From the NCBI GenBank assembly GCA_963704365.1, contig OY969899.1:88121-152120 (forward strand): DNA of 64,000 nt, in the 5' to 3' direction. The notes beneath the pieces are model-generated. The model was not told the DNA's origin and made no database searches. It worked only from the letters and a program-made list of their open reading frames with translations. Position numbers and translations under genes: made by a program. Position 1 is the first letter of the stretch. Every line of letters begins with the position of its first letter. This document shows, piece by piece, positions 1 to 64,000 of the stretch. The DNA comes from Parachlamydiales bacterium. Its GTDB lineage: Bacteria > Chlamydiota > Chlamydiia > Chlamydiales > JAJFMK01.

Positions 1-1
1 A

Positions 2-3000
2 CAGGGTCAGCTTGAGGTTGATGACAGCCAACCTAAGCTTTTTAATGGGATGAAGAGACAGGGGATAAGGGAACTGTCAAAACTTTTGGATCATTTTGCC
101 GATCCAAGAAAACCAGTTAGCGGTGATCAAAGGGCAATTGTAAATAATATTTTAGATCTTCCAAATGGAAGAGAGCTTATTTCTTTTTTAGGAAGACCCA
201 TCATCCAACAACAAATCAGGGGCCTCTTCAGCAAAGCTTTGTCTCAGCCTGGTAATGTGGATTTCATTCTAACTCAATTTGAGAGTGCAATTGGAAAAAT
301 AACTAAAGAGCAGTGGATAGAAACCAGTGGCCTTTCTTCGACTAATTTCCTCAAGTGGGTAGCAGAAGGACGATTTGCCCCTAACTTTCTCATCGCACCT
401 TCTAGAAGAGAAACAATCAGTTTTAAAGGACCGCAACTAAGGATGGAGGCTGCAGCCGATTTTGCAATACTAAAGAATGACAGGAATCGTTTTGTTAATT
501 CGTTAACCGATCAATTAAAAGGAGGTTCTAGCATTGATTTAGGCAGGGCTAGCAAATCCCTAGAGACTTTTGCAAAAAAAGTGGAAGCGACAAGGCTAAA
601 ATATGGGGACGTAGAACGTCGTTATAGTCACAATCTTAGAGGCCCTTTTTATTCAGGACTCTCTACAGAGATTCTATTTGAGCATCACAAATTTTTGCGT
701 GAAGAAGTCGCGGTGGTAGAAGCGTTAAAGCTATTTCTTGACCCAAATAAAAGAGACCTGCCCCTTTCAAAGACAAAAGCAACAGATGGTGAAATAACGA
801 TTGGTCAGGCGATTGGTCAGGGGATCCCTATTGCTGAAATTCTAGTTAGATTAGATGAAACACCGGAAGTGAAAAAAATTTTAGATGAATCTAATGAAAT
901 ATTAGAGAAAGTACGTTACTGGGGCGATGCATCGGCCAAAAAACAGAGTTTTGAAGGGAGTATCACGCTGGCACGGGAGTTCTATGAACAGGTAAACCGT
1001 GAAGGTAAACAAAAACTAAGATCGGACCAATCTCCAGAGTGGGATGCTAAAACGTTCAATAAAGCAATAGAACTTGCTGACCATGCGATTAAAAGTGCTA
1101 ATCAATCCCATCTTCTCCAATTTGCGGTAACTGGTGCTTGGATGGGTGTAGTCGGTTATTTTAACACTAAGGCGCAAAATATCCGTTTGCAAGAAGCTCG
1201 TCAGTTAAAAATCGATATTTGCCGTAGCGCATACCTGGCTTCTCCCGATAAAACAAGTGACCAAGCAAAACTTGCTTTAAAGACAGCGTTAGAAACCGCT
1301 CAAGAACTTGGAAAAACTAGAGAGACTAAGATCAGTGCTCTCCAAAAAGCTATTTCGAGCTATTTAGGTCGAACCGAAGAGATTAGCCTTTGGAAACCTG
1401 AGCGTTCTGATACATCACTAAAAGGGTTTAGCGATCTTTTTATTTTCCATGGAATAAAAGAAGCTGGTGAAGAAATTCTTAAAGTTCTTGAGGCAAAAAA
1501 GAAATCAGGTAAGCCATTGTCCGATATGGACATTCAGCATCTTGTACTTATTGGCCTTGCATTGCCCGATCTTGCTAATAGGGCTATGACTATAGGACCA
1601 GATGCAGCAGGGGCCTTTGCAAAAATAAGAGATGCCATTAAAAGTGAAAACCCAGACCTCAACACATTGAGTCTTTCTGTACCCATCCTGCAATCCCTTT
1701 CATCTTACTATAAAAACAGGGCGGCAAATTTTTCAGCGGAAGCAGACACTATTCGCCCAAGCCGTAAAAGAATTGATGCTCTGTTAAAACAAATTCCACG
1801 TGCAACAAGAGCTGAAGCTCTCATTCCTCAGTACCTGAGACGCTTACCAGAAATCATGGAAAATAGAAAAGTTTTCCAAGATGCAATGACTAAAGGGGCA
1901 ACCTTTAAAGAAGCGTCGGCTATGAAAGAGACAGTCAACGAAGACAATACATTTTTAACTGAAATTTTGAGTGCTTGTAGAAAAGACTCTATATGGGGTG
2001 CGAAAGGCTTGCTGCAACTGCTTAATGCAGGAGTCATGGAGGCAAGAGGTCCCTTCGTCGAGCTTATAAGTGAGAGGTTAATTAACGAAAGCGTTGAAAC
2101 AGCGCCTATTTCGAAAGATGAGTTGCAGGCGTTAGCCTTCATGTCGGTCACTGGATCTATGTGGGCTAGAGATCTTATTATCCGCTTGCAAGATCGTTTC
2201 CCTGCCGCTTCCGTTTTTATAACGAACCCCTCTCGCGCAGTTTTGGGCTTCCCGTCAAATGTAAAAGGTGATTTAAGCCTGGCTGAGATGAAAAAGGCCC
2301 TAGTTATGGCGAAAGATCAGACTCAAATATTGATAGATTCGTTGTCAAGGCAAGCGAATCTTCCAATAAATATCACCCCTATAATTGTAGCAGCACAACG
2401 AGAACTGGATGATCTAAACGATAAAAAAGGAGCTGGGACAATAGATGAGGACGAGTATAACGTCCAAAAGTCGTTGATTGAACTCACTCAACAGTTGGCA
2501 TTAGACGAATCTGAAAATGGCAATCAGCAGATTCAACAGGAATTAGAAAGACTAAACTACTCGGAATACCAACTTGAAGCGTTGATAACTCTAGAAATGC
2601 CGTCTCAAATATGCAGTGATTTTAAAGAAGCTTCAGGTTTTATAGAGAAGCATCGAGCTGATCCTAACAAATTGATGTTGATATTTAGAGGTGGGTTGAT
2701 CCGCCGAGACCAAGAACTTTTAAAGGCTGCTGGGGGAGTGCTCTTAGCCAATCTCAAAGATCGGTTAGATCCAATATTACAAAGAGGAGAAAGGGTAACT
2801 CTGACAAATCCTGAATTTGAATTTTTATCTAACGCGAAAAAACTAGATGAAAGTAATGATTATGGAAATACCTTTAAGGATGCAGGAAGATTACTGTCAG
2901 AGGTTGTCGGTTCAATGGGCGAACCCATATCGCCTGCTGTACAAGAACAGTTGGATGAAAGGGGGCCCATTTTGGAATCCAGACCCATCCCACGAGGGTC

Positions 3001-3382
3001 ATCCGTTGAAAGCCTAGAGGTTGATTTTGAAAACTTAGCTCAAGAATTAGGGGAAGAAGCTGGGAGATTGGCTCCTCAAATGGCAGAACCATTATTTGAA
3101 GCTGAACGTCCTGCAAGTCCCACCGGTCAACATGAGGTTGTACTAGCTGGGGAAGAATTGGCTACTTTTTTTGATGGACTACTTATCACTGATAGCATGC
3201 CGAACTTAGTTGAAGTGGTTGAAGTCAACCCTCTAATTCCCTCTCCAATACCTGAAGAGCGGCTTTCAGTTACTTCTAGACGGGGATCAACCTCTAGTCG
3301 CCTCACAACTGTATTAGATGCGCTAAGAGCCCTTGGAGAAATTGGGGGTGACCTATTGCAAAGTCTAAGTAATATTGCATAG
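2..3382 (+). CDS. Large all-helical hypothetical protein, paralog A of a 3-member family; 5' end lies outside the window; candidate T3SS substrate
   Basis: The reading frame is open from position 2, with no stop upstream of the ATG at 50. It aligns from about residue 320 of the neighbouring paralog. Shared motifs: GLSSTNFLKWVAEGRFAPNFL vs GLSSDNLLVWLATGTFLPWFL, and TRLKYGDVERRYSHNLRGPFYSG..FEHHKFLREEVA vs THLKYGEIERRVGQKLRTPFFAG..YEHQKFLREQVA. Confidence 0.75.
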   Translation, partial: QGQLEVDDSQPKLFNGMKRQGIRELSKLLDHFADPRKPVSGDQRAIVNNILDLPNGRELISFLGRPIIQQQIRGLFSKALSQPGNVDFILTQFESAIGKITKEQWIETSGLSSTNFLKWVAEGRFAPNFLIAPSRRETISFKGPQLRMEAAADFAILKNDRNRFVNSLTDQLKGGSSIDLGRASKSLETFAKKVEATRLKYGDVERRYSHNLRGPFYSGLSTEILFEHHKFLREEVAVVEALKLFLDPNKRDLPLSKTKATDGEITIGQAIGQGIPIAEILVRLDETPEVKKILDESNEILEKVRYWGDASAKKQSFEGSITLAREFYEQVNREGKQKLRSDQSPEWDAKTFNKAIELADHAIKSANQSHLLQFAVTGAWMGVVGYFNTKAQNIRLQEARQLKIDICRSAYLASPDKTSDQAKLALKTALETAQELGKTRETKISALQKAISSYLGRTEEISLWKPERSDTSLKGFSDLFIFHGIKEAGEEILKVLEAKKKSGKPLSDMDIQHLVLIGLALPDLANRAMTIGPDAAGAFAKIRDAIKSENPDLNTLSLSVPILQSLSSYYKNRAANFSAEADTIRPSRKRIDALLKQIPRATRAEALIPQYLRRLPEIMENRKVFQDAMTKGATFKEASAMKETVNEDNTFLTEILSACRKDSIWGAKGLLQLLNAGVMEARGPFVELISERLINESVETAPISKDELQALAFMSVTGSMWARDLIIRLQDRFPAASVFITNPSRAVLGFPSNVKGDLSLAEMKKALVMAKDQTQILIDSLSRQANLPINITPIIVAAQRELDDLNDKKGAGTIDEDEYNVQKSLIELTQQLALDESENGNQQIQQELERLNYSEYQLEALITLEMPSQICSDFKEASGFIEKHRADPNKLMLIFRGGLIRRDQELLKAAGGVLLANLKDRLDPILQRGERVTLTNPEFEFLSNAKKLDESNDYGNTFKDAGRLLSEVVGSMGEPISPAVQEQLDERGPILESRPIPRGSSVESLEVDFENLAQELGEEAGRLAPQMAEPLFEAERPASPTGQHEVVLAGEELATFFDGLLITDSMPNLVEVVEVNPLIPSPIPEERLSVTSRRGSTSSRLTTVLDALRALGEIGGDLLQSLSNIA

Positions 3383-3422
3383 ACAACTGTTTAAGATTAA
3401 AAAAGGGTAAAAAGAATGACTT

Positions 3423-6400
3423 ATGACTTCTGCACCAGAAAATGAGAGGATGGATATCCATGTGGCGACAGGCTTGTATCAAGCCTGGATGGCACAGACT
3501 GGAAAGGGAGAAAAGTCAGCACTCAATCGTCTACCTCCCGAAGAGAGAAAAGCGATGGAAGAGGTGGTCAAATTCTTCCTCAATTACCAAAAGAGTTTGC
3601 CAACCCAACCTCCAGAGATTACAGACTCTTACAAAGCCTTGATGAAAAGGTTAGGGGTATCGGCAAAAGAGCTAGAAAAAGCGAATTTTTCCCCACAAAG
3701 AATCAAGGATCAATTCTTTCTTTTGATGGAAGAGGCAGCAGTCAAAACGGCTGGTGTACCCCCTAAGCAGTTGCAGAAAGCTTTATTTGATGAAGTTTCC
3801 AAATTGATGTATGAGAGGGAAAAGTACTCTGCTTTGAACCATCCAGTGGTTAGAGCCCAACTCGAAAAACTCCTTTCCTCTTTACCTACTGGCTTAGCTC
3901 AAGAAAGGATCCTTCCAGAACTTAAAAAAGGGTTTAATCAAGCTATAGATGAAAGTTTTCCAGCAGATCTTGCCAAGCGTGTGGCCAGGACCGCCTCTAT
4001 CCTTCGCCCTCTCATCATGCGAGATGAGAAAATTTACTCCAGTATTGCAAAAGCAGAAAGCTTTGCCGTTTGGATGAAGAGGGACGGAAAAAAGGTAGAA
4101 GAGGCTTTCAGCAGGCTTTTGAAGCAAGCCTCAAAAGATTATCAAATCGGGCAAGAGAAACATCCTAATCAGGCCATTTTAAACAGGGCACTCGAACTCC
4201 TCGACGGTATCCATAGTGGAAAATGGATGTTGTCCAGTCAAGAAGATACTGCCGTTTTACGAAATGATTGGGTGAAAAAAGAGATGGAAGGGGTGCTCCA
4301 ATTAGGGAAGCAGAAGGGATTAAATCCCCTCCAGGTCCAACAAGAATTGAGCCGGGTCCTGGCAAGCTTTAAAACAGCATCGATAGAGAAAAGTGGTTTA
4401 TCCTCAGACAATCTTCTGGTTTGGTTGGCCACAGGGACCTTTTTACCTTGGTTTTTGAAGTTCCCTTCTTTACTTGGTTTTACGGTTCGGGAAGAATCTG
4501 TCCAAAAAGCAGCCGTTTTAAGAGAAGAGGTGTCAGCCGATCTTGCCCACCTGCTGCGGGAGAAGAACCGGATAGGCACAGCCCTACATGAAAAGTTAAT
4601 CGCCCATGCCGACTTAGCGCCTCTTCGAGCCGCCTATAAAACCTTTGCTAAACAGGTTGAAGAGACACATTTGAAATATGGGGAAATCGAAAGAAGGGTA
4701 GGTCAAAAACTTCGAACCCCTTTCTTTGCAGGAGTCTTTGCTGAAGTCCTCTATGAACATCAGAAATTTTTACGTGAACAGGTGGCTTACTCGAAGGCCC
4801 TTGGGCTATTTCTAGCTCAAGAAGATGAAGTTATCCGTGGGCAAGAGTTTAAAACCAAAGAGGCTTTACCCTCCCGTTTTGCAGATCATCCCGAGGTTAA
4901 AGAGATCGTAAAACAGGCAGATACTCTTTTGCCCCGTGCCCATTTCTGGGCCGAGCAAGCCGACCAAAAAGGGAGTTTGGAAGGGACGATGACTTTGGCT
5001 CGGGAATGTGATGATCAAACCGACTGGAGTGATCGGCATCCTCTTCGTCTTCAAGCAAATTATGAAAAAGCGATGGCTCTTGCCGACCGGGCTATAAAAA
5101 TAGCTGAAAACCGTGATCTGTCCCGATTTCCCCTCCTTGGGGCCCTTTCAAAAGCGTTCGGGTGCCAATCTTTTCAAAAAGAGGGTCTTGCTAAAGCAAG
5201 ACAATTAAAAGCCGATATCTGCCTCAAAGCCTACTTAGCGGATAAAAGTGGTCTCTATCTCGAGGCTGTTGTCAAAGCCCTCATTGAATTGAGAGACATG
5301 AAAGCCAATAGTGCCAATCAAGTCACACAGGAATTGAAGGCTATTGAGGCTTTACCTACAGATGAAGATAAAATCGGTTATTTATTTGGTTTCCGTCCAC
5401 TCGAATTGAAAACAGATGAGACAGAGGTATTCCAAGTTAAAGGGTTATTAGATGAAATTTTGACGATTTACAAAAAAAGTCCGCAGAATGAAGCCAAACA
5501 GTTGCTCAAGTTGATCAACGAAGGTGTAGAGTCTGCCAACAGCACTTTTGTCGATCTATTAGAAGAAAGATACCGTCTGTTTGGCGGTCAGATAGCTTTG
5601 ACTCAAAATGAATTAAATGCCCTTACCCTCATCGGATTGTCAGGGTCGGATGGGGCTAAACGGCTTTTAGATAGGCTGAAAGATCGTTTCCCCTCCGCCT
5701 CTTTATTTTGCCAAAATGTCCTTTCTGGCCTCTCGTTCAAGACATTCGGAGAACCTCACGATCTTAGTAGAACTGAGATGATAAAGATCCTCACGCAACT
5801 AGCGGTTACATCCGAGAAAAAATTCATTCGGCTTGTTCAAGATCTAGATGTAAAGAGAAATTCCGGTCCAGACTACTTTAAATTTCTTAAAACTGATGAT
5901 TCATTACTGCAAAAGGCAGAGTCAGATGTACTAGCAGAGCTCAAGAAGGAGTATCCGCACGAAATAATCAGGGCTGAAGAGATGATAGCGGCAGTCGTAA
6001 AAACCTTAAGTGGAGTCGAACAGACCCTATTGCTTGAGAGTGGAACAGACGAATATTTTAAATCCCAAAGAGATGAAAAGGACTTAAAAGATCTTTTGAC
6101 CCCTTATCAAGACCAGCCAGAGGCGCTGATCTATCTGTTTAATCGAGGGCTAGAAGCGAAAGATCAACATTTGTTGATAGCTATTTATCAACCTCTTTTC
6201 GAGTATTTTTATCAAAAATTTGTAGAGGAGGGGGGGTACTTTTCCGAACCTGAATTATTGTTTTTGAGACAGGTTGAGCAACTTGATAGTCATAGTTTCG
6301 GTGATAAAAATAGAGCCATTGTCCAAGACTTGAAAACAGCGTCTAAGGCTTTTAGTCAGCTTGGGGAAAAAAGAGAGGTTTATCTAGATGTCGGTCCCTT

Positions 6401-6962
6401 CCCAAGTTTCTTGATTTCTGAAAAAGATGCGGGGCCAACCAGTCTGATAGATCTTGCCTGTAAAAAGTATACAAAGAAGTTGTATACAACTTTATTTGAT
6501 AACAATCGCCTTCTAGAAGGTCGCTGGGATCGTTTTAAATTCAATTTACAAAGCAATCTTTTAAACTTAGAGATATTTAAAGATCCCTTCAGGCTCTTGG
6601 CAGAAGAACCTGCCCCCATCTGGGTAAAGTTATATCAGGGTAATGAAAAACAGATTGTAAAGGCCCTTGAAGACTATTTTCCCGAAGGGGAAAAAAGGAA
6701 GCAATTCGTGCAGGTTTTAACAACTTTTGACTGTGTGATAGAGGCTTATAAGAAAACTGGGGCAAATGAGGAGGAGGTGATCCTTTTTCTTGCCAGAGTT
6801 ATAGGCCCAAGCCTCATCCAACCGAGCAATGCCGCAAGGACAAGCATTCCTCAGGAAAGAGCTGAGGTCTATAAACGGATAGCGATCCTTGTAAGCCGTT
6901 TATTACGGGCGCGGGGATCAATTTTCCAAGCCTTTGGAGGCCGCACCTTCCCAATGAGTTAG
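3423..6962 (+). CDS. Large all-helical hypothetical protein, paralog B (full length, 1179 aa); candidate T3SS substrate
   Basis: Long ORF starting 40 nt after paralog A. The N-terminal motif MDIHVATGLYQAWMAQTGKGEKSALNRLPPEERKAMEEVVKF matches IHIDLDQAIGIYEAWQKHAAGKGEKASLKRLYPGERDAMEKIAKF of the paralog at 37092..40388. No catalytic motif recognised. Confidence 0.8.
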   Translation: MTSAPENERMDIHVATGLYQAWMAQTGKGEKSALNRLPPEERKAMEEVVKFFLNYQKSLPTQPPEITDSYKALMKRLGVSAKELEKANFSPQRIKDQFFLLMEEAAVKTAGVPPKQLQKALFDEVSKLMYEREKYSALNHPVVRAQLEKLLSSLPTGLAQERILPELKKGFNQAIDESFPADLAKRVARTASILRPLIMRDEKIYSSIAKAESFAVWMKRDGKKVEEAFSRLLKQASKDYQIGQEKHPNQAILNRALELLDGIHSGKWMLSSQEDTAVLRNDWVKKEMEGVLQLGKQKGLNPLQVQQELSRVLASFKTASIEKSGLSSDNLLVWLATGTFLPWFLKFPSLLGFTVREESVQKAAVLREEVSADLAHLLREKNRIGTALHEKLIAHADLAPLRAAYKTFAKQVEETHLKYGEIERRVGQKLRTPFFAGVFAEVLYEHQKFLREQVAYSKALGLFLAQEDEVIRGQEFKTKEALPSRFADHPEVKEIVKQADTLLPRAHFWAEQADQKGSLEGTMTLARECDDQTDWSDRHPLRLQANYEKAMALADRAIKIAENRDLSRFPLLGALSKAFGCQSFQKEGLAKARQLKADICLKAYLADKSGLYLEAVVKALIELRDMKANSANQVTQELKAIEALPTDEDKIGYLFGFRPLELKTDETEVFQVKGLLDEILTIYKKSPQNEAKQLLKLINEGVESANSTFVDLLEERYRLFGGQIALTQNELNALTLIGLSGSDGAKRLLDRLKDRFPSASLFCQNVLSGLSFKTFGEPHDLSRTEMIKILTQLAVTSEKKFIRLVQDLDVKRNSGPDYFKFLKTDDSLLQKAESDVLAELKKEYPHEIIRAEEMIAAVVKTLSGVEQTLLLESGTDEYFKSQRDEKDLKDLLTPYQDQPEALIYLFNRGLEAKDQHLLIAIYQPLFEYFYQKFVEEGGYFSEPELLFLRQVEQLDSHSFGDKNRAIVQDLKTASKAFSQLGEKREVYLDVGPFPSFLISEKDAGPTSLIDLACKKYTKKLYTTLFDNNRLLEGRWDRFKFNLQSNLLNLEIFKDPFRLLAEEPAPIWVKLYQGNEKQIVKALEDYFPEGEKRKQFVQVLTTFDCVIEAYKKTGANEEEVILFLARVIGPSLIQPSNAARTSIPQERAEVYKRIAILVSRLLRARGSIFQAFGGRTFPMS

Positions 6963-7170
6963 CTATCGGTCGCGTTTAGATCCCTTGAAGCTCCTGTTCA
7001 TTCGCATTAAGCTAAGGAATTCAAGCCTGAAGGTCTTGAATAACGATCACCCCGCAATGGACTAAAACCACCTAATTTTTTGTCATGGCAAGGGATGCAG
7101 TGCTTAATTTCTACTTGCTGACCAGTTATCACAATCTCGCTAACATTGAAATATTGGACAATCGTTCAGG

Positions 7171-7527
7171 TCAAGGAACAGGGTCGAATTTGACCTTGCA
7201 CCCTTCTTTATTGATGATGGTCGGGTAGAGCCAAGGTTCTTGGTTTTCACGCATCAATCGATCACATCCTAACAAGAATCCATCCACAAAACCGTAACGC
7301 TCGATCGCCTGCAAGGTGTAAGAAGAAGAGGTAGGGTAATAGTTGCTGCGTGGGCCGTCGGCAGGGGAAATGACCTCTTGATGGAACCTGATCATCGCAC
7401 GGGCCACTTTCTGAACGACCGATTGAGGTGGGAGAGGGGTCTCAACAGGTTTTGGTTGGCAAAGGTCGGCATCTTTGCCCCAAGGGACAATCGAAAGTAA
7501 AAGAACGAGAAGGACGTTAAAAGCCAT
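7171..7527 (-). CDS. yidD: YidD-family-like small protein with N-terminal signal/TM segment; conserved cysteines replaced
   Basis: RAMIRFHQEVISPADGPRSNYYPTSSSYTLQAIERYGFVDGFLLGCDRLMRE aligns with the E. coli YidD core ([42 protein letters not shown]). Ser or other residues occupy the Cys positions. Confidence 0.6.
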   Translation of the reverse strand: MAFNVLLVLLLSIVPWGKDADLCQPKPVETPLPPQSVVQKVARAMIRFHQEVISPADGPRSNYYPTSSSYTLQAIERYGFVDGFLLGCDRLMRENQEPWLYPTIINKEGCKVKFDPVP

Positions 7528-8410
7528 AATTTATCTGCAGTAGAGGGAAAAGGCGCTCTTTCATCATGTACTCTTTTCCAAGGACATTATAGACCTGTTG
7601 ATTGTGCTCTTTAGCTAGAAGTCCAGCCCCATTGATTCCACCAAAATACCAGCCCGATTCAAGACTCAGGGTAAAAATGCCCCAGGCTGTGTGCCCATGT
7701 TGAAAAAGTTCAACGGTGGCCCAGATGAAAAGTCCATTCAGGAGAAAAGAGGTGATCGCACTTCTTGTTTGTCCCATGTAGAGGTAGCCGGCACCTGGAA
7801 GAATGGCCTGCATCGCACGGACCTTATTTGGCGATATCCTCAAGTCACAATAGCAATTTTTTAGGGGTTCTGGTGGATTGAAAGTCAGTACCTGTTGACC
7901 TTGTTCGGTGGCCTGTTGTTCAGGTTCTGACATTAGGGGAAGGATAGCTTCAGCTTTTTCACATTGCCCGATTCTTTCATAACACTCCCTAAGGGTGGTG
8001 ACAAGGGTATCAAAGGCGGGGAATGTCCGGTCAACCGACGAGATGGAACCAGTCTCAAAAATGATAACCGCCTCTTGGTATTTGCCCCCGAGGTAATAGG
8101 CAAAAAGGAGGCAAAAATCGATCTCTTGGATGCGAGAGATCGGAGGATTGAGGAAACCAGCCCGTTTAAAGCAGGTGATGGCGCGGAAAAGGTCGAGCTC
8201 TTGGGCAAAAGCTTTTCCCATTTGCAGCTCTATAGCCCAAGGCTCTTTTTGTTCAGAGGGTGAGAGAGGGGGGAAGGGCGAGGGCCAAGAGTTGACAAGA
8301 CGTTCAGTTGGAATCAGGCAAATCGAGGGGACGATCTCGTCATTGTACATCGCCTTTCCGCATCCGGCGCAAAGAAGAAGAAGGAGGAGGGAGAGTGTGT
8401 TTTTAAGCAT
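7517..8410 (-). CDS. Putative lipoprotein with TPR-like region and C-terminal membrane helices
   Basis: Lipobox-like N-terminus (LLLLLLCAGCGK), TPR-like helices, and a C-terminal hydrophobic PGAGYLYMGQ...FLLNGLFIWATVELF segment. It overlaps the yidD-like gene by 11 nt, suggesting an operon. Confidence 0.6.
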   Translation of the reverse strand: MLKNTLSLLLLLLCAGCGKAMYNDEIVPSICLIPTERLVNSWPSPFPPLSPSEQKEPWAIELQMGKAFAQELDLFRAITCFKRAGFLNPPISRIQEIDFCLLFAYYLGGKYQEAVIIFETGSISSVDRTFPAFDTLVTTLRECYERIGQCEKAEAILPLMSEPEQQATEQGQQVLTFNPPEPLKNCYCDLRISPNKVRAMQAILPGAGYLYMGQTRSAITSFLLNGLFIWATVELFQHGHTAWGIFTLSLESGWYFGGINGAGLLAKEHNQQVYNVLGKEYMMKERLFPLLQINYGF

Positions 8411-8423
8411 ACAGTTTGTATTT

Positions 8424-8731
8424 TGTAGCTCGAGACTAAAGAGCCACTTGCAAAAATCCGTTAAGTGGAGAAACAGCCCCAGAGGGACGAAATATGAAAG
8501 CCTAGGACGAAGTCCTAGGTAACAATTGGTAATAGAATTGGAGTCCTGGAGGGACGATATATCGTTTTCCTCAAGTACTCCTGGAGCTATTAAATGCCGT
8601 CCCTCCAGGACTCCAATTTTTTAATCATTCTGGTTCCTGGGCCTTCGACCCAGGCTTTCATATCTCGGCCCTCCGGGCCTATTTTGTAACCATTCTGAAT
8701 TTTGCAAGTGGCTCTTTAGTCTCGAGCTACA
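8424..8731. repeat. 308-bp palindromic (MITE/REP-cluster-like) element with perfect 32-bp terminal inverted repeats
   Basis: tgtagctcgagactaaagagccacttgcaaaa (8424-8455) is the exact reverse complement of 8700-8731. The two arms remain imperfectly complementary across the whole element. They contain sub-hairpins (cctaggaCGAAGtcctagg 8501-8519; cctgggccttcgacccagg 8636-8654). Related arms occur at 50684-50958, 61693-61754 and 34304-34333. Confidence 0.85.
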
Positions 8732-8742
8732 TATCTTTTGTA

Positions 8743-10347
8743 TTAAGGGCTTTTGATTTCATTGATATTGAGGAAATCAAGAGCCTGATCAATTTCCCAC
8801 TCCCACATATCGCGTGTTGCAGTTTTTTGACGGTAAATATCTTGCTGACGTTTGGTCTGATCGTGGATCTCTTCTTTCGTGTTCACAAGGCAAGGACGGA
8901 TAAACATCATCAACGCACGCTTGCTATCGTTATTTGTCTTATTCGAGAACAGGGCCCCCACGATAGGGATACCACCCAAGCAAGGGAGGTTACTTCTGAT
9001 CAAATCTGTCTCATCTTGTACGTTGCCGCTCAAAATGACAAAGAAGTTGTTAGGAACAAAAATCGTTGTTTTTGTATTGCTCTTTCTGGTCGTAGGGCCA
9101 GATCCAAGGGCGTTTTGGAACCCGTTGTTTGAGAGCAGGTTGACATCAGAACCAATCAATGTCGACAGTTCTTGCTCAAGCTGCAAAGTGATCAACCCGT
9201 TCTTATTGATAAACGGTGTCACTTTTAACGTCGCACCAATATCGCGGTATTCGAAGTTGTTGGTCAAAATCGAACCAAAGTCGTTGGCAACAGATTGAGT
9301 TTTGAATGGGACGTTAAGGCCGACAAAAATTTCTGCAGGTTGGTTGTCTTCCACCAAGATTTTTTGGTTTAAGACCACTTTACTGTCGGTCAAATCGTGG
9401 ACTGCACGGACTAAGGCCCCAATACTGCCATAGGCTGTTCCGCAGTGGATCAGGTTCTGCCCAATCACCCCTAAGCTAAAACCAGTGGCAAGGGCCAGGT
9501 TATTGGCATTCAGTAGACCGGCATTAGGGAAGTTCTGCCCGTTTAAAGTGGCTGGCAGTGGAGTACCAAGGGAGTTCATCCCTTGAGCTCCGGCAGAATT
9601 ATCGCTTCCGAAGCGGGAGCCAAAGTCGACACCATAAGTCAAAGAGTCGGCAATGGTTGTGTCAAGAAGCAATAGTTCGATCAAGACCTGTTCATTCTTG
9701 ATGTCAAGTTCAGCCACTAAGGCTCTCAGCTTGACTAAAGCAGCTTTTGTACCGGTAAAGACCAACATATTAGAGGTCTCAAGCCACTGCGTGCTGCTAA
9801 TGGCAGCAACTAATTCGTTTTGGGCAGACTGAAGCGCATAACGAGGGATATTTTCTGTCCCTTCTTTTGCAGCCGAGGTATTGTTCTCTATTTCTAAAAG
9901 GCTAGAGGCGATGGCTTGCAACGCCTGCTGGATCTGATCCCCTTTTCTGTATTGGAGTTTATAGATCTCAAAATCGGTGCTCAATAAATGGCCGATTGGA
10001 AGACCTTCGTTTGAAAGGGCACCGGCAATCCCTGTTGCCGATAGGGCACCACCAAATGAGGCAATATTAAGTGGTTTACCATCAGGGCCTAGAAGAGGTC
10101 TCCCGTCAGGTCCGAGCAAAGTCCCGTCAGGGGCTACACGGTTGCCGCGGAAATACCGTTCTCCGTTAGGGCCAATTGTGAAACCAGCACCACCAGCACC
10201 AGCTTCGCCTCTTCCACCGCCGTCAATATCTTTCAAAATAGCAATGGCTTTGTCTACAAGTGGAGGTGTTGAGATGATGAAGAGGGTGTTGGTATCTCGG
10301 TAAGGGACAAAATCGATCCGTTTCCCTTCCTGAGCTAACGGAGCCAC
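8743..10347 (-). CDS. sctC: T3SS secretin SctC/CdsC, C-terminal part (N-domains plus secretin core) of a frameshift-split gene
   Basis: The secretin C-domain signature is present (TTRKSNTKTTIFVPNNFFVILSGNVQDE...LPCLGGIPIVGALFSNKTNNDSKRALMMFIRP). The frame stays open upstream to 10434 and encodes a typical N-domain strand-helix, GIVVGQYRGQNLYVDSLAALAEKI. Confidence 0.85.
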   Translation of the reverse strand: MAPLAQEGKRIDFVPYRDTNTLFIISTPPLVDKAIAILKDIDGGGRGEAGAGGAGFTIGPNGERYFRGNRVAPDGTLLGPDGRPLLGPDGKPLNIASFGGALSATGIAGALSNEGLPIGHLLSTDFEIYKLQYRKGDQIQQALQAIASSLLEIENNTSAAKEGTENIPRYALQSAQNELVAAISSTQWLETSNMLVFTGTKAALVKLRALVAELDIKNEQVLIELLLLDTTIADSLTYGVDFGSRFGSDNSAGAQGMNSLGTPLPATLNGQNFPNAGLLNANNLALATGFSLGVIGQNLIHCGTAYGSIGALVRAVHDLTDSKVVLNQKILVEDNQPAEIFVGLNVPFKTQSVANDFGSILTNNFEYRDIGATLKVTPFINKNGLITLQLEQELSTLIGSDVNLLSNNGFQNALGSGPTTRKSNTKTTIFVPNNFFVILSGNVQDETDLIRSNLPCLGGIPIVGALFSNKTNNDSKRALMMFIRPCLVNTKEEIHDQTKRQQDIYRQKTATRDMWEWEIDQALDFLNINEIKSP

Positions 10348-10396
10348 AATTTTTTCAGCTAATGCAGCGAGAGAATCGACGTAGAGGTTTTGCCCC

Positions 10397-11419
10397 CTAT
10401 ACTGTCCTACAACAATGCCAGACTGTCGGAGAATCTAGCAGGACAAGTAGATCGGCAATTTTTTCAACATTGGATGTCAAATCGGTGACAATGAAAAAAC
10501 CTGTTTCAGGAATAGCCTCAATGATCGCTGCTTGGGAGAGGAGAGGGGCGATGATATCCCGAGCTTTATTAGGATCCATTGAAGAGAGTCTAAAGACCCT
10601 CGTGACAATCTGAACATTCGGTGGAATGGCCTCGTTTCCATCTCTAGGGAGGATGGTCGATAGGCTGTTGACGTTCGGATTGTTGTGGATGATGATATTA
10701 TTGCCCTGTTCAATCATCGAGAGGCCGTGAATGCGTAATTCATTCATTAGCACGGTCATGATCTCATCAAGAGAGGTCAATTCTTCCGATACAATAGTTA
10801 CATTGAAATTCAATTCATCTTCATTGAAAAGGAAATTTTTTCCTGAGATACGGCTAATGAATCTGATGTATTCAGCAACTGAAACGTTTGTCAGGTTGAT
10901 CAAAAACTTCTGCGGCCCTGCTACTCGTTTGGTCTCTAAAACGGCCTGAGGAGTTGGCCCTGGCTGCTGAAGGGTTTGAACGGCAGGCGTAGCCTGTTGA
11001 GGTTGTGCTGGTGAGGAAACAGGCTGAAGATTTTGTAAAGAAGGGGCGGGAGGAACTGCACTCTCTTGCAAAGCTGGAATCAGTTCAGACGGAGAGAAGT
11101 TTGGACCTGTGGGTGTTGCGGGAGTCTCTTCGTTGGCTTGCTGTGTTGGTTGGGGTGCGGTTGGTTTTTTGACAGGCTCCGGTGGTTTGGCTTCTGGCGG
11201 TAAATCAAAAGCAGGCAAAAGATCGGACGGTTTTAATTCGGTAGCATCTGAGATCAGATAAGAGGCTGTATCGCCCATTCTGGCTTCTCTGATAGCACGC
11301 CGTGCCCCATTTTTCGAGACAGCACCATCTGCTTTGATGGGTGACACTTCGAGAAGGGCCAGGAGGGAGAGGAGAACCCGTGTTGGGGCACGTGATCTCT
11401 TAAAGAAGCGGGGCATCAC
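10397..11419 (-). CDS. sctC: T3SS secretin SctC/CdsC, N-terminal part (signal peptide, P/Q-rich chlamydial extension, first N-domain)
   Basis: Signal-like N-terminus followed by a P/Q/T-rich linker, as in chlamydial CdsC. It ends ...EKIADLLVLLDSPTVWHCCRTV* in a frame offset by one nt from the downstream secretin ORF. The two frames overlap at 10400-10434. Confidence 0.8.
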   Translation of the reverse strand: MMPRFFKRSRAPTRVLLSLLALLEVSPIKADGAVSKNGARRAIREARMGDTASYLISDATELKPSDLLPAFDLPPEAKPPEPVKKPTAPQPTQQANEETPATPTGPNFSPSELIPALQESAVPPAPSLQNLQPVSSPAQPQQATPAVQTLQQPGPTPQAVLETKRVAGPQKFLINLTNVSVAEYIRFISRISGKNFLFNEDELNFNVTIVSEELTSLDEIMTVLMNELRIHGLSMIEQGNNIIIHNNPNVNSLSTILPRDGNEAIPPNVQIVTRVFRLSSMDPNKARDIIAPLLSQAAIIEAIPETGFFIVTDLTSNVEKIADLLVLLDSPTVWHCCRTV

Positions 11420-11629
11420 TATCGATCAATCCAATTTAGTATCGCAAATTCAAAGCATGAAAGGAGTTTTTATCACCTCTCTTTCCTTTTCAACAAACGA
11501 AAAGTGCATCTGAAATAAATAGTATATATGTTAAGTGCCAAATACACAGGTGTTTACAATGGCTTCCCCAGGGGGTGATAAAAATTAAAGGAAAGGGTTA
11601 TATGGGAAACAAGATAATCGGGTGGTTTG

Positions 11630-12037
11630 ATGATTTTATATGATGCGATAAGGGAGCTGATCCGTGAAGTAAATCTCCCGAAATCATTCGCCGACGAGAA
11701 GGGGGGCGTCTACCGTTTTCCGATGGACGAAACCACCGAAGTTGAAATTCGCGATGTCCCTCCCGGTTTTGTCCTTTTCTGTAAATTTGCCGAAAACGTC
11801 GATAAAAAATTAGAAGAGTGGTACATCCATTTGTTAAGTTCGGGTACATTTGGAAAGGCAACATCCGGGGCCATTCTTGGATTAACCGATGATGGTAAGC
11901 AGTTGACTCTCACTTTTCCTTTCGAATATCCTTTCGTCTACAAAGAATTTCGGGACCACTTAGAAGAGTTTTTTAATACTATCGACTACTGGAAAGAGGA
12001 ACGTGACCTATTCCAGAAAGGGAAATTGGTTGTATAG
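11630..12037 (+). CDS. Class I (CesT/Tir-type) T3SS chaperone, position of Chlamydia Scc4/CT663
   Basis: A ~135-aa acidic protein directly upstream of sctD. Its profile is typical of this chaperone class (LIREVNLPKSFADEKGGVYRFPMDETTEVEIRDVPPGFVLFCKF). ATG at 11630 is preferred over TTG at 11627. Confidence 0.6.
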   Translation: MILYDAIRELIREVNLPKSFADEKGGVYRFPMDETTEVEIRDVPPGFVLFCKFAENVDKKLEEWYIHLLSSGTFGKATSGAILGLTDDGKQLTLTFPFEYPFVYKEFRDHLEEFFNTIDYWKEERDLFQKGKLVV

Positions 12038-12072
12038 GATAGCGGTGAGTTCACGATGAAGAAGGGTTGCAA

Positions 12073-13842
12073 ATGGTAGGTCAGCTTCTGGTTGAAGCAG
12101 AAGGAAAGGGTAAAAAGATCTTTTCTTTTGAGGATGGAAAAAACAAATGGACACTTGGGAACGATCCAAACAGCCCATTTTTTGTTGAAGATTCCACTAT
12201 TTCTGATCAACACCTCCTTTTTTCGCTTGTTGACGGCGCTTTGATGGCCCAAAATTTATCCTATAGCGGAGATACACTTTTAAACGGTGAACCACTTGTA
12301 GCTCCCACCCCTTTGAAAGAGGGTGACGAGTTGAAAATAGGGGATTTGACTCTTAAATACACCCTCAATACCCCTCCTGCAGAGCCGGTCCCACAAGCCC
12401 CCGTGCAGTCAAAAGAAACAACATCGCGTGAATCCATATTCGATGAGACAGCTCCAGCAGGCGCTGGCGGTTCTCCTGAAGTTCATTTTGACCTCATGGA
12501 AGGTGCCCGGTTCTTATTAAAAGTTGTAGGAGGGCCCAATAGCGGTGCCGAGTTCCCACTTTCAGTTGAACAAACTTATGTAATTGGAACCGATCCTCAA
12601 GTTGCTGACATTGTCTTTCATGACGTGAGCGTTTCTAGGCAACATGCCTCAGTGACTCTTAAGGCAGATGATAAATTGGTCCTCAAAGATCTAGGAAGCC
12701 GAAACGGGACCTACTTGGACGAGGAAAAAATTGAAGGTGAAATCGAACTGCCTGCAAATAAAGTCGTCTCGCTCGGGACATCGACTTTTGTAGTTCTTGA
12801 TACTGAGGGAGAAAGAAATACCATTATTTCCCCTCTTTTGCCTTCGATTGTTAAAGTTCTTCAAAAGCAGGAAGAGAAAAAGATCGCAGCCGGGATTGCA
12901 GCAGCCGAAGAGGAAGAGAAAAAAGAAGCGACTCCTCCAAGTTTTAGTATGCTTGGGGCCTTTATCCTAGTTGCTGTCATCAGCACATTACTAGCCATTG
13001 TGGGCTTAGGGGTTCGGTCTCTATTGACTACCCACGAAGTGCAGGCCGAAAAAGTGGATGTACAAAAGGATCTGCAAAAAATTCTGTCTCCTTATCCAAG
13101 CGTTCGCTACTCCTATACCGATACAAATGGACGGCTTTTGTTGGTTGGACACGTTCTAACAAACATTGAGCGGTCAGAATTGATGCTGGGGTTACAGAAT
13201 ATCCCATCGATCCGCTCGATTGAAGATAATATCATCGTCGACGAGTTTGTCTGGAAAGAAGCTAACCAAATTTTGGCTCAAAATCCCGAATGGAAAGGGG
13301 TTTCGATGATTTCTCCAAGTCCTGGTGTTTTCCAAGTGACAGGGGTTGTCCCGAATCGCCGCCAGCTAGATACTTTAACCGAATATCTTAATCAAACCTT
13401 TAACTTTCCTGAACTTCTCGATTTTAAAGTGGTGGTTGAAGAGGATTTACTTAACCAGGTCACAGCTCTGCTAAAAAATAGGGGATTCCCGAATGTAAAA
13501 GGGGCCTTTTCTGAAGGGCAAATTAGACTTTCTGGTGTGATTACAATAGATCAAGAGCCTAAATTTCAGGCTGTTGTGGATGAAATGGGGAAGATACCAG
13601 GTGTCAGGGCTGTCCAGAACACTGTGGTTTCCCATAAGACTGAGGCTGTGACAAACATATCCAGTCGGTATAAAGTAGCTGGTTATCTGGATCAGGGTAA
13701 TGGAAAGATGAGTGTGGTCATCAATGGACGAATCGTTGGAGTAGGCGATGTTCTTGATGGTATGGCAATCACCTCAATCACCCAGGACGCCATTTTACTA
13801 GAGAAGGATAATGAGAAGTTTAGAATTAATAACACCCGATAG
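12073..13842 (+). CDS. sctD: T3SS inner-membrane ring protein SctD/CdsD with two N-terminal FHA domains
   Basis: Two FHA-like modules are present (WTLGNDPNSPFFVEDSTISDQHLLF; YVIGTDPQVADIVFHDVSVSRQHASV...GSRNGTYLD). They are followed by a single TM helix (LGAFILVAVISTLLAIVGLGV) and a periplasmic domain. The gene sits in the CT664 position. Confidence 0.85.
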   Translation: MVGQLLVEAEGKGKKIFSFEDGKNKWTLGNDPNSPFFVEDSTISDQHLLFSLVDGALMAQNLSYSGDTLLNGEPLVAPTPLKEGDELKIGDLTLKYTLNTPPAEPVPQAPVQSKETTSRESIFDETAPAGAGGSPEVHFDLMEGARFLLKVVGGPNSGAEFPLSVEQTYVIGTDPQVADIVFHDVSVSRQHASVTLKADDKLVLKDLGSRNGTYLDEEKIEGEIELPANKVVSLGTSTFVVLDTEGERNTIISPLLPSIVKVLQKQEEKKIAAGIAAAEEEEKKEATPPSFSMLGAFILVAVISTLLAIVGLGVRSLLTTHEVQAEKVDVQKDLQKILSPYPSVRYSYTDTNGRLLLVGHVLTNIERSELMLGLQNIPSIRSIEDNIIVDEFVWKEANQILAQNPEWKGVSMISPSPGVFQVTGVVPNRRQLDTLTEYLNQTFNFPELLDFKVVVEEDLLNQVTALLKNRGFPNVKGAFSEGQIRLSGVITIDQEPKFQAVVDEMGKIPGVRAVQNTVVSHKTEAVTNISSRYKVAGYLDQGNGKMSVVINGRIVGVGDVLDGMAITSITQDAILLEKDNEKFRINNTR

Positions 13843-13954
13843 ATTAGTCAATTCTTCTATGCGAGTTTTTATTAATGCCTTAACTATCTATAAATAGGTT
13901 AATATGCTATAATCGACCTTAGGGGGTCGGGGATTAGCTTTAGAAACAACATGA

Positions 13955-14221
13955 GTGAGTATGTTTGGACTAGAGAGTCAAAAAGGAAAAAAAGGGAAAC
14001 CCGACATGAAGGCCTTTACCTTCGATCTCGAGGAAAAGTTGAAATCGCCCCAGGCGATGGATGCTTTGAGAGAACGAGTACATGGTCATCTCCACGATTT
14101 GAAACGGCAGCTTCAGGAGGGTCTTGAGGGTGAAGATTTCGAAGAAGTTGGTCATATGATTTATGGGTATATTGCTCTCTTAAAAGTGATGGGCAGAATA
14201 CCGACAAAAGGAAGAAAATAA
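13955..14221 (+). CDS. Small helical T3SS protein, CdsE/YscE-like needle co-chaperone (CT665 position)
   Basis: An 86-88 aa charged helical ORF immediately upstream of the needle gene. The call rests on conserved position. The start could be GTG 13955 or ATG 13961. Confidence 0.55.
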   Translation: MSMFGLESQKGKKGKPDMKAFTFDLEEKLKSPQAMDALRERVHGHLHDLKRQLQEGLEGEDFEEVGHMIYGYIALLKVMGRIPTKGRK

Positions 14222-14254
14222 TAACATTTACCCTCACATTTGGAGGAAACAAAT

Positions 14255-14530
14255 ATGTCAAACCAGGCTCCAACCACATATTCGGGAAGCGGTTCACCCC
14301 TAGTCGGGATGAACGTTCAGGCACTGTTCCAAGCAGTGACGAACGCTACCGTTAGTGCTCAGAATAAGCTGCAGCAACTGAAGAATAACCAGAGTTCCAT
14401 CAGCATCGGCGATATGTTCGAAATGCAAATGTTGATGAACCACCTCTCACAACTTTCGGAAATGGCAACAGCCGTTGTTTCTGCACTTCATAGTGCAATC
14501 AAATCAATGGCCCAAAACGTCAGAGGATAA
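14255..14530 (+). CDS. sctF: T3SS needle subunit SctF/CdsF
   Basis: A 91-aa protein preceded by GGAGGA 7 nt upstream of the ATG. The C-terminal helix GDMFEMQMLMNHLSQLSEMATAVVSALHSAIKSMAQNVRG is typical of needle subunits. Confidence 0.85.
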   Translation: MSNQAPTTYSGSGSPLVGMNVQALFQAVTNATVSAQNKLQQLKNNQSSISIGDMFEMQMLMNHLSQLSEMATAVVSALHSAIKSMAQNVRG

Positions 14531-14569
14531 TCCTCTCTCGTAGCCGGATATGTGTAGGGGTAGGAGTAA

Positions 14570-14599
14570 GAAGGAGGGAGCTTGTAGCTTCCCTCCTTC
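14570..14599 (+). promoter_or_regulatory. GC-rich stem-loop just after sctF (possible attenuator or RNA-stabilising hairpin; no U-tract)
   Basis: gaaggagggagc-ttgta-gcttccctccttc forms a 12-bp stem with one bulge, 40 nt after the sctF stop. Confidence 0.3.
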
Positions 14600-14652
14600 C
14601 GTGCTACTGACAAAGAAAAGGCAAGAAATTAAAAGGCCAATAAGGGGAAAAA

Positions 14653-15114
14653 ATGGGGAGTAAGAACAATCTGGCACCTTTCAAAGAGGACTTTGCTCTT
14701 CTGATTGAAGCAGGTTTTATAGCTGTGAAACAGTGTGATGAGCGAAGTGCTAGACAAATCTTTAAAGCAGCACAGATATTAAGCCCTAAAAGTGTGGCCC
14801 CAGAAATCGGACTTGGTTACATCGCTTTGAATAAAATGCAGCTGAAAGAGTCAGACGCCATTTTCGAAGATGTGGTAAAAAAAGAACCTCAAAATCTTCT
14901 TGCATCTGCGTTTTTAGGTATTTCTTATGTCCTGCAAAAAGGGAAAAGGAAAAAAGGGATCGAACTTCTAGAAAATGCAAGAGACCAAAGCGACGAAGCG
15001 ACAGTGAAGAATCTGGCCGATATCACCTTGAAGTGGGTGGTAAAAGATATAGAGAAAAAAGAGAGCAAGGCCCCCTTCTTCCAACAAGGCAAAAAAGAAG
15101 AGAAAAATAAATAA
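14653..15114 (+). CDS. TPR-like T3SS needle co-chaperone CdsG/YscG-like (CT667 position)
   Basis: A 153-aa protein with TPR-like helices (ARQIFKAAQILSPKSVAPEIGLGYIALNKMQLKESDAIFEDVVKKEPQN). Position is conserved. Confidence 0.6.
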   Translation: MGSKNNLAPFKEDFALLIEAGFIAVKQCDERSARQIFKAAQILSPKSVAPEIGLGYIALNKMQLKESDAIFEDVVKKEPQNLLASAFLGISYVLQKGKRKKGIELLENARDQSDEATVKNLADITLKWVVKDIEKKESKAPFFQQGKKEEKNK

Positions 15115-15167
15115 TCATATTAAAGTATTCAGACGGCGACGTTGAAATACTTTAGGAGAAATGAAAT

Positions 15168-15827
15168 ATGAGTACAAATCCTAAAGAAGTCATACAAGCA
15201 GTCGAGCATGTTGATCAAGATGCAGCATCTCCTAACTCGAAGGGATTTGAGAAAGAGGCTTTTGATCCTCAGAAAGCAGATCAGTTCCAGGCCGCTCTCG
15301 AGAAAAGTCAGGCAACCACGGCTCAACCTGCCAATAATATAATGGATTTAGCAGCCCAAAAAGTGGCTGATCCGTCAGCTACAAAAGGGCTTGATGCCAT
15401 CCAGCTCACTTCTCAAGCCATCCAAACACGGATTGAGGAGATCAAGCAGGTCCTTTCTGCTCCTGATAACAAAATCAAAGACTCTTACAAAAACCTTCTC
15501 GAAAACAAATTATCCCACATCGATGATGCGTTGAGGATTGCCCTCGAAAAAACAGGGGCTGAACAAACCATCGAATCGGGTGGCATGAGTTTTGGAACGG
15601 GCGTTGAGAAGTTTTTAGGCTTCTTAACCCGTAGCCAACACAGATTGAATGCTGTTGTAGACGAGATCAACGATATCAAGTTTAACAAAGGTAACGAAGT
15701 ACGTCCTGCCGATTTACTGGCTGTTCAAGTGAAAGTGAACTTTGTTCAACAAGAGCTTGAGCTTTTCACAAACTTACTCAACAAAGGCCTTGAGTCGACA
15801 AAAACGTTATTAAACGTTCAAGTTTAA
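15168..15827 (+). CDS. T3SS-associated protein in the CT668 position; C-terminus resembles inner-rod SctI
   Basis: A 219-aa polar protein. Its C-terminal RPADLLAVQVKVNFVQQELELFTNLLNKGLESTKTLLNVQV resembles the conserved C-terminal helix of YscI/PrgJ-type rod proteins, as I recall them. Confidence 0.45.
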   Translation: MSTNPKEVIQAVEHVDQDAASPNSKGFEKEAFDPQKADQFQAALEKSQATTAQPANNIMDLAAQKVADPSATKGLDAIQLTSQAIQTRIEEIKQVLSAPDNKIKDSYKNLLENKLSHIDDALRIALEKTGAEQTIESGGMSFGTGVEKFLGFLTRSQHRLNAVVDEINDIKFNKGNEVRPADLLAVQVKVNFVQQELELFTNLLNKGLESTKTLLNVQV

Positions 15828-15840
15828 GGATAGGTACCCG

Positions 15841-17169
15841 ATGGAGACCTTCGAATCAGGTACAGTCGATGAGATCCTAGGGGCACTCGATAACCTAGAT
15901 CTTAGCAATGTCAACGGCCGCATCACCGAAGTGATCGGGATGCTTATTCGAGCTGTAGTTCCCAATGTCAAAATTGGAGAAGTTTGCCTTGTCAAAAGAC
16001 AGGGAATGGAACCTCTTCGTTGTGAGGTGGTTGGCTTTACGCAAGAAGAGGTGATCTTATCTCCTCTCGGAGAGATGAGCGGCATCGGACCTTCATCTGA
16101 AGTCATCTCCTTAAATCTTCCCCTTTTTGTCAAAGTAGGTCCTGGTCTTTTAGGCCGCGTTTTGAACGGACTTGGCGAGCCGATGGACTTAGATGTAAAG
16201 GGTCCTTTTGTCAATGTCGATGATGTTTACCCTATTAACCAAGCCCCACCCGATCCGCTGAAACGTGAAAGGATCGATAAACCAATATCCGTAGGAGTTC
16301 GGTGTATCGATGCTGTCCTCACCACAGGGATTGGTCAGCGGGTCGGGATTTTTGCAGCAGCGGGCGGTGGTAAATCTACACTTCTCGGAATGATTGCCAG
16401 AAACGCGGTTGCTGATGTCAACGTGATTGCCCTGGTAGGGGAGCGGGGGCGAGAATTACGAGATTTTATTGAAAAAGATTTAGGTCCGGAAGGGCTTAAA
16501 CGGTCTGTCGTTATAGTCTCAACCTCCGATCAGCCTTCGCAGGTGCGTCTGAACGCAGCTTATGTGGGTACTGCAATTGCTGAATATTTCCGTGACCAAG
16601 GTAAGTCCGTTATTTTGATGATGGACTCTGTCACCCGCTTTGCTCGGGCCTTAAGGGAAGTTGGGTTGGCTGCAGGTGAACCACCTGCAAGAGCTGGCTA
16701 CACACCTTCTGTGTTCTCTACTTTACCCAAGTTGTTGGAACGTTCTGGCCGTTCTGATAAAGGGTCGATCACTGCCTTTTATACCATCTTGGTGGCAGGT
16801 GATGATATGAATGAACCTGTCGCAGATGAAGTCCGTTCTATTTTGGACGGCCATATCATCCTGTCGGCAGATTTAGCCCGGCAATTCCACTATCCGGCTG
16901 TTGATGTCCTCTCATCGGCAAGTCGGGTCATGCCCTCCATTGTCCCACGAGAACAGCTTGAGCTAGTGGGTAAGTTGCGGGAAGTATTGGCCAATTATAA
17001 AAAGAACGAACTGTTAATCAAGATTGGAGAATACAAGCGCGGATCTGATCGGATGGGCGATTTTGCCATCGATAATATCGATAAAGTGATCAAGTTCTTA
17101 AAGCAGGGGGTCGATGAGAAATGTAGTTATGATGAATCTCTCCGGCTTCTTCGTGCGATGTTTAAATGA
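15841..17169 (+). CDS. sctN: T3SS ATPase SctN/CdsN
   Basis: Walker A (AAAGGGKSTLLGMIA), Walker B (VILMMDSVTRFA), and F1/FliI-like sequence over the full length. Confidence 0.95.
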   Translation: METFESGTVDEILGALDNLDLSNVNGRITEVIGMLIRAVVPNVKIGEVCLVKRQGMEPLRCEVVGFTQEEVILSPLGEMSGIGPSSEVISLNLPLFVKVGPGLLGRVLNGLGEPMDLDVKGPFVNVDDVYPINQAPPDPLKRERIDKPISVGVRCIDAVLTTGIGQRVGIFAAAGGGKSTLLGMIARNAVADVNVIALVGERGRELRDFIEKDLGPEGLKRSVVIVSTSDQPSQVRLNAAYVGTAIAEYFRDQGKSVILMMDSVTRFARALREVGLAAGEPPARAGYTPSVFSTLPKLLERSGRSDKGSITAFYTILVAGDDMNEPVADEVRSILDGHIILSADLARQFHYPAVDVLSSASRVMPSIVPREQLELVGKLREVLANYKKNELLIKIGEYKRGSDRMGDFAIDNIDKVIKFLKQGVDEKCSYDESLRLLRAMFK

Positions 17170-17669
17170 TAGATCAGAAGCTTAAGTATCCGCTTGAGGA
17201 TATCCTAAAGGTCAAGGAGAGGAGGGTTGAAGAGGCTGAAAAGCAACTTCAACTTAGAAAGCAAGAGCTAGTAAAAGAACAGGGAAAATTAAAAGAACGA
17301 GAAAAAGAGCGGGATCGGGTCAAGGGGCATTACAACGATAAGTTACGACAACTACGTGAAGAGTTTGACCATGGGACGACAAGTCCAAAAGTGATCGACA
17401 TGAAGGCCTACATTAAATTGGTCAAAGAGAACCTTGCAGTAGAAGAAAAAAAGGTTGCTGACCAAAAAGAACAGGTTAAAGTGGCCGAACAAAACGTTGT
17501 AAAGGCTAAAAAAGAGTTAGATCTTCGGCAAAAAGAGGTGGACAAAGTGAAAGAGCACCGTGCCGACTGGATCAAAGGGATCATGCGAGAAATGGAAGCC
17601 GATGAGGCCAGAGTTCAAGATGAGCTTGGTAATATCATTTTCTCGTTACATAATCGGCAGAAGCAGTAG
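17166..17669 (+). CDS. sctO: T3SS stalk protein SctO/CdsO
   Basis: A 167-aa K/E-rich coiled-coil ORF that overlaps the sctN stop (ATGA). It sits in the CT670 position. Confidence 0.75.
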   Translation: MIDQKLKYPLEDILKVKERRVEEAEKQLQLRKQELVKEQGKLKEREKERDRVKGHYNDKLRQLREEFDHGTTSPKVIDMKAYIKLVKENLAVEEKKVADQKEQVKVAEQNVVKAKKELDLRQKEVDKVKEHRADWIKGIMREMEADEARVQDELGNIIFSLHNRQKQ

Positions 17670-17678
17670 GGGGTTTGT

Positions 17679-18554
17679 ATGTTCGACGACACTAGCAATT
17701 TAGGGGTTTCATTCAACGCCCAACCTCCACCCATTAAACAAGACGACAGAACTGTCAACCAGCCCCGAAAAGAGACAAGGGAAGATAGTAAATTTAAAAG
17801 GCTTTTAAAGACCGATCAGCGAGAAGACCTGGAAGGGGAAGAGGAAGTGGCTGCTGCTTCCCAAGCTGCTGGCGGCGGTGCACCTGTGAATAGGGCTAAA
17901 CCAAAAACTAGTTTTTCTTTAGATTACGCTCTAGAAGATACAGGAAAAGATGATCTTCTTGCCCTTATCAATACTGTCGAGGATAAATCGAAACTAGGTT
18001 CGGGTACAGCTTCTACTAGTACAACAGGTGCTTTTGCAGCCGGGTCAGATGGTAAAAATATTGCCATTGGTGGTGTAGAAGGGGCAGATGGGGGCGATGC
18101 TGGGGGATCTGGCGCTGTTAAAGATGCCGAAGCTTCAAGACGTACCGAAATGTGGCAAATGATTGAAAAACTGGTTGATACGATTACAGCAATGAAAAGC
18201 GATGGAAAGACAGAAACAACCATCACTTTGAATGAGCCACGCCTTTTCCAAGGTGCTGTGATCAAAATCGATGAGTATGACCAAGCCAAAGGGCAATTCA
18301 ATATTGCTTTCCAAAACTTGTCTCCTGACGCAAAAGCGATGCTTGATATGCAGGTAAACAAAGATGGGCTCAAAAAAGCCCTCGAGGACCGTGGTTATAT
18401 GTTGCATATCATGACAACAAGTCTTGAACTCGATAAACCAAAAGCTCCGGACGCTCAAAGCCAACCCTTTTTCCAACAAAGGCAACAAGGCCAACAACAA
18501 GGTCAGCAGCAACAAAAAAGGGAACAGCCACAGCAAGAAGAAGACGACTTCTAA
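17679..18554 (+). CDS. sctP: T3SS needle-length/substrate-switch protein SctP/CdsP
   Basis: The N-terminal half is disordered and G/A/D-rich. The C-terminal part is T3S4-like (TETTITLNEPRLFQGAVIKIDEYDQAKGQFNIAFQNLSPDAKAMLD), followed by a Q-rich tail. CT671 position. Confidence 0.7.
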   Translation: MFDDTSNLGVSFNAQPPPIKQDDRTVNQPRKETREDSKFKRLLKTDQREDLEGEEEVAAASQAAGGGAPVNRAKPKTSFSLDYALEDTGKDDLLALINTVEDKSKLGSGTASTSTTGAFAAGSDGKNIAIGGVEGADGGDAGGSGAVKDAEASRRTEMWQMIEKLVDTITAMKSDGKTETTITLNEPRLFQGAVIKIDEYDQAKGQFNIAFQNLSPDAKAMLDMQVNKDGLKKALEDRGYMLHIMTTSLELDKPKAPDAQSQPFFQQRQQGQQQGQQQQKREQPQQEEDDF

Positions 18555-18642
18555 ATGCGCAACGCGTTTGGAGCGCTAAAGGGCCTTGTTGCATAAGTCC
18601 TCATTACCTAGCATTTTTATAGAATGCTCTTAGAAAAGAAAG

Positions 18643-18869
18643 AGACCGAAGGTCTTAAATTGCAACAGCCCGTGGGCAACGCCCCATAAGCGCTAACCTA
18701 AGAAAAGGTATCTTTTTTAGGTCCTGATTGATTTTAATGAAGTGATTTCAACAAAATTCGATTTGCAAAAATACCGTTATAAGCAGCCTGAAAGGCTGAA
18801 ACTGCAACAGCCCATGGCAACGCCATGGGTCAAGATTCGAAAATAAATTTGGCAGTCTGAAGGACTGCG
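18643..18869. repeat. Left inverted REP array of the RAYT module
   Basis: It contains the hairpins agacCGAAGgtct (18643-18655), cagccTGAAAggctg (18784-18798), cccatggc-aac-gccatggg and gcagtcTGAAGgactgc (18852-18868). The unit tgcaacagccc(g/a)tgg is repeated. Confidence 0.85.
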
Positions 18870-18880
18870 AGAGGCCAAAA

Positions 18881-19333
18881 ATGTCACAATCTCTTTCCTG
18901 CATTCTTGTTCACATCATATTTAGCACAAAAATGCGCCGACCTTTTATCCACTCTAAAATTCAGCAAGACCTTTACAGTTATATGGCTGGTACTGCCAAA
19001 GCGCTGGATTGTTATGTGCATAAAATTGGAGGTGTTGAAGACCACGTCCATCTTCTGCTTTCTCTTCCACGAACTTTGACCTTAAGCAAACTCATCGAAG
19101 AGGTTAAGAAAGGATCCTCCAAATGGGTGAAAACTAAAGGAGAAGCTTACAAAGATTTTAGCTGGCAAAAGGGGTATGGAGCTTTTTCTATTGGCCAATC
19201 GAATTTCGGAGCCCTACAAAAATATATTGAAAACCAGGCTGAGCATCATAAGAAGGTGTCTTTTCAAGATGAGTTTCATGTCTTTCTAAAAAAATATGGG
19301 ATAGAATACGACGAAAATTATCTGTGGGAGTAG
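18881..19333 (+). CDS. tnpA: IS200/IS605-family Y1 transposase, REP-associated (RAYT-like)
   Basis: A 150-aa protein with an HUH motif (EDHVHLLLSLP) and a C-terminal catalytic Tyr region (GALQKYIENQAEHHKK). It has the typical COG1943-like sequence ILVHIIFSTKMRRPFI...WQKGYGAFSI. Confidence 0.9.
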   Translation: MSQSLSCILVHIIFSTKMRRPFIHSKIQQDLYSYMAGTAKALDCYVHKIGGVEDHVHLLLSLPRTLTLSKLIEEVKKGSSKWVKTKGEAYKDFSWQKGYGAFSIGQSNFGALQKYIENQAEHHKKVSFQDEFHVFLKKYGIEYDENYLWE

Positions 19334-19346
19334 CCGATCTCAAAGT

Positions 19347-19573
19347 CGCAGTCCTTCAGACTGCCAAATTTATTTTTGAATCTTGACCCATGGCGTTGCC
19401 ATGGGCTGTTGCAGTTTCAGCCTTTCAGGCTGCTTATAACGGTATTTTTGCAAATCGAATTTTTGTTGAAATCACTTCATTAAAATCAATCAGGACCTAA
19501 AAAAGACACCTTTTCTTAAGTTAGCGCTTATGGGCGCTGCCCACGGGCTGTTGCAATTTAAGACCTTCGGTCT
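19347..19573. repeat. Right inverted REP array of the RAYT module
   Basis: Reverse complement of 18643-18869. Confidence 0.85.
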
Positions 19574-19763
19574 ATTATTCAAGCGGAGCATTTCATCATG
19601 AAGATTCTCTCGCGATCTCACAGTCTGAGGTAGCTAATTATGCAACAAGGCCGTGCTAAAGTTCTCTTTAGCTTTCATATACTTCATGATCTTTATCTAT
19701 ATTGCGCGTCAAGTTAAACAAGTAGGTTTTGAGTTAACGAATGGAACGTGATATAAAGAGGGA

Positions 19764-20936
19764 ATGATAATAGAGACGCAACCAGGCCCCTCTCCCTTGG
19801 CCCCTTTTCCGTGGAACTGGCTCGAAGAGTTGGATCCTGTCTTTCTAGATCTTGAAGGGATTCCCTTAAGCTCTTCCCCGAAAGGGTTTTCTTTAGAAAA
19901 TTTTGAGAAGAAATTAAATGAGAAATTGAAGATTCAAGGTGTTGTCGAAATCCTTGATCCTATTCCGTTTGAAGCAAAGAATGGAGGGGATAAAGCTGTT
20001 TCCTTTTCCCTACCTGGTATGCCAGGTAGCTTTGCTCTTGTCATTCCAAGGGCAGAACTTGAAGAACTTCTACTTTTTCTATTGGGTGGCAAACGGGGAG
20101 GAGTTGTATCTGACGAGTACCTCGATCCTTTCTGGCGTTTCCTTGTCGATACGATCAAAAATAGCTTTGCCGAGAGTTTTACCGAATCCAGAGCCCTGAA
20201 CTTACAGCAGGGGGGTGAAGAGATTCCCTCTCCTCCAGCCCTTCAATTTCCACTAGAATTTTCGATAGGGGATGAAACTTTTTCTGCCGCACTTGTGACA
20301 AGCGATCAGTTTATCAAAGAGTGGCGTAAAAGTGGCCTTAAAAGCATTCGCAGGGGTCGTCTTGCCGATTTACTAAAAGCCAGAATCGAGATCCCGATTG
20401 ATGTAGTCATTGGGGGGATCGAGCTTCCAAAAAGCGACTGGAAAACGATCGAAGAGGGTGATACCTTACTTTTAGATCATCTTACATATGATCCTGGTGC
20501 CGAAAAAGGAGACGCTATTTTCTTTTTCGGAGAGCATCCACTTTTCAGAATAAAAGCAAAAACAGGGGCCATCAAAATCATTGAGCAGGCCAGGGGAGTA
20601 AAGATTTTTATGCCACTTGAACCAACGCAGCCCGTGCCTGAAAAAGTGCCAGAAGAGGAAATTGAGCCAGTGCCAGAGGGGATGCCCTCAGTTCCTAAGG
20701 AAGATAGAGGTGCACCTGTGCCATTACACGATTTGCCTTTGCAAATCCGTATCGAGATGGGTCGATTTAAACTGCCTCTAAATCAAGTTTTGGAGTTGCA
20801 GGAAGGGAATATTTTGAAAGTGGATGTTGATCCGCGGAAAGGTGTTGACCTTGTCGTCGAAGGAAAAGTCATCGGACGGGGAGAGCTTGTAAAAATAGGC
20901 GATCTCGTTGGTGTGAGGATCACAGACCTGAAGTAA
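19764..20936 (+). CDS. sctQ: T3SS cytoplasmic sorting-platform protein SctQ/CdsQ
   Basis: C-terminal SpoA/FliN domain (LPLQIRIEMGRFKLPLNQVLELQEGNILKVDVDPRKGVDLVVEGKVIGRGELVKIGDLVGVRITDL). CT672 position. Confidence 0.85.
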   Translation: MIIETQPGPSPLAPFPWNWLEELDPVFLDLEGIPLSSSPKGFSLENFEKKLNEKLKIQGVVEILDPIPFEAKNGGDKAVSFSLPGMPGSFALVIPRAELEELLLFLLGGKRGGVVSDEYLDPFWRFLVDTIKNSFAESFTESRALNLQQGGEEIPSPPALQFPLEFSIGDETFSAALVTSDQFIKEWRKSGLKSIRRGRLADLLKARIEIPIDVVIGGIELPKSDWKTIEEGDTLLLDHLTYDPGAEKGDAIFFFGEHPLFRIKAKTGAIKIIEQARGVKIFMPLEPTQPVPEKVPEEEIEPVPEGMPSVPKEDRGAPVPLHDLPLQIRIEMGRFKLPLNQVLELQEGNILKVDVDPRKGVDLVVEGKVIGRGELVKIGDLVGVRITDLK

Positions 20937-20940
20937 TGGT

Positions 20941-22407
20941 ATGGAAAAGCTTCCTCAAAAGGTAGGGCCATTTCCGATTGAGGCCCTCCTCGATCGGGGT
21001 GGTATGTCCACGCTTTATCTAGCTCAACACCCCGAGACAAAAGAGACGATTGTCATCAAAGTTTTAGATGAAAAGTTTCTGGAGCGCAAAGAGGTTCTAG
21101 ACCGTTTTTTACACGAGTGTGTTCTGCTTCGTGAGTTAAATCACCCTGGTATTGTTCGTGCGATAGATGCCGGACAGTGGGAGGGGGGATACTATCTAGC
21201 ATTAGAATATGTTCAGGGTGTCTCTCTCAGAAAATGGATCCAGCAGACCCCTATCAGCCTTCCAAGGGCTTTGCAAATCATCCTTCAAATTGCAAAGGCC
21301 GTCTGTCATTTGCACACGCACGGTATTATCCACCGCGATTTAAAACCAGAAAATCTCCTTCTCTCGGAAGATGGAACCGTGAAACTGATCGACTTGGGGA
21401 TAGCCCACCGAATTGATGAGGAAAAGGACAGCGACGACGCTGCGCGGTTTATCGGTACCCCTAGTTACATGAGTCCAGAGCAGCAAAGTGATCCAACAAA
21501 TGTCTCTTTCCCGTCAGACATTTTTTCCCTAGGGATTATCGCCTACGAACTTATTTTAGGAAGGCTTTCGCATGGCCACATCCATCTCACATTGATGCCT
21601 AAAGGATTTGGGAAAATTTTATCTAAGGCCCTTCAGCCGAGGGCAGAAGAGCGATACCAAGATTTAGTCGATTTCATTACCGATGTTGTTGATTATCAGA
21701 CAAAAGTGCTAGAAAGCCCTTCTAAGGAAGGGTTGTCTCCCCTTGCTCTTGCGCTGGAAGGGCTAGATAAGGGGTTAGAAGATTTATCTCCTAAAGTCCC
21801 TCCCAAGCTTGACCACGCTGAGGTGGTTTGGTCAAGTCATCGGGGGGTGATTTCAGTCCCCTTTGTCTTTGATCTGATTCCTCAGAAAGGAGGGGCCCTT
21901 TTTTTCTTCGGAGAGTCTGGTAGTTTTGGCCCAAGAGGGGCCCTAGAAGCGGCCCTATTGCGAGGAATTGAGCTTGGCCTAGTTGGTAGCCTCCAAGAGC
22001 GGGGAGAGCGCTTGAAGAGCCTTGTGGAGAATGACCCCAGCGCCCCCCTATACAAAAGCGCCTATCTTGAAATTCAAGGAAATCACTTCACCTTCCTCTC
22101 CTTTGGTACCCCCATGTTAGTCAGGATTAAGGAGGGGGGAAGTAGAGAGACATTTGGAGGGGGTGCTCCTGCCCTTGGAGTTATCACCCCTGGGAAACTC
22201 CCTGTTGTCCATGGGGAATGGTCTAGAGGAGATTTTCTCCTTTTTGATCCCTCCGGCCTATTAGATACGTTACTCGATCAATTTCCCCCTTTAGCAACGG
22301 ACCCCAAAAGGTGGCTTAATTTGGTTGAAAGTCGATTTAAGAGTCTTTCACCCAGTCGCCTAGAAGGCCGCTCCTCGTTCTTCATCTTATTTATCAACAT
22401 CCTGTAG
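20941..22407 (+). CDS. pkn5: Ser/Thr protein kinase Pkn5 with C-terminal SpoIIE/PP2C-like domain
   Basis: Hanks kinase motifs are present: VIKVL (Lys), HRDLKPENLL, DLG, GTPSYMSPE. The C-terminal ~180 aa resemble a SpoIIE phosphatase fold (see finding). CT673 position. Confidence 0.85.
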   Translation: MEKLPQKVGPFPIEALLDRGGMSTLYLAQHPETKETIVIKVLDEKFLERKEVLDRFLHECVLLRELNHPGIVRAIDAGQWEGGYYLALEYVQGVSLRKWIQQTPISLPRALQIILQIAKAVCHLHTHGIIHRDLKPENLLLSEDGTVKLIDLGIAHRIDEEKDSDDAARFIGTPSYMSPEQQSDPTNVSFPSDIFSLGIIAYELILGRLSHGHIHLTLMPKGFGKILSKALQPRAEERYQDLVDFITDVVDYQTKVLESPSKEGLSPLALALEGLDKGLEDLSPKVPPKLDHAEVVWSSHRGVISVPFVFDLIPQKGGALFFFGESGSFGPRGALEAALLRGIELGLVGSLQERGERLKSLVENDPSAPLYKSAYLEIQGNHFTFLSFGTPMLVRIKEGGSRETFGGGAPALGVITPGKLPVVHGEWSRGDFLLFDPSGLLDTLLDQFPPLATDPKRWLNLVESRFKSLSPSRLEGRSSFFILFINIL

Positions 22408-22441
22408 GCCAGCTCGCGGGCTGCAGAGGCGAACTAACGAT

Positions 22442-22496
22442 AAAAGTCCCCCATCGGCGTATGCAAGCCAATATACAGCCGATGGGGGACTTTTTC
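22442..22496 (+). terminator. Strong stem-loop terminator after pkn5
   Basis: aaaagtcccccatcggc (22442-22458) pairs perfectly with gccgatgggggactttt (22479-22495). That gives a 17-bp stem, and the T-run continues into tttttcg. Confidence 0.7.
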
Positions 22497-22687
22497 GTTA
22501 TTTCATCCTCTTCGCCGCGCTCGGGCGCCCAACCAGTCACTTATTCTCAAGCGCTAAAGCGAAATAGAGGGAATTTATCGTTTAATTTTCTTTATCAACT
22601 GAAGTTTAGTTGTTTAAACTATTTTAATTTTAATTTTTTATCTCTTTATGTAGATCGTGTAGTGTGAAGTTTGTAAGGAGAGGTCCT

Positions 22688-23158
22688 ATGAGCGTCCCGC
22701 CAAAAAAAGAAGTTTTTGCTGTTGAAAAGATTTTAGGGGATATTAGGCACCTATTATTAGAACTAAATGTCCATAAAGACGATAAATTAAAGGATAATCC
22801 TCCTAATAAAGAGGAGATTCTTGCCCGTTTTCAAGCTCTTCAGGCTGCAATTAGCCGTTTTAGAAAGTTTAATTCCGAATTCTTCGAGAGAAGTGGCCTC
22901 ACAGAGCGGGAATTAGTCGATAATATGAATAGGCTTCCCAAAGGGAGTGAAGCAGAACGGATTTTAGGGATATCCAATCAGCTTAAAATTGATTTACTCC
23001 TCTCTTATGCCTCCTTCTTTAGAAAAGTATACGAAAAAAGCATTAGAAGCCCTCTTTTTGACCAAGGAAGCAACATAGTTTCGAAAGAATCGCAGAAAAA
23101 GGCCGTTAAACAGAAGTTTAAGACAATGAGTCAACGATCTAAGTGGAAGAAGATGTAG
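22688..23158 (+). CDS. Hypothetical basic helical protein upstream of the N/Q/S/T-rich cassette
   Basis: AAGGAGAGG lies 7 nt before the ATG at 22688, so the ORF-track GTG at 22664 is less likely. No family recognised. Confidence 0.6.
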   Translation: MSVPPKKEVFAVEKILGDIRHLLLELNVHKDDKLKDNPPNKEEILARFQALQAAISRFRKFNSEFFERSGLTERELVDNMNRLPKGSEAERILGISNQLKIDLLLSYASFFRKVYEKSIRSPLFDQGSNIVSKESQKKAVKQKFKTMSQRSKWKKM

Positions 23159-23236
23159 GATGATAAAAAAATTAATAATTACTAGTGCTATAATAACTAT
23201 AGGGGTGAGGAGTGCTCCTCATTTCTTGGAGGCTTG

Positions 23237-25774
23237 ATGGTTCAAGTACCTGATGTAAACAATTCAAACAGCTTCTACCTGGGTACCCCTGTGCTTGCTA
23301 ATGGGCAAGCTGCAAGTAGTCCTTCGCTTGCAGATAATCTGTACCAAAACTTCATTTCTGCCGATTCGCTGAATAGTGGTGTTGTTGCAACCGCAAAAGA
23401 TGCAGCTCAAAACGCCCCCATTGCTGCAAGTAAGTATCAAGCTAGTGTGCAGGCTGCGATCGACGCTTTTATTGCAAGTCTTCTGAACGGAACTAAAGGT
23501 AACGTTAACCTCATCTTAAACGTCTTAAATAGTTCAATCGGATCAGCAGGGGTACCTAACTCCACTGCTATTGATAATCAATATGATGCTGACGCTGCAT
23601 TAGTGGCACAGGCTGCTAATCAGGTCAATGGATACAACGATTATGTTGCAACTTTTAGTGAACAGAGTAACTCAGGAATTGTCTCTGCCATTACGAATAT
23701 TGTTACCGAAATTAACAGTATCAATGATGATTTCCAATCATTTGGGTCCAGTCACCAACCTGTTGATGTCTTAATTTCAGGTTATTTAGCTCAATATAAC
23801 ACCGATATAGCTAACGCAGATTATACGGCTGCTAATACGGATATGCAAAATGCTATAGCCGTCTATACCAGCATAAGTGGTCTTGGCGGCCTTATAGGAA
23901 ATGCAATATATGGTTTTAATTCTGCAGTATACGATTATTATGTAAGTAACCCACCTGATTCAGGTTATTCTCAGGCTGCATGGAATGCGGCACAGGCTGC
24001 CATTACAGCAAGAAATAATGACGAAAGTCTGGTCCCATTTTACGGTACATTAGCTAATTTACCACCGTTTCAGGGGCTTTCTTCGATCCCATCATTCACT
24101 GCAGCAACACCAAATGTTTCTAGTTTTGGATTTCCCTCTACTGTGGATGCAAATACTAACAATACAGCTGTTCAGGCTTCGTTCGAATCTATGATTCAAA
24201 CTTCTATTGCTATTGAGAATGATTTTTCTTCTATCAATTCAGCTACTAACTCAAGTGTAAGCGTCATCACGAATCCTACAACCTTACAAATACCAACAAT
24301 GCCAACACCTGCTCAGTACTTCGATAACGTCACACAGCAGATTGCTATTTTTTTTACTGCATCGACATTCCAGGCACTTTTAGGTTTATTGGGAGTTCAA
24401 AATAACGCCTCAGCACAAGCGCTGACAGCCGCCCTTCTTTCAACTGATAAAGGGTCTGCAACTATCTTATTAACAAACCCATCAGGGGGAGCAGTAACTG
24501 GTGCTACCCTCAGTTCGGTTGCCAATAGTGCTTTTGTTCAAGCTTATGCTGACGCTCTTGCTAAAGAGCTTTTGCGAGAAGCACAAACTGGCGAAACCTA
24601 CCAAACTCCTGCGGGAATTAGACCTACCAATACCCAAGCCTCTGACCCAAATGCTCTCCCTTCCGGAATTACAGGGGCTAATGCGGCTCTGGAAACGGCT
24701 CCTGCAGATCCTGGAACTTCAACAGGTGTCGGTATCCTTGGAAATCTTCCTGCTTTAACGAGCGATTTTGCTGCGTTGCTTGGGCAATTTTCGGTCCTAG
24801 CTGCTATCAACGTCCTACAAAGTGATTCAACAGTTTCGACCCAAGATACCCAGACTGTACAGTCAGAATTTCTGGTTGCTGTCTCTAACTTTATCAGTAA
24901 TTTTTCGACAACTGACCTGGATAATAGAATCACAGCCCTTTTACAAGCTCAGGGTGTGACTGTTTCTCAAGCCGATTTAGATGCAATTAACAAAACAGCT
25001 AATCAATTTTTAACATCCCTTCAAGGTGCTATTGCTAATAATGTATCGGGTCAAATCAATCTTGCAACTTCGGCGATTGGGGCTCAGGTTGCTTCTCAAT
25101 ATGTTCAGTCTACCTTCCAAGAAGCAAAGCAAACACAGTTAAATCAACAACAACAGCAAGCGGCCGAACAAAATAGCGACCAACAACTTCAAACTCTATT
25201 GGCTAATTTACCACAGAGTGCTTATTTATCTGGCCCAGCAGGGTTGGCACAACAAGCTGAAGCCAATGGAGGGGCCGGACAGAATGGGTCGTTAGGCCTT
25301 GCTTTAGCAGGTGTCTTGCCGAAAGATGCTAACGGGAATTTCGAGTCGGTAACCCCTACACAGCTCTACAACAGTCTTGTAGCGATTCAAGGTCAGCCCA
25401 CAGGTTCAGCTACCTTTTTCCAATTTATCCAAAACGAACCTTCATACCAGTTAGATGAGATCACCTCTTCTAATGCAAATCGTTCAAGTGCAGGTAAGTT
25501 GAATGCACGGCTACAGGTGAATCAACAAACTACTCTTGCAGCAACAGCTAATAAAAACTATGCCAATAGTTTAGCCCAACTTAACTCCCAATTTGATGCA
25601 GAAGCCTCTACGAATCAGACACAAGCTAGTTTAATTACAAATCCCACATTATCTGCCTATTATGAAAAAAAACTTTTACCAGGCAAAACTTTATTAAATA
25701 TCGGGTTGCAAACAAGTACGTCCCAGTTTGCAAACACCCCATCAGCAAAAAACACAACACTGTTTCCGGTGTAG
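23237..25774 (+). CDS. Cysteine-free N/Q/S/T/A-rich protein 1 (845 aa); candidate secreted or extracellular structural protein
   Basis: GGAGG precedes the ATG at 23237. It has no Cys, very few charged residues, a polar N-terminus and Q-rich helical segments (QLNQQQQQAAEQNSDQQLQTLL). Confidence 0.7.
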   Translation: MVQVPDVNNSNSFYLGTPVLANGQAASSPSLADNLYQNFISADSLNSGVVATAKDAAQNAPIAASKYQASVQAAIDAFIASLLNGTKGNVNLILNVLNSSIGSAGVPNSTAIDNQYDADAALVAQAANQVNGYNDYVATFSEQSNSGIVSAITNIVTEINSINDDFQSFGSSHQPVDVLISGYLAQYNTDIANADYTAANTDMQNAIAVYTSISGLGGLIGNAIYGFNSAVYDYYVSNPPDSGYSQAAWNAAQAAITARNNDESLVPFYGTLANLPPFQGLSSIPSFTAATPNVSSFGFPSTVDANTNNTAVQASFESMIQTSIAIENDFSSINSATNSSVSVITNPTTLQIPTMPTPAQYFDNVTQQIAIFFTASTFQALLGLLGVQNNASAQALTAALLSTDKGSATILLTNPSGGAVTGATLSSVANSAFVQAYADALAKELLREAQTGETYQTPAGIRPTNTQASDPNALPSGITGANAALETAPADPGTSTGVGILGNLPALTSDFAALLGQFSVLAAINVLQSDSTVSTQDTQTVQSEFLVAVSNFISNFSTTDLDNRITALLQAQGVTVSQADLDAINKTANQFLTSLQGAIANNVSGQINLATSAIGAQVASQYVQSTFQEAKQTQLNQQQQQAAEQNSDQQLQTLLANLPQSAYLSGPAGLAQQAEANGGAGQNGSLGLALAGVLPKDANGNFESVTPTQLYNSLVAIQGQPTGSATFFQFIQNEPSYQLDEITSSNANRSSAGKLNARLQVNQQTTLAATANKNYANSLAQLNSQFDAEASTNQTQASLITNPTLSAYYEKKLLPGKTLLNIGLQTSTSQFANTPSAKNTTLFPV

Positions 25775-25792
25775 TGCAGGAAGGAGGAGACC

Positions 25793-35232: not shown

Positions 35233-36168
35233 ATGGCAAGTTCGAGTCAGCCACCTTCAAATAGTAACGTTTCTGCTACCAATGTCGTCTTAGCTGTGTC
35301 AACTTCAGGTGGCCAACGTTGGCATCCAGTTGCGCCGAGGACGGCGGCAGTCGCGGCTGTTGTTTTTGGAGCACTTGCTCAACTAGAGTTTGTACGAAAT
35401 AAATTATCTTTTTTTGCCCGGTCCTGTCTGAACTTAGCCATTCTCTCTTCTTTGGCTATAGCTGTTTATTACACAATCATAGGGAGTCAGCAAAAAGAGG
35501 AGGCAAAAACCCCCGACGCTAATCCAGATACAGTTGAAAACAAACCACTACCTCCATCTCAAACTGCGACAACTTTCGCAGATCGACATAAACATCAATT
35601 AACCTTAGATCTCGAACAATTTATCCATGAAGAAGTTTATCCGGTTGGAGTGGTTAATTGTCTTTTAACAGATGTCGATGACCTACAAATAGCCCTTGAT
35701 TTTCTTAAGCAACGCTCCAAAAAAAAACTATTGAACAAAGTTCTTATCTTCGGTTCTAGCCTTACAGAGACCCTCTTTGACACCGCAGTGGCAGTTGCCG
35801 CTCCGGCAATCGTACAGTTATTGATCGATGATGGCTTTTCCGTTACTGCAAAAGCCTTTCATTTGCTTTGTCAACGAACAGATGTTTCCGCAAAAAAATC
35901 TATATTCGGTCTATTTGCGCGAGCTCCAAACCTTAAATTCGAACTAACTAAGTTTAAAGCAACCATTTATCTGGAATTAAGTGAAGAAGATCAAAACGAC
36001 AAAACAGTATTTAGAAATCTATTTTGGGAGGAGTCCGAAGAAAACACTCTTAATGAAACATGGAGTTATTTTGAGATAGAAATAAAAAAAGAGTCTGATC
36101 CTGATAAACAAGATAAGCTTAAAAAGGCTCTCCAAAATTTTTTGGCAATGAGCAAAAAGATGTTCTAA
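35233..36168 (+). CDS. Inc-like membrane protein candidate (bilobed hydrophobic segment)
   Basis: AAGGGGA lies before the ATG at 35233. There are two adjacent hydrophobic stretches (AAVAAVVFGALAQL ... CLNLAILSSLAIAVYYTIIG) near the N-terminus, followed by a soluble C-terminal domain. Confidence 0.5.
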   Translation: MASSSQPPSNSNVSATNVVLAVSTSGGQRWHPVAPRTAAVAAVVFGALAQLEFVRNKLSFFARSCLNLAILSSLAIAVYYTIIGSQQKEEAKTPDANPDTVENKPLPPSQTATTFADRHKHQLTLDLEQFIHEEVYPVGVVNCLLTDVDDLQIALDFLKQRSKKKLLNKVLIFGSSLTETLFDTAVAVAAPAIVQLLIDDGFSVTAKAFHLLCQRTDVSAKKSIFGLFARAPNLKFELTKFKATIYLELSEEDQNDKTVFRNLFWEESEENTLNETWSYFEIEIKKESDPDKQDKLKKALQNFLAMSKKMF

Positions 36169-36394
36169 TCCTGGGTCAGGCCGCTCTTTCCCGAACCCAT
36201 CCTGAACCCCGGCGGGGGGCCCCTTAGACATTTCTTCGGAATAAACAGGGCCGGCCTTTTCACTAGCTAAATGTCTGTTTGGTCCTAGCTCGCCAGAAGC
36301 GCATATAGTGGACGAACTTCTTCAAAAGGCCGAAAAGGCTGTAGGATGGCAAGAGTCCATTTTCACCATCCTCTAAAGGTCTAAAGGACCGAAT

Positions 36395-36868
36395 AAAAGA
36401 AAGCCCTTCACTCGCGTTAGCGTAAGGAAGGGCTTCCTAGACTTACCCTATCTCCAGATGGATTGAAGGAGCGATTGAAGCTCTTGGAGTATAGAGTTGA
36501 TTAAGTTAGATTGTTAGTTTGAAGCCTCATTGGATTGGCTAATAGTCGTTGTTTGGTTTTTCTCTTGGTTATTGACTTCTGTATTGAAAGAGGTGATATT
36601 AGAAATCTGGCTTTCATATGAGGACTGCACTTGTAATTCTGTTGAAGTCAAACAGGTTGAAATATTTACCCCCCTGGAATGTTAGCTCCAATCAAGTCAT
36701 CTGGAATACCCGCAATCTCAGTTGTATAGGCACTTTCTAACTTTACAAGAACGTTATCATATTGTGCTTGTGCAGCTGTTAGTTTTTGAATATCCCCTAA
36801 GACATTGATAAGAAGACTATAAAGCTCGAATATAACCTTTACTTCACTGAAATTAGCCTGTAAAAGAG
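36395..36868 (-). pseudogene. Inverted, decaying copy of the 3' end plus terminator of the gene at 29103..31169
   Basis: It is the reverse complement of 30724-31222. Differences from the original: scattered substitutions, a 24-bp deletion bounded by the direct repeat attagaaat, and a 1-nt difference in a homopolymer (G7 at 30917-30923 vs C6 at 36669-36674). Confidence 0.9.
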
Positions 36869-37095
36869 ATTAAAGCCTCTTTAAAAGAACGGAGTCAACT
36901 AGTAGATCAACTTCAGAAAGAATTTGTTAAAGGTTTTTCAACACCGATTTCCACTGAGGAGTTAGATGTAGTCGAATTTTTAGCGGATCCAGATGAGGAA
37001 ACAATCACCAACAGTGAGCTAGAAGAGCTTCTATTCATCCTCAGAAAGTTAGACGAAGCAAATTGAGCAATAATAGTGAAAGGGCCTGAGCCTAT
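36869..37095 (+). repeat. Inverted copy of the 3' end (last ~66 codons plus 30 nt) of the gene at 40925..41926
   Basis: It is the reverse complement of 40896-41129 with several substitutions. It reads IKASLKERSQLVDQLQKEFVKGFSTPISTEELDVVEFLADPDEETITNSELEELLFILRKLDEAN*, against ...IEATLKERSQ...LDEAI* in the intact gene. Confidence 0.9.
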
Positions 37096-40000
37096 GGGAC
37101 ACGCCAAGCCGGAAGCTTGACTTTTGCCCCTAAGTGTATATTGAGACGTGTTTCTGCCTCTGCAATTTTTGTCATCGCCTCTTGGAAAGAGAGGACGTCG
37201 TCGGATTTGGATTGTTTCACGTATGCTTGCAAAGCCTTTGTTGCAAGGTCTTTTTCAGTTTCTTTTACATCAGCGTAAGCTCGGTAGAGGAAAAACAGAA
37301 GCGCATCATAGTTCCCTGGGAAATTTCTGATATTCGCTCCCAAGTTACGCATTTCATATTCGAAGGTTCTAACTTGAGATTCATTGGCTTCTAGGCGTCC
37401 TTTTAGTTGTTCATCCATCACTTCTGGTTGGAGACCGCTGTCCACCCTCATTCTATTAGCTACATGTGACAAAATATCTTTCATATCCGATCTTCCTAGA
37501 TCGGTCTTCGAGGTTGTAGGTGTCTCCGCAATAGCTAATACGGGATCTGCAACGAACCTGGCGGCATGAGGGTAGAGCTCAGCATTATCTAGGAGAAGCT
37601 CTTTCGCGCCTTCAGAACCCATCAGGGCTATAGCTACAATCCCTTGTAACTCTTCGGATGTCCAGGAGGCAGCCTCTTTTTTTCCCATCACCTCAATAAA
37701 AACATTTCTTGCGTTTGCAAGAGGCCCCAAAGCCTCTGCTGATGAAAGAACTTCGGTTTCCCCGATATCAATCAGCTGGAGAAGATAATAGGCCCCAATT
37801 TTAGGATTCTCCCTACAACGTCCAACGGCATTTTGGAAAGGATCTTCAAAAGAGCCTTTTCTTTGAGGATTTGTTACCTCTCCGATCGCTTTTTCGATAA
37901 AATATCGATCATCCAGGGTAGTTTGTTCTAAAAGCCCCTCTACCTTCTTCTCGATTTCTAGAAGATCTTTGTCTATGTCTAAATTGTACTTGCCGAATTG
38001 ATCCCTTCTGTTCTTCAAATAAGCCGCAGCGGCACGTAGGGCATGATAACTGTCTCCTATGACTTTCGCGGATGGATTAGGACCTAAGAGTTCTTCAATA
38101 GTGTCTTGCATCTCCTTTGGAAGTAGATAATTCCCGTTTAGATATCCTGGCTTGAAGAGGATGGCAAAGGTCATCAAGTGTTGAATGTCCATATCGGTCA
38201 GGGGTTTTTCGTTAACTGCCTTTTTTCTCAAAAGCTCGAAAATCCTCTTGGCAGCCTCCCGAACACCTCCTACAACGAATTGATGGCTTAAAGATTGCAA
38301 GCTCCGGTCAGAAAAATCGGGATTCCTTAAATCATGGCCAAATAGCCAGCCTAATAACTCGTTCCCTTCCATTTTCATTGCAGCAAGGAGCTCTCTTGTC
38401 ATCCCTTTTAAAGAGGTTGAACGACCCTCATCTATTTCTTGAGCCGTATCTATCATCTTTTTTAAACAATTATCAGCAAAAGTTTTGAAATCAGGTGGGG
38501 AAGAAAACCCCCTCTTTTTTGAGCTGTTCATAAGGTCTAAGACCTTCAAATAGGCTGTTCGATAAATCTCTATTTTTAGCTCCGTTGCTCTGGTCAACCT
38601 TTCTCTTTGGGGTTTGTTACTGGTATAACCAAAAGCACGCAAGAAGGGGGCAAAACTTGCAAAGCGAGAAACATCTCGATTTTCTGCACTTCTGATCGCA
38701 ATATCTGCTTTAACGATGAGCTCGTCTAACGTATGCATTGGATCATTTGGTTTTCCTAACCATGTGGCCTCATCCAAAGCACGGCGAGCCAACACCATTT
38801 GCCCATCATAGCTATCTTGTGCTGCACTTGATTTAGCCCACTTATCAATGCTGCCCAGCATTTCTTTTGAAGATTCGCTAAATTTTTCCCTTAGCTCTTC
38901 CAAAATGGTAGAAGGAGGAGTGCCTTCATATAAACTTTCTTGAATCGATTTTCCGCTCTCTAACTTATCATCTGGGAAATTCAAAAATGTTTGAACAGCT
39001 TCTGCCATAGCAACATTTTTAACTAAGAAATTATAGTGCTCGTAGAGAGCTTGAGCGTAAATTCCTTGATAGAATGGACTTCTTAAGTTTTGACTGATTC
39101 TCCTTACTATCTCGGTAAATTTACGGTTTGTTCGATCAATATGATTGAGATAACTTTTCAAATCATTTTCAAAATCGGCATCCTCCTTGCCTATCCGTTC
39201 TAATAAGCTGTCTTGCTCGCGGTTAATAAAACTGACCCTTTGACCAAGGCGGCTAAAAGAACTTAACCGAACGGTTTCCATTAAATCGGCTTTCTTTTCA
39301 AGCCAAGAAGGGTTTGTTTTAGGGATAATTGCCCTCAAAATTTTACTGCACAAAAGATTCAAACAGAAAGCAGTAAAACTTGGATCAGGAAGACCGCTTC
39401 TATCGATCCAATCTTGTCTATCTGCGTTTGCAACAATGTCCCCAAATTCTTTCTTCAAATCAAGTTGAGGCTCTGTTTTCGCCCTTTCAATTAAATCACC
39501 GATCTCTTCTTGCGCCCATCTTGTAGATAGAAATGCTTTTTCTTGGGGTGTTAAATTCTGTATGGTCGATCCTCTGTCTTTCAAATAAAAAGCTAAGAGG
39601 TCTAGTAAGACTTTTCTATCATGAACCGCAAATCTCATTGCTTCATCACACATTTTGTCAAACGCACTTGTTAATGCAGACCTATGCTCAAAGGCTTCAG
39701 CTATTAAAACCCCCTCGCTGATCTTTGTTTCTCTTTTGATGATCGGAGCGAGCTTTTCGATGGTTTTTGCAGCGCTCTGAACTGTTTTTTGGCTAACCCC
39801 TTCTTTTAAGGCTGATTCGATTTTGTCTTCAAATTCGTCTGTAAATTCTCTACAGATATCTTTGAAAACAAAGATATCTTTCACTAAAAATTTGGCTCTT
39901 AGAGGCATCAACAAAGAGAGCACCACCTCTTCGACCCTTGGATCGCTCAACTTTGGATCTTTTCTCATTTCGGCTAAAAGGTAATCAAAAAACTTTTCCC

Positions 40001-40388
40001 TATCGAATAGGCCAACAGGGGTATTGGCTAGCTCTCCTTGATATTTTAAATCTTTACGTATGGCTTCGCCGGCATTTGATAAAGCACCCTGAAAAGTCGC
40101 TTTTGCCTCTTCGACACTGAACACTTGCCTTGTTACATCTGTGCCTATCCCTAATCTCTTCAATAAAAAAATGGTGTGACTTGTTTCAAGGATAAGATCC
40201 GCTTCTTTACCCTCTGAGCTTATCCCTTTTGCCTCTACAAATTTTGCAATTTTTTCCATTGCATCCCGTTCACCAGGATACAAACGTTTTAGAGACGCTT
40301 TTTCCCCTTTACCAGCTGCATGCTTCTGCCAAGCTTCATAAATCCCTATTGCTTGGTCTAAATCAATATGAATAGAATCAGAAGACAT
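37092..40388 (-). CDS. Large all-helical hypothetical protein, paralog C (1098 aa); candidate T3SS substrate
   Basis: It shares N-terminal and central motifs with paralogs A and B (TNRKFTEIVRRISQNLRSPFYQGIYAQALYEHYNFLVKNVA). Its stop codon (37092-37094) lies inside the inverted-repeat copy. Confidence 0.8.
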   Translation of the reverse strand: MSSDSIHIDLDQAIGIYEAWQKHAAGKGEKASLKRLYPGERDAMEKIAKFVEAKGISSEGKEADLILETSHTIFLLKRLGIGTDVTRQVFSVEEAKATFQGALSNAGEAIRKDLKYQGELANTPVGLFDREKFFDYLLAEMRKDPKLSDPRVEEVVLSLLMPLRAKFLVKDIFVFKDICREFTDEFEDKIESALKEGVSQKTVQSAAKTIEKLAPIIKRETKISEGVLIAEAFEHRSALTSAFDKMCDEAMRFAVHDRKVLLDLLAFYLKDRGSTIQNLTPQEKAFLSTRWAQEEIGDLIERAKTEPQLDLKKEFGDIVANADRQDWIDRSGLPDPSFTAFCLNLLCSKILRAIIPKTNPSWLEKKADLMETVRLSSFSRLGQRVSFINREQDSLLERIGKEDADFENDLKSYLNHIDRTNRKFTEIVRRISQNLRSPFYQGIYAQALYEHYNFLVKNVAMAEAVQTFLNFPDDKLESGKSIQESLYEGTPPSTILEELREKFSESSKEMLGSIDKWAKSSAAQDSYDGQMVLARRALDEATWLGKPNDPMHTLDELIVKADIAIRSAENRDVSRFASFAPFLRAFGYTSNKPQRERLTRATELKIEIYRTAYLKVLDLMNSSKKRGFSSPPDFKTFADNCLKKMIDTAQEIDEGRSTSLKGMTRELLAAMKMEGNELLGWLFGHDLRNPDFSDRSLQSLSHQFVVGGVREAAKRIFELLRKKAVNEKPLTDMDIQHLMTFAILFKPGYLNGNYLLPKEMQDTIEELLGPNPSAKVIGDSYHALRAAAAYLKNRRDQFGKYNLDIDKDLLEIEKKVEGLLEQTTLDDRYFIEKAIGEVTNPQRKGSFEDPFQNAVGRCRENPKIGAYYLLQLIDIGETEVLSSAEALGPLANARNVFIEVMGKKEAASWTSEELQGIVAIALMGSEGAKELLLDNAELYPHAARFVADPVLAIAETPTTSKTDLGRSDMKDILSHVANRMRVDSGLQPEVMDEQLKGRLEANESQVRTFEYEMRNLGANIRNFPGNYDALLFFLYRAYADVKETEKDLATKALQAYVKQSKSDDVLSFQEAMTKIAEAETRLNIHLGAKVKLPAWRVP

Positions 40389-40924
40389 GAAGTACCTCTC
40401 TCACTCAAATCCATTTAATCAACCATTGTTTAAATCAATATGAAGATGATATGAATGCCGGATGTGCAGAATTCATCTCGAATTCGCGCTAATAGCTATG
40501 GCATAGAACTTAACCAAAGACATAAAATCTCCTAACCTCTAGGTGTTTAACATCTATTTAAAAAAATAATTAAAACTATAACTACATTGATAACATTTTT
40601 AATTACTGTTTTTTAATATAATATTTAAACAATGGGATTACAGACCAAAGAGAGAGGAGAAAATGATGAGCCACATCCCACCATCGTCGACCCCAGTTTC
40701 GCCAGAATTGACAAGATTTTTAAACAATCCGGCCAGTTACCTTCAGGAGTCAACCCCACCTTCTACTTCTCTAGAGACGCGAGTTGGACAATTAATTAAT
40801 GAATGCAGAAATTAAAAAAATCAAGTCGAGTTCCCTTACAGCTTTTTAAATCAGATCCAACAGCTTTCTTTAGATCAACAAAAACATCTATTTGAATAGG
40901 CTCGGGCCCTTTCACTATTTTTGC

Positions 40925-41926
40925 TTAAATTGCTTCGTCTAACTTTCTGAGGATGAATAGAAGCTCTTCTAGCTCACTGTTGGTGATTGTTTCCTCATCT
41001 GGATCCGCTAAAAATTCGACTACATCTAACTCCTCAGTGGAAATCGGTGTTGAAAAACCTTTAACAAATTCTTTCTGAAGTTGATCTACTAGTTGACTCC
41101 GTTCTTTTAAAGTGGCTTCAATCTCTTTTTGGCCAAAGTTTCTTTCTTGCAATGAGGGAATTAGATCGATCACTTTTATGATCTCACTTAATTCGACGAC
41201 CCATTTCCCTTGCTGATCAATTTTCTCTTTTATCGTTTCTTTTAATTTCACCCTTTCGGTTCCAAAAGTAGTTTTCAGATCCTCAATGTCTTTCTGTATT
41301 TCAATAAAAAGATCTTTGCTTTTTGAATCAATGCTGTGCAGTTGAGTTACAAAAAAGTTTGGATTTTCCGGGATTTTTAGAGCTTCTATCTGTTTACTTC
41401 TTGCATCTAGAAAAAGGATGATCTTTGGAAGGTCAAAACTTTGGGTCTGCAGAGATGGCATTTGCCTTAAGGTATCGTTGTCGGCAAGTTCACATATCTC
41501 GTCGATCGTTTGCCTCATCTGTTCTATCAAATAGATTTGATCCCACAAGCCTTCTTCCGTATACCCTTTAGCTAGAAGAGCGGAGTGAAATTGCTGCAGT
41601 TTTTTGATGGCTTGATCCAATTGGCTTGAAGTGAAGATAAAATGGAATTTTTCGACCACTTTAACGATCGAATCGACAAGCTTCTGACACTCTTTTGGGT
41701 TTTCTTTCTGGGCATTCTCAAGAGACTTGTGCAGTTGACTTAACCTTTTCGCACTTTTTCCCTCGTTTGATGCCACCATGCTCAAGGCTTTTGCCACTGC
41801 CCACTTTGTCTTCTCTGAGAGATGGCTAAATTTAGCCGGCGACATCACCTGAGAGGCTACCCCTAGCAGCTCTTGTTTGAGGGTGAAAAATGGTCCCTCG
41901 GGCTCTTTAGAAAAATGAATGTTCAT
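40925..41926 (-). CDS. Hypothetical coiled-coil protein downstream of an LcrH-type chaperone; candidate chaperoned T3S substrate
   Basis: A 333-aa helical, K/E-rich protein with no strongly hydrophobic segment. It has the same orientation as the chaperone gene at 42128..42658. Confidence 0.6.
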   Translation of the reverse strand: MNIHFSKEPEGPFFTLKQELLGVASQVMSPAKFSHLSEKTKWAVAKALSMVASNEGKSAKRLSQLHKSLENAQKENPKECQKLVDSIVKVVEKFHFIFTSSQLDQAIKKLQQFHSALLAKGYTEEGLWDQIYLIEQMRQTIDEICELADNDTLRQMPSLQTQSFDLPKIILFLDARSKQIEALKIPENPNFFVTQLHSIDSKSKDLFIEIQKDIEDLKTTFGTERVKLKETIKEKIDQQGKWVVELSEIIKVIDLIPSLQERNFGQKEIEATLKERSQLVDQLQKEFVKGFSTPISTEELDVVEFLADPDEETITNSELEELLFILRKLDEAI

Positions 41927-42127
41927 ATCCTTACTATTTCAGGAATATGTAAATATTGTATTTGGATGTAATGCCCTTGCTATAAGTATTTTATGAAAGA
42001 ATCCTAGCATGCTTATTGGGGTCAAAATCCAGGCCCGATTGTTTTCTCGATCAAGCCGAAGAAGTATTGCATGGGCTTTACCACGGTTTGAGAGGGCCAG
42101 AACCGTTTGTAATTGTACAAAGTCAAG

Positions 42128-42658
42128 TTAAGTGCTTGGATGTTCTTTTTCTAGCTTTTCAAGGGTGAGGCGGGCTCTATCCACGATGACATGGTACTTG
42201 GGGTTGCTTATCCCCCTCTCTATGACTTGGCGCAAAGAGGCCTTGGCATTCTCAAAATTGCCCAGGTTAATATCGCAATCTGACTTATAGTAAGCCGCCA
42301 TAGGGTCTTCTGGATCAATAAAAGTGGCTAGGTAGTAAGACCTTGCTGCGTAGTCATAGTTTTTCTCTTGGTGAAAGCAAGCGGCGACTCCCAGGTAAAA
42401 CCTGAGATCTGTAGGACAAAGAACAGTTAATAGCCGAAATAAATGGTTGGCCCTCTGGTATTTGGCCGATTGATAAAGGAAATAGGCATGGGAATAAATC
42501 ATCTCGATAAACTCATCTGAGAAGTTCAGAATTTCCTTTAAAGGTTTACCGCTGTCGAAGAATTCACGAGCATATTTCTTGAGCCTATCAGCTTGAGCAT
42601 CAATAATGTCCTCTTGTTTACTAACAGCTTCTTCGATAATTGCGTCTAGTTCGTCCAT
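42128..42658 (-). CDS. lcrH: Class II T3SS translocator chaperone, LcrH/SycD/CesD family (TPR)
   Basis: IYSHAYFLYQSAKYQRANHLFRLLTVLCPTDLRFYLGVAACFHQEKNYDYAARSYYLATFIDPEDPMAAYYKSDCDINLGNFENAKASL matches the three-TPR SycD/LcrH pattern. Confidence 0.8.
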   Translation of the reverse strand: MDELDAIIEEAVSKQEDIIDAQADRLKKYAREFFDSGKPLKEILNFSDEFIEMIYSHAYFLYQSAKYQRANHLFRLLTVLCPTDLRFYLGVAACFHQEKNYDYAARSYYLATFIDPEDPMAAYYKSDCDINLGNFENAKASLRQVIERGISNPKYHVIVDRARLTLEKLEKEHPST

Positions 42659-42836
42659 AGTATCGTCCTATTCCTACATATAAAAGAGTTCCTATTTGAT
42701 TTTTATAAAGACCCATATGTGAAAATTAACAAAATTTAAGAACTATTTATTAGATAAATTTGCAAATTAAGCGTTTAATAGAATTGTAAGGGTGTCTAAT
42801 TACCTATTTCCATGTTTGTGGAGAGGGAAGGATTTT

Positions 42837-44255
42837 ATGTCGATGATCAATGCCTCTGGAAACCCACCGGGTCTACAGCGGAACGATCTAACTCAGCAGC
42901 AGACAACAGCAACCGAGCAAGTTGCTAGACAAGGGGTGATGTTGGTTAAAGATACTCTTGAATTTCCAATGACTCAAATGGGTGGAAATCTTTGGAAATA
43001 TAAAACTGACTCCGACAGACCTATGATACCCATGTATCTCCAAGTCGCTTTAGGGAAAAAAGACAAAGAGCCTCCTCAATGGGAAAAGATATTTGAAAAT
43101 TTGAAAAATGGCCTTCCAGACGGTCTTAAAAAGGCAATGGATCGTCCAGAGGCAATAAATGACCCAAGGATTCGAGGGTTAATCATTAGTTTACAGCGTT
43201 TTGCAAAGACGTTAGATGTCATCCGTTCTCTCCCAAATACCATTTCAGAAGAAGAGCAGATGAGGCGGGAAAAGGAGATTGCAGGTCAAGATTTAGGTTT
43301 TTTAGAGCAAATCATCCGTTCTGCCGAAAAAGCCCTTCTTATTTTACCTCCAGGGGAAGAGCGGCAAGGATTATCTTTCTTGATTGATAGGGTCAAAATT
43401 TTGATTCCGATCATCATTTCAAAAAGAAGACGATCTGAGGACACTGCCGAGATTATTGTTGAGGTTGAGCGGGTTAGAAAAGATATCCTCCGAGATTTTG
43501 GAGAAAAAACACCTCCGATTTTCCTAGCTATTCTGGATGCATTGGAAAGCTTACACCACCTCAGTTATCCAGGGGAAAACCACCTCTTTTTACATACTTT
43601 ACTCCGGTTTGAGGAGTTGTTTGGAAGGGGACCTAGCTCTGTGATAGGTGCCACCTACCGCCTGATAGCAGAGGCCCTTCTGCCTCCTACCGGTCGTCCA
43701 TTCTTGAAAGAGCAAAGAACCCTCCTTTCCCTTCTCTTAGCGCTAAGTTTCACTACGCTCACTTTTGGGGTTAAAAGGGGAGAAGTGGCAGACACCCTAT
43801 CACTTGCCCTCTTCCTGTCGGAAAAGGTCCTTCTTGGGGCGGGAACTGCCCTTCTTGAGGGGGTCCACCTCACTATTCCAGTGGCGCGGGCGTTGGGAGA
43901 AGATCTGTTGGCTACATTAGTCGGTTTTCTGTTGGCTGATACCTATCCTGAGGAAGAAGAGGGGGTTATCCATGTGTTAGAGCGCCCTTTTACTCGGCTG
44001 ATGCAGGCAGTCGGAAAAAGACATGCCGGAGAGGAATCTCCCTTTTTACAAAGAGTGCTCTATGCCCTCGAAGGGCACAGAGGTGAAGAGCTTTTTGGGT
44101 TTGCCCGAAGCGGTTTTGAGAAGCTCGGGATCAAAGAGGAGCAATGGACACGTGATTTAAAGGCCCTTCAGGTTTTTTACGAGTTTATTCAACTAGCTTT
44201 TGAAGAAAAAGAAAAAGGGGGGGGTGAGATGGTTCTCATCAACCAGTCGGCTTAG
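42837..44255 (+). CDS. Hypothetical protein upstream of chaperone/translocator pair; possible T3S substrate or minor translocator
   Basis: GAGGGAAGGA lies before the ATG at 42837. The protein has a polar N-terminus and moderately hydrophobic helices in the C-terminal half (LLSLLLALSFTTLTFGV; LSLALFLSEKVLLGAGTALLEGV). The functional call rests on position only. Confidence 0.4.
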   Translation: MSMINASGNPPGLQRNDLTQQQTTATEQVARQGVMLVKDTLEFPMTQMGGNLWKYKTDSDRPMIPMYLQVALGKKDKEPPQWEKIFENLKNGLPDGLKKAMDRPEAINDPRIRGLIISLQRFAKTLDVIRSLPNTISEEEQMRREKEIAGQDLGFLEQIIRSAEKALLILPPGEERQGLSFLIDRVKILIPIIISKRRRSEDTAEIIVEVERVRKDILRDFGEKTPPIFLAILDALESLHHLSYPGENHLFLHTLLRFEELFGRGPSSVIGATYRLIAEALLPPTGRPFLKEQRTLLSLLLALSFTTLTFGVKRGEVADTLSLALFLSEKVLLGAGTALLEGVHLTIPVARALGEDLLATLVGFLLADTYPEEEEGVIHVLERPFTRLMQAVGKRHAGEESPFLQRVLYALEGHRGEELFGFARSGFEKLGIKEEQWTRDLKALQVFYEFIQLAFEEKEKGGGEMVLINQSA

Positions 44256-44264
44256 AGGAAAGAG

Positions 44265-44831
44265 ATGGATCGGAAAGAAAAAGAGATCGCAGACATTTTA
44301 GAAAAAGTGCACAAGCAGAATGAGGCTGAGCTGCAAACAGGGTTCAGAACCATTGCCCAAAATATCATGCGGCATGGGATGAGCCCCAAAGAGGCTTTTG
44401 GTGTTTCAAATGCTAAAACAGAGGCACTCTACGCAGAAGGTTACAAGCTGTACAATGCTGGAAACCTGAAAAGGGCGATCCCTTATTTTGAGCTTCTAAA
44501 CATGATAGATGGGAATGAGCCGAGATTTTTGTTCGGGCTAGCTGCTTGTTTTCAGGGTTTAAAACAGTACAAAGAGGCTTTGTCAAGTTATATGGCCCTT
44601 TCTCGGATAGATTTAGTCTCTCCGTATCCACTTTTTCATGCAGCTGATTGTGCTTTGCATGAGGGCGACCCGCTGACAACGTTGATTTTGATAGATATGG
44701 CCATTGATCGAGCAGGCGATACACCTGCTTTTGCCACATTAAAAGAGCGATCGCTTCTGATTAAGGAAGGGCTAGTAGAAAAATTAAAGGCCAAGGTTGG
44801 AGGTATTAAAGCCAATGAGCAACCCGACTAA
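44265..44831 (+). CDS. lcrH: Class II T3SS translocator chaperone, LcrH/SycD family (Scc2-like)
   Basis: LYAEGYKLYNAGNLKRAIPYFELLNMIDGNEPRFLFGLAACFQGLKQYKEALSSYMALSRIDLVSPYPLFHAADCALHEGDPLTT. It lies immediately upstream of, and overlaps, the translocator gene. Confidence 0.8.
   Translation: MDRKEKEIADILEKVHKQNEAELQTGFRTIAQNIMRHGMSPKEAFGVSNAKTEALYAEGYKLYNAGNLKRAIPYFELLNMIDGNEPRFLFGLAACFQGLKQYKEALSSYMALSRIDLVSPYPLFHAADCALHEGDPLTTLILIDMAIDRAGDTPAFATLKERSLLIKEGLVEKLKAKVGGIKANEQPD

Positions 44832-64000: not shown

Follow-up and report, generated by a model that had tools for sequence, protein, structure and literature searches.

Domesticated transposases that maintain small structured repeats throughout a genome have their standard example in REP sequences and the REP-associated tyrosine transposases (RAYTs). 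To our knowledge, all accepted cases pair class-2 enzymes with species-specific, GTAG-footed palindromes. In such REPtrons (E. coli TnpA-REP of class 2.2 with its REP/BIME sequences; Pseudomonas REPINs), a single Y1/HUH gene lies between inverted structured repeats, and many further copies of the repeat stand without the gene, frequently paired as inverted doublets of two unit subtypes. The module described here, found within a 64-kb stretch of Parachlamydiales DNA (the window), shares this organization. It differs in that its protein, with a Y---Q motif, falls into class 1 and not into class 2 (Y---NP), its ~88-nt repeat forms three hairpins and has no GTAG foot, the core of the repeat is conserved across phyla instead of being species-specific, and the gene-bearing module has itself moved.

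Insertion sequences of the IS200/IS605 group (IS200, IS608 and ISDra2 of subclass 1.1, with their gene-less PATE derivatives) include the closest solved structures. Searches of the PDB with the window protein returned distant IS200-type structures as best matches (E about 1e-5), in which the HUH and YxxxQ catalytic residues are aligned. Small subterminal hairpins, one of them beside the ribosome-binding site, are a further common feature. However, the ends of these insertion sequences are asymmetric and on one strand, whereas the window module has mirror-image 230-nt arms; their W motif is W[TS], as opposed to WQ; and the window module has no tnpB, its exact protein occurring at one place in the source assembly. 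In TIRYTs, too, a Y1 gene is enclosed by terminal inverted repeats, and some of these are members of repeat families (PMC3733652), but the proteins are long, of class 2.1 and with HTH tails, and the TIRs are of the GGGGWSAS type (PMC6006769); the window module has neither feature. Nezha and the other MITEs of cyanobacteria, which are linked to ISNpu3, are of the classical TIR/DR type and unrelated.

The enzyme itself most resembles TnpA-Y1 subclass 1.2, which the survey by Quentin, Siguier, Chandler & Fichant 2018 lists as 'REP: no' (PMC6006769). Members were reported from Cyanobacteria/Bacteroidetes, have a median length of 148 aa, the motifs DH[IV]H, WQ and Y---Q--HH and a conserved C-terminal domain of ~30 aa, and are low-copy, with copies in the same genome only 36% identical (PMC6006769). 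Length, all three motifs and the C-terminal tail are present in the window protein; unlike in that survey, the members here extend to Chlamydiae and further phyla, and an inverted, dispersed three-hairpin repeat flanks them. In a limited search of the literature, we found no paper that ties subclass 1.2 to repeats or describes REP-like elements in Chlamydiae.

Anatomy of a Y1 module inserted between sctP and sctQ

The type III secretion (T3SS) locus of the window comprises sctN (15841-17169), sctO (17166-17669), an SctP-like gene of 291 aa (17679-18554, + strand), sctQ (19764-20936, + strand; TIGR02551, 113 bits vs. a cut-off of 100.8) and a gene for a Pkn5-like kinase (20941-22407). The SctP assignment is based on position, between sctO and sctQ, together with a weak match (E=0.001) to the DUF5421/CdsP-family protein of a relative (L131). 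A Y1/HUH gene and two arms fill the sctP-sctQ spacer. In the closest relatives, L127 and L128 (SctQ 74% identical), the gene order is the same and the spacer measures 98 nt without a Y1 gene; the gene is likewise absent from L129, L130 and L131. Because the closest relatives have this short spacer and no such gene, the module is an insertion, as the first-pass annotation of this DNA had proposed. The stop codon of the SctP-like gene is at its conserved position, unchanged by the insertion, and the C-terminal part of the gene has 74% nucleotide identity to L127/L129. At the other end, ~20 nt 5' of the sctQ ATG (ATATAAAGAGGGAATG) are common to the window and its relatives, leaving the ribosome-binding region of sctQ intact. 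The spacers of L127 and the window can be aligned only over these last ~20 nt, and the exact insertion point was not recovered. The same protein and context are recorded in three assemblies, and an independent contig (L002) carries the same arms-gene-arms layout in an unrelated context, away from any T3SS genes. Chance or an assembly artefact is ruled out by the independent assemblies and the L002 copy.

The insertion may affect T3SS expression, and could uncouple transcription of sctQ, as the first-pass annotation suggested. Directly 3' of the Y1 stop codon, hairpin C of the right-hand repeat unit (19348-19364, read on the + strand) is followed by a T-rich tract and is terminator-like; the insertion-free spacer of L127 already contains a terminator-like hairpin. 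Promoter-like sites number 3 vs. 3.6 expected, i.e., they are at chance level and give no guide to a new sctQ promoter.

The left arm (18640-18870, + strand) consists of a half unit, a linker and a full three-hairpin unit, and the right arm (19346-19576, − strand) is its mirror image. Aligned in inverted orientation over ~232 columns, the arms differ by 4 mismatches and 2 one-base indels (97% identity; blastn E=4e-111). Their distances from the ORF are 10 and 12 nt (11 and 13 nt with the slightly shorter arms drawn in the first-pass annotation). The sequence features of that annotation (ORF, arms, outer complementarity and repeated motif) are all present. The motif TGCAACAGCCCRTGG occurs four times, twice per arm, compared with 0.16 occurrences expected by chance, and none of 100 shuffles reached four. 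With a profile built from relatives only, nhmmer recovers the left half unit (18644-18685, + strand; E=8.6e-8), composed of hairpin A (AGACC-GAA-GGTCT), the spacer TTGCAAC and a degenerate hairpin B. The linker that follows (18686-18783, + strand) is conserved between the window and L002, in all four of their arms, and was not found at other loci. The full left unit (18785-18872, + strand; E=7e-20) contains hairpin A (AGCC-TGAAA-GGCT), the spacer TGCAAC, hairpin B (CCCATGGC-AAC-GCCATGGG) and hairpin C (GCAGTC-TGAAG-GACTGC), and stops 8 nt 5' of the Y1 ATG with a GAGAGG tail positioned like a ribosome-binding site. On the right, the inverted full unit occupies 19346-19431 (− strand; E=1.6e-19) and the inverted half unit 19532-19573 (− strand; E=1.3e-7). 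Between the window and L002 the arms are 91–96% identical (92–96% for the left arm of the window) and the gene 86%, i.e., the arms are more conserved than the gene.

The gene between the arms (18881-19333, + strand; Pfam Y1_Tnp, E=7e-28) encodes 150 aa and matches subclass 1.2 in every sequence feature compared. The HuH motif is D54-H55-V56-H57, with H55 and H57 invariant in 17 aligned relatives; W95-Q96 are invariant in the same alignment; and the Y motif reads Y115-IEN-Q119-AE-H122-H123, in which Y115, Q119 and H123 never vary and conservation of H122 reaches at least 90%. The protein ends in the conserved tail SFQDEYRxFLKKYxIxYDEKYVWD. Judged by its sequence, it thus appears to be a member of TnpA-Y1 subclass 1.2 and not a canonical RAYT. 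Both catalytic motifs, HUH and Y---Q, are preserved, and 40 of the 65 differences from the L002 gene fall at third codon positions, which indicates purifying selection. No second Y1 gene is present within the 64-kb window.

A dispersed three-hairpin unit with a fixed position relative to the gene

The repeat unit is ~88 nt long and forms three hairpins, A, B and C. In an alignment of 72 copies, 98.1% of cells pair, compared with 91.4% in shuffles and at most 52% in slid controls. Compensatory changes occur at 8 of 19 pairs, and the covariation score of 0.202 (vs. 0.074) was reached by 0 of 500 shuffles. This strong covariation shows that the hairpin structure of the unit is selected. As single-stranded DNA the left unit folds into the three hairpins with z=-4.4, and z is about -4.5 on either strand. 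A consensus of AGCC-TGNAR-GGCT is common to hairpins A and C, and the core of the unit reads …TTGCAAC-AGCCCAGGGC-AWC-GCCCTGGG…. Conservation in the flanks is limited to a T preceding hairpin A and NAGA following hairpin C, and no convincing conserved cleavage tetranucleotide was found at the unit edges.

The unit is dispersed in related Chlamydiae genomes. The metagenome-assembled genome (MAG) MFD01633 contains at least 68 copies, and four other Chlamydiae MAGs contain at least 29, 22, 15 and 12. Among the matches listed, 225 unit hits and 2 Y1 genes were distributed over 107 loci, i.e., roughly 100 units per gene in these relatives. The gene-less copies are often inverted doublets built from two unit subtypes. 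Where the gene is present, the position of the unit is fixed across the Y1 family: at 41 of 80 independent metagenome loci with a family member, a unit lies at most 300 nt from the gene, the nearest upstream unit being in '+' orientation in 31 of 32 cases and the nearest downstream unit in '−' orientation in 25 of 29. A scan of viral sequences for the unit found none. Flanking of the gene by inverted copies is seen in the window itself, and dispersal of the repeat in related genomes. Elsewhere in the 64 kb there is no copy of the exact flanking unit, and a search with the profile from relatives recovers just the four copies of the module.

Profile hits below threshold in the window (E 0.4–2.4) proved to be a real, diverged variant of the three-hairpin unit, family 2, which is present at three gene-less sites. 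One inverted doublet (8424-8731) fills an intergenic gap; a second (50709-50941) lies between convergent ORFs and adjoins a copy, at 50652-50685, of the small target palindrome described below; and a partial single unit is found at 61677-61756 on the − strand. As a sequence variant, family 2 may need a different enzyme.

Interpretation of the module and route of its insertion

The spacer probably represents a REPtron-like module, in which an intact class-1 (subclass 1.2) Y1/HUH nuclease gene lies between mirrored copies of a cognate ~88-nt unit; here a half unit and a linker particular to this lineage lengthen each copy to a 230-nt arm. We infer that these hairpins are the substrate of the window protein. 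On the model of IS608 TnpA and E. coli TnpA-REP, a dimeric enzyme would bind the small hairpins as these extrude in single-stranded DNA and would cut and rejoin beside them; such cutting and rejoining could spread units and inverted doublets that lack the gene through the genome, or maintain them there. The module would have entered the sctP-sctQ spacer in this lineage, most probably as part of a larger element with its own ends and into a small palindromic target.

Evidence for this route comes from the outer complementarity that had been noted beyond the arms, which was confirmed as a perfect 15-nt terminal inverted repeat formed by a left box (GGCCTTGTTGCATAA, 18582-18596) and a right box (TTATGCAACAAGGCC, 19638-19652). 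The box-bounded element thus spans 1071 nt (18582-19652). That the boxes are TIR-like and flanked by direct repeats had been missed in the first-pass annotation. Directly outside the left box, positions 18560-18581 form the left half of a small palindrome, a repeat of its own, which matches CGAAGCGTTTGGAGTGCTAAAC in L012, L097 and L110 and ends in the 9-mer GCGCTAAAG (18573-18581). Outside the right box, the 9-mer GTGCTAAAG (19653-19661), identical at 8 of 9 positions, precedes the remainder of the target hairpin, GCTAAAG-TTCT-CTTTAGC (to 19672). In a Parachlamydiales MAG, doublets of units without a gene are bounded by this box as well. In total, eight box-bounded elements with sizes of 279, 424, 756 and 1071 nt were found, and the 9-bp direct repeats (GTGCTAAAC/GTTTAGCAC) agree at 9/9 positions in three of them and at 8/9 in two, including that of the window, the target always being the same sequence. 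The 1071-nt element may therefore have moved as a whole, as a TIR-bounded element. We know of no HUH transposition that yields outer boxes with 9-bp direct repeats.

One alternative is that the insertion was the work of a DDE-type (cut-and-paste) transposase that acted at the outer boxes, with the Y1 module as a passenger in a MITE-like carrier that is bounded by TIRs and specific for a single 9-bp target site. Besides the direct repeats, this would account for boxes that are perfect next to a decayed stretch between boxes and arms, for their enclosing units of either family and for their absence from L002, the closest module. However, a matching transposase was not found, the flanks of one doublet (L012 #2) are inverted rather than direct, and two further elements have poor repeats. 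Moreover, the boxes hold a TTGCA core like the TTGCAAC of the unit, and could instead be recognition sites of the Y1 enzyme, in which case the 'duplication' could be a site-specific copy of the target. A DDE-type carrier is thus a possible but, on balance, unlikely route; as it concerns the arrival of the module, it is compatible with the preferred explanation of what the module is.

We consider it rather unlikely that the module, as units and gene together, copies itself autonomously as an insertion sequence with inverted ends, of an IS200-like type not recognised so far. Its gene-less units and doublets would then be MITE-like deletion derivatives, making the system selfish instead of a domesticated nuclease with a host-maintained repeat. 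In favour of this reading are the different contexts in the window and L002 and the module-free junctions of the closest T3SS relatives. The protein passes the NCBIfam IS200 equivalog model (NF033573; 76.8 bits vs. a cut-off of 55), and one relative (L003) carries two full gene copies that are 99.1% identical, plus a truncated third, with the flanks duplicated too, a duplication that is IS-like rather than 'domesticated'. Yet the exact protein is found only once in the source assembly, the subclass as reported is low-copy and its same-genome copies are divergent (PMC6006769), units outnumber genes by about two orders of magnitude among the matches listed for relatives, and the ends of the Y1 insertion sequences known so far are asymmetric and on the same strand, not mirror images.

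A canonical REP-RAYT module with a class-2 TnpA-REP, the reading of the first-pass annotation, is refuted on its defining sequence features and has become very improbable. Its description of a RAYT architecture, as distinct from IS200 with asymmetric ends, holds for the inverted structured repeat, the gene-less copies in relatives and the recurrent geometry, but the protein is no RAYT as these are defined: it scores 26.4 bits against the cut-off of 80 of the NCBIfam model REP_Tyr_transpos (NF047646), its Y motif is YIENQ and not Y---NP, and searches of the PDB at E<=1 gave no match to E. coli TnpA-REP structures. JGI tags some homologues 'RayT', though this is merely the COG1943 name. What had been called a REP unit is likewise not a REP of 20–40 nt with a GTAG foot but the ~88-nt unit; no hairpin carries a GT[AG]G foot, and where GTAG occurs, in some copies, it lies only within the loop of hairpin C. 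An equally improbable reading, that the spacer is an ancestral regulatory region of the T3SS operon (a long RNA stem or terminator) with an incidental Y1 gene, could draw on the terminator-like hairpin C and on the ~230-bp stem that the arms would form in read-through RNA, a pairing proposed earlier that is trivially true of a 97% inverted repeat, but it is contradicted by the short junctions in relatives, the same module away from T3SS genes in L002, units throughout the genomes of relatives and a search of Rfam in which no family matched the module (sole hit E=0.49, far under the gathering score).

Implications for T3SS operons and for subclass 1.2

The consequences for chlamydial biology are limited. 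Palindromic insertions are tolerated in the sctP-sctQ spacer and arrive there repeatedly (in the window and in L129), so that the T3SS operon structure of environmental chlamydiae should not be assumed from Chlamydia.

The wider meaning concerns the enzyme family. The module looks like an unrecognised cousin of REP/RAYT rather than a standard member, and the family members are widespread, uniformly 150 aa long and 50–80% identical across phyla. We tentatively propose, as a generalization that falls somewhat short of being probable, that subclass 1.2 Y1 nucleases are the enzymes of an unrecognised, ancient REPtron-type system, for which the ~88-nt three-hairpin unit would be cognate, with a core conserved in Chlamydiota, Bacteroidota, Planctomycetota, Acidobacteriota and Verrucomicrobiota, with sub-families per genome, and able to ride in TIR-bounded carriers. 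If the association holds, a class-1 enzyme family would fill the REP/RAYT role with a larger, three-hairpin, cross-phylum repeat. Subclass 1.2 would then gain a testable substrate, namely defined hairpins and a conserved TTGCAAC spacer, and would offer a tractable case for how HUH enzymes read DNA hairpins.

The Y1 module as an insertion between sctP and sctQ

The sctP-sctQ spacer of the T3SS operon, which lies among sctN, sctO, a 291-aa SctP-like ORF, sctQ and a Pkn5-like kinase gene, contains a 150-aa Y1 gene (18881-19333, + strand; Pfam Y1_Tnp, E=7e-28) between two inverted arms (18640-18870 and 19346-19576), which align with each other over ~232 columns with four mismatches and two single-base indels. 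Two copies of the motif TGCAACAGCCCRTGG in each arm make four in all, where 0.16 would be expected by chance. The ORF, the inverted arms and the repeated motif are as the first-pass annotation had described them. Outside the arms, the element has outer boxes that form a perfect 15-nt inverted pair, GGCCTTGTTGCATAA (18582-18596) on the left and its complement (19638-19652) on the right. The window belongs to a contig of ~2.6 Mb from an environmental chlamydia, and that contig has a single site encoding exactly this protein.

The first-pass annotation had also proposed that the module was inserted here, and comparison of the junction in relatives supports this reading. Two related loci (L127 and L128; SctQ 74% identical) show the order sctN-sctO-sctP-sctQ-kinase with a 98-nt sctP-sctQ spacer, the Y1 gene is absent from T3SS loci L130 and L131 (SctQ 48% and 31% identical), and both the position of the sctP stop codon and ~20 nt 5' of the sctQ ATG are conserved in relatives. 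In the nearest T3SS relative, whose SctQ is 74% identical, a different palindromic element of ~250 nt, with arms AGCATTTACAAATTAACCACAGAGGCACAGAGATCACAGAGGACA…, occupies the same spacer (L129:5790-6030); the window does not contain its arm motif. Palindromic repeats therefore seem to have landed at this junction more than once.

Locus L002 has the same arms-gene-arms module beside unrelated genes; the two modules align collinearly for ~900 nt and are 88.6% identical there. Identity is 91-96% in the arms and 86% in the gene, where third codon positions account for 40 of the 65 differences, which argues that gene and arms are both constrained, the arms more strongly.

A three-hairpin repeat unit and its dispersal

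Unit borders were taken from loci of relatives, in which the arm is conserved only at its inner ~88 nt. The unit comprises hairpin A (AGCC-TGAAA-GGCT), an invariant spacer TTGCAAC, hairpin B (CCCAGGGC-AWC-GCCCTGGG), an AT-rich linker and hairpin C (GCAGCC-TGNAG-GGCTGC); a single consensus describes both A and C. In the window, an arm is built from a half unit (A+B, 18644-18685 in the left arm), 98 nt of linker and one full unit (18785-18872 left, 19346-19431 right). These linkers (18686-18783 and 19433-19531) are nearly identical across all four window and L002 arms, are conserved above the coding sequence and occur at no other locus.

Across 72 unit copies, pairing is found in 98.1% of cells versus 91.4% when shuffled and at most 52% with slid partners, 8 of 19 base pairs show compensatory changes, and the covariation score of 0.202 (versus 0.074) was reached in none of 500 shuffles; covariation is strong. 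The predicted single-stranded DNA fold is exactly hairpins A, B and C on either strand (z about -4.5). An Rfam search with the unit returned no match. The three-hairpin repeat carried by the module is novel.

A profile built solely from relatives found four copies in the 64 kb, all inside the module arms, with no others in the window at E<0.1. A pattern scan with one genome per species yielded at least 120 loci, the source genome not being among the matches listed. The profile gave at least 68 unit hits on 19 loci in MAG MFD01633, at least 29, 22, 15 and 12 in four other Chlamydiae MAGs, at least 14 partial units in Marinilabilia (Bacteroidota), and full units in Planctomycetales, Blastocatellia and Limisphaerales contigs. 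Thirteen of the listed loci lack a profile match, a number that fits the expected chance pattern matches. Only two, among the matches listed, hold a Y1 gene, so that units are far more numerous than genes. Many of the units are arranged as inverted doublets of two subtypes, and in this respect they resemble REPINs and BIMEs.

At L006 (5497-6180), four tandem units with a 156-nt period and one inverted unit lie just 3' of a Y1 gene, and a public gene call across them (5455-6201, 248 aa) is probably a spurious ORF. In MFD01633, the MAG with most units, the Y1 gene match at L013:4158-4608 is split (residues 1-57 and 72-150), the gene possibly being interrupted or frameshifted.

A diverged variant (family 2) with the same A-spacer-B-linker-C order occurs in the window at gene-less intergenic sites, as inverted doublets at 8424-8731 and 50709-50941 and as a partial single unit at 61677-61756. 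These sites have a predicted three-hairpin fold, with hairpin A' GTCC-CGGAG-GGAC, spacer GAAATATGAAA and hairpin B' GCCCATG-TCGTAGG-CATGGGT, and share CACTTGCAAAA at their outer ends; the variant is also present in L129, L012, L002 and L003. Elsewhere in the window, two long inverted-repeat pairs (30724-31222/36395-36868 and 36862-37095/40896-41129), 200-234 nt in length and with 97-98% complementarity, extend into the ends of ORFs 29103-31169 and 40925-41926; Pfam gave no match for the large ORFs between these pairs. A 957-aa ORF (31411-34284, +) with an SH2-domain match (27.6 bits, cut-off 21) and three nearly exact, in-frame 72-nt tandem repeats (31787-32002) may be a eukaryote-like effector. 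Genes for tRNA-Gly(gcc) and tRNA-Gly(ccc) are adjacent at 63053-63222 (- strand).

Mobility and operon transcription

A Parachlamydiales MAG has gene-less elements with the same outer boxes at their ends, namely 279-nt unit doublets and 424-nt and 756-nt forms, the last with family-2 units inside. On either side of a box-bounded element there is usually a 9-bp direct repeat of a single target sequence (GTGCTAAAC or its complement). The two copies agree at 9/9 positions in three elements and at 8/9 in two, one of which is the window element (GCGCTAAAG … GTGCTAAAG). This target is itself part of a further small palindromic repeat, and window 18560-18581 represents the left half of that repeat. 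The palindrome, CGAAGCGTTTGGAGTGCTAAAC-TCCT-GTTTAGCACTCCAAACGCTTCG, also present in L012, L097 and L110, is targeted preferentially by box-bounded elements, and its remnants adjoin two window repeat sites, at 50652-50685 and 18560-18581. Since the L002 module lacks the boxes and HUH transposition is not known to duplicate its target, the module may have been carried inside a TIR-bounded, DDE-mobilised element, or the boxes, in which a TTGCA core is present, may themselves be Y1 sites. At L003, gene and flanks are duplicated at 99.1% identity, so the module with its gene can move in at least some genomes. The surrounding region (L003:2344-9066) is rich in repeats: in addition to the two full-length Y1 genes, 99.1% identical to each other, it has a truncated Y1 copy and a palindrome without a gene (8065-8477), with an rve-type transposase as neighbour.

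The arms are predicted to pair in read-through RNA, and at 19348-19364 the + strand reading of hairpin C is terminator-like. The insertion may uncouple T3SS operon transcription downstream of the spacer, as the first-pass annotation had thought probable, but promoter-like sites are no commoner than chance and the insertion-free L127 spacer already holds a terminator-like hairpin.

A class-1 Y1 family flanked by inverted repeats

The Y1 protein scores above the cut-off of the NCBIfam IS200 model (76.8 bits versus 55). Among solved structures it matches only Sulfolobus, IS608 and ISDra2 TnpA, weakly (E about 1e-5) and with HUH and YxxxQ residues in line; the E. coli TnpA-REP structure gave no match at E<=1. 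It has more than 3000 homologues, several of them from Chlamydiae; nearly every one is exactly 150 aa long, and identities range over 58-82%. D-H-x-H, W-Q, Y-x3-Q-x2-H-H and a conserved 30-aa tail are invariant in a 17-homologue alignment and diagnostic of TnpA-Y1 subclass 1.2 (Quentin et al. 2018, PMC6006769), described there as low-copy, without IS200-type ends, 'REP: no' and mostly from Cyanobacteria and Bacteroidetes. On these motifs we assign the module to class-1 subclass 1.2. The REP-RAYT label of the first-pass annotation thus fits the architecture and, by analogy, the likely mode of action, but not the family: the protein falls far below the cut-off of the NCBIfam REP-associated tyrosine transposase model (26.4 bits versus 80) and lacks the Y---NP motif of canonical RAYTs, which belong to class 2 (PMC6006769).

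We scanned 80 independent metagenome loci, each encoding a family member that shares 47-67% identity with the window protein, using both unit profiles (flanking unit and family 2) combined. A unit lies within 300 nt of the Y1 gene in 41 of the 80; units in the rest may be too diverged for both profiles. The nearest upstream unit has + orientation at 31 of 32 loci, and its end usually falls 8-50 nt 5' of the ATG; the nearest downstream unit has - orientation at 25 of 29. A literature search of limited coverage found no later report of repeat flanking in subclass 1.2. Given these orientations, inverted unit flanking is, on the evidence of the loci compared, a property of the Y1 family, contrary to the 'REP: no' of the 2018 classification (PMC6006769).
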